Source: Lophium mytilinum (lineage: Eukaryota). Taken from it: a stretch of DNA of 64,000 nucleotides. The stretch covers positions 871,673 to 935,672 of the forward strand of contig MU004188.1 of the NCBI GenBank assembly GCA_010093605.1. Direction: 5' to 3'. This document shows positions 1-64,000 of the stretch, one piece after another; position 1 is the stretch's first letter; every line of letters begins with the position of its first letter. The translations under genes and the position numbers were made by a program. The notes beneath the pieces were generated by a model, which saw only the letters and a program-made list of their open reading frames with translations, had not been told where the DNA came from and ran no database searches.

Positions 1-1259
1 AACGGAGCAACCGAGATCAGCATTCGACCATATATCCAGAGGTATGCGTTGAATACAACGCTAACGCTCTGCTACGGGATCCGTATGGACGCTGTCTATG
101 ACACTCTTTTACGTGAGATTCTGCATGTGGGATCAGCAATCTCACTCCTTCGGTCGGCTAGCGAGAACTATCAGGATTATATTCCTGCATTGAGGTATCT
201 TCCAAACAACAAGAAGAATGCATACTCCAAAGAATTACGAGGAAGACGGGATGCATATCTGAATCTTCTATTGGATAAAGTCCGTGTCATGATAGACAAA
301 GGGACGGATAAGCCCTGCATCTCGGCGGCTATTCTCAAGGATCAAGAAACAAAGCTCACTGGTGTCGAAGTCAGCTCCATCTGCTTGTCTCTTGTCTCTG
401 GCGGCTTTGAGACCATACCTGGTAGGTTTGAAAAACATACAGTTTACATCTCTGCACTTGAATGCAATTGAGTGAACCACTCCTGCTCATGTGTAGGACT
501 TGTTCTCTTGGATATTCGCTAACATCACTAGGCACTCTTACTTCGTGTATCGGATCGCTCGCAACACCTGAAGGACAAAAGTTTCAGGAACGAGCTTACC
601 AAGACATTAAACGACACTATCCAGACACCGAAGACGCTTGGACTAACAGCTACCAAGAGGAAAAAGTACCATATCTCAATGCCATTGTCAAAGAAGCTGG
701 CCGCTACTACACCGTCAGCTCGATGAGCCTTCCAAGAAAAACAGTTACCGAAGTCATGTGGAATGGTGCCCGAATCCCGCCAAAGACCATGGTCTTGATC
801 AATGCTCAAGCTGGCAATCATGGTAAGTACTACAACTAACTGTGTCTCAAGCCAAGCTCTCTGACACGTCTAGATACCGATCATTTTGGTCCGACAGCCG
901 ACAAGTTCGATCCCGAGCGGTGGCTCGAAGATCCGTCGGAACGCTCCAATTTCGCGGAAAAGCCATCGCAAGGCCTCGCTCATCTATCATTCGGAGCTGG
1001 AGCAAGAGCTTGTTCTGGGCAGATCATGGCACAGCGTCTTCTCTGCTCTTCGCTCATCCGGATCATCTCGTCATATCGAATCGTGGCAAGCGAGTCAGAG
1101 CCACCAAACACAGACTATATCGATTACAACCAGTTCAAATCGGCTTTGGTAGCGATCCCTCGAGACTTCAAAGTGAAGTTGATTCCTAGAGATAAGGAGG
1201 GTACTGAGGCCTGCCTAGCATCTGCAAAGGCTCGGACTAGCGAGTTCTACAAAGAATAA
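1..1259 (+). CDS. Cytochrome P450, phenylacetate hydroxylase (CYP504)-like; 5' end lies outside the window
   Basis: Exons 1-421, 532-822, 874-1259 joined by GT-AG introns. I-helix GGFET, ExxR (EAGR), PERW and heme motif FGAGARACSG. QRYALNTTLTLCYG resembles the CYP504 family. Confidence 0.88.
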
Positions 1260-1587
1260 TCATGAGACCAGAAGCAAAAGCTGACAGCACTCAAACTTCG
1301 ACAACCACACAAAGGCCAACAAAATTAGAGCATCCTCTACCACGTTAGCACTACTAAGGTTTATGGCCAGCTTAGTCTGCTCTTTAGTTGTTACATCAAA
1401 TTTACATTAAATAAAGTGCCGGCATCTCTATATCACGTGACGATTTCACATCGGTAAGATCTTCAAGACATCTGCAGCTTGCCAGCATATATCAATCACT
1501 GGCCATTCCCTATCCGCTTTTCAACGATTCTCTATCACACACCGTCTTTCGACGTTAGGGCGAAGAAGCCTACAACTACGATGAAGG

Positions 1588-1930
1588 CACACCGACATTG
1601 CGTTCGAGCCCGTGTCGGTGGATTATGTGATTGACGGATATGCTGGAGATCGAAAGAAACGCTTTCCTCGCGTCTGGCTAAGACTGGTATGACTACCTCC
1701 CTCCTCCCGTATCAGGTCTATTGGACTAGTTTCTGAGACTGGCTATGGAGATTCCTGTTATGCAGGGTCGGTATCGGTGAAGTTGGGAGAATGATGGTGC
1801 GATTTGGGATGATCAGAGCGTGTTTCATACTGCGACGCATACCTATGAGGAGTTGAGGTATTCGAGTAAGATTTGTACGGTAAAGTTGGGCGAGCCGTCC
1901 TTCGATCCGGAGAGCTTGGGAAGGAGGGGG
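1588..1930 (+). pseudogene. Relic of a TauD/JLP1-type alpha-ketoglutarate-dependent dioxygenase
   Basis: Colinear motif fragments HTDIAFEPVSVDY, ASG*DWYDYLPPP and LLD*FLRL...QGRYR*SWENDGAIWDDQSVFHTAT...GEPSFDPES, with in-frame stops, a frameshift and a large internal deletion. Confidence 0.75.
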
Positions 1931-2142
1931 AGGGGGATGTACTGTACGAAACAAAGTTCAGGGTCAGGCAACTTGGTCACCAAAGCGGCACCCGACACAG
2001 AATCACGCAAAGCTAGAAATGAATCAAAGTAACTGTATTACATTTGCATGATATACTAGAGTTCTTTCGTAGTATCATGCCTGTCCCAAGTTAGTCTATG
2101 CGTACTACCAAAGTCTGCTAGAACAAAAGACGATGTTGGGGT

Positions 2143-2232
2143 AATTTCAGATCTCCAAGGTGATTGGTTTTGTATCTTCAACGGAAGTTCCTCAGTAAGA
2201 ACACAGCGAAATAAGATTGTTCATCATTGAGT
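2143..2232 (-). ncRNA. Box C/D snoRNA, U55/SNORD55-like, with a second guide for 5.8S rRNA
   Basis: C ATGATGA (2227-2221), D' CTGA (2195-2192), C' TTGAAGA, D CTGA (2150-2147). The D guide TCACCTTGGAGA pairs with LSU UCUCCAAGGUGA. The D' guide ATTTCGCTGTGTTCTT pairs with 5.8S AAGAACGCAGCGAAAU with one G-U pair. Confidence 0.88.
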
Positions 2233-2455
2233 AAGGGGAAGAGGAAGAGAAGAAGAGAATGAGCTTACCAGTCATGGCCCGACCAGCGGGGAAGCACGTT
2301 GTTACCTGCCCCAGCAATGGATGCGTCAGCGAGTGTTCCTTGAAAAGCAATTTGGTATGATGCCAAATGTTAAAAACATGTCAAGGACCATCTGCAATCA
2401 GGCTTTGCGCCTTCGGTTAGCCTCGAACAAGATCCGGAGTATTGTTGAGGATAGC

Positions 2456-2560
2456 ATACCTCATTAAATCAGAATTTTCAGTGTTTACTGCTCATTCCGG
2501 ACATGCCCTCGTTAGGGGCAGCCGGTCACACAGTGTGAATATAGCTTATCATCATAGTAT
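2456..2560 (-). ncRNA. snR51: Box C/D snoRNA, snR51-like
   Basis: C ATGATGA (2555-2549). Guide TATTCACACTG before D' GTGA pairs with LSU CAGUGUGAAUA (yeast Um2729 site). Guide ACACTGAAAAT before CTGA (2472-2469) pairs with AUUUUCAGUGU. CTGATTTAATGAG is complementary to SSU CUCAUUAAAUCAG. Confidence 0.85.
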
Positions 2561-2669
2561 AGATGGCCCGTTGATCGAAAGGGAAGAAAAATATGTACCT
2601 TTGAAATCTAGTCCAAGGTTAGTTGGGTCCATTGATGAGACGCGATGGAATAATTGTTCGTGTCAGTCG

Positions 2670-2806
2670 GTAATCAGAATACGCTGTTCTCAACAAGTAC
2701 ATCCCCAGACCGAGCACCCACAGAGTTTGTACGCTCTGCTTTTTGCGGATGCTAGCCTAACGACGACGATCTGCCCGCCCATCGCGTTGGGGTATCATCA
2801 TATAGA
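2670..2806 (-). ncRNA. snR70: Box C/D snoRNA, snR70-like
   Basis: C ATGATGA (2801-2795). Guide GCGATGGGCGG before D' CAGA (2773-2770) pairs with SSU CCGCCCGUCGC, and the +5 rule points to the Cm1639-equivalent. D CTGA (2677-2674). Confidence 0.85.
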
Positions 2807-2915
2807 ATATGTGGCAGGGAATTTGGAAGATTGGGAGGAGTATATGTACCTAGTCGAAGAGAGGCGTTAGCTATGCTGTCGACGAAATTTGGCATGCAGA
2901 AAATATGTATTGAGG

Positions 2916-3012
2916 AGCAAATCAGACAAGGCTGAAACTAGTTACGGTAGTATCGACAAAATATGTTCAGATTGAGGAATGCCTTTCCATGTCATATTGT
3001 CATCACAATGCT
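2916..3012 (-). ncRNA. snR41: Box C/D snoRNA, snR41-like
   Basis: C GTGATGA (3006-3000), D' CTGA (2970-2967), D CTGA (2925-2922). The 13-nt guide AGTTTCAGCCTTG pairs with SSU CAAGGCUGAAACU (Gm1126-equivalent). Short terminal stem AGCA/TGCT. Confidence 0.88.
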
Positions 3013-3174
3013 TGGGGAGAGAACGAAGAAGGAGAAAGAGCGTGTACCTTTTGAGAGCAACGTTGAGGTCGAAGTTGATGATGGAAGGAGCTGGCTGGAA
3101 AAGAATCTGCGGCAATGTCAATTAGCAAATGAGAACGCAAAGCCTTCTGACAAGGTGCATGAGCATCGCTGGTT

Positions 3175-3249
3175 TGCCTCATGGTTTTAAGGTAGTCCTT
3201 CACGATGTTATAGGAATTGGATTGTTCGTAAGATGTGTAATCATTGGCA
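3175..3249 (-). ncRNA. Probable box C/D snoRNA with a guide to the LSU A-loop region
   Basis: C ATGATTA (3244-3238), D ATGA (3182-3179), terminal stem TGCC/GGCA. Guide GAACAATCCAA pairs with LSU UUGGAUUGUUC. The boxes are degenerate. Confidence 0.6.
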
Positions 3250-3718
3250 GCAGCGGATGCGTTCAAAATTTGCGCTTACCATGAGTGAGTGCCGAGAGCC
3301 AGCTAATGTTAGCTGCGAGACCGCTGCCACTGCCAAAGCGAGGCCATCATATGATAGCAACAACGCGTGGTGATGGCAAAGTTGTGGTGGTGTTGCGGAT
3401 GTTGGGTGGAAGTAAAGCTCCGAGAAAAAGTTCTGCAGTTGACCTGGAGCTGTGGCCGCTAGTCTCGATCAGATAGCGCCAAGATATCACGTGGGTGTCA
3501 GCATCGTCGACGACCTCACGTCTTAGAACTTCGTCTCACCTGGTTGTAAGTGCATTGTTTATGTCTGTTTCCATTCAATTGTCAAGTTTTATTTTATTTT
3601 ATTCTACTTCGTGATATCATACAGACTGTCTGGGCAGATTTGGTGGACTAATTGGACAGCATAGCTAATGAGAGCATGAAAGCCTCCTAGACCCTCGAAA
3701 GGAGAAGGTGTCGTTCCC

Positions 3719-4853
3719 TCACTTCTTCGCACCGTCCAAGTCCGAGTAGAACTTGTATCCGAAGCTACCCGACGGGTCATTGAACCTCAACTTCTTGTCG
3801 ATCGTCTCGATCTTCTTCAAGTCCTCCGCATCCAACTTGAAGTCGCCCTCCAAGTTCGCCTTGATACGCGACTCGGTCTTGCTCTTCGGGATGACTGAAT
3901 GACCGAGCGTGATACCCCATGCGAGCGCGACCTGGGCGCCCGACTTGCCGCCATGCTTCTTGCCGATCTCAACAAGGACGGGGTCATCCATGAGCTTACC
4001 CATGGACTTGCCAGAGTCGTAGATCTCGTTCTGATTGCCAAAGGGGCTGTACTGGGTGACGTGGATGCCCTTCTGCTTGTGCCACTCGATGAAGTCCTTC
4101 TGTTGTAGCCATGGGTGGAGCTCCATCTGGTGGGCGGCAGGGACCTGATCAATGTCAGCAAGAACCTAAGCTCATGCTTATGCACGACGAATCCGTGAAA
4201 CAATGGAAGGTACTTACGACACTCGTCTCCTTGAGTAGCCTCTCCAGCTCTCCCTTGCTGAAGTTGGAAACACCAATCGCCTTGACCTTCCCAGACTCTA
4301 CTAACTTCTCCATCGCCTTGTAGGTGTCGACGAAATCCGTATCTCCCACCTTGAACTTCCCGTTCGAGTCCTTCGGCATCAGCTCCTCACCCCTCGCGAA
4401 CGCCGCCGGCCAGTGCATCAAGTAGAGATCGATGTAGTCGACCCCAAGGTCCTTCAGCGACGCATCGGCCTCCTTCTCCACATCCTCGGGATGATGGCCG
4501 TGATTCCACAGCTTGGTCGTGATGAAGATCTCGCTGCGAGGAACGCCGGAGTGTTTGATAGCTGCGCCGACTGCGGGCTCCGTGCCGTAGATGCGTGCAG
4601 TATCGATGTGGCGGTAACCGGCTTTCAAGGCGGCGATGACGGCAGGCTCTTGTGCCTCCTTGTCCTGCCAGGTGCCAAATCCAATGGCTGGGATGGGAGC
4701 GCCCGTGTTCAGCTTCTGAATAGTGGGTGCCATTTTGACTTGTTTTCGTAGAGTTGTGGTAGAGAAGGAAGAGAAGGAAGGTGTTGTGTTGTGAAGTCGT
4801 GCAGTGAACCGCGGGGCAGATAAAAAGAACGTTCGAGTAGCAGCGGAAGTCAT
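3719..4853 (-). CDS. Aldo/keto reductase (GCY1/YPR1-type)
   Basis: Motifs GFGTW, GYRHIDTA.IY, ITTKLW, DLYLMHWP, IGVSNF, IPKS. One intron, 4217-4145. In-frame ATGs at 4853 and 4733. Confidence 0.95.
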
Positions 4854-5127
4854 TTCTTATGCAATTCTACAAGAGGCGAATGTTACTACATAAATTGACA
4901 CATTTTTCAGTGGGTTCGCCTGCCTCTTTGAAAGCTATCGTCATTGTGGCACTTCTCTAAACTTCAGAATCGATGACGTCGATTGGACGCGGGCTATGTT
5001 GATCTGAAATGCGGCTCCACATCGCGGTCCACCATCACACCATCAAAGTCTGGATTCATCATTCCTGACCAAGCATTTCATACTACCCCTGAATTTTCAA
5101 CATCGGCATATTGCTTTCATAGTCGCA

Positions 5128-5575
5128 ATGGGCGACTACCCTCAACATGTCAAAGCCGCCGTAGAGGCCGCTGGCAAAGCTGCCCGTCGAAAAACGCGTC
5201 AACAACAAGCCTCTCGCACCACGGACACAACATCAAACGATTTTCACGTGTTCCTCGTACATCACGAAGTGGATATGAAAGACGACGTGCAGCAGGCGGC
5301 TGTAGAGCAAGAACCCAATGTCATGGGATTGTTCGCTCACCTCGACGCCGCTCGCTCACCTCGACGCCGCCAACGCAAAGGTCATGGAAGTCTTCAAAGA
5401 GCGCTACGAGGATGTCGTGGAAGAGGACAACTTCGTCCGAGAAGGGCAAAAGGCAGGCGAGAATCAAGTAACGTGGAACGTTGATGAAATTGGTGCGCTG
5501 TCGTTGGAGTATACGGATGCTGCGGAAGGGGATTTCTTCACGGTTCACGTAGTGAGGCATATTGTCGTGGGTTGA
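5128..5575 (+). pseudogene. Hypothetical 142-aa protein frameshifted by a 19-bp tandem duplication
   Basis: TCGCTCACCTCGACGCCGC occurs twice (5333-5351, 5352-5370). Removing one copy fuses ORFs 5128-5484 and 5318-5575 into a single 429-nt frame. Confidence 0.7.
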
Positions 5576-5816
5576 TTTCAAGGCTCTTCGCACTACATTA
5601 TTGAAGCCTGTGAAGGACACTAGGTTCGAGCAATTCCCATGTGTGGGGGTTGGATATCAATTTCAACCAACTGTATTTGCTAATCTAGTGGCGCTTCAGT
5701 GATCGACGAAGACGACCATCCTCCAACAAAGGAAATTGTGATCAATGGGTGACAAGGGTCAAAGATCCATAAAAGCTTAGCATGAATCCAAAACAATACG
5801 CGCCGAGTTCCCCAAA

Positions 5817-7219
5817 TCACCTTGTGAACACGCCAGCAGACTCGCAATGCTCCATGAATCGGTATATACCCTCGATACCTTGATATTCCAATGGGGTATG
5901 GAGGTCCCCGGAGTCCTCGGCTTCACTGGTGTGCAAACTCTCATATCCAGACGGCGACGACAGCCACGGGTTTTCGTCGCCGAGATCTTCAAAGTCCATC
6001 CCGTTTTCAGAGTGCGTTGAGTATTCGTCCGACGTCATCTTATGCTCTGGCGTCATCATGTGGCGCCAGTCTATCGGATCTTGTCTTCCAGACACTGGTT
6101 TGGCGAAGAATGAACTTTCGGAAGGTGACCTGCTGGGAGCGAAGGGGAAGAGTAGAGCGATCTCGGTGCCAACGTAGGCATCAAAGTCTTCGTCCTGGCG
6201 GACGACTCCACGCTGGACACCTAGTTCATCACAGATCTTCTCTACTGTCCCGGCATCACAGCCAGGGAAATGAACCCTAAGACTGGACGAGTGGTAAGAT
6301 ATTGGGAGATCTCCCAATCCTGATAGTCGCTTCAAATCGTTTAGAACAGCCGCGAGTTCCTTAAGAGCCCTGGAGAAATCGACAGAGAGAATATCGAGAA
6401 GTCCCTCGCTGTTGAGGTTTAGCTTCTCACATGAAATTGAGGAGAAACCAGTGACGGCGCTCAACGGTGTTAGCCCAGTGATGGTTGGGTTGATGTTGAA
6501 ATCGATGAATGAGCCTGGTGTAGCCTTGGGTAGCTTATTTGCCCTTCGGTTCACTTGTGCTTGGAGAGCAGTGACCGACTTGTATCGCTTCTCGCCCGTA
6601 TGGGGGTGGATGCCATCGAATTGGGCTTTCTGGCCCGAGATCATGAAAGCGCGCACGGCCTGCGAGACGTTCTGCACAACCTGTGCTGGAGCAGCAGGGG
6701 AATGGGAGAAGAATCGAGCAGATCCCGCTTGACCAGCGCCGAATGCGTATCCCCCTGCAGTGCGATTGAAGGCTCCTCCAGTCAAATTGGGGCGAAGCGT
6801 TGAGGCAAACGGAGCGCGTCCTGGAAGGCTATAGACAGCTGCTCCAATTCTGGATTTCGGCAACGCGGCGCGGCCATGTTCAACTCCAGAGCGGGACGCA
6901 GCGGTCGTGAAACGTCGGACAACAGCATTGATAGTGCTATGGGTTGTGTACCATCTGCCTTTGCTCTGTTTGAGGTAGGCTATGCGGTTGATGGGCTGAC
7001 GCGGGACATGACGTGCGAGGATCGGTTGTAATTCGGCTTGCGAAGTTCTGAGAGAAGGAGGCAGTTGCTTCTGTATAAGACGCGCGGTATGCTTCCAGGC
7101 TGCTCTGTGAAGATAGTCAGCGTTCCACCGTGGGTTTGTATATGAGGTTGATCGTCAACTCACTTGAACACTTTCGCGTTCTTAGCCAGCAGCTTATGGA
7201 GATGGGCCACGGAGGCCAT
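5817..7219 (-). CDS. Conserved fungal protein, stationary phase protein 5 (SPG5)-like family
   Basis: ATG at 7219, intron 7163-7105, then a long open exon containing QNVSQAVRAF, LGDLPI and LRVHFPGCDA. The family name is recalled from memory. Confidence 0.65.
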
Positions 7220-8252
7220 GGTGAAGTTTTACAGCCCGTCTTTCTTCGTGATGAAGAAGACGAAGAGGGTGTGGGGAAAATGGGAGGTATGAGGTGGCGA
7301 AGGCAGGATGCGTCACCTCGGGTCGGGATCGGCGCCGCTAATCGCCGAGCGTCACGTGAAGTCAAAGCATATGCAGATCCATGGCTGGAATTTGTCGAGA
7401 TCAATCTACAGAGTCAAAATTAGTTTGTGGCTTTGACTGCTGAGGGGGCCCTCGGGTATTTTTGAGAAGTTCTAGAGGAAGCGTGACTTAGCAAACTTTT
7501 ACCTGTAATTTAAGTTACAGCGCTTCGAGGTGTACCGGCTGCTTTTGCGGCACATAAGATGACGAGAGGCGATGTCGGTGTACTCTGTGCAGGGAGGTCC
7601 ACGGACTTGGGGTTGTAACTCTAGCAATGCCAACTGCTGCCGTTTTCATATTTTGTAGTTCTACAGGTAGCAGAAGAAAGACACACGCAGCGAACAATTT
7701 TTGTATTTACGGGCCAGTGCAGCCCACAGAGCTTGCTTGACAAAGCAGAGAGTCCAAGCGTGTGCAGACGCCAACAAACAGTAAAACACAATCTTGAAGC
7801 ATACAACGCCGCTATGCAGGACAATGCAATCGTAGAAGAGAGAAGGTGAAGTGGGTCATGAGAAGAGAAACAAGGCGCCACTATGCCACCTCCCGGCCCA
7901 TGTCCTCCTGCGAAGCAACCCACTGCGGCTTTCCAAGTTCAGGTATTTCGTCGAAAAGCGGCATCGCAAATAGGATAGTCGACCCAAGGAAGTCTATTTT
8001 CATGGAGGAATAAGAAATGATGCAATCCTCCCATGCCGTATAACTGACGCCGACTCAAAACTTTTGAAAGACATGATATACCCCTAAAACTGCCCAAGAG
8101 AAGGAAAGTGCCCCTGCGTCTGCAGGTATTACGCAGGGACCAAACAAAACGGAAACTGAAGACAGATATTACGGGGAGGGTGGGGCTGAACCGAATGATC
8201 TTCAACGCAGGACGCTCGCAAACATCATCGAAATCTGGAGGAAGACTAACCT

Positions 8253-11200
8253 TTAGTTCTCAAGCAAGCTCCGAAGCTCGTCGTCGATGAAATCGCTGAT
8301 CTTCTTCCGATTCTTCAAGTTCAACGCACCATTCCTCCACGCCGACCGAAGTTGTTTCAAGGCAGGTCGGCTAGCGTCCGCATGTTCCAGCTTAACCAGA
8401 TCCACGTAGTGACGAGCAATGCGCTCACGAATTGAAGCTTCGCTCGAAAGAGATTCCCCATAGAACTTTATGAGGTTCCTCAAGCCAACATCCGACAGAT
8501 TTTGTGCAGCATCCTCAAAAGCAAAACGGCGGAATTCGTCGTACATTCGAGTGTTGAAATTACGAATAAGAAAATGGGACCAAAACTGATAAAGAACATC
8601 CATGTCGTACGGGCAATTACCGATGGAGGCGTTGTTGCGTTGTTCGAGCGCTTTTGAACGGAGGTGGGCGTAAGACTCGTGAGTCGCATCAAGCGGGAGC
8701 GACTCGACAGGTGTGTCCATATCTTTGACCCAGAATAGACGGACAGAATTCGGGATTTGAGTCGTGCTTAGCGAGAATGGACTTGATGACCTCTGGACTT
8801 CATCTGTTTTGGTGCCTTCACATCTAGCAAGCCGATTACATTAGCGAGAGTCCTGCCATCATGCGCTTCCTATCGCCTACGGCTCACCTTACCTGAGAAG
8901 GACCAGTTCCGTTGACGCGGAGGCTGGATTGAACGTTTTCTGACTTTGAGACTTCTTCAGGCACACCGTTTTGGCTGTCAATGGAACCGTTCGAGAACGT
9001 TCTAGAGGTAGCAGGCGGGTGACCCGAGAACTGCTTGGGTTCTTGTTTCCGAACGATTACACTCAGTGCCACCGTTTGTTCATCGGAGAAAGAGTCTGCA
9101 TTCCCGTTGAGGATTGACTTCAATGGTTCTGTGGCTTTAGTCGAAGGTAAGGCGGCGTTACCATTCGGTATATCGGCAGTAGCACCAGGTACGAAGTCAG
9201 GCACAAACCCGTTGACCCCATTCTCCACTGCAGCTGAACTAGCCGGCACGCCAGGATGAATACCATTCAAGGGCTGGAAGACTCCCTCGGCGGATAACGG
9301 TCCAGGGCTCGTCGGCGATCCTGCCGGCATGATAGGATATCGCGGGCCGTAGGGTTCAAAGCCTTGAGGGTGAGGCACTGGTGGATTGTGTAGTTCCGTG
9401 GACCCATCATTTTGGGCTGTAGGGTCGCGCTCCGGCATGTTGAGGACGAATTGTTCCCAGCCTTCGCGACGACGAAGCCTGTCTTTGCCGTCGACACCAA
9501 CTCGGAATTCGACAGTTCGCGACTGGTAGCAGACTAGCCTAATCAGATCCAGATCAGGGGTCAACTGCTTCATGCGATTGAAGTTGGCTATGACGCTGAG
9601 GAATACGAATCCTTTAGAGTCCATGTGCTTCCGTAGGAACATGTCTTTGCAGAGATTGTCCACTGAGAAATAATATTCGCTGTAATGCGTTAGTGGGATC
9701 GAGTATGTAGTGAGGCAGGAATTTACATCTGAAGCGAGACCATAGTGAGCAGTGGATTCGGGTCGCCGTATGGGCTATATGGCACCGCGCTCATCGGATG
9801 CTGCATCACAGGATAGTCATACATCTGTCCCGTGAACGTCTGGATAGGCGAAAGAGGTTGCGGGCCACTGGGATAGCCATTGACCACTCTTCCATAGAAG
9901 GTGTCCGAAGTGACAGACTGTGAACGAGGTCCATTGCCTCGGTAGTTGCGAGGCTGTTGAGTCATGGGTACAAAGTAGTTTTGCTGTTCAGGATGGAATG
10001 TGGTTGGAGACCTAGCTGGAGGGAAAGTTGAGGAACTCTGAAGAGGTTGGGGATGACCATTAGTAAAGTGGTGGTTATTTGGGTGGTGCGGACTCTGGAA
10101 ACCGTGGTTCCCGCCCCGCCCGCCACGTATGCCACCGCGACCTCGATCCGGACGGTCACGACCGGAAAAAGAGTTGTACTGGCTAGGCCGGCGGTCCCCA
10201 TTTGGAGCCTTGGTTTGAGAAGCTTGGCCTTCCGTGTTCGTGGAGCGCCCCTCTTCTAAAACAGTGTAGTTAGTATATTAATGCGCAAGTACGTAAAAGC
10301 AACATAACGAGTGCGGAGCATCTTGCTTACCCTCTGGCTGCGTCGCATTTGAGGTTCGGCGGCCAATAAAGCTGTCCTTAGTTGGTGATAGAACGTCGCC
10401 ATCCTTCCTCCTCTCGGCGGTGGGAGCCGGCCCGTCGAATTTTCGACCTTGCTTAGGTCTATTTGGCTGATATGAACGAGCGTTGGCGTTGTTCTGTCCC
10501 GCAGGTTGTTGGCTGGCCGGGGCGTCATCCATGATCGACGCTCTCCTGGATGCCATATCGGGATCCGCTGCTGACGTAGACTTCACTGCCTTGTCGCCTG
10601 CAACTGGTGCAGACCTATTATCCCTCCAAGATGGTGATCCGGCACTGCCGGTCCTCTTCGCCTTGCTTGGGGATACATCTCGAGCCATGCCATCAGGCCT
10701 GCCTCGTCTTGAGTGATCGCCATTGGGTAACGAGGTTGGAGCGGCAGCGTCTCTATCTGTCGCACCAGCTCCATTCGCGCCACCTGCTCCTCCGCGACCA
10801 CCGCCTTGAGCGTTTCCACGTCCTCCACCTCGACCACCCCTCCGACCTGACGAGGTATTCGGAATTGGCGTGGTAAATAGCACGGAGGGCGTGTAGGGCA
10901 CCGGAACCCACTCCTGCTTGCCATGTGGCTTCGATGAGGTGGTCTGGGTGCGCTCCTTCTCTGCTTTGGGATTCTTGTCCAGGGACTTCTTCTTCCCGTC
11001 GTCCAACGCGCTGTCAGGTGTAGGCCATGATTCTTGATCGCGGACTGGAGGTGGCAGAGTCGCTGCTGTCGCTTTGATGTCCTTTTCGGGCGCTCGAGTC
11101 CTAGCATTTTTCTTCGACTTGTCCGCGTCCAGATCCGGTCTCACATCTCGTCGACCTTGGGCAGGTTTATCGTCGTCTCGAGGTTTGCCATCGGCATTGT

Positions 11201-11999
11201 GCCTCTTTTCTCTCGGCGTGGCTGTCGCATCTGCATCATCGCCTCCGAAAGGAGTCTTTCCTTTCTTCTTAGGCTCGCTTCGGGATATGCCGTTAGGCCC
11301 GCCATGATGACTAGGGCCGGTCCCATTCACGGGAGTCTGATTTGTGAAGCCAGCATTCTTTGCAGGGCTAGGCTGTACAGCGGCCTTGGCCTTGGCAGCT
11401 TCGTCTGCCCTCTGTTTCCAGATGTTCACCATCGGTATCGGCGCGTCTTGAAGCGACTTGGGCGGTGCCTTCTCTCCGTCCTTGTTCTTTTTCGGCTTCT
11501 CTGCGGCATTCTCCTTGGATTCTGCCGCTTTATCAGCTATGTTCGAAGTCTGCGACTTGGTGTCCCAAGTGGATTCCGAGGAGGCGTTAGGCAATGATGA
11601 CACATCGTCGTCCTTGACCAGGGTCGAGGCAGATGAAGCGCCGAAGTCAGGAGAAGAGACGCTGGACACAGGCTTTTCCTGTGAGGGCAAATTCTGCTTC
11701 GAGGGAGGTGGTGGCATGTCGTTGGTCTGGGGCCCACGGATAGTCGATGCTGTATCCGACTCTTTCTCAATAGTAATTCCGTCCTCGGTATCGTCCGCCC
11801 AGCTCATGCCTGAAGGCGCCGTTGAAATTGAGGCGGGAGCGGGGGTAGAATCCTTCGAAGGAGTGGCGGCTCCTGATGTGGGCTTGCTTGGAGCTCCGAC
11901 AGAAGTCGATGAAGATTTTAGACCTTTCGCGGCCTGGGCGTATGAGAATGGAACTGCGGTTGGGGCGTCGCCGCCCGATCGTTTGGCTGGTGTAGCCAT
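8253..11999 (-). CDS. La-related RNA-binding protein (LARP1/Sro9-like)
   Basis: La motif YYFSVDNLCKDMFLRKHMDSKGFV..IANFNRM, RGG tracts and a DM15-like C-terminus (LYQFWSHFL..FN..MYDEFR). Introns near 10.3, 9.7 and 8.85 kb. Confidence 0.9.
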
Positions 12000-14900
12000 T
12001 TCGCAGGGTGATACTCTCTTGCTTGGAACAACCTAGGAAGGCTAAGTTCTTTCAGAGAGGCGACCGGTTAAAGGTCTAGTGGTCCCTGGCGGGAGCACTG
12101 AGGGTGTCTACCAACGCAGATGCGCGAAGGTTCGACGTCCGGAGAGGAGCGTTCTCAGAACCTCTCCGCACCGAGTACTCCGTGAGCACTAGTATCTGTT
12201 GGCTTGCACGGGAGCTATCTCCTGGTAAAGACAGTGTATGCTGGTCTACCGATGGCTGTGGATGGCGTAGACGGGCGGGAGTGCGGCCTCGAAGGCGGGG
12301 AAGAGGTGAGAGCGTCGGGGAGCGCGAAGAAGCTTCGTGGAAGCTGGGCAGGCTGCGCGGGGTCCTTGTTCTCGACTCGTAGCACGTCGAGACTAAGCTG
12401 GGCTATTAGGATGTCTGGGTGAGCTCCGAGTTAGCGACGATGTCGGAGACACGGTGCGGGGAGAAAGCGATACGAGCTCGAGGACGGCGTCTGAGTCGAA
12501 TGGGTTTAGGGATGCTGGGGGATAGGAGCTGGGGGCTTGTAGAGGGAAGAAACGAGGAATTGCGCAGATTGGGAAATATAATGTGCGGGATGGCCTCTGC
12601 CGACTGCCGTCTGATATGTGCCGACACGCCGCCACACAGAGCTCGCGAGCAGGTCCACGGCAGCCAGTCGGTGCGAACAAACTGACCGTCGGTGCCTGGG
12701 CGCGAGCTGACTATGAGGATAATTTTCCGTGCGGGGAGCGGGCAAGCAAGCAGTTTGGTAGGCGGCTTGCAGCGTGCGCGACACGGTGGACGAGACTAAC
12801 CTTCTCTAGGAATTTTTCCAGTAGCAGATGCGCAGCGGCGACTCGATGAGCGGCGGCGAAGCTCGCGGGGTCGAGGCAGCGGAGCGGGTGGGTGAGATGG
12901 TGGAGGGTGGAGGGTGATGAGGAGGAGACGAAGTGCAGTGGTACTCCAGGCACGACAATCGAGGTCACGGCTTTCGCTGGGGCGGCGACGAGCGGGCGAG
13001 ACGGTGTCTGCAACGGCTCGGAAGGCGGGCGACCTGCTGTGTGCGATGTCGTCTCGAGCAGAGGCGACGGCTTGGAGAAGAGGGCACGGGATGGGTGCGA
13101 GGGTAAAGTTGATGGAGGCCGAGTTCTGTAAAAAATTCGCGCTGCGAGTGAGTGTCTGGCGCTCTAGCATCCGAAGACCACACGCTTCCCGCCAGCCCGC
13201 CGCATACTCGGCACATTACCAACACCCACCACCACACCTGCACTGGACTCGCCAACTGCCAACCGTGGACGCCTGCACGCACGCCCGAGGCCCGGTGAAT
13301 TGATATTGCGCGGCTGCGTGTGGGTGCTTCGCTGTATAGAGTCCTCGCTGTCCTGCCCGTCCCATGGTTCATCCTGCAATTCCTCGGGGGCCCCTCCGCT
13401 CCAGCGCCGTTTCGGCAGCACGAGCAGTTTGATAGAGCACTCTAATCCCGGCCGCAGCGCCTACAGCTGCTGGAGCGCCCCCTCCGAGCTTCTCATATGT
13501 GGCATGACCGCCTTCACAGCTTCACAGCACGGCCAAAAGGCGTGAAATTAAATATGGAATGTCCCCGCGGCCGTCTTGCTGACTCGGAGCCGACAAGCCC
13601 AACGTCCCCTGGAGCCTGCACAGAGCCCCATCGCCATCCGTATCAACCCGTCTCGTGAGCCTCTGGGTGGGGTGAGGCCACACAGGCGTCGCCCAGGAAT
13701 TGGTAGACGGATTGTAGTACTGAGAATTCTTCTTTCCGATGTTCAATTGCAGTTAGAGGTTCAAATACGTCATCGTCAATTCTTTGATACTTTGATGGCA
13801 CTTTCATAGGCAACCGACCACGCCACACGGCCTGGTGAGTCCCAGCTTTTAGATTCCTATCACTCATATGATATACGAGACAGCTATACGCAGCTCCCAA
13901 AAATCAGTGAGGTTAATTATCACTTTTCCGGAGTGGACCTTATGAACTGAGGGGTAACATTGGGGATCTTGCTGGGGTTTATACGTGTTCCGTGGCTGGC
14001 CACAGGCAGCCATCTTGATACCAGCGAGGCGTACTTCTATTTCGGCTTCGTTCGCGCAATTTAGACCACGTTGCGGCCGCAAGAATCATGGTCGCCGACA
14101 ACTTCGCTACCAAGTGTCGAAGATCCTTAACCTAGGCAATCCCTATTCCGGGTATCTCAAAATCCATGCTGTCTTCTGGAGCCACAGCTCATGCAGATCC
14201 ATGACCATCTACTCTTCGGCCATTGGTTCTAGTTCCTCGTCACCGAAAGCCCTGCCGTCTTCACATGCTGACATACAATCTCGACACTACCCCTACTCCC
14301 AGCCAAGACCCGTCCGTGAACCGTTCGAACCAAGCTTTCAACTTCTACGCAGTTTTATTGCTAGTCATGCATGTCGTTCCACTACTTGATCCTTTGTTAC
14401 ATCATGGAACGCAATATGTGCAGTCCAATATAGCGAGCCCCCCTTGCAATCTTGGCTAAATATCGACCAAGTACCTTGTTTGAGACGCACATCGACTATA
14501 CCCCGCGGCCTATGCCACGCGGCCCGTCTAGAGCTGTCCCAGAATAGGCGATTGTGGACATGGGAGTGTATGTTTAATTGGGGCGGTATGTGTTCTGAGG
14601 CGATGTCGTTCCCTTGGCACCTGGTCGAGGAGTCTATTTCCAATGTGGACCACTGATCTGGGCCGCATAGCTTACTGCCACTATAATCAGTTCCTGAGGC
14701 TGGTGGGCTCTATGGTTGAAATTGCTGACTTGATCGCATTGCGCCTCATAGGTCTCACGCGTCGTAACCATTGCATATTCCACTGCCCCTAAGTTTCGAA
14801 AGCATTCATTTTGTCGCGAGCTTGGTAGATACGACCGATAAGATGAAAGAGAAAAGGAAAAACAAGAAAGAAAAGCAATCGCCACGCGATAGGCGCCCAT

Positions 14901-15112
14901 GAGTCCGTCGATGAGTTCGAGGATGCAAGATCAATGTCCGCCGAAGGCTGCCGTACAAATAACATCATGTCTTCCTCGTCCAATTCAATCCGCTCCAGCT
15001 CATGTCGTCCCCAAAGTCCACACACTTCGCTGGGCGTGCGTCTTCATTAGACCAAGATATAGTCGCCCCACCGATCTGAAAGCCCATCCATCGCTGCCAT
15101 CGTTGAGTTACC

Positions 15113-16964
15113 TCAAGTCCATAGCCACTTCCGGCACTTCTTCGCTCCACAAAGACAGGGCACCGATTCTTGGCTAGGCTGCGAAGACTCCACAGCCTCG
15201 TCATCATCATCCTCCTCCTCATCCTTATCCAGATAGTCGAACGTGAGCTCCTCCATCGCTGGAATGTTGCGACAGGCGAAAAGTGCGATATCGTAGACTT
15301 TGCAGTCGTGTTTGTTGTAGGAGACGGTGTACTGTCTGCAATTTGGCTCGCATGAGTGGTTCATGAACTTGATCGGTCCACCCATGTATTCTCCATCGAC
15401 GACGTAGAGCTCTTCTTGAGACAGCCCTTCTGACTCTGCGAACTTGTCCAGGGAGTAGAGATAACTAGCCTTTGCCTTACCTCCGCTCTCCTCTCGGCGG
15501 GTGGCTTCTTCGTCAGTGATGATCTCGCCACGGTACGTGTCGATAAATTCGCCTTCGCGGAGGTCTTGTTTGGCACGAAGGCCTGCAGGAGTCAGCTTAG
15601 AAACTTATCACAATCAAGGGAAGTACTTACCCCAACCTCTCTTTTTCGTCTTGAAGATTTCTAGCTCAACATGCCGTCCACGCTGGACATTTTTGTTCCG
15701 ACAAAATGGGCCACATGCACAACTGTCGTTGCACTCGTAGATCGGATTTCGCGACCTGAGGTAGAAAGGCACCAAGCAACCAGTCCTGTCCGACGCGTCT
15801 GCGTAATAAGGAAACTTCTTCGGCAATCCAATCGTCGATCCTCCTTCTTCTCGGATCGTCCTGTACTCCTTCTTCTGCTCGTCCGAAAGCCGGGCTTCGT
15901 CAACGCTGGCATACTCAAGACAGTCGCACTTCTTCGTGTACTCGCACCCGATGTTCCTGCCCATGTGCGGCCGACATTGCTGGCAGCCGATCTGCGTCGC
16001 GGGATCTGCTTTGAAAACGCCTTCTTGGAGAACGGACTCTGCGATGAACTTGAAGCGGAGAGATGGAGCGGAGCGGTCGTGGACATTGGAGAGGTGGACC
16101 TTGGCGCCTGGGAGAGCTCGGAGGCGTTGGAGGATTTCGTTGCGGATCATGTTTTCGGCTGTATATGTACTTGAACTTCTTGCCGTCTGAACCATATCTA
16201 GAGTGGGTATATCGGCGACACTGATGCGTGGAATGTCTGGCTGAGTAACCTAGTTCAATTATCAATACAGCTTCTTCACTTCCAAATCCAACAGCTTACA
16301 CTCTTTGCCGTGATAGCGCCTTTGCTCTCCTCAAGGACTCCATTGTATGTCTTTATCTCAGCATTGATCGTTCGCCCAGACGAAGAAGATGACCGCTCGG
16401 TCGACGATGTGGAAGACGCTCGGCTTGACGATAGTAAACGGTTGGCTGGAGATGCTCGACGGTCGATCTCAGTATCAGTGTCCGGAGATTTCCTCTTTCG
16501 GGACGAGTGGCTAATAGAATGTCAATATTAGCGAGATGGATTGACTAGGATACTCTGTAGTGAGGAAATAAATGACTCACGTCTGCTTCGCCTCCAGATA
16601 ATCCTGGACGAGCTCCAAACAATTGACTAGCTCTAGAGGAGTATGCCAGGAGAATACGGGATAGCTGGTTGGCTTTTTAGAAGACCATTTCACCAAATAT
16701 TGCTCCTCCTAGATGCAAATTTAGTAAACCTCACCTATGAGGCGGAACGTCACGTGAGGTTGGAGATTCGTACCTTTTGGTTGTTCACCCTGTTGCAGAT
16801 GACAGAAGCTACCTGGTGAGGTTTCGGTCAGACCAAGTCAGGCCAAAGCCTTGATAATAGGTGAAATGCGAGAGTGGGTGGTCGGGTGCTCTTACATTGT
16901 GATGTTGAACTTTGAGAATCCGCAGCGTCTCTGATCTTATTGGGATTACCACCATTGGTGGCAT
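15113..16964 (-). CDS. dim-5: Histone H3K9 methyltransferase (DIM-5/Clr4/KMT1) with an N-terminal chromodomain-like region
   Basis: Cys-rich pre-SET (IYECNDSCACGPFCRNK), SET (GWGL, NHSCEPN, ELTFDY) and post-SET (CLCGAKKCRKWLW). 5' exons 16964-16896, 16812-16774, 16708-16581 and 16510-16300 splice in frame. Confidence 0.93.
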
Positions 16965-16967
16965 TTC

Positions 16968-17830
16968 CTACAAAACGCGTGTATGTTAGCAAACATGGCT
17001 TAGAATTAGGTTAGACTTATTTTAAGGATAAGAAGGATGCTAAAAACGCGTTGTAAAGCGCTTGTCTAGCTCTTATTGTAATTATTGATATTATTATAGA
17101 TAGAGGCAAACTTACATGTGCGAGACCCCTATTCGTAAAGTACGGTAATAATCACGTATTTATTAGGCAGGCAGCAGGACGCTTTACGTGAGCGCTTTTA
17201 ATGGGAGTTCTTAGAGCGTTGTTAGTAGTAGGTAAGGTGGTTGTTTCTAGAAAGAAGTAAAAGATAACCTAGCTAAGTATAATTAGATGAGCCTATATGA
17301 TTTTACCGAAGTGATACCGGCTTACTAATATACTAGAATTTAAAGAATTTACTACTAGCTTATCTTCTTATCTATATTCTACTAAAGATATAGCTATTAA
17401 ATTTATAGCTTAGATAGTTAACTTGCTTAAATTCTAGATATATTACTAGTCTAGTTCTAATAACTATTTAGCTAAAAGTGTGCTTAAACTTTAATTTAGC
17501 TTAATATAGGGAAAGCATGGCTTGAAGCACCATTAAGTCTTCGCGCGACACAAGCAACAAGCAATGCTTGTCTGGACTGTTGAAGCTGCCGTGGAGCGGT
17601 TTCGGATCGGGTCTAACGGCGTCGAACGGCATCTTTTGCGAGGTGGAAATCTTAAAAGCGCCCTAATCAGAATCCTAGTTCTACTAGTTTCCTTTCTACT
17701 AATACAACCGCTAATTTACTCCGCTTCAAGTTAAATAAATTAGGCTTTTTACTAGTAAGAAGCGTATAGCAAAGATATTCTTGTAGTCGATTTGTAATGC
17801 TACAATTTGTCTAGATTCATGCAATTAAGT
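16968..17830. other. AT-rich patch with a RIP-like dinucleotide signature
   Basis: No CpA on the + strand from about 17177 to 17515, few TpG and very frequent TpA, in contrast to the flanks. Confidence 0.75.
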
Positions 17831-18279
17831 ACAAAAGAGGTTATATTGTTCTAGGCCTACGTTGGATCCTAGAGTTCGTTGAACAAGATAGGTCACTGAA
17901 ACCAAAAAAGTAGTCCAACATATTGGGATTGGTAGTTCCAGGATGCAACGGGAGTCCTATCTCGTGTTTCACCTGGAACGTTTTTAGGCTACAGATCGAG
18001 TCCATGGATTGGTCGGCCAGCACGTCTTGAAAATGCAACCTGTCCATTTGGAAGACGACTTTACGGAGCTCATTATAGTAATCTTTACTCTCGAGAGATT
18101 CAGAATCTGCCTAGTTATTATTTCTAGGGTGTCGGCCGAAACAGGTGTGCAGGGTCTCGGCGTGGCTTTATGCAGCCCTATTCATTGGATTTCTTATCGA
18201 TAACAACCTCGCGGGATTTTCTTCAGCTCTAACGTTCCCGCATCTCGAAAGTTGCAAGACTTCAAAAATATCTACAACC

Positions 18280-19217
18280 ATGGCGTCCACAGCCCAGAAC
18301 ACACCTTTCATAAAGCAGTTCGCTTCTAGCGGTACAAGTTCTCCATCTCTTCCTATCAAGATCATCACCCGCTAATGACTACATCGCAGACAAGCGCATC
18401 CGCGACAAAGCCCTCGACAGCCTCCGAACCTTCCTCAGCGGCCGCTCAAGCATAGAAGAGATCGAGCTACTAAAGCTATGGAAAGGGCTCTTTTACTGTA
18501 TGCCTCTACATCTTAAATCGCCGAAATATGGAGAAGCTCACATACCCCAGGCATGTGGATGAGTGACAAACCCCTCGTCCAGCAACGTCTCGCAGTCGAC
18601 CTCGCCTCTCTAGTCGACACGCTACGCCCCGACGTCGTGCTCCCCTTCCTCGATGCGTTCTGGAAAATTCTGGCGCGGGAGTGGGGAAATATTGACGCGT
18701 TGCGGTATGTCGTACCTGTTCTGCACCAATTCACCGTTCACATTCATATAACAATAAACTAATACATACGACTGTGTCTAGCATGAACAAATTCCTCTAC
18801 CTAATCCGCCAATACCTCTTCGCCTCCTTCCGCTACCTCTCGCGGCACAGCTGGGCTAATACTACTGCAATAACGGGCTGTATGGATGTTCTCGCCGCTA
18901 CACCACTGAATCCTACCGACCCGAAGATCCCGAATGGTATGAGATATCATGTGCTAGATATCTACGTGGATGAGCTGGATCGAGTGGATGCAGATCGGGA
19001 AGGGAAGATGCCGCTTGAGGCGCTGCTGGCGCCGGTTAGGGCATTAGACATGGAGTCGAAAACGAAGGCGGTAAGAAAGAGTGCGAGGGAGGTATTGACG
19101 GATGAGAGGTTGAAAGATTGGAATAAGGTGGAGGAGGGGGCAGACGAGGAGAGCTCCGGAGGTGCTGCTGTTGGCGCTGAGGAGGACGATGGGGAATGGG
19201 GTGGGATTGATGATTGA
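18280..19217 (+). CDS. RRP1: Ribosomal RNA processing protein RRP1/Nop52
   Basis: [37 protein letters not shown]. Three introns. Confidence 0.93.
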
Positions 19218-20106
19218 TATTTGAGGATTGAGGAATGAGGCATGGTCTTCCTGGATCTCTTTGCAGCGAGGCGTTCCGGTTCTCTCTTGGTGTTCAAAAG
19301 CATAATGATACCTAATGGTTGCATTACATGGGGGAATAGTCAAGTAAATATGCAATTTCAATCACTCTTTCTCAACAAGTTTTTATATTATCTAAGTCTA
19401 CAGCAGCTGAGCCCTACGTTCTTGCCACTACCGCATATGCAGAGAGCCTCAATCAGCTGCTGCTGTGCTCAAGCGACGCCGAAGTCGGATTTCGCTCCGT
19501 GGTTCTGCTTCATACTTATGTTCCATGGTTCTGCTCCTTCCAGGTCACTCCATCACCACGACCACTCTCACTGTCCAATAGCGGAAAAGTAATTCCCCCG
19601 ATCACGGAGATATTTTCTTTTCCAGTGCCGTGAAGCTACCACGGTTCTCCAGTCCCCTTCTGACTAAGCAAACTCAGCAGAAAGTACTTACACCTGTCCT
19701 CCCCTCGTCCCTCTTCTCTTCTTTGGCCTCCGGGCCTTCCTTTCTCTCACCCCCAAGATCTCATCCTCTGCATTTTGTATCACCATATTTTTGTATATGT
19801 AGGGCACAAAGGCGGCCCTTGTAGACTATGCTATCTCGACCCTTCCCCGGCCATGTATTCCCACCTTTTGTCACTCTTTCGGGGCAGCGTGTTCATCGAT
19901 ACATAGGCGGAAATGGATCGTCAGAGGAATTATGAGATCTTAGCTGGGAATATGGAGGTTTTGACCCGAGAAGGGTTTCCTCCATCGAATATACAAAGTT
20001 ATTTATGCACGCATGGCTTTTGAAGTGAACTTCGCGAATGTGAACTTATTTTGCCATTGTGTGCTATCGCCAAACTTCGGAAGACACCTATGCACTCACA
20101 AGCCGC

Positions 20107-21235
<1,129 letters not shown>

Positions 21236-21937
21236 CTTGTTCGTCTAGTGGGTTGAGTTGTTTGATGGTGTTCGCGGTTAGTGGTTGTCAAGAATTTCTA
21301 GATTAGGTGAAGACGTGAAGCGAGATGAGATTGGCGGACGCAGGTTATGATATTTATGAATCATTTATCACGGGACAATGTTTAGAGTACTTCGGTACAG
21401 TACTACTGGAGGTCTGCATGATCTCTCTATAGTTTCACGTTCTCGGCTGCCTTTCTGCGAGGCTAAGAGCCGTCAAGCAGGGAATTCCTCTCGTTTCACA
21501 CTATCAGTACGTGACTCCCAGGGTCTTGCTACACTCTGAGCCGCCTCTGGCCCATATCAGTTTACGCTGGAAAAGGCCCCATAGACTAAGAGCTTCAAGT
21601 CGACTTGATCGGAGTTTTGAATTGGTAGAGGGACGCTTTGGAGAAAGCATCTCACACTTTCGGCAGTGGACGTCACATCTGTTCTTTTCACAGCGGACCA
21701 TGTGCTCAGCATACTGTTTGTGTACTATAATTAATCCATAGCATTTAAAGACTGAGGGTCTGTATACAGGCTATCAAAACAAATGCACAACCAGTGTCTG
21801 CGCACTGCAAGACACTCCAATATCAACCAGGGTGGAAATTACTCCGCTATCAAAAAGGAGTAGAGCGCTCAAGACCAAAAATGCTGCCGCATACCGCATA
21901 CCTTCGTAATGCATGCGAGTCCAATCATCAGTCGTAA

Positions 21938-23108
21938 TCATCGAAATTCAATCGCGCCTTGGCACCCAAAATCAGGAACATGCTTCAGCTCGAGTTGTTG
22001 GAACCTAGGTCTGGTTAGTACTGGATGCTGCGGATTTGGATGGTGCCCAACGTACTTCTCGCTCTTGGCATGGAAATAGATCCCACTAATGCTCCCGGTA
22101 ACCTGATTGAAGCATATATAATAGAAACCCTCGAAACTTGCGCCATTGATTGTCCGGACGCGGTGGTCCGGCACGAGGAAGTACTCCTTCCACCGCATAA
22201 AAATGTGCTCCCGCTGCGCAAAGTTCTTGTATGTGAAGTCTTGTCGCTTCGCCTGTTTGGCAAGAGGTCGCCACGCCTGGAATCGTGCCCAGTGCTGCAT
22301 GTCCACCTTCTCGTTGGAGCCCCATTCGGGATGTTTTGTGGTAAAAGTGTATTTCGAGCCGATTATTTCGCCTTCGAAATAGGTCGTCAGGCTCGGATGG
22401 TCCTCCGTCAAGCCTATGCGGATCTAGTTAGCGATGCGCATGCTGTTTTGCTTGTCGCGTGTACCTTGGATGCGCAAGTAGCCGCACAGAAACGACTCCT
22501 TCATATCGACATGTTTGATCTCCACCTGGACGTCGTACACCTGACGGTCGGACTGTTGGTTGCCATGGAATTTACTTCCAGGTCTCAAGAAGGATGAAGT
22601 GGAGTTCGGGAGGAACTGCGCCCTTGCGTCAGCGGATGCGGAATGTCGCATGCTCAATCGGTCTCAGACTCACCCGAGCGTTTGAAAATGGTGACGGGAA
22701 CAACCCTGGATGATACCAGGGCGCGCTGGCCGACGGCGGAGCGGTGGAGATTGTGCCATTTTGCGCGTTGCGCTGGTCGCAATCTGCAGTCTCCTCAACG
22801 GCACTCAGCGGACTGGGAATGTCTCTTATTGGCCCGTCCTCTTCGGTATCCTGTCGCTTGCTATGCACGTCTGGTATGGTTGTCGCGTCTGAGGAAGCGT
22901 CGCCCTCGGCGGGCGGTGTTGGTTGCTGCGCTGGCGGTGAGAAGGAATTGTCTGCACTCGCCTCGTCGAGCAGCGGCTCGCGCTCGTCCTCGCTGCGTGA
23001 AGGCGACTGGCGCGACTCTTCTGGCGGACAGGTGGTGCGGCCCGCTGGGTGGCCGTCGTGCTCAGCGGGCGGCGAGAGCAGAAGACCGTCGTCACTGGGA
23101 GTTGGCAT
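21938..23108 (-). CDS. GID4: GID complex substrate receptor Gid4/Vid24
   Basis: FLRPGSKFHG.QQS, LTTYFEGEIIG, IFMRWKEYFLVPDH, GASFEGFYYI. Three introns. Confidence 0.92.
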
Positions 23109-23768
23109 AGTGTGACCAGACGAAGGATGGATTACGGCAAGGCGAAACGGGCAAACATGGGACAAAAAGCTTGTACTAGTTGCTGCGGCGGGGATTGGGA
23201 TTGGGCTGACACAGAGAAGGCGAGCAGAATTTAGACGTGCGCGCAGACGGCCATCGATACTCGAAGGGCATCGGTTGAAGGGTTCCAAGTTGGCCTAGAC
23301 GGACGGCTGCGCTTTAGGGCTTGCATCGCCGCTGCGGGGAAGCACGGGACTCGAACAAAGCTGTGGCGAGAAAGCACTGCAAGAGATCCACAGCAGCAGC
23401 CCGTCACTTTATGGGGCTGTCGGGGCGCCACAGCAGCGACGCCGTGAATGCTATTCAACATCGAATACTGAAATCCGATGCCAGTCAGGTGATTATCAGC
23501 CGACCAGCACCCCCCCTGCCAGCCTTGCCAACTGGATGCTATGCAATATCTATCGCGAAGAATAGCCCGAGAGGGTTCAAAGTGACAAGCAAGTGGCTGA
23601 CCCACAAAATCCTTCTAGACTCCAGGAACCCAGGGCTTTTCCCCACACAGGCGCTGCTCACGTTGAACAGAAAGCAGGTCCGTGAATTCATGCCGCACTA
23701 TGCCCATGCGAGCGTCTGCTGGCCATGAAGAAGCAAATCCAACGCCAGCCGGAAATCCAATCACCGTC

Positions 23769-24570
23769 TCAGATAGGCTTGATCTGCACAGAACTTGTAA
23801 GTAAAGTCGGTTTGAGCTGTTTGGAATGAAAAACGCTGTACCTTGAAGTGAAGGGATATCAGAGAGAAAACTAGCGCCTTGAGGTCCTGGACGAGGTAGT
23901 AGAACACACGGAGACCCTCTGGGTCCTGGGATTCGGTCACGTCGACAAGCGATCCGATCTTCGCGGTCTGTTGAGCGCGTTAGCCTGTTCCCCTGGTGGC
24001 CTGTTGCGGGATACTGAGGGATTTAGTACCTCAAACGAGATGTGCTCATTGCCGAGTCGGATCTCAAGCTCCTGGCGGCCGTCCTTGTTCTTCTGTGGCC
24101 ATTTGGTGTCGTCTTCCCTTGGGAACACATGAGCACTGTGAATTCTAATGGACTAGGGCACCTACTTCATGATTTCGCTATCCTTGATGATCTTCTTGAT
24201 CTCTGCAATCATGAGAGAGCTCACGCACACTGGGGAAATGTTTAGTCAATACGCGCGAATGGGCAATATGCGAGAAGTCACGTACTCTCTTTTCGGATCA
24301 GCGAGTCGTTTCGGTAGTTCGAGTTGTTCGCATATCGGGCTGAGGCGCTGCGTCCATCGCCCAGAGCTCTGAAATCGAATTCTGAATAGAAATTAGAACC
24401 TAGCCTTTGAAAACGTTTTGCTGTCTGAATCTTGACATACCAAGAAACTCATGACCGAATCTCCCAGAGTGACCAGAACTGTTCACCACCGCGTTAGCTA
24501 GGATGTTGGAAATAGGCTGTTTTGATACTGACTAGTATCGCACGTAGAAGGGCTCACTTGAGGCGGCCAT
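23769..24570 (-). CDS. mago: Mago nashi (exon junction complex)
   Basis: Seven exons encoding [43 protein letters not shown] and LISLHFKIKPI*. Confidence 0.96.
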
Positions 24571-24978
24571 GACGTGCAGAGCGTGTGGAGACCCAAATAG
24601 CCTGCGGTAGATGGTCTGCAGCGGTGGGTTGATGTTGTGGTTGGTGTGGCTCTGAAGAAGTCGTCGGCGGTGAGTTCTAAGTCTAGCCGAATGCCAAGAC
24701 CACTTTCTCGCAAGAAGAGAACACCTGGTGTTGATGATGCCCGCTGCCCAATGCAAGCTCCCTGCGACCCCAGAACTGCCCACGCCTCGGTCGCCTTCCT
24801 CAGAACTTTGGACAGGCTTCTTTGAGGTTCTTGATCTATCGCCATCTCTCCTCCGCCCCGCCACACGCCCCTCGTAATTCGACCCCCGACGCGCAACAGC
24901 CCACTTCAGCGCTGGAACAGCAGGGGAATTGACGGCTCGCGGCCGAGCACCAAGCCAGCGCCATTGGAGTAGCCCACC

Positions 24979-27900
24979 ATGTCTACCTATTTGGACTACA
25001 CGTATAGTCTGGTGCACCAGGACAATTCCAGCGACATTCCGGACACAAATGCTCTCAAGCAAGCGCTCGAGAAGGGAAATGTAGGACACACTCTAGTTTA
25101 CAATAAGATTCTTCGACTACTGGACGGGGAACTACTTTGGGCGAGATCTACTACCACCGCAGTACTAACAGCTTCAAGGATGAGTCCAAAATCGAGACCA
25201 TGAAGAGGATTCTCTCCATAATGTACGCCCTGCCCCTCGTTCCCCTGCTCTTGGCCTCGACTTACCTATGAATCCCACAGGCTCAACGGCGATCCACAGC
25301 CCGGTCTGCTCATGCATGTATGTATCAAATCCAGCCCCAAAAAGGTCCCCTCTAACTCTTCACAGATCATTCGTTTTGTAATGCCCTCGAAGTCCAAGCC
25401 ACTGTGCGTTCACCGCCCCTCAACCCGATTCGAACACCCACTGACAGCGGATTCAGCAAAAAACTGCTATACTTCTTCCTTGAAGTCTCGCCAAAACATG
25501 ACAACCAAGGGAAATTGAGGCAGGAGTGGATTTTGGTTTGCAATGCTGTAAGACGCATCGCACTTGCCGAACGCGGCGCATAGTGGCTGATTGTCTATAG
25601 ATTCGCTTTGATTTGCAGCATGCCAACGAATATGTTCGGGGAAACACATTACGCTTTGTGTGCAAGTTGCGGGATGCTGAGCTCGTCGAACCTCTGCTCC
25701 AGCCGACGAGGTATGTACTATCACAATAGTACAGCGGATAACATAAGGGAAGGCTAATTGTCGCGCAGGCAATGTCTACAACATCGTCACGCCTACGTGA
25801 GAAAGAATGCGGTGTTTGCTGTGGCAGCGATATATACGTATTTGGAGAGTCTAATGCCGGATGCCCCCGACATACTCCTCACGTTCTTGGAAGAGGAGAA
25901 TGACCACACCTGCAAGCGAAACGCCTTTGCAGCTCTTGTAGGCTCTGCAGTCCACTTATCATTGGTGTAACTTTTCTAATTGTTTCCAGGCTACTATCAG
26001 CCCCGAAAAGGCTTTGGAGTATCTCAGCAGCGTTTTCGACTCGATTGCAAACCATGGTAAAGAAAAGCTCAATCCGCTGTGCTATGGCGTGGGCTGACCA
26101 TTCGCAGATGAACTGTTACAGCTAGAGGAACTCTTGTTCATTCGGAGAGATGCGGCAGCACATCCAGAGAATAAGGTACTTCGCCATACTCAGCCTCTTG
26201 AACTGGTCCTATTCTAATCTCTACCTTTAGGCCCGCTATCTACGGCTAATTTTCGATCTTCTAGAGTCCAGCGCCGGCACAGTTGTTTACGAAGCGGCCT
26301 CTGCTTTGACAGCACTGACGAACAACCCTGTGGCTGTAAAAGCCGCAGCGGCTAAATTCGTCGACTTGGCCATCCGCGAGACTGACAACAACGTGAAGCT
26401 TATTGTTCTCGACCGAGTAGACCAGCTTCGGAAAAAGAACGACTCGATCTTGGAAGACCTGACCATGGAAATCTTGCGCGTTCTGTCGAGTCCGGATCTG
26501 GATGTTCGGAAAAAGGCACTGGACATCGCTCTTGAACTCGTCACGTCAAAGAATGTGGAGGAGGTGGTCCTGCTACTAAAGAAAGAACTCAGCAAGACAG
26601 TCGACGAACAATACGACAAAACATCAGAGTGTGAGTTTCAGGCCCCAGCCCAAACCTATGCTCGAATATGACAATAAAAACTGACGTAATTAGACCGGGC
26701 ACTGTTAATCAATGCAATCCACCAATCTGCAATCAAACACCCAGAGGTTGCTGCCAGCGTGGTTGGAAGCCTCATGGACTTCATCTCGGATGTTAGCTCG
26801 GGCACATCTGCCGTGGACGTCATCTCTTTTGTGAAAGAAGTGACTGAGAAATTCCCCGCTCTCAGGCCTTCGATCATAGAGCGACTTGTCTCTACCCTGA
26901 GCGAGGTCAGGGCAGGCAAAGTCTACCGCGGTGTCTTGTGGATCATTGGAGAGTTTTCTCTCGAGCCAAAAGACATCAGGGACGCTTGGAAAGGCATCAG
27001 GCAAAGCTTGGGAGAAATCCCAATATTGGCATCTGAACAACGACTGCTTGAGGAGCCCCTCGAAGCGGCGGAGCTCAACGGTCATGCTACGAAGTCCACA
27101 GCTGCTCCCTCGGGATCCCGTAAGGTTCTCGCCGACGGAACGTACGCTACTGAAAGTGCCCTTACTTCTGGCGAGAAATCAAGGTTGGAACTGGTCAAGA
27201 ACTCCCAGAAGCCGCCATTACGACAGCTCATTCTCGACGGGGACTTCTACCTTGCTTCTGTTCTCTCTAGCACATTGACAAAACTGGTCATGAGGCACTC
27301 GGAAATCTCAAAGGACGTCGCACGTACCAATGCTCTCCGTGCTGAGGCTATGCTGATCATGATCTCGTAAGTAGTCTGACCGAATTTGAAATTTATGAAA
27401 GTTATTGGACACTAACTATTCACAGTATCATCCGTGTCGGACAGTCTCAGTTTGTCAAAATCCCCATTGATGAAGACTCCGTTGACAGAGTACTTTCCTG
27501 CGTTCGTTCTCTATCTGAATTTGCTCAACGGAAGGAACTCGAAAACGTCTTCCTCGAAGACACTCGGAAGTCGTTCAAGCAGATGGTTCTGGCGGAGGAG
27601 AAGAAACGAAAAGAGAAGGAAGACTCCGAGAAGGCGAAGTCCGCAGTCCAGATCGATGATGTCTTCACCATCCGGCAATTGAAGAAGAAGGACGTCGATG
27701 GAGATGAGCTCGAGCTAGATCTGGAGAAGGCAACTGGCGGTGATGTTGGCTCCGAAGACCTTTCATCGAAGCTCAGCAAGGTCGTCCAGCTTACTGGGTT
27801 CTCGGATCCCGTCTATGCGGAAGCCTACATCAACGTTCACCAGTTCGACATTGTTCTCGATGTCCTCCTAGTTAACCAGACCACGGAAACTCTTCAGAAT

Positions 27901-28534
27901 CTCACGGTTGAATTTGCCACACTCGGAGACCTCAAAGTGGTAGAACGACCGACTACCCAGAACGTCGGACCGCACGACTTTATCAATCTCCAGGCCACGA
28001 TCAAAGTGTCATCAACAGACACCGGTGTTATATTCGGCAACGTCATCTACGAGGGCGAGAAAGGCGTGGATTCTAATGTGGTAATCTTGAATGATGTCCA
28101 TGTTGATATCATGGACTACATACAACCTGCATACTGCACCGAGACGCAGTTCCGAACCATGTGGACCGAGTTCGAGTGGGAAAACAAAGTCAATATCAAC
28201 TCCAAGGCGAAGTCGCTGAGGGAGTTCTTGAAGCAGCTCATGTCCTGCACAAACATGAGCTGTCTTACTCCGGAAGCCTCGATGAAGGGGGATTGCCAGT
28301 TCTTATCCGCTAACTTGTATGCGCGGAGCGTTTTCGGTAAGTGATGGTCCAAATGGGAACAAGGAGAAAGCAGCTAACACGCGACCAGGGGAGGATGCGT
28401 TAGCCAATCTCAGCATCGAGAAAGAGAGCGAGGACGGACCTGTAACCGGCTTCGTGCGTATTCGGAGTCGATCTCAGGGTCTGGCGCTCAGTCTTGGATC
28501 GCTGAAGGGGTTGAACAAGGTTGGCTCGACATGA
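24979..28534 (+). CDS. SEC26: Coatomer subunit beta
   Basis: [66 protein letters not shown]. Twelve introns traced in frame. Confidence 0.96.
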
Positions 28535-29188
28535 TGATGTATGGGACTGGAAGCGGATTCGACATGTTAGACGCCCCGAGGGACCCCCGGCACGTGAGAA
28601 GAAAACGACATGATGATGTCTCAGGAGGTCAGCGCCGTGTTTGGGAATTTGGAGCCCACAGTGGCATCACGCGGGCGCAGTGGTAGTGTCTGTAATGCTC
28701 ACATAGCGGGGAAGGGGCTATGAAAAGTCATAGGGGTAGTCTAGCGGCATTCACGAAGCATTGTAGCAATCACAAACTCACAACCTCACACACCTTCCTA
28801 GTTCATGTCTGTATTATGAGATGACTATTTTCTGACCAGTGGTATCAAGAGGGGGTGGCAAGTTGGGAGAGGGGCAGAAGGGACCTCCCTATGTAGGACG
28901 GTATTGAAGTATGCCGTCCATACTGCAGTGCAGCATTTGGGTTACATCCCCAGCTTGCGCGGTCGCCATGGATGTCCAGCTGATGCATACTGGCTTGCTG
29001 GCCTCCAGCACTCGGATGTATTGCTTTGTTCGTGCAGCGATCTCCGATGCTCGCTACGTTTACCTAGGTCCGCCAGGCACCTGCTCAAGCTTGCCGCTGA
29101 CAGTGACGACGAACCTCCAACTCCGGATGTACCGCGGCGAAGCTCTTTTCTTCCCCCCAACGATGACTATTGCTTCCACCCTACCATC

Positions 29189-30832
29189 ATGACATCGGAA
29201 TCTGGCAGCGAAGGCGATCCGTTTAAGGACCCGTCGGTGGCGGACGTGCAGGCGCCCCAGCTCGGAGATATCCCCGTGGGCGCAACCCTCCCTGTCGGCA
29301 GAAGTGCCTCTCTCACTCTGGGCACCGACTCGCTGATAGTTCTTGGTACGAGCCTAGTAATCGCACTGCATGCCAGGAACTAACAGTCGCTCACAGACGA
29401 GGACTTTGGAGAAAGCAAGAGCGCCGCTAACTGCTGCGGTCTCCTCCCAAACAGTTCGTGAATGACCCGCCAGCTTCCGCCCCAGAACGACGACTAATCC
29501 CTAAATCCTACAGAAAATAAGACCACACGGTCCATACCTTTCTACAACATCCTCTGGGCGGAGCTGTCGGAATCAGAAATCACCATACGCTATGCCCGCA
29601 CCGTATCGAAGGAGACCGTCCGGGTCGCCTACATCAACTACACAATGGAGAAGACCGATCGCGCTTTCGTAGATGCATGGATCGAAAGGCTGCTTGACCG
29701 AGCGTACGGCGCATCCCAGAGACAGAAGCGCATGAAACTACTGGTCAATCCCTTTGGCGGCCAGGGTTCCGCCCAGAAACTCTACGTTCGAGACATCGAG
29801 CCCATACTCGCGGCAGCGCGTTGCGAAATCGACGTGGAACGGACAAAGTACAGTGGCCACGCTGTGGAAATAGCGAGGGACCTTGACACAGACGCCTTCG
29901 ATGTGATCGCCTGCTGCTCCGGCGACGGCGTCCCCCACGAGGTCTTCAACGGACTCGCAAAGAAGAAAGATGCCGCGCGAGCACTCACAAAACTTGCCGT
30001 CGTCAATCTCCCCTGCGGCTCGGGCAACGCCATGAGCTGGAACCTCAACGGCACCGGTAGCCCCAGCCTCGCTGCTCTCGCGGTTGTCAAAGGTCTCCGC
30101 ACGCCGCTCGACCTAATCTCCATCACCCAAGGCGACCGCCGCACCCTCTCCTTCCTCTCCCAAGCCGTCGGCATCGTCGCCGAAAGCGACCTAGGCACCG
30201 AGAACCTCCGCTGGCTCGGAAGCGTGCGCTTCACGTACGGCTTCCTCGTGCGCCTGCTAGGCAAAACCGTCTACCCGGCCGACATCGCCGTGAAGCTCGA
30301 GGTCGACGACAAAGTCGCCATCCGCAACGCCTACAAAGCCGAATCGGAGAGGCCGCCCCCGACCCACGACTCCCGCCCCATTCCCTCGCCCACGGATGGT
30401 CTCCCGGCCCTCAAATATGGTACCGCCACCGACCCCTTACCCGCCGACTGGCAGCTCGTTCCCCACGACAACCTAGGTAACTTCTACGCCGGGAACATGG
30501 CCTACATGTCACCGGACGCCAATTTCTTCTCCGCTGCATTGCCCTCCGACGGGTGCATGGACCTCGTGCGTATTGCGGGTGACATACCCCGCAAAGCCGC
30601 AGTACAATCACTTCTTGCCGTGGAGAGCGGGGCCTTCTACAGTATGCCGCTCGTCCACTATGCGAAAGTCTCGGCGTATCGGATCGTCCCCAAGAACCAG
30701 GCGCACGGGTATGTCAGTATAGATGGCGAGCGGATCCCCTTCGAGCCATTTCAAGCCGAGGTGCATCGGGGGCTGGGGACGGTGCTGAGTCGGACGGGGC
30801 ATATGTACGAGGCGGAGGGGCCGCGGTTGTAA
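29189..30832 (+). CDS. Sphingoid long-chain base kinase (LCB4/LCB5 family)
   Basis: DAGK-type motifs NPFGG, SGDGVPHEVFNG, PCGSGNA, IDGE. Two introns near the 5' end. Confidence 0.92.
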
Positions 30833-31361
30833 ATATAGGAGGCACCGGGGTCATGAGAGTGAAAAGAAGGAGGTTACGAAGCATTGGCGAGGAAAAGGAA
30901 AGCTCGGCATTGCTAGTCGCGTGTCAGGAAGCTAGAGTTCTGGGTAGTCCTTTTGTGCTTTTCCGGCGTTCCTAGGGGATGATGGAGGATAGGGGGGTTC
31001 GCGGTATGCATTGTTTTTTCATTTTTCATTATTTTCGTCAGAAAGAGGCATTTCATGCAGATCTGTACTTCTGTGTGATGTTAGAACTATACCCAGCCAG
31101 CTGTGGAAAGTCAATGTCAATGTCTACTTTTCAATTCAACTCATCGTGTCTAATTACTTCAGCCTCACGTGAGTGAGTCATATCGTATACTACGTCAGGT
31201 GAATGACCTGTGCCCCCTAACCCCGCTGGCGGCTATTTGCTTAGACGCAGCTATGCACAGACAAACGTAGATACCCGCCTATAACCATACACCTCTTGAA
31301 CCCTCCTCTGCCTCTGACAATAAAGTAATCATAACTTTATCGGACTCCCAATTATTCAATC

Positions 31362-31451
31362 AGCTGAGTGGGAAAGAGGAATTCCGCTGGGCTCATATAC
31401 AACCGCATATATGGCACCCAGAGATCCCCGGATCGAAACCGGGCTCAGCTA
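31362..31451 (+). tRNA. Initiator tRNA-Met(CAT) with an 18-nt intron (31398-31415)
   Basis: Acceptor stem AGCTGAG/CTCAGCT (A1-U72), D stem GGAA/TTCC, anticodon stem CTGGG/CCCAG, CAT at 31394-31396, T loop ATCGAAA (A54/A60). 72 nt after splicing; T-runs follow downstream. Confidence 0.93.
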
Positions 31452-31565
31452 GCTAAGTCTTTTCTTTTTGCGCTTTCTTTTGCGCTCATTTGCAGTGGGT
31501 GACTAAGGAAATTCACTATTGAAGGGGGTTGATTGGGGGCTCGTGGGACGGAATGTTCGGACCGG

Positions 31566-31575
31566 NNNNNNNNNN

Positions 31576-31619
<44 letters not shown>
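31566..31619. other. Assembly gap (10 N) followed by a poly-G run
   Basis: Seen directly in the sequence. Confidence 0.95.
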
Positions 31620-31809
31620 CGTGAGTCACAGAAAGGGGCTGGGGATATTGGAGGCACCTGGAGGTACGGGGGGTGAATGTTTCTTTTGAAGGTTAGAGGG
31701 AAGGGGATTTTAGAACCAGCATTGGTTGCGATGGTGTTTAACATGTGTGAATCAAAGAGTTGTTTGCAATTGCAAGTTCCAACTCACAGGAGCCAACAGT
31801 CGGTCCCTG

Positions 31810-32135
31810 TCAGAGTGTGCTGCAATAACATGCCAAAAACGACTCCAAATCGCATGGACTGGCTCCACTTCATACATCTTACAGCACCCAAACTGAGCTA
31901 AATCCTATGCTCTGATTTAGGATGCAAGGCAATAACATGCCCAAATCGCCTCCAAATCGCACCGACTGGCTCCACTTCATCCATCTCCCATCACCCAAGT
32001 TTACCTTATTCTTAGGATCTGATTTAGAGTGCGATGCAATAGTATGCCAAAATCGACTTCAAATTGCACGGACTGGCTCCACTTTATACATCTTATAGCA
32101 CCAAGGTCATCCCCTTTTCTATGATCTGATTTAGG
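31810..32135. repeat. Three diverged tandem copies of a 107-bp unit
   Basis: GCAATA..ATGCC at 31822, 31929 and 32036. Each unit carries GACTGGCTCCACTT and TCTGATTTAG. Confidence 0.9.
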
Positions 32136-32358
32136 GCGTCCGCAAGATCATTCTCGTTAGCATGTGTTATCTTCAAGGGCACGAGTATACGGCTGCAGTG
32201 TGAACATAGTGTGAAGGATGCATAAGAAGTCTGTCATAGGCATCTAGTGCTTAGAAAAGATGCTACCCAAGCACAGCGGATAATAACAACAGATATACAC
32301 ACCGAGATCCGTTCACCTCGATCGTTCGCCACTCTTTTATCAAACATAACATGCCGCT

Positions 32359-33915
32359 CTACTTCGACTCGAAACTATACCTCAGCCACTCGCCCACGGC
32401 CCTCAAACTCTCCCACCTCACCGTCTCATCCGCCTCCTGCATGAGCTCCATCACCCTACCCTTGAGCCCTAGCTTCTCGAGCATAGCCCTCTTCTCCGGT
32501 ACTTCCTTGACTAGACAGGCAACGTCGTTGCAACCAATAGCGAGGACCTGCTTGTCGCTTTCCCATTTTTTCGACAAGATTTCTGCGAGCTTGCGGGGTA
32601 GCTCGCCCTTGTTCTCTTCGAGGATGCGGCGCGCATTGTCTGCCCAGAAGGTCGGGTTGCGGTGGGGCGGGCTCCAGCGGAGGTGGCCAGAGCGCAATTC
32701 GGCGGCATACTCGTCAAACGTGGTTTGCGTTTTGGTGTAGTCGTCTAGCATGTCGATAAGGGACTTGAGGTCTTCGGCGGCGTCGGGGTCGCTGAGGTGG
32801 CGCCCTTGGATGTTTGTGAGGAGAGCGGGGAGGCGGGCGAGAACGGCGGCGGGGAGCAAATTGCGTTGGTTCGAGCTGAGGAGGTTGCTCAGGGTTGAGA
32901 GGAGTAGCCGGGTAGTCTTTTCTTTGGGGGACAGGCGGAGGAGCTGAACGTAGAGGATTATGATGTCGTGTTCGCTGGGTTGGCTGTTAGTGGAGCTATA
33001 GAGGTAGAGGTAGGAGACAGAGGTACGTACTCGTGCAATCCGTCTCCAACAAGAGTACCCTCGAAGCTGAGCTGCCAGACCACAAGCAGAACGTGGTATA
33101 GAAGCTGCAAGCCGACTCCACCAGCGAGACCGCCTTCAGGGGCGCTTCGGACGCTTGCTCCACCGCTCCATAACGTGGAGTCTGTGTCCTTCCCCGCGCC
33201 GGCTGCCGCACGTAGAATGTCGATGAGCGGGTTCAGAGTTTCCTCCCTCTGTTTCCAGAAGATCTCCCGTGACTTCTTCGTGCGGAGGACCACTGAGTAT
33301 TCCTGGACCGCGATATCTTGAAGACCTGCATCGGAGCTCTTAGCGAGTGCTGAGAGATAGCTATATAGTTTAGGCAACGCTTCATCTATTTGGGTGGTGT
33401 CCTTCGACGGTAGCGTGAGAGCATAGCCTAGTAGACTGGCAAGAACAGCGGAGGTTAGTAGCGGCAATGCGTCTTCTGGATTCGTTGAGGCCTTGAGGAG
33501 AGGTAGGAAAGGCTGGAAAGGCGCGGGGTGCTTTGCAAGAGTCGCAGTAAAACTTGGGATATCTAGGGCCAATATGAGCAATGACCTACACAATAAGCTG
33601 TATACCGCATGTCTACATACCGTCAATTATATCGCCTGTTAATACCAGCATATACTGGATGATATCTGGCCGTTTTGCAGCGGCTTCAAAGATGCTAGGT
33701 GAACCGGGACTACCCAGCAACAGCGAGCAGAAGCTGTCAATGTCTCCCTCTATTGTCTGTTTCCGCTGCTCCTTCCGCACCTTATCAATTGACTTAATCT
33801 TCTTGAGGTCTGCATCGGTAATCGTCTTGGCCCGCACTGCGCCCTCCCATGATATGGGCCTAGCCCGGATGTTGTTCTGGAGCGAGAGGATATAGGTGGG
33901 CGGGTCTAGCGACAT
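32359..33915 (-). CDS. VMA13: V-ATPase subunit H
   Basis: LQNNIRARPISWEG, GLQLLYHVLLVVWQLSF, KEKTTR, TTFDEY..EL.SGHLRWSPPH. Two introns. Confidence 0.95.
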
Positions 33916-34225
33916 GATGATATCGGGCGAGAAGTCTGATATGCGGGTTGGGTGTCCAGGAGAGCTGTCACGGCGTTGGAGAGTGCGGGCGAGCTCTTTG
34001 CTTCTTCGAGGCCCGATATGCGATGTGCTGGGGGAGCTCAAGCTGAGCTGCCGTCACTGGAGCGAGCTAGGGTGTTTGCAGTGTTTGCACTCTGTCTTGG
34101 CGCGCTTACCGTGAAAGTGAAATTCTCCAGACAGCACTCCACCACGAACTACGTCTTAGAGCGCCTCAATCTCTCAACGCAGGATCTAGTAGACAAAGAG
34201 GCGTATCTTGCTATACTCAGTCAAG

Positions 34226-37200
34226 ATGACCAGCCTCAAGAGGTCCACGGCCTTGGATCCGTCCACAAACCTCTCAAGCAAGGTCTATGTGCGATCCACG
34301 CGTAGTGGCAAGGTGCAGAAGATTGTCAGAGAGCTCTATCTACGGCAGGATATCCCATGCTCCTCAAGACTGTGCTCACAATGCTTGAAAATTGCGCCGA
34401 CAGACTACAGTAACAAGGGTAACAACGTTTCTAAATATTGCTGGAACATCAACTAAAACAATATCAGTGGCCGCGTTCGTACTATCAGAAACACCCGCCG
34501 GCACAAAGGCCTTCCCGAATGGTCACTATCTGGTCCCTGACACGAATGCTTTCCTCACTGGTATGGACCTTTTTGAGGTTGAGACGGCCTTCCATGACGT
34601 GATTGTATTGCAAACCGTTCTTGAAGAGGTCAAGAACCGCTCGCTACCTCTCTATCACCGCTTGATCAGTCTGACTAAGAACGAAGATAAGCGCTTCTTT
34701 GTGTTTTTCAACGAATTTCGTCTCGAGACTCACGTGGGACGGGATCGAGGTGAGAGCATCAACGACCGCAACGATAAAGCGGTCCGACGAGCAGTCCAAT
34801 GGTATGGCGAACACCTTCAAGAGGCGATGCGAGCACGGAAGTCTGCCAGATGCCCCACCGTTGTCATGATCAGTGACGATAAAGAGAACCTGCGGAAAGC
34901 GAAAGTAGAGAAGATCCCAGCACTCACATGTCAGTCAACACCATCCCTTACAAAAATTATTACTAAACTATAAATAGTGACCGACTATGTCTCCGGTCTA
35001 GAGAACGCGGAGCAACTATTAGACATGGTTAGCGCGGGCAAGGAGCAACGTGAAGTCAAGTCCGGAAAAGTTGAGCTAATCTATCCCGAGGTAAGTGATT
35101 AAGTCGAATGGCTATGGTGTCGTTTTCTAATTTCATACAGTACTACTCCATGTCAAAGATGATCACAGGCGTAAAAGCAGGCACAATGCATCAGGGAACA
35201 TTCAACGTTTCACCGTATAATTATCTCGAGGGATCGGTCCACGTACCAGCTTTCGACAAACCACTGATAATCCTAGGTCGAGAAAATAGCAATCGCGCTG
35301 TTTCTGGTGATATTGCCGTCGTCGAAATTCTTCCAAAGGACCAATGGAAAGCACCCTCTACCACTATTATCGAGGAAGAAACTCTCAACAAGAACGACAA
35401 TGCTGACGAAGATGATGGCGAGACCGTGATCTCTGAGCGAGAGAGACGAGCTCTACAGGAAGAAGTCAAGAGGGTTCATGGTCAGTCTACCGAAGGGAGA
35501 CCACAACCGACTGCTCGAGTTGTGGGGATCATCAAGCGTAATTGGAGGCAGTATGTTGGCCATATCGACAAGGACTCTATCCGATCTACTTCGAAAGCTA
35601 GCCGGAGCCAGCAGACAGTCTTCCTTATTCCCATGGACAAGAAGATACCCAAGATACGGATTCGGACACGTCAGGCCGGCGAATTGGTCGGAAAGAGGGT
35701 GCTTGTGACCATCGACGCATGGGATAGGGACTCACGGTATCCAGTCGGTCATTTTGTTCGCTCTCTAGGAGAGTTGGAGTCTAAAGGAGCCGAAACAGAG
35801 GCATTATTGCTGGAATACGACGTCCAATACCGGCCCTTCCCGAAGACTGTGCTTGACTGTCTGCCAGACGAAGGTCACGACTGGAAAGTCCCTGCAAATC
35901 TCGATGATCCGGGCTGGAGAGGTCGCAAGGATCTACGGGATTTGCTTATCTGTAGTATTGACCCTCCTGGCTGTGTTGACATTGATGATGCGCTTCATGC
36001 CACCGCGCTGCCGAATGGAAACTACCACGTCGGCGTCCACATTGCTGATGTGTCGCATTTCGTCAAGCCAAACAATGCTATGGACAAGGAGGCTAGCATG
36101 AGAGGTACCACCGTCTATCTCGTCGACAAGCGGATAGACATGTTGCCCATGCTTCTAGGAACGGATCTTTGTTCCATAAAGCCATACGTTGAGCGGTATG
36201 CTTTTTCTGTTCTGTGGGAAATCACGCCTGATGCGGACATCGTTTCAGCCGAGTTCACCAAATCTGTTATTCGATCTCGAGAGGCTTTCAGCTACGAGCA
36301 AGCGCAATTGCGAATTGACGACAAGTCACACCAAGACGACTTGACCAAGGGCATGAGAACGCTTCTGATGCTCTCCAAGAAGCTAAAACAAAAGCGGATG
36401 GACGCTGGTGCCCTTAACCTCGCAAGCCCAGAAGTGAAGGTGCAAACAGAGTCAGAAACATCAGACCCCGTCGACATCCAAACCAAGAAGCAGCTCGACA
36501 CCAACTCCCTCGTAGAAGAGTTCATGTTGCTAGCCAACATCAGCGTCGCAGGTAAAAACTTCGAAGCATTCCCCCAAACCGCTCTCCTCCGTCGGCACGC
36601 CTCCCCGCCAAAAACCAACTTCGAAGAACTCGCAAACCAGCTCAAAGTCAAACGAGGCATGGAGCTCCGCACAGACAGCTCCAAAGCCCTCGCCGACTCC
36701 CTCGACACCTGCGTCGACCCCCGCGAGCCCTTCTTCAACACCCTCGTCCGCATCCTCGCCACCCGCTGCATGACGGCCGCCGAGTACTTCTGCTCGGGCA
36801 CGCAGGCCTACCCCGAGTTCCGCCACTACGGCCTCGCCAGCGAGATCTATACGCATTTCACCAGCCCGATCCGGCGGTACGCGGATCTCGAGGCGCATCG
36901 GCAGCTCGCGGCGGCGATCGAGTATGAGCAGCTGGATCCGAGTTTGCACAGCAAACCGAAACTCGAGGCTGTGTGCAAGAACATCAACGTCCGCCATCGC
37001 AACGCGCAGTTTGCGGGTCGTGCTAGCGTCGAGTATTACGTTGGGCAGGCGCTAAAGGGGCGAGTGGTGGAGGAGGAGGGGTTTGTGATGAAGCTATTCT
37101 CGAATGGCTTTGTGGTGTTTGCCCCCAGGTTTGGGATTGATAGCACGATTAAGCTGCGGGATCTGGCGACGCCGGAGCCTGAGGCAGACTTCGATATGGA

Positions 37201-37330
37201 GAACTATGTGCTTGCGACGAGTGGATCGAGGCAGGTGAGGGTGGAGCTGTTCCAGAAGGTTCGGGTGAGGATTAGTGATGAGGCGGAGGAGAGCACGGGG
37301 AAGAGGAAGGTTAGGTTTGAGCTGGTGTGA
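34226..37330 (+). CDS. DIS3: Exosome catalytic subunit Dis3/Rrp44
   Basis: CR3 and PIN domains (VPDTN, ESINDRND) and RNB motifs SIDPPGCVDIDDALH and YTHFTSPIRRYAD. Three introns; divergent from VMA13 across 310 bp. Confidence 0.97.
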
Positions 37331-37944
37331 TGGGTGCGGCGAGTGATATCTGGTTATGAAGAGTCGGAGGGGTGTATGATAATGATTTGGTAGAACCTCA
37401 AATGTGTGGTTTAGGGATTTTTTTTTGTGTGACCCTGTCGATTGCAGTGATGGGATATGTCATTTAGAGTAGGATAATGAGGTATCAGACTGGTCGGATC
37501 GGCCTGTTTCCCATCCCCCTAGATTCCTCAAAACGTATCAAAGGCTTCAATCAGTCGCAAACTACTATAGGAAGGTAGAGGTATTGTGCGATGGCTCGAA
37601 TCAAGGTATAGGCCTCTGATACTATGATTGAATTGATTTCGAACTATATTTGGAAAACCAAAGAGCCACTTAGTATAAAGTCTCCCTTCACATATAAGGA
37701 AAGCCTTTGTCTAAGCGTGGCGAGGATGATTGCGGGGGCGGGAGAGGGAGGTTTATGTGGCGAGATTGAGGGGGAGAAGACGGAGCCCGCGGCGGAGGCG
37801 CTCGATGGGGTAGAGAGTTGGGGTTGAGGAGGGTGCCAAATGGTTGAGATGTGCGTTTTCCTTTGCTATCCTTCTCGTATAATGCGTCATTGTACCCTAC
37901 GTAGGCCTACATACGCTGTTCTGCTATTTCTTGTCGTGGTGAGC

Positions 37945-38335
37945 CAATGTTTGATAGATGCGGAGGGGTACGTTACGTGCCCTCGTTGTAGTTGCTTCTT
38001 GATCTCGAAGCAACGGGCCCTAGATCAGGCGCTCGTCAAGAGATTCAAGAAAAGCTGTAGGAGCACCTTTGCTTACTAACTCTAGAGTCCATTCACAAGT
38101 TTCAACGAAATCAACCGCGTGAGAGGAATTTGATAAACGCCGAGGGGTACACCGCGTGCCCTTTTTTCAAGCCCTTTTTCAAGCTGGAAGCAACGGGGAG
38201 TAGATTAGGACCTCGTCAAGAGGTTCAAATAAAGCTATTAGAGCACCTCTACTTACTAGATTTGAAGTCCGGTTACAAGTTTCAACAAAATTAACCGCAT
38301 GAGAGCTTTTTTGGAAGGCGCGGAGGGCGCCTCAT
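37945..38335 (+). repeat. About 2.2 diverged tandem copies of a 180-bp unit, apparently decayed coding sequence
   Basis: GAAGCAACGG at 38007 and 38187. The copies share CTCGTCAAGAG, GAGCACCT and ACAAGTTTCAAC. Confidence 0.8.
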
Positions 38336-41300
38336 TACATCTTTCAGAGCCCTGGAGATAGGTCACATCTGGTTCATATACAAATATGTGTCGCGCGTTA
38401 AGGTGCCCTGATGAGTACGGTACCAGGACACAAGTACAGGCAGGCTTTCTTTCCATTGCGTACTGATATCTGATCAGGTGCTGAGACACCGCAGATTGCG
38501 GCAAAATGCTGACTGGTAGGGGTTTACAATATCTCTGATTCAAGCCTACTTGACTTTTCCTACTTTATACTAGACTGCAGTACTATGATATAATTTTAGG
38601 CAGGCCGTCTTTTTCGCCTTTTACCAATTATAATAAGGTGGTGAGGCACTACAAATAGCGGCAAGGTAGCCGACTGCAATGCCTCTGATTCATGTCCTCA
38701 GACGCGTCGAAGCACCTCTGACGGTGGTGAGCAAGGCGCCTAGACTTTTGAAAAGGCACTGTGTCCTGGTCGCTCAAAGTATAAATGTTTAGAGTTTTGG
38801 AGATGCATCGACGTACTTCAGACAGTATTGAGCAAGTGTACATGAAGTATGACGAGGAAGCGAAGTTTGAAGGCTTTTTCGAAAAAGAAAAAAGCCAGAA
38901 AAAAAGCCAGAAATTTCTACAGCTCAACCCTCGGTCGGCGGCCCCGAAGCTGCAGCGCTTTTTCTTTTAGAGGCGAAAAGGCTACATATAGTCTCTGGAT
39001 TGCTTTTTCTCCTGCCTCTCATGTTAAAATATGTGTAATTGACCGTCTCATGGCTTGCGTCAAAAGCCTCAACCGGCCTCTCTGGGGTGCATGTCGGCTG
39101 CATCTGACAACTTGACGGCCGTTCCAGGAGAATCGAACTGCTAGCTCTTCTCGCTCCCCTGACTAGTGTATCGATAAAGCAGCCCCGTGGCCGTGCAGAC
39201 GGACCGAACCTCTTTCTGCCGGCGCTGTCGAGTACGCTGTCGCGCCGTCAAAGCCACGCAGCGCCCAGAGGTTTTTGGGGAGGTACTAGATAAGCCTATC
39301 CTGTATATCGATAAACTGCCGCCACCAACACCCACTTCTGCAAAAGCTTGGAAGCTGATTAGCGGGTCCCTGGCGCGCGCCATAGAATATCGTGGTGCCT
39401 TTCTTGGTGCATTCTGGGTGCAGATGGCGTCAAGCCGTTGAAAGCATGTCATTGCGCTGGGCCTAGTGGGGTCAACCTGCAGGAACGACTTCTGAGCTAG
39501 AAATATTTGGCGAGGGGATCGGTTCTGCTTGCGACTCGTGATGGCTTTTCTGTCCATGGCAATGCTCGCTTGGGGGCCGATTCTTCGTGTTGAGAGGTGC
39601 ACCACGTGGGACTTGCCGGCACGAATTGGTTTGAGGCCATCAAAAGTGTATTTGCGACAGGTGACTACCCTCGCTTGGAGCTGAAATGAAAGGTTCTATT
39701 GCGCATCAGAGAAACAGGATTTCAGTAATTTGGCCTCGTAATGTCTATGATGATATGAAGCTCTGTTTGGATATCGTATTGGTTATATGACCCAGGTTCC
39801 GAGGTATAAGTTCCGAATCAAGGGATGTCACAGATGGTGGGTGGGCACGGACGGCGTTCCCTCCAGATTGAGTGCGACGATAGAGCTCTCGGCGGAAGAA
39901 GTTGGTTCCTGGATCGAATCCTGTTTCGCCGGGCTCTGGTTTCCAAACGTCTCACCCCGCCGGAGCCGCTGATACTGTGAGGCTTCTAGTACAAACCACC
40001 AAGTTTTCAGAACCGTTTCAAGCTCAGGGGTGTACCTGTTTGCACGAACATGTCTGTAATCCTGCTCACCAAGCAGCTCCGAACAGCGCTCAAGCTGAGG
40101 TCAGATTAGACTGCTTCAACGGGGCGATGGATGCTGGCCAGTCCGAGAGATAGGCATCCAGCATGTGTAAGGGCGGCCAGAAGGCAATAGAGATGCTGCT
40201 GTTGGCTCAATACCCGGTCTGCGATACCACTTAGATTGCGAGACGACCCTCAAACTATGGGTACATGTTCAGTTCGCTGTCGTGGCCTAGCCCTTGGAGG
40301 CAGCTGAGGGTCCAGTCACGATGCTGCCGCAAGAGGCGCTGCAGTTTAGCCAAGCTAGCAGAGGCACTGACTGGTGGCATTGCGCCGCTCCCGGTCAGCA
40401 TTCTTCGTGAAGATGGTGTTTCCGGGCGGCTATTGGCTGGTGTCAACTGTGGTCTGACCCTGTTGGTGCATATTCTGATTGCAGTCCGGGAGGCTCCCGG
40501 GCTACTCAACAGGGCCCACGCCAGATTCCAGCAATTCGAGTGCCGGAACTTGGTGATCACAAAAGACAAGCTCTACGCGCTCCTAGCCTGTCCACGACAC
40601 CTCCACGCTTCGCTTGTGGCGTCGCCGTTTTGAGCGCGCCGGTACCCTTTGTAGTGCTCTGGGCAGCGGGCGCACCGGATGCGTTTCGAGATTGGCTAAG
40701 AATGCCCAGGACTGATCGGCCCTGCGTGGCGGCGATCTAAAGAAGCCAGCCAGACCTTATGTTGTCGCACGGCCTACAGCGACGAGCATGTTGCCGAAGG
40801 ATGTCGATGGCGACGATGGAAGATGCTGGATCACCAGTTTCACACCCAGTTCCTCTCAACTTCTGCGGGACGGGACGGTTTCGGCGATCGTCACGCGGTA
40901 ATGAGTGCCGCGTCCACCAGGGCGTCAACAGTATGACTCGGGTGAAGACTGGCCATGATGTACATACATATAGACGCCATCACGTCTTCCCCAGAGCAGC
41001 GACCTGCAGCCCCGCAGCCACCGGCAACTGCTCGGGAACCGAAGGGAAAAGCAACGAGAGACTCAGGGGTGAGGGAAGATGCCGCTCGGCGCAGTCTCCG
41101 GAAGCAGTGGAGCTGGTTTGGATAGAGCAGGACGTGGTGGTGGTGAGGGTCGCAGTTGTGAGACTGGCCGAGCCGCGGTCTGCGCCGGGTGTCTGGCACG
41201 CTGTAATGGTGCGTTCTGTAGGCACTCCACGTCGGTACAAGAGCTGCGTAGTCTGTACTATACTAAAAGTCAATTCCCAAGACAGGTTTTTGCAGTCGTC

Positions 41301-42774
41301 GGCCGTGTTCCTGAAGCAGTGTGATAGGTGCTCGGCTGCATGCAAGGGCGAAGGCTTCTCCCGAGCTGGGTCAGGGGCATCCAACATCACCTGTCTGTCT
41401 GCGAGGTGAAGATTGAACAGGTTGAGCCGATATCACTTTGTCGACGCGTCCCGGGCGGCCAGGGGCTGCAGCCCATTCACAGCCCGTTTACAGGTCTGGT
41501 TCAGTGAAGCAATTGAACAGCACATCTCTGTCAGCGCAGCCGCAACCTCGCCGTCGTCCAACCGCTCTGCTCGCTGACGGCGCGGCATGGGCTTTTGAAA
41601 CGCGGTGCCTCCCCTCCAGCGTGCGCCACCATCTGCATGACCGTCGACCTCCCTCTCTTGACTTTGGCCGGCCCGCTGCCAGCAGGTTCCTCGCAGCGCG
41701 CCATGCTCGGTCGGCATCTGGCCAGCAACTCTCAGGACGATGCTCGACGGCGCTGGAACTTGGGGCAGCTAGGCACAGGCGAGCGACGGCAGGGCGGCTT
41801 CAGTGCCTATCACGGCAAGCCCTGGCTGGTGCTGGCGTCAAACGGCCGCGCTGGTGCCGTCTGGGAGCTGCGGGGGGTGTCTTGGCTTGTGGTGGGTGTG
41901 GCAGAGGTGCTTTTGGCCGTGGTGGGGTGCCTCGAGGCGAGCAGGGAATAAGAAATTGGCCTCCACACCTTCATCGTGAATTGCTAGCGGGCCCTTCACC
42001 GATATTTCAGCCTCGTGCTGCTGCTCCGTCCGATGTGCTGGCAGGCCTGCCCAGCGAGTGTGTGCTCCACTGCCGTTCCTGCGCAAGCTTATCTTAGCAC
42101 TGCCTGTTAATACCCCGTCTGGCCGCCCTCACTCCTGTGCGCAGTGCGAATGTCAGAAGCTGTTGCTTTCATTATCGTCTCCCTCCCGCCGCCTGCCCGT
42201 CCGTATGCACGCCTCGTGCAACCGTCTGTCTGCGCATGACCTCGTCCGCTGAGCTCCGGAATTACCTCGACGACCACATATCGTCCCCGCCGCCCGGTTC
42301 TGCTCGTCGACTCCATCTCGCGGCTGCCGCCATGTCCACGCCCCGGTGAATGATGCTGCGGGGCCCAAGCACAACTTCAATTGCGCCCTCCACCTGATTG
42401 CTTCTCTCCTCACTGCCGGCCTTAGTACCATCTGTTCCCTGATCCGACGCACCTCGCCTTTTCTCCTGCGCATTTCTCCGTCTGGCCTGTGGCCCGATCC
42501 AATCTTCGTATCTGCCACTTGAGCTTCATCCATCAAAGCTCCCCGCCTGCCTTTCCGGGCCCAAGACGACGCCACCCGTCATCACGCTCCCGATCGAGGC
42601 CAGTCCTTCTAGTTTGGCATCTCGGCGTGCAGAAGCTGTTCAGTCTGCAGTCGCTGTCGATCTTTCAAGCTCTATTCATCTTGAGCCCTACACATCTCCT
42701 GCAAGGAGCTCCACTCTTCACCCTTCCCCACCTTCACTCACTCTTCAATCGCCTTCCTCTCCCCTCTCCCAATC

Positions 42775-43407
42775 ATGGCCATGGAGGAGAACAACATCTA
42801 CATCATCATAGGCTCGGTCCTGGGTGTTCTCGTGCTGGCACTAGCCGCCGTATTGCTCATGTACTGCCGCAAGAGATCCAAGAGGAGGGTGCGAATCTTT
42901 TCCTTGCGCGCAGTCACTCCCCTCGACGACGCCGAATTCGAGTCCTGGAGACGGCCCAGCAAGTACACCCAACGGCCCGAGAAGTATGGTATCTTGCCGT
43001 CCAAGCCAGCCGTTGTGCGCTCCAAGTCGACACCCAACATCTTCGAGAAAGAACTCGCATACAACATGCCTAGTACACCTCCTCGAACACCACCTCATTC
43101 AATCACTCCAACCAGCCCGATCCGGATGCCAGACCATGCGCGCCGAAAGTCCAGCGTCACTTCGCTCCAGGATAGGCCACCCACGCCCTTCACTCCCACT
43201 CTATCAGAGGCCGATGAAGAGCCGTCGTCATATCTACCACACCCCAAATCTGCCCGGCAGCAACAAGGTCACGTCCACTACCCCTCGGTATCAGAGGCAT
43301 CGACCTTCGACTTTGGCTTCCACACTTCTCCACGTGAGAGCGGACGCTTCTCGGGCCAATCCGAGCGACAGCTCTACACTCGAGCTCGGCAGCATTCCGA
43401 AACATGA
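42775..43407 (+). CDS. Hypothetical single-pass membrane protein with a disordered Ser/Pro-rich tail
   Basis: N-terminal transmembrane helix followed by a basic stop-transfer segment and a conserved-looking LRAVTPLDDAEFESWR motif. Confidence 0.75.
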   Translation: MAMEENNIYIIIGSVLGVLVLALAAVLLMYCRKRSKRRVRIFSLRAVTPLDDAEFESWRRPSKYTQRPEKYGILPSKPAVVRSKSTPNIFEKELAYNMPSTPPRTPPHSITPTSPIRMPDHARRKSSVTSLQDRPPTPFTPTLSEADEEPSSYLPHPKSARQQQGHVHYPSVSEASTFDFGFHTSPRESGRFSGQSERQLYTRARQHSET

Positions 43408-44378
43408 AACCAATCATGTCCACCTATCATTTCAGACGAGTTCGTCTACACGTTCGACCGCACCACCCAGTGGCTGAGTCGAAGCAGTGATCTTCAATCT
43501 CCTTTTCGAATGTAATAACATGAAACATGCCCCCCTTCTCTTTCTTTGCATATATCCACGTCGATGAGTCTTGGGAAACTGGCGTTATTTGCGGATTTTT
43601 GATACCTGGAGGCACACTACATGCATAGGATGGAACATGCCAGACCGCATCGGTCGTTATCTCTTTTGTTCTGGTTACTCTTCGCTTCTTTGGTCGGGAA
43701 GCTGCAGGCTTCGTTGTCAGTCTTTGCTGCAGGCGGACGACGCTCTGGCAGTTTATTCACTGGTGGTTTGCATCATCTAGAGGAAATGAAATTGGATTGA
43801 AGAATACCAACAGTTGGCCTTTTGTGTGATACATCGCTGAGACATTAGTCTGCTTAGAATCGCCTGACGGTGTTGGTGTGAATGGCTGGTTAAGGCGAAC
43901 AGCTCACTTATGTCTCAAGTAGTCTTCTGGTGAGCGGCAGTAAGATGGAAAAGCAATCAAGACTAGATGTGAGGCCAAAGGCCGTTGTATTGATGATGGT
44001 GAGGAAGCTAGCTAATGAGCGGAAGGAGGAAGGATATACAAAAGATGCTGAGTAAGCCTGCTAGAGAGGAAGGTGCCCGACACTGAACACACATCACCAC
44101 TACACGCGGGGGCAAGCACGTTTTACAAGCACGTGCTACGAGCTCGTCCTTCAATGATGTTTTGTGTGAGAACCATTATGACTTTCCTATGACGATCTTC
44201 CGCTTTGCCAAGACTTGTTATGTTCCGGGCAACCTCTGGCCATTCAGAGACAACCGAACGTCACCAAGCTACAAAGGTACCACCACACCTCTTCAACCAC
44301 CACCGCCCTTGTTAGCAGAAAATCCCACTGCCCAAGCAGACCATCCTCATCGAACCCCAGTCCCAACACGCCACAGCT

Positions 44379-44866
44379 ATGGATCTCATACAAGGTACGC
44401 GCTCCACTCCACCACAGTTCTTCACGCGTCACCTCACTGACGGCCACCAGACTCTCTCTTCTACCTCATGCGGAACTCACCCTCCTACCTCCAAACCCTC
44501 TCTTCCATTCCCGCCAAAATCCAAGCCTTCAGCAACACTGTCTCACCACCCACCGACCTCACCTCCATCGCGCTTATCCTCGTCATCATCGTTCTCTTGT
44601 ATATTCTCGTCAGCTGGGTATGGGCATTAGTGCGCTTCTGGATACGTCTAGCAACACGCATAGTATTCTGGAGCGCGATAGTGGCGGTGGGCGCGTACGT
44701 GTGGCTGCGAGGGATAGAAGGCGTCGTGGAAGACGTGCAAGAATGGGCGGAAGTGTGGACCGCGGAGTACGGGAAGGCGAAGGTGGAGTACGCGAGATAC
44801 CAGACCGATGGGCAGTGGCAGAAACCGATGGGTTCGCAACCGAGGGGTGCGCGGAGGAGATGGTGA
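44379..44866 (+). CDS. APQ12: Nuclear membrane protein, Apq12-like
   Basis: MDLIQ exon, intron 44395-44450, then two transmembrane helices (DLTSIAL...FWSAIVAVGAYVWLRG). Confidence 0.7.
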
Positions 44867-45438
44867 AATGAGAGATGGTGCTGTTGGTCTCTGGTTGTTT
44901 TAAGACTGGGTTTGGGAAGTCTCGTTGCCTGTGGATGGATATTTCCAGGTTGGAGAACTGCCTGAGGGCACTCCGGCAGTTGCATTGGGATGGAGTTATT
45001 TTCATATGGCTACTACGATTTACGACCTTGGGTGGATTGGTAAACTAGGACACTCGATTTCACGACTCGGGACCTTAGACTCTGGAGATGCGCGATACCC
45101 GCCGGAGGTAGTCGCAGGCCTCAAATGCTTCAGCGATTTATGAGGTATATTCAGCGCGATCCGCACTGTCGTTGCTTTTGGAAGACGTCTCACCCTTAAT
45201 ATCGCCTTCCGCAAGAAAACATATGATTGCACCTGCGAATCGTACCAGTCAGCTCCTACTTCTGCCGTCATTGTTTTCTTCAATCTCCTCCTTTGACAGT
45301 TGCAGCATTGTATCCAAAGCTTCCTAACTTTGCGCAGCTTCAGGATTCATTTTCAGTATCCATTCCCAGATAGCCCGTATCCGACGCCTTTCGCTTCATC
45401 ATTTCTACCGCGTTAAGAACCTCAGTGTCGCCCTCAAC

Positions 45439-47612
45439 ATGTCTGAGAGCCGTGAATCCGAATGGGAGAGCATCTCTGATCCGATCAGCCGAGCAGAGTC
45501 AATCTTAGATCGCGATAGATCTCAATTTCACGGACCTTGGAATGTGCCTCATGCTAGTACTGAGGTGTTACTGCCACAGACGCGGCACCCTCGTGTTGTG
45601 CAAGACGCTTCAGCGCCTCCCGGGAGACTTGGCTCTTTGGGTTTCGAATCAGAGGGAATCAGCGCGGCTATCCCAAGGCACGAGGATGGTGGAATCGAAC
45701 TTCAAACGTTTGAAACAGGCCCTCAAACTCAGGCACCAACCGCCCCTGCTTTTCCGGCTACGATACACCATCAGGCTGTTCCCGCTGTGCGTACAGCAAA
45801 CCTGACTCGGAGGTCCGATTTACGCATCATGCCATTCTTGATACTGCTGTTTATCCTATTTTATCTCTCATGGTATGTTCTTTCTCAACTTCAATAAACA
45901 TTGCAACTTGGCTGACATGTTGTTTCCCTAGTGGCAACGTTGTGTGAGTGTCGTCCTTGATGATGCCCAACAGTCCACAAAGACACCTTCTAACACTTCT
46001 TGAAGCAACCCCCGGATCCATCGCATCGGCAAAGACTTCCATACATCGCACCACGAAGTCATGGTGCAATGGTCACTGTTCTATGCTGGCTATATCCTGA
46101 TCGGAATACCATTCAGTTTGTGTCTACAGTTTATGTTAAACTCCCATGCCTGGTGTAAGATGACATATGAGGATGTCTGGCCGACCCCTGCTGACACCGT
46201 CTAGTCCTAGTCGCATTCGGGTTCGCCGGCTGCGTGATCTTTGCGACACCATTCGTGGGGAACATACATTCGCTACGTTCTCTGCGATTTCTTCTAGGTA
46301 TATTGGGGGGCCAAGTCCTCCCTGGAACTGCCATTCTTCTTGGCCGATTTTATTCAAAAGCCGAGCTTTACGTCCGATTTGGGCTGTGCGTGTTGGTGGG
46401 CACTCTCTTTGGCGCTTGGAGTGGTTTTCTTGGGGACGCCTTAGAGTGGGTTAAAGATCTAGGACGAGACTTTATAAAGCTAGAATGCTAATTCGCTAGG
46501 CGCGCATCTCGGTCGGATAGGTCGGCCACACAACACGTCCCGTGAGCATTATTCCAAGAGTACTGTACATTCGTTTGCCGCCGCTTGAGGTGCCTCGGCA
46601 ATGTCTCGAAGTTTTCGGCCAAGATGTGATATCTGTCGACGCGAAATTGGAGCCGTTCTTCGAAACCTTTGACGACTTGGTTATCAGGCTAGAGTACCTC
46701 AAGCAGCGTCAATTCTCTATCAAATCCTACTAGGAGTCGTCGCAACTTAGAGCGTTCAGAAGTCGACTGACACTTCAAGCAGATTAGCCAACATCTACAT
46801 CCTTGAAGGGCTGCTCATAGCGTTTCTTGGCTCTGCGGCTATATTCCTAATTCCAACGTCCCGGACCACGCGGCGTGTCAGCCTTTGGAGAATGCTGCGC
46901 TGTTCTGGCGCCTTTAGCCGTGGAGACAACACCTTGAGGGACTCTACACAGCATCAAGACAGGCGATTTAGTTTGCGATGCTTGGCAAATAGACACACGG
47001 CTCTCTGCTCATTGGCTCTATTTCAGACCAATTTCATCCTCCAAAGTATACCCACCTTCACGCCACAGATCATAGCTCATATGGGACTCGAAGGCACAAG
47101 CGCCCAGATCGGATCAGCAGTACACTCAACCTTCCTCACCAAATTGACTTAGCTTACCCCTATAGGTACCCCTCGCAGGTTCTGCTCTCTGGGTCATCTT
47201 TCTCACCGTGCTCTGCGCCAGCAACAATATCACACTCACCCGCTTCATCTACGCAACGTTCGCTGCTTTTTCTATTGTCGGCGCCGCCGGCGTCCTCTGG
47301 GTAACTGCGCCGGTCGTGCGGTACATCGCCGTCATCCTCCTTGCAAGTGGTGTAATTCCTGCTATGCCGGCACTTTTAGTCTGCGGCGTCAATCGCGCGA
47401 GATCACCCCGCGAGAAGGCTTTAGTGGCGGGGTTCCTCAGTTCAACTGGTGCGCTGGGCGGGTGGACCGGCGGGGTTATCGGGTTAGCGCACTTAGCAGG
47501 TCATTCTGAACCTGGGATTTGGGTTGGCCATGTCGTTAACCTCATCGCTGCGGTTTCTGCTACGGTTATTGGGGATGTAGGCATTGTTTTGTATGATCTG
47601 CGGGATTCTTGA
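45439..47612 (+). CDS. Divergent MFS transporter (allantoate/nicotinate permease-like)
   Basis: DLRIMPFL, LRFLLGI.G..LPG....GRFY..AE..RF and IYILEGL motifs across several exons. The exon structure is only partly resolved. Confidence 0.6.
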
Positions 47613-47811
47613 GGGGTGACGGGGGTGTTCAAGATTGAGCGCGACAAGCACTTTTGAGCACTTGAAGCGACTGTTTCCCAGGGAGGATCGAAACATCACA
47701 TCGCAAGTGAAGAAATAGGAGAATCAATCAGAAGATCCTCTTTCTGCTGTAAGTAGTATGTTGAGATGACTGAAGTTGAGTGACGCCGCCTAACTAGGAC
47801 TAGCGCGATAT

Positions 47812-47860
47812 CCCAGCCACCGCCCAGCCACCGCCCAGCCACCACCCTCCAGCCACCCCT
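47812..47860. repeat. Short tandem repeat (CCCAGCCACCG) x3-4
   Basis: Seen directly upstream of the GPI protein gene. Confidence 0.8.
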
Positions 47861-48049
47861 GACTTCCATTCACCTTGTTCAATGCAAATGGCTGGTAAGA
47901 CCCATTCTTCTAGTTGATAGTCCGCTCACCATACTACCGTCCTACCGTACTACCGCCGAACTACTAACGAATCTAACGAATTTATTTCCACTTAAACATA
48001 TCTAATATCTGTGTCTACTCAATCAGCCCGCATACACATACCTAGCACC

Positions 48050-48895
48050 ATGCATCTTACCCTAAGAAAGACTGTTCTCTTCTACCTCACCTCCCTCATC
48101 TCCCCATCCACCGCCCTCCAACCCAGACAAGCCATCACCACCCCCGCCGCCGAATTCTCCTCTGCTGCTGCACAACTACTATCACTCTACCTACCCACCT
48201 CTGTACAATCCGCCATCGCGTCCGCAGCAGCAGCAGCGAGCATCACCGGTAAGACACGTCACCTCCTTTTCTAGTTTGCGAGCACCCACTAACGGATATC
48301 GGTGCTTCAGGCGATCCATCAAGCGTAGTCGAAGCCGCGTTCACGGCCTCTGCCACCCCGGCATGGTTCTCAGCGCTGCCGACGCAGTATCACAGTAACG
48401 TGCAAGCGCTAGAGAGCGCGATCGAGAAACTAAGGGGACAGGCGAGTACCGGCGTGCCCGGGGCGCCGCGGGTGATCGTGACGACGGTTCAGGGGGGGAG
48501 TACTGTGCTTACGGTTACGGGGGGAGCGACGGAGACGGGGGATTTGAGCGCGAGTAGGACGGGGGTGGTTAGTAGCGCGGAAAGCGTGAGTACTCGAGAT
48601 TTCAGCTGTTATATTGCAGGTTAGGAATGGAGTGCTAATTCGGGTATAGGCTGCTTCTTCGGCGCTCTCGTCGGGCCTCTCGAGTGCTTCTTCGGTGGCG
48701 TCTTCGGCGCGCTCAAGTGCTTCGTCGGTTGCGGCGGAGGCGTCTGCGTCGTTGAGTAGTGTGCTGAGTAGCTTGTCGGCGTCGGTGGCGGCGGCGAGCT
48801 CGACGTCCACGTCTTCGGGCTTTGCAGCGCCGACGAGGGTGCCGATGGCTGCGATGGGAGTGCTCGGGATGTTGGGGGCGGTAATGGCGTTGTAG
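48050..48895 (+). CDS. Secreted Ser/Ala-rich protein, probably a GPI-anchored cell wall protein
   Basis: Signal peptide, PAWFSALP motif, Ser/Ala tract and hydrophobic C-terminus (MAAMGVLGMLGAVMAL). Two introns. Confidence 0.82.
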
Positions 48896-49187
48896 ATAGG
48901 TTGGCAGGTGGCGTTATATAGTGGGTGTCGTGTTTATATGGCTGGGCCTGGCGTTCGTGAAGGCGACTTATCGACCTCGTAATGCAGCGGGGTTATGTTT
49001 GTAAGGATATCAGCGCTCTCACTATCCTACGATTTGCGTTTTGCAATGTCGTTCAACCTTCTTTCATATCTGAGATTTCAAACCACCATTCACGTCATTC
49101 CACGTACTAGATTCTTTATCGTGAGGTTTGCTGTTTTGATGAAAAGTACAAATCAAGCTACAGTTTAAGCTACAATATAAAAAATAC

Positions 49188-52100
49188 TTACACTGGCGCA
49201 GGTAATTCCTTTGGCCACGTGGAAGCATATCTCACCTGTGGGGATGCGTCCAACGTAGTCGGTATTTTACCGATCTTTTGGATTAAGTAAAGCTCGCGAG
49301 CAGCTCGCCATTGCCTTCTGAATGTAGCCTCTTCACCTCGGTGCCGCTTCTTCTCTAGCTCCTTTAGCCGCTCTTGTTTCTTTCTTTCACGTCTCTCGGT
49401 CTCCTCTTCAGATTCGTAGCGAGGCTTCTTGTCCGTCCCGGTTCTAGTAGGGGGATAGACTGTGAATGGCTTGTATTCGAGTCCATACTTCTCTTCGAGA
49501 TCTTTGATACGGAGGAGGAGTCTGTTTCTTTCCTCACTCCGGTCATTCCGATCTTTCGTCAAGTTTTCGTTCTCCGTTCTGAGTTCTTGTATTTGCAAGT
49601 TCAGAAGCGACACATCAACGCCATCGCCATTCTTCTTGTACTCTACAAGCTCTTTTTCCAGGGCCCTTTTCTTCTTCTTGAGCTTGTCGTAGCTCTCATC
49701 GTCGTCCTTAGATTTGTTCTTGTAGACTTCGGCCCAGTATCTAGATTCTTCACATTCTTTCCGAGCCGCTTCAAGGTCGACTCTACGGGCCTCGCTCGAT
49801 GCATTGAGTTGCTCATAGAGAATCTCGGTCTCTTTTTGAGATCGCGTTTGCTCCTCTAGCTGCGATAATACTTCGTAAAGCTCTTCCTTAGCCTCTAAAT
49901 TGGATTCCTCAAGCTCTTCGATCTTCTGTTCCCATCTTGCGATATCTTCTCGAAGATCTTCGTTCGTGGCCTGGAGGTCCTCAATCTTCTGGTGTCGCTC
50001 TGAGACTACATCATTCGCTTCCTTGTGAGCTCGTTCAAGGGCCTCGATTTGGAGTCGTTGTTCCTTCCCCGATTTGGCCATCATCATTAGCTGGGCTCCC
50101 ATCGTGCCTTTGTAGCCTTCGAACTGCCGGTACTTTTCTTCAACCTTCTCCCAGTTCTCAAGCGTGAACTCAGTTTCCACGTTCTGCAAGAAAGTAGTAG
50201 CCGCGATTTCGTCTTGCAATGACTTGATCTTATCCTCTTGCGCGGACCTTTCAGCCTTTAGGCCCTCCATTGCTTCTAGCTCGCGTTTGGCTACTCCCGC
50301 CTCCCGTTGTGCTTCTACTAGCTGCTCCTTGAGCTCTTCGATCTCTTTCCCGAGATCTCTTACCTTCGTTTCGCCATCGCCTAAGCCAGTCTCTTCTTTC
50401 GCCAACGTAAATTCCGTGTCCTTTTCTTCGAGCTTTCTGGTCAATGACTGAAGTTGATCTCCGCACTCTGTAGCCTGGGTTTTCATTTTTGAAGCGGCCT
50501 TTTCGGAGTCCTCGAGCTTTTGCTTCGCTTTGAGGAGTTGTTCGTCTAACCTTCTGATTTCTTCGGCCAATTTGTCATTGCGCGCCTTCTCGAGTGCGCT
50601 CTCAACCAATTTTTCTTCTGCTTCGGCTTCCAGTTTCTTGACTTTCTCCGCCGCGGCTTCATAGTTCTTGGCCCTTTGTTCCAAATCTTCCTCCCTTAAC
50701 CCAGCTGTCCAGAGCTGCCCTTTAGCGGTTGCTAGCTGCCCTTTAGCTGTTGCTCGTTGCCACTTAGCTGCCGCTAGTCGCACCTTGGCTGTCGCAAGCT
50801 GGTCTTCCTTCTCCTCCAGATCTTTCCACGCCTCCTTCAATTGCAATTCTCTTTTATCTAGCTGATCGCCCAGCATCACTATAGTTTCCCCAAACCGCTT
50901 CTTTTCTTCCCCAAAATGCCTCTTGTCTTCCCCACGTTTCCACTTTTCTTCCTCACATTTCCTCCTTTCACTCAGAACCCTTTCGTGGAAAGCTTCGTAC
51001 ATTATCGAATTATCCGTGTCCTTTTCCTTGAACCTCCTCAAGCGCGTTTTGAACAGTTCCCCTCGCCCAGGGAGCAGCAGTTCCTTTGCGATGCTCTTAA
51101 TGTATGCTTGCTCCCATGCCGAGGGTCCGGGAATATTGAAAGTACTTTTTCCAGCATGAATGTCAGCGACTCGCTCTTCTTGCTCACTCTGTAGTTCTTG
51201 GAGTGGCTTCGTGCGATATATTGCGTTCGTTTCCGCATTTTCTTCGTCTATCTTCTTCGCATACTCCGCGCCACGTTTACGCCCTTCTCGAAACTCGCGA
51301 TGCGCTTCTTCTATCTCGCACTCCTTTTGGTCCCGCACTTCCTGGGTGAGCTCGGGGGTTTTAGGCGGGCTCGGGGATTGGCTTTCGACTGGCGAAGGAG
51401 ATCTTGGCTTATTAGTATTGTCTTCACCGTCACCGGTAGACGGTTGCTGACCTTGATCCTTCCCCAAGGGAGTCCATCCCTTATCAGTGGTAGGGGGCCT
51501 GTGACCCCCCCAGGCGATTAGTACCGGATCCTCCTCGATAGCGCGATCATACCCCTTGACAACCGTCTGGTCAATCTCAGCACCGTTCTCCTTCGATTTT
51601 TCCGGTGAGTCCTCCTCCATCACAGTCCCCTCCGGTTCTGTCTGGTCACTCTCCGCACCGTTCTCCTTCGGTTTTTCCGGTGAGTCCTCCTCCATCACAG
51701 TCCCCTCCGGTTCTCCTAATGCGAAGAGAGTGTTCGCCCTCTCAGGTTTAATCGGCACCCGTGAACGCGTAACAATTGCTCCATACGGTTTCTTATCGTG
51801 TCTTTCGCTCGGAGGAATTACCTTCTCATAAGCTTCCTCCAGCTTTGTATCGTAAGGCATATACAGTGGCCTATTTTTATCCATAAGCCCTTCGTGCCTG
51901 AAGCGGTGAAGTGCCAGGTCAAAGCTGTCGATATCGTGCTCGCCTAGCAACAACCGCCAGGCAGGTTTCGACGGGCCCGATTGTACTGCGAGTAATCGGC
52001 GACGCCTTGCTTCTATAGTCTGATGGAAGGAAGATACAGCGTCTAGCGAGGGCTCATCTTCTGTCTGCGGAGTAGGGCTATCCGACTGCGAAGTAGGGTC

Positions 52101-53168
52101 TTCTGGGGTGGTCACCTCAGGCCCGCTCTCAATATGCTTGATGGTTGGACTGACATCGTCTTCCTCCTTCTGTGTTTCATATGACGTTAAATCATCTTGT
52201 TCTTCATTCTTCTGCGATGATGTGCTATCCGAATTGTTCATAACGGGGCTGCGCTCTTCCGTCTCTATAGGTACGGAGACATCACCATCAATCTCTTGCG
52301 AATAAATCGAGGATGGGCTCTCGAGCTCGTCCTCATCCGAGTCACGACGATGGCCACGACGACTCTCCCGGCCAGAGCTGGCGCGGCTCGCGATCGAGGG
52401 AGACACGGTACTATCAGACTCTTCAGAATAAACCGACGTCGGGCTTTCAGGATCGTCTTCATATATGCTAAGAAGAGTCTGAAGAGTGTCTCGGTCTGAG
52501 GTGGCGCGATACTCTTCTTCGGCATCGTCAGGAAGCGCGGTTGATTCCTCGGTATCGGCTTGCGGCTCTGGTGGCTCTGCGAGCTCATCAATAATTGCTT
52601 CGTAAGAGTCGTCAAGCCCCATACCTTCCCTTAATAAAATATGTACTTCGTCGTCTTCAGACTGTGTCGGTGACTTAAAACCTCGGGGTTTATCTTCTAC
52701 AGCTTCGGTAGGCTGCTCCTGGTCGTGGATCGAAAGACTTGGATCTACGCTCATGTCTGCTTCGTCAGAGATTTCTTTCGCAGCCTCAGAAGGTGCTTCC
52801 TCCACAGGAGCCGGTACTTCTTCCACAGCGGCAGGCACTTCAGCCACTTCAAAATGGGCGGTGTCTTCGGCTGGGGCATCGATGACTTGAGGGTCTTCCG
52901 AAACGGGTGCAACATCCTCGGTTTCTGCTGGAGGCGGAAGGTCTTCCGAGGCTACTTCGATCGCCTTCTCTTCCTCGGCAGGGGCAGTTTCTTCGGGGGG
53001 AGGAGGAGAAACGATTTCAGTTAGAGCTGGTTCGTCTTGGTTTTCGTTCACGTCTTCTGGATTTTCGGGCGTATCTATATCTTCAGGGCCTTCTTCGAAC
53101 AGATCGTCGAATCTACCGTCATCCTCCTCTTCAACGGGCTCTTCGTGGGTGTGCGGTAAGTCTGACAT
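49188..53168 (-). CDS. 1326-aa intronless orphan: acidic disordered N-half and long coiled-coil C-half
   Basis: Uninterrupted 3981-nt ORF with E/K/L heptad character and no recognisable catalytic motif. Confidence 0.8.
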   Translation of the reverse strand: MSDLPHTHEEPVEEEDDGRFDDLFEEGPEDIDTPENPEDVNENQDEPALTEIVSPPPPEETAPAEEEKAIEVASEDLPPPAETEDVAPVSEDPQVIDAPAEDTAHFEVAEVPAAVEEVPAPVEEAPSEAAKEISDEADMSVDPSLSIHDQEQPTEAVEDKPRGFKSPTQSEDDEVHILLREGMGLDDSYEAIIDELAEPPEPQADTEESTALPDDAEEEYRATSDRDTLQTLLSIYEDDPESPTSVYSEESDSTVSPSIASRASSGRESRRGHRRDSDEDELESPSSIYSQEIDGDVSVPIETEERSPVMNNSDSTSSQKNEEQDDLTSYETQKEEDDVSPTIKHIESGPEVTTPEDPTSQSDSPTPQTEDEPSLDAVSSFHQTIEARRRRLLAVQSGPSKPAWRLLLGEHDIDSFDLALHRFRHEGLMDKNRPLYMPYDTKLEEAYEKVIPPSERHDKKPYGAIVTRSRVPIKPERANTLFALGEPEGTVMEEDSPEKPKENGAESDQTEPEGTVMEEDSPEKSKENGAEIDQTVVKGYDRAIEEDPVLIAWGGHRPPTTDKGWTPLGKDQGQQPSTGDGEDNTNKPRSPSPVESQSPSPPKTPELTQEVRDQKECEIEEAHREFREGRKRGAEYAKKIDEENAETNAIYRTKPLQELQSEQEERVADIHAGKSTFNIPGPSAWEQAYIKSIAKELLLPGRGELFKTRLRRFKEKDTDNSIMYEAFHERVLSERRKCEEEKWKRGEDKRHFGEEKKRFGETIVMLGDQLDKRELQLKEAWKDLEEKEDQLATAKVRLAAAKWQRATAKGQLATAKGQLWTAGLREEDLEQRAKNYEAAAEKVKKLEAEAEEKLVESALEKARNDKLAEEIRRLDEQLLKAKQKLEDSEKAASKMKTQATECGDQLQSLTRKLEEKDTEFTLAKEETGLGDGETKVRDLGKEIEELKEQLVEAQREAGVAKRELEAMEGLKAERSAQEDKIKSLQDEIAATTFLQNVETEFTLENWEKVEEKYRQFEGYKGTMGAQLMMMAKSGKEQRLQIEALERAHKEANDVVSERHQKIEDLQATNEDLREDIARWEQKIEELEESNLEAKEELYEVLSQLEEQTRSQKETEILYEQLNASSEARRVDLEAARKECEESRYWAEVYKNKSKDDDESYDKLKKKKRALEKELVEYKKNGDGVDVSLLNLQIQELRTENENLTKDRNDRSEERNRLLLRIKDLEEKYGLEYKPFTVYPPTRTGTDKKPRYESEEETERRERKKQERLKELEKKRHRGEEATFRRQWRAARELYLIQKIGKIPTTLDASPQVRYASTWPKELPAPV
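51565..51714 (-). repeat. Near-perfect 75-bp in-frame tandem duplication
   Basis: Encodes EPEGTVMEEDSPEK.KENGAE.DQT twice. Confidence 0.92.
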
Positions 53169-54549
53169 GTCGGGATCTAGGCAGGCAGGCCTAGTGCTGC
53201 TAGATCTAGTGACGTGCCTCTATGGCTATGGGTGTCTACTTGTGGATCAATGTGCGATAAACGAACGTCGAACTGGTTACGCGTCTATGGGGTATATTAC
53301 ACGGAGTGGGTATTCGCGAAGTAAAAATTGCAAGTGGATGGACGTGAGCGTATGAGATTAGTGCTATGCAATATGCAATACAATCGACTGTAACCAAATG
53401 TCGTCGGAGGGTATGAGAATGGTGATACCTATCCTCGATTCTCAAACCACCCTTTGATCCTTTGTCACCTTTTCCAAAATTCTTTGTCCGATTGTTGGTA
53501 CCTTTCTACGTTTCTTTCCGTTGCTCGAGAGCGAAGCCCTTTGAGGGCTATCGCCACGAACAAAGACTCCGAAGCTAACAGGCAGCTCCAAAATACGTTC
53601 TTTCATCGCCGCCTGAATTAGAGAACAATCCCCTTGTTGTCCACACGCAGAGTAGTCTGACCCTGTTAATGGGCCTCGAAGCTGAGACTTAGATTTTATC
53701 ATTCCTCCAATACAGAGTTAATACATAGTTACTGCAGATGATCACTGCAGTACCGTGAATGTCTGTCACGGCTCTTTGCTATTTCTTAGGGGCCGGTGTG
53801 GCAGTGGGCCATTACCTCTTTAAGACATTACCTCTTCAGGCCATATTCTTCGAGTCGCGGTAGCGTATAGGGTATCTGGACTGGTCCTTGAAATCGCGAA
53901 ATAACGTGAAATAACCTCCTTGACCCACATAGGAGGACCTAGTGCTGCATTTGGTGATGCTTGCGAGGCTGTCATACCACTCCATAAATGCTGTTCTTAG
54001 AATAATGACGATAAGCCTGATAACGGTAGAATGTTCGGGACCCCATTTTCTGCGCTGGCCACCACTAGAGTCACAGATACTGGTGAAGATGTTCGAAGGT
54101 GAAAATAAAAACACATCTACTTCGCTCTAGTCCTAAAGCGTACACGGAGAACGCGGGCCGCCACTCCACGAAAACCACCACCTGGGCATTCCACTACTGC
54201 ACTACGACATTACTAACCGGCGGCACATCGGCTTCCACTCATCAACGCTTTTTGGCTCAGCCAAGAGACTCCAAGCAAGCAAACGGACAAAGATTTTCCG
54301 GGGTTCTGATCGATTCCTTCTGCTGCGCCAGGAACCAAGGCCATGAGTCAATCCCCGCGCTGACGAACTGCTCCACGTGTGGAGAACTGTGCAACCCCGG
54401 CACTGTATATAAGGCTACTTCAGAGCACCTTCGATACGCCATTACATTCTTCAAGTTGAGCTGTTTTATATTTTCATTTGAAAGTCTCTTGAAGAGGAAA
54501 GTTTCGTTCTGAATTGTCTACGGCTGTCTTCTTTTCCTTCTACTTCGCT

Positions 54550-56195
54550 ATGATTTCCCGCTCCCATCACAATGGCGGTTCCTCTACCGCCGTAATCGAG
54601 CAGATGGAGCTCGCAGACGTGTCAAACTTTCTCTCTGAGAAGGAGAGCAAACCATCTGGGCCTCAAAGCATCCACAGCCTCCGCATCAGCGAGGCTGATA
54701 GAAATCGAATATGCGACGATCCCGTTGAGAATCTGCCTTCCCCGACAATACAGGCATCAGAGAAGCCCCAGAGATGGAACCATCCGCGTGTCAATTTGTT
54801 CCGGACAATGGCCGCGTTCTGGGGATTTGTGGTTATGGGGATGAATGATGCTGCTTATGGAGTATGCTCGTATTGGAACTCAGAGAAGGATCATGCTAAC
54901 ACTGACCTCAGGCTTTGATACCATATGTAGGAAAATTGCTTTGCCGTGAAACTCCTTTTACTAATCGTTTCATAGCTCGAAGAATACTACGACCTCTCCT
55001 ACACTGTCGTCTCCCTAGTCTTCCTTTCCCCATTAGCAGGATACACCGCTTCGGCCCTCATGAACAACGCCATCCACCTGAAGTTCGGCCAACGCGGCGT
55101 CGCCTTCATCTCACCGGGCTGCCATCTCCTCGCCTATATCGTCATCGCCGTGCACCCGCCTTACCCCGTCCTCGTCGTCATCTTCATGGTGGCCGGTTTC
55201 GGCAACGGCCTTGAGGATGCCGCCTGGAACGCATGGGTAGGCAACATGGCCAACCCGAACGAAATCCTCGGGTTCCTGCACGCATTCTACGGACTAGGCG
55301 CCACGCTGAGTCCACTGATTGCAACGACGATGATTACGAAGGGGAAGGGACTGCCATGGTTCTACTTTTACTACGTTATGGCCTGTCCCCATAGTCATTC
55401 CCACTTCGAACCCTTAGATTAACAGCCTCATCAGATCGCCGCCGCAGCAATCGAACTTCTCACGTCCATAGCCGCCTTCTGGGGCGCCACGGGTGCCGTC
55501 TTCCGAGCTGCGAACCCGCGCTCCACCGACACGAAAGACAGCCGCATGAAGGAAGCCCTCTTCCGGCGGCCCTCAGCGCGCGTCACCTGGCTCTGCGCGC
55601 TGTTCCTGCTTGGATACGTCGGTATCGAAGTCGCGCTGGGCGGCTGGATCGTCGTCTTCATGATCAACGTGCGGCACGGCGCGCGCTTCGCATCCGGTAT
55701 GGCTGCGACCGGGTTCTGGCTAGGGATTACGGTGGGTAGGATAGTGTTGGGGTTTGTGACGCCGAAGTTGGGCGAGAAGCTTGCAATAGCCGTATGTACT
55801 CCCATTACTCCCATTACTCCCATTACTCCCATCCCCTCTAATCCACCTCCCAGATCTACCTCCCCATAGCCATGGCCTTCGAGCTCCTCTTCTGGCTCGT
55901 CCCGCAATTCTACGTCTCCGCCGTCGCCGTCTCCCTGCAAGGCTTCTTCATCGGCCCCATGTTCCCCGCCGCCGTTGTCGCAGCCACCAAACTGCTGCCG
56001 CGCCATCTGCACGTCAGCGCCATTGGCTTCGCGGCCGCGTTTGGAGGATCAGGAGCCGCAATTTTCCCGTTCGCTGTCGGCGCGATTGCGAACACGAAGG
56101 GTGTGCAGGTGTTGCAGCCGATTATCTTGGCGCTTATGGGCGTGATCTTGTTGGTGTGGCTGGGGCTGCCGAGGTTTCAGCGGAAGGTGGAGTAG
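54550..56195 (+). CDS. MFS transporter (Bsc6/fucose-permease-like)
   Basis: GMNDAAYGALIPYLEEYY (ALIPY is a 15-nt micro-exon), GFGNGLEDAAWN, LHAFYGLGA, YVGIEVALGGW, GPMFP. Four introns; start at 54550 or 54604. Confidence 0.9.
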
Positions 56196-56726
56196 GAGGG
56201 GGGAAGAAAAGGGAAAGACACTCTGCTAGAAGATGAGAGGTAGAGGTGGTGAGAGAGTTGGGTTCGATGAGGCGTACAAAAGGAGGAGTATGCGCATTCA
56301 TAGGTTTTAGATTTGAAATAGCCTAGAAGCCTTACCCATTGTTTAGGGCTACCGAGTTCTCCTTTGCTCCAAGGCGGGCGAGACGGCTCACTCATGATTA
56401 CTTGACTGTGAGCTCCTGGCTAGCAATTTCCCCTTATTCAACTTTCTCCATCATCTCTTCTTCCATCATGCCGGGTATAAAGTAGGGCTTAACGACCTAG
56501 TAGGAAATCCCCGCCGAGCGGATGGCCAGTGGGAGCTAAGCTCCAAGTAAGATGCAGATATGATCCCCTTCGCACACGTAATGTGGATTACATCGTAGTA
56601 GCAAAGAATCGTGGACTCTAAACTAGTCATTTGTATGTAAGTCTATGTCGGCGTACCTGAGCGCGCCATAGGGTATCTAGCTCGGAGGTCCGGTGCTAGA
56701 AACACAGAGTTTGAAACAAAGCTTCT

Positions 56727-59558
56727 CTATTCCGTTGTTGAATCATCTCCAATGGACAACGTCCCAGTTGTGCTACAACTTAGAGGCGTGAAAGATACGT
56801 CGTCGATCCGAGCGGAGGGATAAAATTGCGTCCTCATGTTGTATATGAGTTGCCCCGTGCAAGCAGAACCAACCCACAGAATACCAGAAGTAGTCCTCGG
56901 ATAGAAGGTTGTCGAATTCCGGATCATGGCTTTGACATTAGTGTAAGCCTGTAATCTTGGTATCTCCATGATGATCTCGTCATTAAATTTGACGGTAGTA
57001 TTGCAGCCTGGATAATTGATAGAATTTTCGCTAAACATATACTGTCAGTAGACGGACACATAAAAATGAACAAACATGATGATGGTTCATACCGCCAGAG
57101 GATGGAGACATCTACAACACGTTAGGTCGCACGAGCATGAGGGTAATAATGGTCAAGCTTACTGTACGGAGCGGACGGGCTCAAATTTGCTATCGATCTG
57201 TAGAGAGATGCGGATCCCCCATGAAGTACCCTGTGATATCATCAGAAATTGAGTCATCGCGCAGTGTCGTAGCGCAATGTACTAACACAGATCCACTGTT
57301 ACTTGCATCATCCGCGGGGTAAGGACCCGCGTACTGTACTGGAATAACTTGATTCTTCCAATTCTCTTGACTAGTCCACCCTGAGACCGGGTTTTCTTGC
57401 GTAAGATCGTAGTCTGCGAAATTCCCGTTCCAGGCGATATTTAGAGGTTGGCTTTGGAGTGATTCAAATGTATCCTCCTCCTGACATGTGCAGCGAGGGA
57501 CAAGAGAAACACCGTACATTGCCACGGTTCCTACAGTAATGCCTTGGGAAATGGCCGGATCCGGGCAAACAACGTTGAATGTTAGTGCAGGGTTGGAGAT
57601 AGCAGGACGGTAGACGACAGCTGGAGACCTAGGGAAGTTGGACCTGCTATCAGCATAGGGCCCGTTCTTCGAATATGATAAGGACCAGTAATAGCCGACG
57701 CAATACTGAGAAATTGCAACATCGTCCATATACGCCGTTAAATTGCAGCACGAGTGCGATCCAGAACCCAGAAGTGAATTTTCCCTATGTTCCATGAGCA
57801 AAACAGGAGTGGCAATGATAACGACCGTGATACTTACGAGCCATAAAAAGTGAGTACATATTCATTTCCAACAGTGAGGTCGTTGATTGGTACACTAATA
57901 TTCCTGTAAGGAAGCCCTGTGGCATAAACCACTGGGATTCCACTATATGTTGCCGAAGGTGAAACCATTGCATTGGTCGACACCGGACAGTCCTGACTCC
58001 GGTCGCAGGTAGGGCTTGGTTTAGGGGTGCAATTGACATCAGAGTTTACGGACGAGCTTGCGGAGGCGGAAGCGCTCTCCGAAGTTGTGAATGATATGGT
58101 CAAGGTGCTTGTTTCCTGGGAGGTGGATGATGGTGAAGAAATCTCTGAAGCAGGTATGCTCGTAGAAAATGAGGCTGAAGTGGAGGCTGAATCACTAGTT
58201 GTTGAAGGAAGATTGGAAGAAGTGAAGGCGCTAATCTGAGTTGAAGATAACGACTCTGGTTCCGTACTGGATGTTTGCACACTTTGGCTAGGGCTTTCAG
58301 TCGTGGTAACAGAGATGACCATAGTGGAGCTCGTAGAGCTAAGCGTGAGGGTAGCGCCATCGCTTGGACTCGAGTCTGAGCCCAATATGAGAGTAGACGA
58401 GGTGACAGACTCGGAGATGCTGGAATCGAGACTAGTGAAGGAGCTGCTTGTAAAATCCTGGGTCTCACTGGTAGACAATGAAACCGAACTCGAGCCGGTG
58501 ATTGTTGCAGAACTGGAAGAAGCAAGAACGGATTCATCAGTAGAACTAGAAATCGAGACGAATATCGAGCTGGAAACCGGGCTTGGCATTTCGGGAGAGG
58601 ACGTCGTTATTGAGGAGACACCTGAGTTATAATCCGTAGAAACGCTTACGACAGTGCTTGACGAGCTGCTGGATGATGAAGTCGAGGAGGATAACAATGG
58701 TGATGGCGAAGGGAGTTCCGAGGGGCTCGGTATGGGTGTAACAGATGAAGACTGGGCCGTTGAAGAAAGTACTTCCGAAGTTGAAGACAATTGCGTAATG
58801 GATGACGATGCCAGAATTGAGGTGAGCGATGAGGCAGACGACGAGATGTCTGGAGTGGACGAAGAGCGTGCGGTGCTACTAACCCGAATGCTTGAACTGA
58901 GCGAAGGAGAGCTTGGACGGTTGATTGTCGAGGATGCTGAACTTGGGCTGCTGCTGCTCGAAAGTCTCGAGCTGATGGAGAAAGACCTGGATGAAGTAGA
59001 AGAAGAGCGTGCACTGCTGGTCGAAAGCCTCGAGCTAAACGAGGAAGACCTGGATGAAGTAGAAGAGCGAGCACTGCTGGTGGAAAGTCTCGAGCTAGAC
59101 GAGGGAGACCTTGTTGAGGCAGAAGAGTGAGCACTCAATGTGGACGACCTTAGCGATGATGAGGCTGTTCGGCTGGATGTCCGGAGCGTCGAAGATATCC
59201 TTCCAGTGGAGGTGGAGCTCGGTTTCGCACAAGATGACAAGCTCTCTATGTATACGTAAATGAGTGATCAATCTAAAGGAGAACCTAAACGTTACCATTG
59301 CAGGTACCCCAACCAGCTTGACATCCTGACCTTTTATGGCAATATGCATCTGCTGAGCCACAGACTAGAGAAAAAGATAAGTAACTAATTCGCGTCTAAT
59401 AGGTTGTCAAACGTACACGAGAACTGGCTGCAACAGTCCCCGAATCTACTGCCTTCGCAAGTCAAACCAAAGTTCGGGCCACAGCGACCGGTTTTGCTGA
59501 CGTGCTGCTCGCTAGCAACAGAGGCCAGAGGTATAGCTAGCCAAATGAGTAAGCGCAT
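56727..59558 (-). CDS. Secreted modular protein: hevein/CBM18 domain, Ser/Thr mucin stalk, two beta-sandwich-like domains; apparent frameshift at about 57218
   Basis: ATG at 59558 and a signal peptide, then GRCGPNFGLTCEGSRFGDCCSQFSFCGSADAYC...GCQAGWGTC across an intron. A ~400-aa Ser/Thr tract follows, then a domain running NIAWNGNF...IDDVSF. Confidence 0.85.
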
Positions 59559-61229
59559 ATTTTACAATGCAAGGTTATAATAGATGATGCGGAATAATGA
59601 GTGGATGCTCGGCGCAAAGCAATTGCGGCAAGGCGGAGGGAGTAAATCCTACATGAGTGCAGAGGTGCATTTCTTGAGCTTGTGCCGCTAAGAGGTGCTT
59701 AATAGTTGGTGTTGACAAAAGGCTTGCCAAGAGGGATCGGATTTGCCACTAATTCGCACCTAGACTGTATGAGGTTCGCAGCTTCGTGGCTGCGAGCCTT
59801 GCGCGCCAACCAACTAGCCGTAACGAAGCCCCTTTAAGGTTCTGGAATAATATTGGTTTTTATACGATTCATTTAGGCCAGACGCTCAAGATCTCGATCC
59901 CTCAGCCTTTGTCGAGGCGTACGATGCATTCGAACCCTCCGCATTCGTAGCCCTGCCGTGAAAATGGAGCAGCACCCACCCAGCACTCATCTGTCTAGGC
60001 AAGTGAGCACAAAGAAAGTCAGAACGTCGCTTTCCTCAAATTTTTAAAAAGCAGAATAGACCATCGTCAGAGCTATCAAGGTTGGAACTTCCGGCGCAAT
60101 ACCAGTCACCTTAGCCCAGACTAGCGAGTCGTGATGTGGGACTGCGCTGTTACTTCGAAGGAGGCGGCAAGCCACGCAGTTACGTGAAGATAGAGAAAAG
60201 AAAAGGTGACGCGAGGAAAGAAAGAGTGAACATAGATTATCTTTTCTAATGGTGGTGCCCAGAGCGCCCCGGAGGTAGGATAGGGTATTGTACTGGAAGT
60301 TGGAGCGTCGTCAAGAAATACAGTGGTGAGCGAACACTTGATGTCACTCGACAACCTTCTTGCGGATTTGACGATTAGGAGCCGTATCTGGCGGCCATGA
60401 AGTGGTTCATTGGGGAAAAAAAGGCTTTGGATCTGTCGTTTCGACACCCTCTTTAAACAGTCCGTAAACGACTGCTTGGTGGGCTTTTTGTATTTTAATG
60501 ACTCGACTATGGAATAGTTCAACACTCGCTTTACATTCGACAGTGCGGAACCTAGTAATGCGAGGACGTCGACTTGAAGTCAGCGTGGACGTTAAGACGT
60601 CGTGGGAAGGCTGAGTGTCCTCGTCCCTGGAGATTCTGCAGGGCAGACTGACCAATGACACAGTCCTAATTTCGTCCAATAGCTTGGGATGAGGCAACCC
60701 AATTTAGCATCACCGCTAGTCCCTTTGCAGTCGGAGAGGAACACGGCTCAAAATAAGTGTCTCGCGTTTAGCAGCAACACCATTCGCGACTTCGTTCCTT
60801 CTCCCACCGCCATCCATGCTGCTGTCGCAAAAGCTGTCTTAGCACCTTTACGCTGCTTGCCGTACTTTCGACTACCTTGGCACCACTATGCAGGCGAGGA
60901 CTAGAATTCCTACTGTAGTAAGCAGATTAAGTGGACAACAAGCATTCGATATGACAGGTATTTGTATAGTAAAGGCAGTCGGACCACAGAGCATCCACGA
61001 TCCGAAGATGGTGACTTGGGACGGCTCGGAGTTGTCGATCCCGGTACAGTATTAATGCCCTGGGGTTTGATTCGTCCCCGCATTTTTCTTGGGTTCCCTA
61101 TTCCCTTCCATAAGTGAGCATAGTTCACTTGCACACTTATAATTCCATCTTTCCCTCAATTTGTGTTTTTCCCGGGCTATGATCGTGCAGAGACGTTGAA
61201 TCAGCCTGGTACTCAGCGTGATAGCCGCG

Positions 61230-62649
61230 ATGTCTACGAAAAGAGTCATTGTTCTTGGGTTAGTGCTCTTTCCAGTATCTAATGCCATTTGCTTCTAATA
61301 CAACCGTAGCGGTGGTGTCGTGGGTCTCCAAACGGCAGTAGACCTGCTCGAGGCCGGTTACGCGGTGAATGTGATAGCGAAACACCTTCCAGGTGATATA
61401 GACGCCCACTATCCTTCACAGCAGTAAGTATCACCGTATAAGCATTTGGTAGCATAATGCATCCTTATATCGTTAGGTCTGCTTCTACTTGGGCTTCCGA
61501 TGAGCCTACGGTGGATGCTGAAACGAGACGATGGTACGACGAAGGGTACAAACAGTGGGAGATCATGTCGGAAGAGGACGAATTCAAGGCAGCTGGAGTC
61601 GTTGTGAGTTCTCGCTAACAGCTAACATATTGGCTGAGTGGCGAGTTGACCAAGAGATAGAAACGACCTACCTTTCGATATTGGTGAGTATCCCCAATGA
61701 TCAATCGTTATCACAGAGCGAACGTGACCCGTGTGTGCAAAAGGGAAAATCCTCCCGAAAACCTCGTCAAGCTCGGATTATCAGCACTTTGGCACTCAAA
61801 GGATATACCTTCCTTCAGGATTCTAGACCCTGAAGAACTTCCGCCAGGGGTGAAATTTGGTACAACCTACACAACTTTCAGCGTGAACACACCGGCATAC
61901 CTTGACTATCTTCAGTCACGCATTGTTGCATTAGGCGGTGCTATTGAACGTGCGACTCTGCCTGTTGATCAGGGTCTGGAGCAAGGATTGAAAGAAGCAA
62001 GACAGCTTGTTGACTCGAAAGACATATACGCCTATGTGAACGCGATGGGTACATATGGAATGAAACTAGCTGGCGATAAGGGTTTATTGGTTATCAGAGA
62101 TCAGTCAATACACGTCAAAGGGGAATCCAATAAGTATGCCGACCGAATAGATGATGATGGTATCTACTACGCCATTCCAAGGGTTGGCGCGGGCCTTACC
62201 GTTTTAGGAGGATATTTGGAGGTTGAAAATTGGTAGGATTCACCAAGCAAAAAGCATCTGATCAGCGAAGTGAGCTAATGGATGAATGCTAGGAGCGAAA
62301 CTCTGGATCCCGATTGCGTCAGGAAGGTCCTGAAAAGTTGCAAGAAGCTAATACCAGAGTGTCTCAATGATGACGGCGAATTTACGGTTCTGGGCGAGTA
62401 TGTGGGTATTAGACCACATAGAAAAGGCGGGGCAAGGGTAGAGATAGAGCAACTCAAGGATATGCCGGAAGAGAGTGTCGTCGTGCACAACTACGGTCAC
62501 GGTCCTGGCGGGTGAGTTGTCAATGTTCTGTCTTCGGAAGCTAGTTCGAGCAGCTAATGTACATGACAAGATTTTTCAAGTCCGTGGGCGCCGCGAGGAA
62601 GGTTGTTCGACTACTAGATAGTATTGGATCAGGTAAGTCTGCGATTTAG
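61230..62649 (+). CDS. D-amino acid oxidase family flavoprotein (divergent)
   Basis: VIVLGGGVVGL FAD-binding motif, VNTPAYLDYL, YAIPR, VGIRP, VHNYGHG. Six introns traced in frame. Confidence 0.88.
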
Positions 62650-62891
62650 CACCGACCCTTGCCAACTGTGAGATATAGAAAACACTAATTAGAATGCTTT
62701 AGGGCTAGAGTTTCCGCCTAACCTAGAAGAGAAGCAAGGTTCGGCTTCGCAGGACCAGGAGATATTCCCGGGATTCTACGGCAAGGCTGGTGAGTCAAGT
62801 AAAGAAGAGGTTTGAATTGAGGATAGTGTTATCTCAGTGAGAAAAGAGATTTACCGCCCCGCAATACCTACGTTGACCGATAAATACAACG

Positions 62892-63740
62892 TCATTCCCA
62901 ATATCTCGAACTTGCGTCCGGCAGCTCCAGCTCAAAGCTTCCGCGTGTCTGGTCATCCCCAAGCTCAATAAGACCACTTATAGCACCTTGTGCCTCCTGA
63001 GTATGTGCCAGCTGAACGAGCCTCTTCATATCGTTCTCCATGCTTCCGGTCCCAGCGAGAGTCTCCTGAATCCCCTTCTTCGTTGCCTCTATCCCACCTC
63101 GCGGGAATCTAGAAACCCTCTCCGCAAACTCATCCACATACTCTCTCAATAGCTCCCCACTCTCAAATGCAGAATTGACCCAGCCAATCCTCGACGCTTC
63201 TTTACTATCGATAGCCTTCGCAGAGATATTCCATTCCAAAGCCCGCGCCGGCCCTATTAGCTGCGCCAACCTGTGCAGACCGCCGCCGTGGACGACGCCG
63301 CCAGCTACTTCTGGGATACCGAGACGCGCGTCCGGACCAGCAAAGCGCATGTCCATGTTCACAGCGAACTCGTTTCCGCCACCGACCGCCAGACCGTTGA
63401 CCTCGGCGATGAAGATGACAGGAATACTGTTCAGCAGCTGGATCGTTTCGCCCAGCCTGTGAAGGGCTGCTTGACTATCAACCTCCGGGGGTGCAGGGTA
63501 TTGCGCACTGATCAAGTGGAGATCCAGATGAGAGAGCCATATCTTTTCGTCGGCGCTGGAGAACACGACGACTTTTGGTGCGTCCTCGGCTTTTTGTAGG
63601 CTGATGAGGAAGGCGTGAAGGTCGTTGAGTAGATCCACTCCGATGAGGTTGATAGGGGGACTGGAGAATGTTACCCGCAGGGCGTGTTGGCTTGAGCGGA
63701 CTGGTGTTATAGTGAACGTTTTATACTTCTGTTCAGCCAT
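62892..63740 (-). CDS. Enoyl-CoA hydratase/isomerase (crotonase superfamily), intronless
   Basis: PPINL, IAEVNGLAVGGGNEF...DMRFA, PEV, LIGPARALE, GWVN. Confidence 0.9.
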   Translation of the reverse strand: MAEQKYKTFTITPVRSSQHALRVTFSSPPINLIGVDLLNDLHAFLISLQKAEDAPKVVVFSSADEKIWLSHLDLHLISAQYPAPPEVDSQAALHRLGETIQLLNSIPVIFIAEVNGLAVGGGNEFAVNMDMRFAGPDARLGIPEVAGGVVHGGGLHRLAQLIGPARALEWNISAKAIDSKEASRIGWVNSAFESGELLREYVDEFAERVSRFPRGGIEATKKGIQETLAGTGSMENDMKRLVQLAHTQEAQGAISGLIELGDDQTRGSFELELPDASSRYWE

Positions 63741-64000
63741 TATGAGCTGATCGGAGCTACGAAGCCTAGGAGAGACGGAAACAGATGTTATCTTAGCGAA
63801 TGGTGGAGGATAGGCCGTTAATTGAATTCTGCACTGCAGAAGACAGGACTGTCGGATTATATCTTGCAGTACATCTTGTGTATACTAATCATTTAGCGAC
63901 CCGTATTACTACACAGTCATCGCACTTTGTCAGGCAAGATACCTTATGTATACTAATCAGCTCATGATTCGTGGTTTTGACCAATCCACTGACTTGCTAG

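Follow-up and report, generated by a model that had tools for sequence, protein, structure and literature searches.

In Euascomycetes, snoRNA gene cluster III has the order U45-snR41-snR70-snR51-U55; its snoRNAs are intronic, interior exons have been lost, splicing proceeds stepwise, and one intron, termed intron B, is nested (Luo et al. 2013, PLoS One 8:e58547, PMC3596301). The cluster is intronic in all Euascomycetes examined in that study. Among 42 ESTs reported there, 18 had intron I removed with introns II and III kept, 14 had lost introns I and II, and 10 had lost all three, while the reverse order was found in none; an alternative to stepwise (recursive) splicing left standing by the authors is one donor choosing among acceptors. 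In Aspergillus fumigatus, Afu1g09740 and Afu1g09760 flank the cluster Afu-455/Afu-277/Afu-294 (Jöchl et al. 2008, PMC2377427). Clones from this locus comprised three C/D RNAs and the 28-nt Afu-336, which gave a 130-nt Northern signal; the RNAs are listed as "intergenic", and host gene and introns are undescribed there. In Neurospora crassa, cluster III consists of CD17, CD9 and CD6, and the snoRNA hosts are called UHG-like, with short ORFs (Liu et al. 2009, PMC2780460).

Here, we analyzed a 64,000-nt window of Lophium mytilinum contig MU004188.1, in which a "hidden" five-intron snoRNA cassette had been predicted at 2081..3279 on the minus strand. The cassette is real. We are confident that the locus is the Pezizomycotina ("Euascomycete") version of cluster III, with a non-coding, UHG-like host and five box C/D guides. 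In the minus-strand pre-RNA, the members run from a U45/CD17-like RNA (sno1) through snR41-type (Afu_455; sno2), snR70-type (sno3) and snR51-type (sno4) RNAs to Afu_294 ("U55"; sno5), one per intron (Table 1). This reproduces the published order with one snoRNA per intron, as judged from Rfam matches and guide targets for the snoRNAs and from RNA joints for the introns. The names U45 and U55 for the end members rest on position and on the U45A/C label of CD17 in PMC2780460. As in the cluster III of PMC3596301, five intronic box C/D snoRNAs share a non-coding host, extra members flank snR41-snR70-snR51, two introns are juxtaposed without an exon, and an intron B interrupts snR51 between antisense element and box D. 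The S. cerevisiae snR41-snR70-snR51 polycistron has the same order as the cassette, but its three RNAs lie in an unspliced transcript that contains no nested intron. The original prediction, an intron-encoded form of the yeast cluster with one further snoRNA on either side, agrees with the window, and it is the form described in PMC3596301. The arrangement is already in print for filamentous ascomycetes (PMC3596301, PMC2377427, PMC2780460) and is therefore neither hidden nor new.

Table 1. Features of the snoRNA cassette and its host, in order of transcription (positions in the window; snoRNA limits are predicted)
Feature	Positions	Strand	Details
Host exon 1	3280..3392	-	X1 joint 3106->3280; one X1 contig stops at 3392 with adapter letters; 5' end unmapped; short ORFs only
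Intron 1 (sno1)	3107..3279	-	173 nt, GTAAGC ... GCTAAT ... CAG; X1 joint, contig depth 4014.7
sno1, U45/N. crassa CD17-type box C/D relative	3142..3250	-	Degenerate boxes: C-like UGAUUA 3243..3238; D' CCUA 3214..3211; possible D AUGA 3182..3179 or CAGA 3149..3146
Host exon 2	3048..3106	-	59 nt; joints at both ends
Intron 2 (sno2)	2850..3047	-	198 nt, GTACAC ... GCTAAC ... TAG; X1 joint 2844->3043 read with cut +5
sno2 = Afu_455 (snR41-type)	2920..3010	-	C box 3006..3000; D' CUGA 2970; D CUGA 2925
Intron 3 (sno3)	2608..2849	-	242 nt, GTACAT ... ACTAAC ... TAG; exon 2 joined to 2607 (loose ends 2609, 3048)
sno3, snR70-type	2670..2806	-	~130 nt; C box 2801..2795; D' CAGA 2773; D CUGA 2677
Micro-exon ATTTCAAAG	2599..2607	-	9 nt; in X1 contigs it links exon 2 to 2305
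Outer intron 4 (sno4 + nested intron)	2306..2598	-	293 nt, GTACAT ... GCTGAC ... CAG; X1 record 2307/2305 to 3048 through micro-exon
sno4, snR51-type, split by nested intron	2388..2566	-	~122 nt after splicing; C 2555..2549; D' GUGA 2529; inner CUGA 2472; outer D CUGA 2401..2398
sno4 terminal stem	2566..2561 with 2393..2388	-	CCAUCU with AGAUGG; present in MFE fold
Nested intron ("intron B" of PMC3596301)	2403..2459	-	57 nt, GTATGC ... GCTAAC ... AAG
Host exon	2269..2305	-	37 nt; micro-exon joined to 2305 (acceptor ggggcAG/GTAAC) and joint 2079->2268
Intron 5 (sno5)	2081..2268	-	188 nt, GTAAGC ... ACTAAC ... CAG; X1 joint 2079->2268 read with cut +1
sno5 = Afu_294 ("U55" end member of PMC3596301, by position)	2144..2231	-	C box 2227..2221; D' CUGA 2195; D CUGA 2150
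Host last exon	1850..2080	-	X1 record 1..2079 then joins 2268; 3' end unmapped

The exon-intron map was derived from RNA contigs of two runs, X1 from the same organism (99+% identical to the window) and X2 from a relative (contigs mostly 90-95% identical). The record type RNA was a guess for both runs; X1 was treated as RNA on the ground that its contigs also skip introns of neighbouring genes. Six minus-strand GT..AG joints were present among the joints listed, each acceptor being preceded at 10-20 nt by a branch-site motif, and other isoforms may exist besides these. Spliced X1 contigs used the boundaries that had been predicted for introns 1, 2, 3 and 5, and the joints of introns 5 and 1 place the cassette ends where they had been called, at 2081 and 3279. 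The acceptor proposed for intron 4 (ttgcag, 2393) falls within the 3' part of the sno4 terminal stem and is used by no listed joint; we discarded it, the acceptor in X1 being at 2306. Internal exons of 59, 0, 9 and ~134 nt had been expected, and the first three are found in X1; the fourth is 37 nt (2305..2269). A 57-nt intron inside sno4 (2459..2403), with joints in both X1 and X2, had been overlooked in the first reading of the intron set.

The acceptor AG of intron 2 directly abuts the GT of intron 3, leaving an exon of zero length. One X1 contig had intron 2 removed and continued into GTACAT..., with intron 3 kept for at least 35 nt, which corresponds to the commonest EST class of PMC3596301. 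Removal of intron 2 would set exon 2 directly before the GT of intron 3 and rebuild a donor site, and intron 3 could then be removed in a second step. According to the text of PMC3596301, all Euascomycetes lack two interior exons; in the present host one of them has zero length, whereas the other survives in the RNA as 9 nt of exon.

These contigs also bear on whether splicing is used at all. The snoRNAs might be cut from an unspliced polycistron by an endonuclease, as in S. cerevisiae, where those of the cluster sit in unspliced primary transcripts (PMC3596301), and the splice-like signals would then be incidental. Given the six joints with their branch-site motifs, and an intronic cluster in every Euascomycete covered by PMC3596301, we consider this highly improbable. 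With release by splicing as the preferred reading, the introns would be freed from the pre-RNA and the snoRNPs presumably trimmed from debranched lariats.

As predicted, the host appears to be non-coding. The longest ATG-initiated ORF in the 657-nt RNA spliced in silico (transcript ends unmapped) encodes 24 amino acids, and a protein-coding host was rejected on these grounds. The N. crassa hosts in PMC2780460 are alike in this respect. In one X1 contig, the last exon of the host overlaps the 3' end of a convergent plus-strand gene.

Four exact RUGAUGA boxes were found on the minus strand within 1.2 kb, where ~0.3 would be expected (34 in the whole window, both strands), and each is followed by a CUGA 81-139 nt further on. 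The expectation of one box C/D RNA per intron was thus borne out by canonical boxes in four introns; sno1 lacks them. In Rfam searches, two of the five RNAs passed the gathering score (Afu_455 and Afu_294), the snR51-type RNA scored below it, and sno1 and sno3 were unmatched. Matches to snoR127 (plus strand), snoR442 and SOX2OT had E values of 2-7 and were taken as chance.

Guide complementarity was assessed against Rfam-annotated rRNA of other eukaryotes, namely metagenome rDNA (L002, L057, L018 and L079) and further LSU fragments found as contamination of bacterial assemblies (L131, L184, L185 and L230). One rRNA search pattern was derived from the guides themselves, and for this pattern only its position inside LSU counts as independent. 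The other 458 CTGA sites of the window served as background for guide scores, with a maximum score of 13. With these targets, the predicted rRNA complementarity next to D or D' boxes was recovered in all five RNAs, at 11-17 bp. All 458 background sites were outscored by three guides, the D guide of sno2, the D' guide of sno5 and the D guide of spliced sno4.

sno2 matched RF01860 with 69.9 bits (gathering score 48; model positions 1-92 of 92), and its D guide forms a 14-bp match to SSU GCAAGGCTGAAACT with a score of 13.5, reached by 0 of the 458 background sites; the predicted target is equivalent to 18S G1126. The D' element of sno2, GGCAUUCCUCAA, is conserved, yet it formed no duplex of at least nine pairs at a plausible position in any of the rRNA used. 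sno5 matched RF01506 with 67.6 bits (gathering score 43; model positions 1-83 of 83). Its D' guide pairs over 17 bp with 5.8S (score 16; 0/458) and its D guide over 13 bp with LSU GTCTCCAAGGTGA (score 12.5, reached by 3 of 458), with predicted targets at an A in GAAGAACGC (5.8S) and a C in GUCUCCAAGG (26S). In A. fumigatus, Afu-455 is a predicted guide for 18S Gm1122 (PMC2377427 Table 1) and Afu-294 is predicted for 26S Cm1851 and 5.8S Am43 (PMC2377427). Two window members thus match Rfam families built on the RNAs of this cluster, and the predicted guide targets of the window coincide with its sites 18S Gm1122 (sno2), 18S Am97 and 26S Um2706 (sno4), and 26S Cm1851 and 5.8S Am43 (sno5). In the comparison with N. 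crassa, the D guide of sno2 is CD9-like and the 5' half of sno1 CD17-like (PMC2780460).

For sno3, assignment as the snR70-type member relies on guide function. Its D' guide GCGAUGGGCGG pairs with SSU CCGCCCGTCGC over 11 bp (10 Watson-Crick pairs and one GU) and falls on the 18S decoding-site sequence CCGCCCGUCGC, where position 5 is the first C of CCC. This is C1642 of the L002 SSU, and we take the predicted target to be C1639 in yeast numbering. The score of this guide was reached by 29 of the 458 background sites and is therefore not significant alone. No match to the snR70 family, or for sno3 to any Rfam family, was obtained at E<=10 in 1700-3700, and nothing above background was found for the D guide of sno3 in the rRNA tested. 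X2 sequence over 2744-2829, which includes the sno3 C box and guide, has the same length and is diverged.

The least canonical member is sno1, which lacks a RUGAUGA box and a CUGA box; the U45-type member of cluster III in PMC3596301 is unlike it in this respect. The D' guide of sno1, GAACAAUCCAAUU, can form 12 bp with the LSU A-loop stem (11 Watson-Crick pairs and one GU). Its partner GTTGGATTGTTC occurs in the L057 LSU and in the LSU fragments L131 and L230, and its predicted target is the first G in UUGGAUUG, ahead of the A-loop. It is possible, if somewhat doubtful, that only four of the five RNAs are working guides and that sno1 is a decaying U45/CD17-type relic, a mere intron filler. Such a relic would account for the C-like box UGAUUA in place of UGAUGA, and for D box candidates that are just AUGA (3182) and CAGA (3149), a search of the whole of intron 1 having found no CUGA. 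The best duplexes of the guide candidates before AUGA or CAGA were at background level or had a mismatch at position 4, next to position 5. Furthermore, the 18S-Am154 D guide of CD17 (PMC2780460), the complement of GGTAATTCTAGAG, was missing from intron 1, no minus-strand Rfam match to sno1 was obtained at E<=10, and no X2 contigs at >=90% identity were found over 3001-3600, where uncovered parts are uninformative. However, a by-eye comparison with supplement file 1 of PMC2780460 showed that the 5' half of sno1 resembles CD17, including a near-identical 22-nt stretch, CUUAC..GAACAAUCCAAUUC.UA. The pairing with the A-loop stem is also kept, and its position 5 is the G assigned to CD17 (26S-Gm2875; Liu et al. 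2009, PMC2780460). GCC/GGC terminal pairing surrounds both candidate D boxes, and ATGA is accepted as a D box in PMC3596301.

The snR51-type member is split by an intron of its own. The nested joint 2402->2460 was found in X1 (depth 728.7, with 125 nt to either side) as well as in X2, in contigs that retain the flanking outer-intron sequence. The nested intron has the position of intron B, between antisense element and box D of snR51, with the guide ending at 2460. Only once it is removed does a 14-nt guide for 18S A100 lie beside a CUGA D box. In the spliced form, this D guide makes 14 Watson-Crick pairs with SSU GCTCATTAAATCAG, position 5 being A100 of L002, and none of the 458 background sites reached its score. 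Yeast snR51 is the guide for A100 (PMC3938493), and an antisense oligo to yeast 18S A76-T125 contains the 14 nt of the spliced sno4 guide, which again gives A100 at position 5. The D' guide AUAUUCACACUGU makes 11 Watson-Crick pairs with CAGTGTGAATA in LSU fragments. By the fifth-nucleotide rule, sno4 thus has the predicted guide functions of snR51, D' being directed at the equivalent of 25S U2729 and spliced D at 18S A100. Both yeast snR51 guides are conserved in the window, D' showing 13 nt of identity to the Rfam consensus. In Rfam searches with unspliced genomic sequence, sno4 matched snR51 (RF01214) at 38.5 bits, below the gathering score of 44; the 57-nt intron parts the guide from the D box, so that the D box of the model was placed on the intron donor. 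snR67 gave 30.5 bits with genomic sequence, below its gathering score of 55.

Upstream of the nested intron, sno4 contains a second, inner CUGA, preceded by the guide ACACUGAAAAUU, which forms 12 bp with fungal-type LSU fragments; the D' and inner targets are U residues 5 nt apart. The D' guide of sno4 is like that of N. crassa CD6, and ...CUGAUUUAAUGAG followed by "gua" is found in sno4 as well; CD6 is termed "exon-encoded" in PMC2780460 and the inner CUGA read as its D box, which differs from our reading of sno4. The nested intron might act as a switch, in which the unspliced RNA would give a short snoRNA that ends at the inner CUGA (2472) and is directed at the 25S U2724 and U2729 equivalents, and the spliced RNA would give a long one that ends at the outer CUGA (2401) and adds 18S A100. 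Both D boxes have adjoining guides, the inner with 12 bp to LSU and the outer with 14 bp to SSU, and the Rfam consensus of snR67 matches, at its 3' end, the 18 nt that terminate with the inner CUGA. For Onygenales and part of the Dothideomycetes, Canzler 2018 report that RNAs of the snR51 family also have the D target of snR67 (S. cerevisiae 25S-2724). The cloned part of CD6 (76 nt) stops at ...AAUGAG, right before the "gua" of the intron (PMC2780460 supplement file 1), and Afu-277 of A. fumigatus, at 100 nt, is a predicted guide for 18S Am97 (PMC2377427). However, the terminal stem of the short form is weak, with 8-nt flanks at the inner CUGA giving a pairing run of 3 at most, and the MFE structure pairs the far ends in both forms. 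By eye, the inner element of N. crassa has no complementarity to 25S, unlike that of the window, and the inner CUGA also lies within the yeast A100 guide (Rfam snR51 consensus) and may be a passenger. We consider a switch unlikely. If it were true, splicing efficiency would set the extent of A100 methylation; yeast A100 is only partly methylated (PMC3938493).

We favor the reading in which removal of the nested intron serves to assemble the snR51-type guide. The 57-nt intron would have to leave while the snR51-type RNA is still in the pre-RNA; its loss would put the 18S-A100 guide 1 nt from the CUGA D box, and the terminal stem could then close. The original suggestion that splicing serves only to release guides does not hold, as removal of the nested intron also assembles a guide and D-box unit. 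Fungal U3 snoRNA genes, as reported in PMC5832005, are alike in that a spliceosomal intron interrupts a gene of the box C/D class; U3 is independently transcribed and is no methylation guide, whereas the split snoRNA of the window lies inside another intron.

The present analysis adds RNA-contig support, independent and from two further organisms, for the nested intron (X1 and X2) and for the intermediate with intron 2 removed (an X1 contig), together with a corrected exon map for annotation and the case of a degenerate-looking U45-type member. Two points concern genome annotation: hosts of this kind mostly go unannotated, and Rfam misses the split snR51. For filamentous fungi, the locus illustrates how the rule of one snoRNA per intron is kept as exons shrink to zero, and how a methylation guide can need splicing for its own assembly, both of which are in print (PMC3596301).

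Four exact RUGAUGA boxes lie on the minus strand of 2081-3279 (at 3006, 2801, 2555, and 2227), where approximately 0.3 would be expected given 34 occurrences across both strands of the 64-kb window, and each is followed by a CUGA at a snoRNA-like distance. The Rfam search proposed with the original prediction returned exactly two families across the whole window at the gathering threshold, both within the cassette, i.e., Afu_455 (the snR41-type RNA, sno2) and Afu_294 (sno5). At a permissive threshold, the snR51-type RNA (sno4) matched snR51 (38.5 bits; gathering score 44) and snR67 (30.5 bits; gathering score 55), while no minus-strand match was found for the U45/CD17-like sno1 or the snR70-type sno3.

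Splicing was assessed using contigs of two public runs, X1 (same organism, 99+% identical to the window) and X2 (a related organism, mostly 90-95% identical), whose RNA label is only a guess. Since the X1 contigs skip the introns of neighboring plus- and minus-strand genes, with GT..AG ends, they derive from RNA. Among the matches listed, the X1 joints coincided with the predicted outer coordinates of the cassette and with internal exons of 59, 0, and 9 nt, the product lacking intron 2 running directly into the GTACAT... of intron 3. The five-intron map thus held in its outline; the predicted ~134-nt exon was wrong, the exon after outer intron 4 being 37 nt, and a nested 57-nt intron had been overlooked; further isoforms may exist. 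All six introns have a GT donor and an AG acceptor, with a CTRAY-type branch motif 10 to 20 nt upstream of the acceptor. The in silico spliced host RNA (657 nt, generous ends) held no ATG ORF of >24 amino acids.

Features of the snoRNA cassette, with the evidence for each
Feature	Position	Strand	Evidence
Intron 1	3279..3107	-	removed in X1 joint
Intron 2	3047..2850	-	removed in X1 joint
Afu_455 (sno2)	2920-3010	-	Rfam, 69.9 bits, above gathering threshold
9-nt exon	2607..2599	-	joined to exon 2 in X1
Outer intron 4	2598 to 2306	-	X1 joint of 9-nt exon to 2305
Nested 57-nt intron (sno4)	2459..2403	-	removed in X1 and X2, flanks retained in both
37-nt exon	2305..2269	-	X1 joints
Intron 5	2268..2081	-	removed in X1 joint
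Afu_294 (sno5)	2144-2231	-	Rfam, 67.6 bits, above gathering threshold

The acceptor at 2306 (2305-2306, minus strand) reads ggggcAG followed by GTAAC, and joining of the 9-nt exon recreates a donor-like AAG/GTAAC, possibly a second site of recursive splicing, use of which would leave out the 37-nt exon. Next to the host, one X1 contig follows a spliced plus-strand gene (introns 421-530 and 822-872 removed), whose ORFs within 1-2079 resemble cytochrome P450 by eye, and passes from 2079 to 2268 of the minus-strand host; either the 3' ends of the two convergent transcripts (plus-strand gene, 1-2079; last host exon, 1850-2080, minus strand) overlap, or the assembler merged them. The upstream same-strand neighbor (3613-4853, minus strand; intron 4143-4215 removed in X1) has ORFs resembling aldo-keto reductase by eye, and an A/T-rich tract (3579-3612) separates its end from the host start.

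The nested intron splits sno4. In the genomic sequence, CUGAUUUAAUGAG (13 nt; 2472..2460) shows perfect complementarity to positions 97-109 of a metagenome SSU (L002) and is followed by GUAUGC, with no D box there. Removal of the 57 nt brings CUGA (2401..2398) up to the guide, with one C between them, and the guide then forms 14 Watson-Crick (WC) pairs with position 5 on A100 of L002. An antisense oligonucleotide to yeast 18S A76-T125, published in PMC3938493, contains the same 14 letters, and counting from it also places position 5 on A100; that text names snR51 as the yeast guide for Am100 and 25S U2729. In its MFE fold, spliced sno4 has a long terminal stem pairing the 5' flank (including CCAUCU, 2566..2561) with AGAUGG (2393..2388). 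X1 and X2 contigs lacking the nested intron still keep the outer-intron flanks, including the unspliced 2306 acceptor, consistent with the nested intron leaving first and outer intron 4 later.

Guide pairing was computed against metagenome eukaryotic rDNA, not the rRNA of this organism. A scan with the sno5 D' guide, reverse-complemented and with its wobble position left open, recovered complete or partial units (L002, L057, L018, L079, and L006) with Rfam-annotated SSU, 5.8S, and LSU; L079 also carries a group I intron within its LSU rRNA (149-504, minus strand; RF00028, 51.5 bits). Box-anchored duplexes were found for sno2 D with SSU GCAAGGCTGAAACT (13 WC + 1 GU), sno3 D' with SSU CCGCCCGTCGC (10 WC + 1 GU), sno5 D' with 5.8S AAGAACGCAGCGAAATG (15 WC + 2 GU), and sno5 D with LSU GTCTCCAAGGTGA (12 WC + 1 GU). 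As a control, the 20 nt preceding each of the other 458 CTGA sites in the window were scored against the L002 rRNAs (maximum 13, 95th percentile 10.5). Scores for sno2 D (13.5), sno5 D' (16), and spliced sno4 D (14) exceeded all 458, and sno5 D (12.5) was equalled or exceeded by 3. The sno3 D' score (10.5) was equalled or exceeded by 29 of the 458, and its support therefore comes from where it lands, not from the score; in X2, the block spanning the sno3 C box and guide (2744-2829) has diverged.

Because all three metagenome LSUs reaching the sno4 25S site differ locally there, genome contigs were scanned with a 15-nt motif merged from both sno4 guides. It occurred at the homologous place in four short contigs (L131, L184, L185, and L230) aligning to the L002 LSU at 79-89% identity; as the motif was built from the guides, only this location is independent evidence. 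On these contigs, sno4 D' forms 11 WC pairs and the guide before the inner CUGA 11 WC + 1 GU, its target U lying 5 nt upstream of the one for D'. With a guide next to each of its two D boxes, sno4 could in principle occur in a short and a long form, which we consider unlikely. The four contigs are eukaryotic, fungal-type LSU fragments in bacteria-labelled assemblies (Nibrella, Ferrimonas, Sphingomonas, and one more), probably contaminants.

On the same contigs, sno1 D' pairs with GTTGGATTGTTC (11 WC + 1 GU). By eye, sno1 has a ~22-nt stretch in common with N. crassa CD17, as well as the D' target; it has UGAUUA at the C-box position, no CUGA, and lacks the 18S guide of CD17. That sno1 is a relic is possible, though less likely than not. 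Directly past its C box, sno5 carries UGAACAAUCUU (2213-2223, minus strand), which forms 10 WC + 1 GU with the A-loop stem AGGATTGTTCA of the L002 LSU, overlapping the region paired by sno1 D'; this could be extra base-pairing or chance. The Rfam Afu_455 consensus shows conservation of the sno2 D' element GGCAUUCCUCAA (2971-2984, minus strand), as does N. crassa CD9 when compared by eye; the element had no target of at least 9 pairs at a sensible site in the rRNAs examined.

This arrangement is already in the literature. The snR41-snR70-snR51 cluster (cluster III) was analyzed across fungi by Luo et al. 2013 (PMC3596301), who describe every member as intronic in Euascomycetes, in the order U45-snR41-snR70-snR51-U55, with interior exons lost to give an intron-intron-intron structure. 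Among 42 ESTs, intron I was removed with II and III kept in 18, I and II were removed in 14, and all in 10; the reverse order was seen in none. They also describe a non-snoRNA "intron B" inside snR51 that separates the antisense element from box D. Whereas the second interior exon is "lost" in their text, it is kept here as the 9-nt exon. In A. fumigatus, Afu-455 (18S Gm1122), Afu-277 (26S Um2706, 18S Am97, and 5.8S Cm47), and Afu-294 (26S Cm1851 and 5.8S Am43) were cloned from one locus (Jöchl et al. 2008, PMC2377427), and these targets agree with those computed here. For N. crassa cluster III, Liu et al. 2009 (PMC2780460) place CD17, CD9, and CD6 within a UHG-like host. The D target of snR67 (S. 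cerevisiae 25S-2724) is reported to be common to the snR51 family in Onygenales and some Dothideomycetes (Canzler et al. 2018, PMC5824354), and this is the inner guide of sno4.

The predicted intron-encoded cluster is real, and its interpretation was right: this is snoRNA cluster III in the form already known from Pezizomycotina. Both the zero-length exon and the intron within snR51, which stand out most at this locus, belong to that known form.

Follow-up and report, generated by a model that had tools for sequence, protein, structure and literature searches.

A zero-length exon between the snR41 and snR70 introns of a snoRNA host gene in Lophium mytilinum

The stretch of Lophium mytilinum DNA analyzed here (64,000 nt, positions 871,673 to 935,672 of contig MU004188.1, assembly GCA_010093605.1; hereafter "the window") holds a filamentous-ascomycete snoRNA host gene, that of snR41-snR70-snR51 ("cluster III"). 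The gene lies on the minus strand, and its features are therefore read from higher to lower window positions (Table 1). Rfam matches, C and D boxes, a conserved motif and RNA joints place snR41, snR70 and snR51 in the cluster III order, with one snoRNA per intron. The host RNA is non-coding, i.e., its useful products are the intron-borne C/D snoRNAs. A protein-coding reading of the gene was considered and rejected, as the longest ATG-initiated open reading frame in the spliced model has 40 codons.

The exon–intron structure draws on two public sequencing runs, X1 and X2, that are kept as contigs and are only presumed to be RNA. X1 matches the window at ≥99% in 8 of 8 records and, because its contigs are spliced (six GT..AG joints, including 4142/4216 in the neighboring protein-coding gene), we treated it as cDNA. 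X2 comes from a relative whose sequence is 90–95% alike. Contigs of this kind hold no lariats, no excised-intron 5' ends and no kinetics, they drop rare forms, and their depths are not fluxes.

Table 1. Features of the host gene in window coordinates, with their signals and the evidence that places them (a slash between two numbers marks an RNA joint).
Feature	Position	Strand	Length, signals and content	Basis
Exon 1	3280..3392	-		X1 record 4 covers 3280-3392 and 3048-3106
Intron A	3107..3279	-	173 nt; GTAAGC...GCTAAT...CAG	X1 joint 3106/3280, CT..AC, depth 4014.7
Exon 2	3048..3106	-	59 nt; end CTCAAAAG at 3048	Sequence and X1 joints
Intron I	2850..3047	-	198 nt; donor GTACAC at 3047	X1 joint 2849/3048, CT..AC ends
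Afu_455 (snR41 type), C/D snoRNA	2920..3010	-		RF01860, 69.9 bits (gathering 48), full length
Zero-length exon	2844..2852	-	TAG (2852-2850) abutting GTACAT (2849-2844)	Sequence, X1 RNA, relatives
Intron II	2608..2849	-	242 nt; donor GTACAT, branch site ACTAAC (A at 2619), acceptor TAG 2610-2608	X1 records 2 and 3
snR70-type C/D snoRNA	2672..2803	-	About 130 nt	C box 2801-2795, D box 2677-2674
Exon 3	2599..2607	-	9 nt; ATTTCAAAG	X1 contig, between 3048 and 2307, depth 1418
Intron III	2306..2598	-	293 nt; donor GTACAT, CTGAC 2329-2325, acceptor CAG 2308-2306	X1, 9-nt exon joined to 2305
snR51-type snoRNA, in intron III	2559-2452	-		snR51 38.5 bits (below gathering 44); snR67 30.5 bits
Intron B, inside snR51	2403..2459	-	57 nt; GTATGC...GCTAAC...AAG	Joint 2402/2460, depth 728.7 in X1 and 267.1 in X2
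Exon 4	2269..2305	-	37 nt	X1 joints at 2305 and 2079/2268 (cut +1)
Intron C	2081..2268	-	188 nt; carries Afu_294	X1 joint 2079/2268, cut +1
Afu_294, C/D snoRNA	2231-2144	-		RF01506, 67.6 bits (gathering 43)
Last exon	from 2080	-		X1 joints

At the upstream end of the gene, an X1 contig carries adapter sequence directly behind 3392, i.e., a cDNA end, which suggests that the 5' end of the host RNA lies near this position. Within intron A, the Rfam search gave no match on the minus strand, and the C/D boxes that can be picked out by eye are imperfect. Intron A would correspond to the "U45" intron described in the cluster III account of Luo et al. (2013; PLoS One 8:e58547, PMC3596301), by which it would be expected to carry a snoRNA.

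The snoRNAs themselves are recognizable to different degrees. The Afu_455 snoRNA of intron I has its C box at 3006-3000 and its D box at 2925-2922. The snoRNA of intron II (2803-2672) matched no Rfam family, and its conserved 5' guide includes GGGCGG; we take snR70 to target a CCGCCC stretch of 18S rRNA, which gives a second basis for using that name here. Otherwise the designation as snR70-type rests on the boxes, on the conserved motif and on the order of the cluster as laid out by Luo et al. (2013). In intron III, removal of intron B brings the D box (CTGA, 2401-2398) beside the snR51 antisense element, and in both X1 and the relative X2 intron B is spliced while intron III is still retained. 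Two further Rfam matches, a plus-strand snoR127 (E = 4.7) and a snoR442 (E = 5.7), were treated as noise. In Aspergillus fumigatus, Afu-455 forms one cluster with Afu-277 and Afu-294, and that study predicts Gm1122 of 18S rRNA as the guide target of Afu-455, and Um2706 of 26S and Am97 of 18S rRNA as those of Afu-277 (Jöchl et al., 2008; PMC2377427).

The placement of the snoRNAs within their introns is nearly uniform. From the D box to the start of CTAAC, three snoRNAs of the host gene show spacings of 51, 51 and 52 nt (2925-2922 to 2870, 2677-2674 to 2622, and 2150-2147 to 2094, respectively). Hirose and Steitz (2001) reportedly found that intronic C/D snoRNAs favor such a distance from the branch point that follows them.

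Between the snR41 and snR70 introns there is no exon, either in the genomic sequence or in the X1 RNA. Reading along the minus strand, the branch site GCTAAC (2871-2866, with its A at 2867) is followed by fifteen bases, by TAG at 2852-2850 and, with nothing in between, by GTACAT at 2849-2844. A complete 3' splice site thus stands immediately before a 5' splice site, which is the arrangement that characterizes recursive splicing at a zero-length exon. The same GTACAT hexamer recurs at 2598-2593, directly after the 9-nt ATTTCAAAG, and together introns I and II cover 3047..2608, i.e., 440 nt (198 + 242). A preliminary description of this DNA, made from the sequence alone, had claimed abutting introns at TAG/GTACAT (the slash here marking the splice boundary), an upstream exon ending in AAG, a donor hexamer shared with a later intron and a combined span of 440 nt; each motif and each coordinate of the abutment was recovered on the minus strand, the AAG end and the repeated hexamer lie where that description had put them, and the span is correct.

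As a motif, this arrangement is not by itself rare. The pattern CTAACN{5,25}AGGTA has two matches on the two strands of the 64-kb window (2847-2870 and 2596-2622), both of them in the host gene; since 1.01 matches are expected by chance and two or more turned up in 27 of 100 shuffles, the count alone is not significant. What lifts the junction above chance is its position relative to the D boxes, its use in RNA, and its conservation within spacers that have otherwise diverged.

Use of the junction in RNA comes from X1. Its record 3 (300 letters, depth 392.6) joins exon 2 to 2849 and continues to 2580. With 35 letters on the exon-2 side, it skips 2850-3047 at a canonical GT..AG cut and still carries all of intron II, then the 9-nt exon and the first part of intron III (the joint 2849/3048 is listed as 2844/3043, "cut +5," with 7 ambiguous letters). 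This is the intermediate from 3048 to 2849 that the preliminary description had predicted, naming its absence, together with detection of a single 3047-2608 lariat only, as the result that would overturn the idea. The fully spliced form, 3048 to 2607, is also present: record 2 (depth 728.7) ends at 2609 and then runs into exon-2 letters, and a second contig agrees. That record consists of exon 2, the 9-nt exon and a retained 2598-2460, from which only intron B has been removed, and in a contig of depth 1418 the 9-nt exon follows exon 2 at 2607 and is itself spliced on to 2305. Exon 2 being joined to 2607, the final product keeps nothing of the internal site at 2852-2844. Among the X1 pieces listed, none covers 2914-3014 and none shows intron II lost with intron I kept, contigs being a form of data from which rare species are dropped.

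In the relative, an X2 contig runs unspliced from 2279 to 2986, apart from intron B, and so crosses 2850/2849; it shows the existence of precursors only. Beyond its end at 2986, this contig carries 26 loose letters similar to a diverged end of exon 2 (2983-2986, minus strand). These letters would place exon-like sequence just after an AG inside the snR41-type snoRNA, and the end at 2986 may represent either a contig artefact or the use of a cryptic acceptor, by which the snoRNA would be destroyed.

The next junction, between the snR70 and snR51 introns, is not exon-less here, as ATTTCAAAG is present in the spliced X1 contigs; the loose X1 ends at 2609 and 3048 agree with a 9-nt exon at 2599-2607. 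In relatives, a second abutting AG/GT occurs at this junction in 37 of the 44 clusters that reach snR51 (among the matches listed), and the window likewise has AAG/GT at 2601-2597. In X1, however, the acceptor used in RNA is an earlier TAG at 2610-2608, 11 nt past the branch A, and therefore nine bases ending in AAG remain in the spliced RNA. One suggestion of the preliminary description fared less well against these data. It had read the 9-nt exon as a sign of exon erosion in progress, but with a zero-length exon at this place in 37 of 44 listed clusters the exon-less state looks prior. Nor does the next intron end where a simple reading would put it: in the RNA the 9-nt exon continues at 2305, and snR51 has the 57-nt intron B inside it. 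On sequence comparison, the 9-nt exon looks like a departure, specific to this lineage, from a state with no exon and not like a step of erosion, this direction of change being drawn solely from the distribution among the listed clusters. Exon 4 begins with GTAACA, and its ligation to the 9-nt exon recreates a donor-like AAG/GTAACA (2300-2307, minus strand); use of this site as a donor was not found among the X1 joints listed.

To place the snR41/snR70 junction in a wider context, metagenome contigs were scanned with a query composed of the snR41 C box, 3' guide and D box, which returned at least 107 loci. The snR70 motif GGGCGG[AG]C lies within 300 nt downstream of snR41 in 94 of 107 loci among the matches listed, and in 89 of these 94 listed loci snR70 is preceded by a YTRAY branch site with AG/GT no more than 40 nt behind it. 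The median distance from D box to branch site is 52 nt among the loci listed (range 45–71). Thirteen of the 107 listed loci were left out before clustering (10 lacking motif or abutment, locus L007, and 2 that were too short). Clustering of the spacers at 80% identity then gave, among the matches listed, 68 clusters besides the window. The spacers have otherwise diverged freely, the closest listed locus being 71% alike to the window.

Abutment is nevertheless kept across these diverged spacers. Under a loose rule (an abutting AG/GT after a branch site) it occurs in 63 of the 68 listed clusters. Under a strict rule, by which the first AG at least 5 nt past the branch A of CTRAY must precede GT, it occurs in 54 of 68, as compared with a mean of 1.5 and a maximum of 5 in 200 mononucleotide shuffles of the spacers of these clusters. 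Nine of the 14 listed clusters that miss the strict rule do have AG/GT, with either a TTRAY site or an extra AG 6–7 nt past the branch A. Because strict abutment is found in 54 of 68 listed clusters vs. a shuffle mean of 1.5, we conclude that the internal donor is under selection. The junction consensus is YAG/GTA, with A at +3 in 53 of the 54 listed clusters.

The exon that precedes intron I is constrained as well. It ends in AAG/GT in 59 and in AAAG/GT in 53 of the 66 listed clusters with enough upstream sequence, as against 3.65 on average, and 9 at most, in the corresponding shuffles. The two donors differ at position +5: in the listed clusters the internal donor has G in 12 of 54 (A in 30, T in 9, C in 3), while the donor of intron I has G in 55 of 59, the window's own GTACAC being one of the few exceptions. 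From this composition we infer that the internal donors may rely on being joined to a favorable exon end.

Five of the 94 listed loci with the snR70 motif depart from the common pattern. By eye, three (L001, L009 and L049) appear to have exons of 4–5 nt between the snR41 and snR70 introns, and one (L024) would have a 46-nt spacer that lacks splice signals, in the manner of a budding-yeast polycistron. The fifth (L105) has AG/GT with an odd branch site. Apart from these, five GC-rich marine contigs (L044, L058, L070, L077 and L091) show the snR41 pattern with no snR70 motif in the following 300 nt and presumably come from a different group of organisms with another gene arrangement.

Taken together, these observations support the recursive-splicing interpretation put forward in the preliminary description, and we consider it very probable that introns I and II are two complete, touching introns, of which I is removed first and II is removed from the regenerated donor, with one snoRNA per lariat. 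Each intron has its own donor, its own acceptor and its own branch site about 51 nt past the D box, and exon 2 would supply the exonic half of each regenerated donor. Departure of intron I would bring the AAAAG end of exon 2 against GTACAT and so create a new donor, AAG/GTACAT. Intron II would then be removed between this donor and the acceptor at 2608, and each snoRNA would exit in its own lariat, to be trimmed to size after debranching. The intermediate and the final product are seen in X1; the use of the regenerated AAG/GTACAT in the second step, the order of the steps and the two separate lariats we infer. A stronger version, in which the order is hard-wired—weak internal donors would need the AAAAG exon end—and the 9-nt exon was born from a ratchet point, is possible and we hold it only tentatively, considering it rather doubtful as a whole. 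Under it, a single upstream exon end would be reused for each successive intron, which would enforce a strict 5' to 3' release of the snoRNAs, and a new AG 9 nt upstream of an old AAG/GT would have turned a zero-length exon into one of 9 nt.

The rivals to stepwise removal differ mainly in what they leave unexplained. All RNA forms seen in X1 and X2 would also be compatible with a single functional donor at 3047 that pairs with either 2850 or 2608, such that the 3048 to 2849 RNA is a side product and pairing with 2608 removes all 440 nt in one lariat. Luo et al. (2013) name this as an alternative to stepwise splicing, and the weakness of the internal donors at +5 (G in 12 of 54 listed clusters) speaks for it. 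Yet a single donor leaves unexplained why GTA follows the acceptor AG in 63 of the 68 listed clusters, whose spacers are less than 80% alike, as well as why the AAAAG exon end is conserved; each snoRNA lies 51–52 nt before a branch site of its own, and if both snoRNAs left in one 440-nt lariat, an additional cut between them would be required. We therefore regard this explanation as improbable. Somewhat less probable again is that the two introns abut but are spliced independently and in no fixed order, so that intron II may leave first from TAG/GTACAT and the regenerated donor is not needed. Here the precursor donor does already have AG at −2 and −1, and for cluster II of the Candida parapsilosis group two alternative orders are described by Donovan et al. 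(2016; PLoS One 11:e0163235, PMC5033589). Against it, no contig among the X1 pieces listed has lost intron II while keeping intron I (with the reservation that rare forms are dropped from contigs), and Luo et al. (2013) saw no such form, either among their 42 ESTs or when they looked for it in two yeasts by targeted RT-PCR.

That the juxtaposition is a coincidence in an ordinary 440-nt intron, with the 3048 to 2849 contig a rare cryptic event or an assembly artefact, we consider extremely unlikely. The motif count in the window, which is not above chance, would allow for it. However, a de Bruijn chimera at k = 31, which we take to be the k value of the Logan contigs, would require a longer overlap than the 7 letters common to both sides of the joint, and abutment in 63 (loose rule) or 54 (strict rule) of the 68 listed clusters stands against a shuffle mean of 1.5.

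Recursive splicing at ratchet points, where an acceptor abuts a donor that is regenerated by the first ligation, is known from Drosophila and vertebrates. Those ratchet points subdivide introns of tens of kilobases, whereas the introns here measure 198 and 242 nt, and the likely benefit of abutting introns at this locus is that each snoRNA receives a lariat of its own. In filamentous fungi, consecutive splicing also removes one continuous intervening sequence in stwintrons, but there one intron lies inside another and splits its donor, its branch site or its acceptor, while here the signals of both introns are intact and the introns merely touch. Assignment to the stwintron class was accordingly rejected, the six signals of introns I and II being intact and contiguous in the genomic sequence.

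The closest precedent is cluster III of filamentous ascomycetes, which Luo et al. (2013) describe as "intron-intron-intron" and for which they give EST evidence of stepwise 5'-to-3' splicing. Their 42 EST products comprised 18 that lacked intron I alone, 14 that lacked introns I and II, and 10 that lacked all three, with none in the reverse order. The same paper reports additional snoRNA introns A and C, an intron B that separates the antisense element of snR51 from its box D, and the absence of both interior exons in all Euascomycete species. The Lophium locus agrees in having the three snoRNAs in the same order, one per intron, with no exon between snR41 and snR70; in having extra snoRNA introns before and after, and a 57-nt intron B in snR51; and in yielding an intermediate that lacks intron I alone. 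It differs in the 9-nt exon between the snR70 and snR51 introns, which is present in RNA.

In budding yeasts, the same junction of the same cluster has been described with the same term and mechanism: Donovan et al. (2016) give the snR41/snR70 exon of Debaryomyces hansenii cluster III a size of zero, state that it "requires recursive splicing," and put the corresponding exon of the Candida parapsilosis group at 1 nt. Those species have TACTAAC branch sites, in contrast to the present locus, which follows the pattern of filamentous fungi and has the extra introns A, B and C. For small or absent exons in Candida clusters, these papers cite Mitrovich et al. (2010). A further case is the intron of SPNCRNA.445 (snoRNA61) in Schizosaccharomyces pombe, where spliceosome profiling identified a zero-length exon that is described as conserved in sister species (Chen et al., 2018; bioRxiv 10.1101/226894). 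There too a 3' splice site adjoins a 5' splice site in a snoRNA host transcript, though the cluster and the lineage are different, and the internal sites were mapped directly by 5'-P and 3'-OH ends.

The arrangement has thus already been published, and the locus is a correct rediscovery, the kind of element being already known. It is useful mainly as a clean example with RNA support and comparatively good documentation. It adds one more well-supported case in which short fungal introns are spliced recursively, and its non-coding host gene is reduced almost wholly to splice signals. The conserved internal donor and AAAAG exon end, from a set of at least 68 clusters, lend some support to the stepwise model that Luo et al. 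(2013) had left open, without settling the question. A single donor at 3047 predicts the same RNAs but does not explain the conserved GTA or the conserved exon end. There is a practical consequence as well: in the output of annotation pipelines and spliced aligners, a single 440-nt intron with two snoRNAs will appear, so that the rule of one snoRNA per intron is broken only in appearance, and admitting a zero-length exon gives the right gene model.

Upstream of the host gene, the neighboring protein-coding gene, also on the minus strand, has a 73-nt GT..AG intron at 4143-4215 that corresponds to the X1 joint given above, and in the relative X2 the joint is slightly shifted (4144/4222, with 4 extra letters).

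Follow-up and report, generated by a model that had tools for sequence, protein, structure and literature searches.

A candidate self-regulatory promoter patch of RIP-like composition upstream of the H3K9 methyltransferase gene kmt1 in Lophium mytilinum and other Dothideomycetes

Transposons, effector genes and genome stability of filamentous fungi are under the control of H3K9me3, a mark placed on DNA of an AT-rich, TpA-rich and CpA/TpG-poor kind. We know of no feedback on the gene of the H3K9me3 writer in these fungi. The Arabidopsis ROS1 'methylstat' has a promoter derived from a transposon, with a sequence in it that monitors methylation, and its expression follows the genome-wide level of the mark. 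In Schizosaccharomyces pombe, Clr4 levels fall and spreading is restrained when heterochromatin forms on clr4+, and mst2 epe1 mutants recover via H3K9me2 on clr4+ (Wang, Reddy and Jia 2015, PMC4395908); this precedent had been invoked in a first-pass annotation of the DNA described here, correctly so according to the paper. The met-8 and mig-6 genes of Neurospora crassa need an adjacent AT-rich H3K9me3 region for peak expression (PMC4041435), and a second RIP pathway of that fungus, dependent on DIM-5 and DIM-2, acts preferentially on DNA near repeats (bioRxiv 10.64898/2026.08.11.744009). RIP relics and AT-isochores are derived from repeats or transposons and are lineage-specific (PMC7882544).

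The locus compared with these systems lies in a 64-kb stretch of Lophium mytilinum DNA (the window), in which an AT-rich patch of about 890 bp, spacer included, adjoins the gene of a predicted H3K9 methyltransferase (kmt1/dim-5). The likeness to ROS1 is that the promoter of a chromatin enzyme bears DNA on which its own pathway acts; the differences are that the ROS1 mark is DNA methylation, that the enzyme is a demethylase and that methylation activates ROS1. Moreover, the ROS1 element can be recognised as a Helitron insertion, whereas no transposon origin can be detected for the Lophium patch. The clr4+ case is alike in that a gene of the same enzyme family gains H3K9 methylation while its mRNA and protein fall. 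However, this silencing belongs to mst2 epe1 double mutants only, as an epigenetic escape that is lost in wild type, and it covers a 5-kb region including the coding sequence and involves no RIP-type AT-rich promoter patch (PMC4395908), whereas the candidate element of Lophium is written into the DNA itself and kept throughout the class. With met-8 and mig-6 the locus shares AT-rich DNA directly upstream of an expressed gene, which in N. crassa bears H3K9me3 and modulates expression; in Lophium the mark itself is a candidate. The N. crassa regions measure 50 kb and 4.2 kb compared with 0.1–0.9 kb here and have a positive effect (PMC4041435), and these are not chromatin-enzyme genes, so that no feedback loop is formed. 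The dinucleotide signature is identical to that of RIP relics and AT-isochores, three thresholds being passed (PMC7882544); unlike in their case, no second copy of the Lophium patch was detected, transposon features are lacking, a transcript starts from it, and such patches recur at the orthologous place in distant lineages.

The product of the SET gene (Table 1) matched the Pfam domains Pre-SET (1.3e-11) and SET (7.1e-22), and the motif CxCxxxxC, the post-SET cysteine cluster, could be seen near its C-terminus just before the stop, so that the Pre-SET, SET and post-SET features of SUV39/Clr4/DIM-5 (KMT1) membership were present. The best homologue was a Mytilinidion resinicola protein with 93% identity over the Pre-SET exon. 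Pre-SET and SET occurred in all 112 homologues listed, every organism-bearing source name being that of a Dothideomycete, and the homologues are called SUV39H or dim-5 by their sources. The 42-amino-acid exon at 16583–16708, the candidate for an N-terminal chromodomain like that of Clr4, gave no Pfam match when scanned alone; the chromodomain family PF00385 is assigned in the homologues P0005, P0007, P0104 and P0197. Because of its domains, cysteine cluster and homologues, the gene is, by sequence-based prediction, the Clr4/DIM-5/KMT1 orthologue, in agreement with its first-pass naming as the H3K9 methyltransferase gene dim-5.

Table 1. Features of the kmt1–Nop52 region (positions in the window)
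Feature	Position	Strand	Details
Predicted Clr4/DIM-5/KMT1-type H3K9 methyltransferase coding region	15113..16964	-	Pfam matches; open spliced frame with GT..AG introns; RNA-derived contig joints
SET-gene exons	16964-16896, 16812-16774, 16708-16581, 16510-16300, 16249-15631, 15582-15113	-	Six exons; product 511 aa
5'UTR intron	16968..17115	-	148 nt; GTAAGT donor, GCTAAC branch-like site, TAG acceptor; skipped in X3 contig (joint 16966/17115, cut +1, CT..AC on + strand)
5'UTR exon 1	17116..17239	-	125 nt of contig left upstream of the intron once the other pieces are accounted for
Block A: CpA-free, TpA-rich core; SET-gene promoter and first 5'UTR exon	17175-17516		Maximal-scoring segment 17223-17508, score 35
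GCTTACTAA motif, matching the palindromic GCTTA(C/G)TAAGC element	17320..17328		About 80-90 bp upstream of the contig 5' end
GC-rich spacer without RIP signature	17517-17643		GC 0.54; composite index -0.89
Block B: weaker RIP-like patch	17644-17860		Maximal-scoring segment 17676-17768, score 9.3
Nop52/Rrp1-type nucleolar protein gene, divergent neighbour	17910..19217	+	Pfam Nop52 6.3e-32; spliced contig; ATG 18280, stop 19215-19217

The patch consists of two blocks with a 127-bp GC-rich spacer between them. The CpA-free run of block A was 341 bp long, the longest in the window (the runner-up had 177 bp), with a GC content of about 0.3, a TpA/ApT ratio of 1.9 and a (CpA+TpG)/(ApC+GpT) ratio of 0.38. 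Compared with expectations from local base composition, positions 17200–17510 contained no CpA (12.5 expected), 10 TpG (19.0 expected) and 59 TpA (40.3 expected). Sliding-window analysis revealed the top composite index and the bottom GC content among all 300-bp windows of the 64 kb at 17201–17500 (GC 0.28, TpA/ApT 1.87, substrate index 0.34, composite index 1.52). When the stringent thresholds of The RIPper for RIP-affected windows (product >1.15, substrate ≤0.75, composite >0; PMC7882544) were applied to 127 overlapping 1-kb windows, only 17001–18000 passed all three (1.56, 0.71 and 0.84, GC 0.366), and the patch is RIP-affected DNA by this index definition. The three indices were 1.61, 0.70 and 0.91 for the span 16968–17860 (GC 0.356), and 0.75, 1.19 and -0.44 for the 64-kb window overall (GC 0.516). 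Block A was strand-asymmetric (CpA 0, TpG 10; G 51 vs C 36), while an opposite bias was seen in block B, which contained the longest TpG-free run of the window (17644–17782, 138 bp). These indices, which had been proposed as a check at the outset, bear out the earlier description of the patch as the most RIP-like DNA in the window, TpA-rich and free of CpA for about 340 bp.

Transcript evidence came from run X3, the RNA nature of which is presumed; its contigs carry GT..AG joints. One 2065-nt contig on the minus strand had all introns of the gene model spliced out together with the 5'UTR intron, which had been predicted as canonical from its letters. This intron had a GC content of 0.33 and a composite index of 0.70. 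Upstream of the ATG at 16964 the frame is closed by a stop, with no further ATG in between. The 5' end of the contig, at about 17239, lies 64 nt within the CpA-free run and is a contig end rather than a mapped transcription start; about 280 bp of block A form the DNA immediately upstream of it. Even so, these data demonstrate that transcription of the SET gene proceeds from inside the patch and that its 5'UTR intron is used. Since the contig starts inside the patch, any chromatin formed on the patch would sit on the promoter. A spliced transcript made from the patch also means that the patch is not simply silenced, which counts against self-regulation. X3 cover was absent over about 17444–17811, which is no evidence of silence, and contig depth cannot rank expression. 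On the other side, the Nop52 contig starts 50 bp past block B, so that the patch fills the 1315-bp head-to-head intergenic region between the SET gene (minus strand) and Nop52 (plus strand). What the first-pass annotation had placed immediately upstream of dim-5 could thus be recognised as divergent promoter DNA with the start of the SET-gene contig inside it. The bidirectional promoter is common to Nop52, and Nop52 could be the relevant gene, an option that speaks against kmt1 self-regulation.

To collect orthologous loci, we aligned the Pre-SET exon with 22 homologues and used this alignment to scan metagenome contigs; of the 46 loci obtained, 19 were clear orthologues (L001–L019). Five orthologues without upstream DNA (L006, L010, L013, L015 and L016) were dropped, leaving 14 informative loci, and close relatives were merged into 11 lineages (L004 and L009 are 99.8% identical). 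The closest named protein was from Glonium for L001 (91% identity), Pyrenophora for L002, L004 and L009 (78–86%), Alternaria for L003 (91–96%), Setomelanomma for L005 (66%), Cladosporium for L014 and L018 (64–75%; L017 was placed with them by its likeness to L014), Saxophila for L019 (64%) and Myriangium or Elsinoe for L011 (48–49%); L007, L008 and L012 had no close named relative. Segments were scored with +1 for TpA, -1.5 for CpA or TpG and -0.05 for other dinucleotides, at a threshold of 8.

A complex RIP-signature segment just upstream of the kmt1 ATG could be detected in 11 of the 14 informative loci, representing 8 of the 11 lineages and both Dothideomycetes subclasses. The named best matches of patch-bearing loci extend from Mytilinidion, Glonium, Pyrenophora and Alternaria to Cladosporium and Saxophila. 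Such recurrence indicates evolutionary maintenance of the element, and it answers in the affirmative the earlier question of whether the kmt1 promoters of relatives are AT-rich islands as well. The present window contained only two segments, blocks A and B. At L002, L003, L004, L009, L014, L017, L018 and L019, the patch was the sole segment of the locus (2–13 kb) and was situated 24–351 bp upstream of the kmt1 ATG. Two segments were found at L012, one of them upstream of the ATG, and a single 1135-bp block was present upstream of kmt1 at L011, while at L001 an AT-rich chain extended from at least 5.4 kb upstream to about 260 bp from the ATG. L005 had a weak segment (6.6) upstream of kmt1 and a stronger one elsewhere, and no segment was found in the L007 and L008 loci; a clear patch is thus missing in these three lineages, which counts against self-regulation. 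Away from the kmt1 upstream place, only 2 segments (L005, L012) occurred in about 150 kb of loci and window.

The patch segments measured 95–1135 bp or more, and most cores were short (95–290 bp) and may be insufficient to nucleate H3K9me3, which was likewise counted against self-regulation. They are complex sequence, not microsatellites, with observed/expected values of 1.4–1.9 for TpA and 0.1–0.7, mostly 0.1–0.6, for CpA and TpG. The AA/TT value was below 1 in most patches, so that they are not poly(A) tracts. No comparable complex patch was found at 16 distant SET loci (among L020–L046), five of which had short A/T or TA runs (42–117 bp, score 8–15).

The head-to-head pairing with Nop52 was kept at 11 loci (L002, L003, L005, L008, L012, L014, L017, L018, L019, L040 and L041). 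No Nop52 match was found in the L001 and L011 loci, and AT-rich DNA still abuts kmt1 in both. In eight of nine loci the core was closer to the kmt1 ATG than to Nop52 exon 2, L012 being the exception; the L003 core is about equidistant once the stretch between exon 2 and the Nop52 ATG is taken into account. The patch sequence itself could not be aligned between lineages. Comparison of L014 and L017 revealed flanks of about 90% identity around an AT core of 34–52%, so that composition, not sequence, is kept. Judged by these alignments, the patch is apparently a composition-defined promoter element, conserved in place but not in sequence. The retention of place and composition while the sequence turns over implies either selection on composition or a locus-specific mutation bias, and either cause points to chromatin of the kind that KMT1 makes.

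Published chromatin data from two related fungi bear on this point. ChIP-seq in Leptosphaeria maculans 'lepidii' placed LmKMT1 within an H3K4me2/H3K9me3 domain, stated in passing for this gene (Soyer et al. 2021, PMC8159818). H3K9me3 is associated there with just 4% of the genome and 70 genes, and in other respects H3K4me2 and H3K9me3 exclude each other (PMC8159818). In L. maculans 'brassicae', LmKMT1 lies within an H3K4me2/H3K27me3 domain, not an H3K9me3 domain, and LmHP1 is euchromatic in both (PMC8159818). That paper draws no conclusion from the domain state of LmKMT1, its text supplements contain no mention of KMT1, and PMC3945186 gives nothing on the location of LmDIM5. The H3K27me3 state in 'brassicae' counts against self-regulation; a titration model can absorb it, though post hoc.

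The start of kmt1 inside a RIP-like patch suggests, but does not show, self-regulation. In our analysis the patch is the working promoter and 5'UTR of kmt1, common to Nop52, and tentatively, with a confidence that stops short of probable, we regard it as heterochromatin-prone DNA that feeds back on kmt1 through H3K9me3. The patch would form a small heterochromatin-prone site at the kmt1 promoter, the level of H3K9 methylation on it would track free KMT1 activity, and this methylation would in turn feed back on kmt1 transcription. This self-marking interpretation is partly supported by the comparison of related loci and by one published chromatin observation. We infer both the methylation of the patch in this species and its effect on kmt1 output, including the direction of the change. 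As the expression of met-8 and mig-6 is raised by heterochromatin, the sign of the patch effect could be positive.

Among the other explanations, the most durable is an ordinary if unusual promoter, in which the patch would be a nucleosome-poor, factor-binding region of Nop52 and kmt1 and its TpA-richness would reflect binding sites or architecture with no heterochromatin role. The transcript start region falls in the patch and the head-to-head gene pair is conserved, as this would have it. Furthermore, GCTTA(C/G)TAA, often as the full palindrome with the trailing GC, was located 430–620 bp upstream of the chromodomain-exon anchor in this window and in seven loci (L001, L002, L003, L004, L005, L009 and L012), a fixed relative place that also fits a promoter. 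The motif was present in 9 of the 46 loci, seven of these at the kept place and two as other matches, and there were 2 matches in the 64-kb window; we take the palindrome to resemble a Yap/AP-1-type bZIP site. Such a motif shows that the patch carries, as far as can be judged from its letters, an ordinary sequence-specific promoter function too, against a heterochromatin-only view. Among shared k-mers, none but TTA(C/G)TAA-type words rose above the Markov null. Against an ordinary promoter, sequence outside this one motif is not conserved. The signature occurs in no other intergenic region of the 64-kb window, with 2 instances in about 90 kb of related loci, and AA/TT is under-represented, unlike in A-tract promoters. 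The H3K9me3 reported at KMT1 of L. maculans 'lepidii' (PMC8159818) also speaks against a promoter of the ordinary kind, and we regard this explanation as possible but rather doubtful.

A by-product of local mutation bias is unlikely. Here the patch would stem from repeated C-to-T change, through the DIM-5/DIM-2 RIP pathway or deamination of methylated cytosine, with no regulatory use. The opposite strand asymmetry of blocks A and B is expected of strand-specific C-to-T change, and large RIP-type blocks occupy the kmt1 upstream place at L001 and L011. The DIM-5/DIM-2 pathway described for N. crassa, with its preference for DNA close to repeats, also favours this explanation (bioRxiv 10.64898/2026.08.11.744009). 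Against it, no repeat adjoins the patch in this window. Between L002 and L009 the patch had 81% identity and a flank-like ratio of transitions to transversions of 73:28, with no transition excess; being alignable at a normal ratio, it appears to be inherited, with no sign of ongoing C-to-T hypermutation, a result that was counted against self-regulation as well. A mutation bias would also need a reason why a single intergenic region was hit in 8 lineages, and it would itself imply heterochromatin at the locus.

Less probable still is a neutral, functionless relic, the patch being what RIP left in this lineage of a small transposon or a duplicated piece of DNA; as a sole explanation it is already disfavoured. 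It is favoured by the RIP indices, all of which are in the affected range, and by the size of the patch, which exceeds most orthologous cores, so that some of it could have been added in this lineage alone. However, no terminal repeats or transposon-like ORF could be found at the island, as its first description had stated, nor any target-site duplication, and the features of a transposon fragment (MITE, solo LTR or similar) were absent from the repeat, ORF and Pfam checks. The best inverted pair of the island was 27 nt at 74% complementarity, direct repeats did not exceed 14 nt, and no tandem array scored above 33. Two ORFs of 60–65 amino acids across the spacer had no Pfam match. Rfam (E up to 1) and tRNA scans of 16000–19000 gave no match, and in the whole 64-kb window Rfam revealed two snoRNAs near 2100–3000 and nothing else. 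Blocks A and B, compared in both orientations with transitions tolerated, did not outscore shuffled sequences; block A aligned to its reverse complement scored 100 (null 67 ± 14). The island compared with the rest of the window in the same manner scored at most 106 (null maximum 100), with no similarity beyond shuffled controls.

Copy number could be assessed in two runs of the source genome. In both, the summed depth over the island equalled the depth of one spanning contig with 0 differences at ≥80% likeness, whereas several contigs were drawn by 19652–20000. This is weak evidence that the island is single-copy, at ≥80% likeness only, because some records were filtered and RIP-diverged copies may drop below 80%. 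A duplicated origin with a recognisable second copy or family, by which the RIP process is defined, was not found within the window and the runs at this likeness. The first-pass annotation had named a strain-specific, multicopy transposon fragment as the result that would overturn its proposal; no second source-genome contig lay on the patch at ≥80%, and patches occupy the same place in 8 of 11 lineages, here with a conserved promoter motif inside. On this evidence the patch is no relic of a strain-specific transposon. Finally, an AT-rich replication origin between the divergent genes is very improbable: it would fit the density of about one such island per 64–75 kb in the DNA examined and the origins of S. 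pombe, which are AT-rich islands favouring divergent intergenic regions, but the patches show no A-tract enrichment, and it would be unusual for an origin to stay in the same intergenic region throughout a fungal class.

Returning to self-regulation of kmt1, a bolder form of it, which we regard as conceivable though not probable, is a hard-wired 'heterochromatin-stat' of Dothideomycetes, with the kmt1 promoter built of the RIP-type DNA that its enzyme targets. When genomic targets are few, free enzyme would methylate its own promoter, and a high transposon load would titrate the enzyme away and leave the promoter open. The composition of the patch would be kept by selection for nucleation capacity or by a heterochromatin-linked RIP pathway. 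TE-poor 'lepidii' with H3K9me3 at KMT1 and TE-rich 'brassicae' with none would then display the circuit at work; the contrast between the two Leptosphaeria fits the titration model, KMT1 being marked where targets are few, in a reading made post hoc.

A literature search for an AT-rich or RIP-like kmt1/dim-5 promoter, or for its autoregulation, in filamentous fungi, which took in PMC9720130 and PMC3945186, returned no report, and the RIP-signature patch upstream of kmt1 that seems from these comparisons to recur across Dothideomycetes is new in this respect. Even if the feedback fails, it needs explaining why an isolated patch with a RIP signature has kept its place and composition but not its sequence. 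Cells must somehow set their overall level of heterochromatin, and the patch is a DNA-encoded candidate sensor for it, present at the orthologous place in most of the sampled Dothideomycete lineages, several of them near major crop-pathogen genera. If the proposal is true, single-copy DNA can maintain a RIP-type composition as a functional signal, beyond the role of such composition as a scar of transposon defence.

The head-to-head order of the divergent gene Nop52 and kmt1, the Clr4/DIM-5/KMT1-type H3K9 methyltransferase gene, was conserved across Dothideomycetes, being present in the window (16965–18279) and in 11 related metagenome loci (L002, L003, L005, L008, L012, L014, L017, L018, L019, L040 and L041). 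L040 and L041, which are more distant, still had the pairing, although their spacer was AT-rich and not RIP-like. A large RIP-type AT-rich block adjoined kmt1 in L001 (about 100–5050; Glonium-like lineage) and in L011 (3785–4920; Myriangiales-like lineage), as if the patch, the RIP-like AT-rich DNA upstream of kmt1, had been enlarged there by insertions. No Nop52 match was found within locus L001 or locus L011.

On the kmt1 side, splicing of the 5'UTR intron joined 17116–17118 to 16967 onward (minus strand) and created an AUG across the junction. This opened an out-of-frame upstream reading frame of 7 codons overlapping the main kmt1 start codon; the −3 position was a pyrimidine at the junction AUG and a purine at the main AUG.

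On the Nop52 side, a 53-nt GT..AG intron (19344–19396) was spliced out in the Nop52 contig of X3, a run with spliced contigs, and represents a 3'UTR intron because it lies downstream of the Nop52 stop codon. Shortly beyond this stop codon, several other contigs, from the source-genome runs as well as X3, matched an element of about 280 bp (19702–19983), over which the summed contig depth greatly exceeded that of its flanks. Its GC content was normal and it carried no RIP signature; it may be a SINE- or MITE-like sequence present in multiple copies and too short for RIP to act on.

Elsewhere in the window, ARAGORN called a tRNA-like gene (31362–31451) without a determined anticodon, and a 10-N run (31566–31575) followed about 115 bp downstream.

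A GCTTA(C/G)TAAGC palindrome occupied the same relative place 5' of kmt1 in several lineages.

Positions of GCTTA(C/G)TAAGC-type motifs
Sequence	Site 1	Site 2
Window	17320–17328	
L001	4941–4949	
L002	5026–5036	
L003	4979–4989	5095–5103
L004	92–102	
L005	4997–5005	
L009	893–903	
L012	5151–5159	

The palindrome resembles a Yap/AP-1-type bZIP site, a hint that a conserved factor regulates kmt1 or Nop52.
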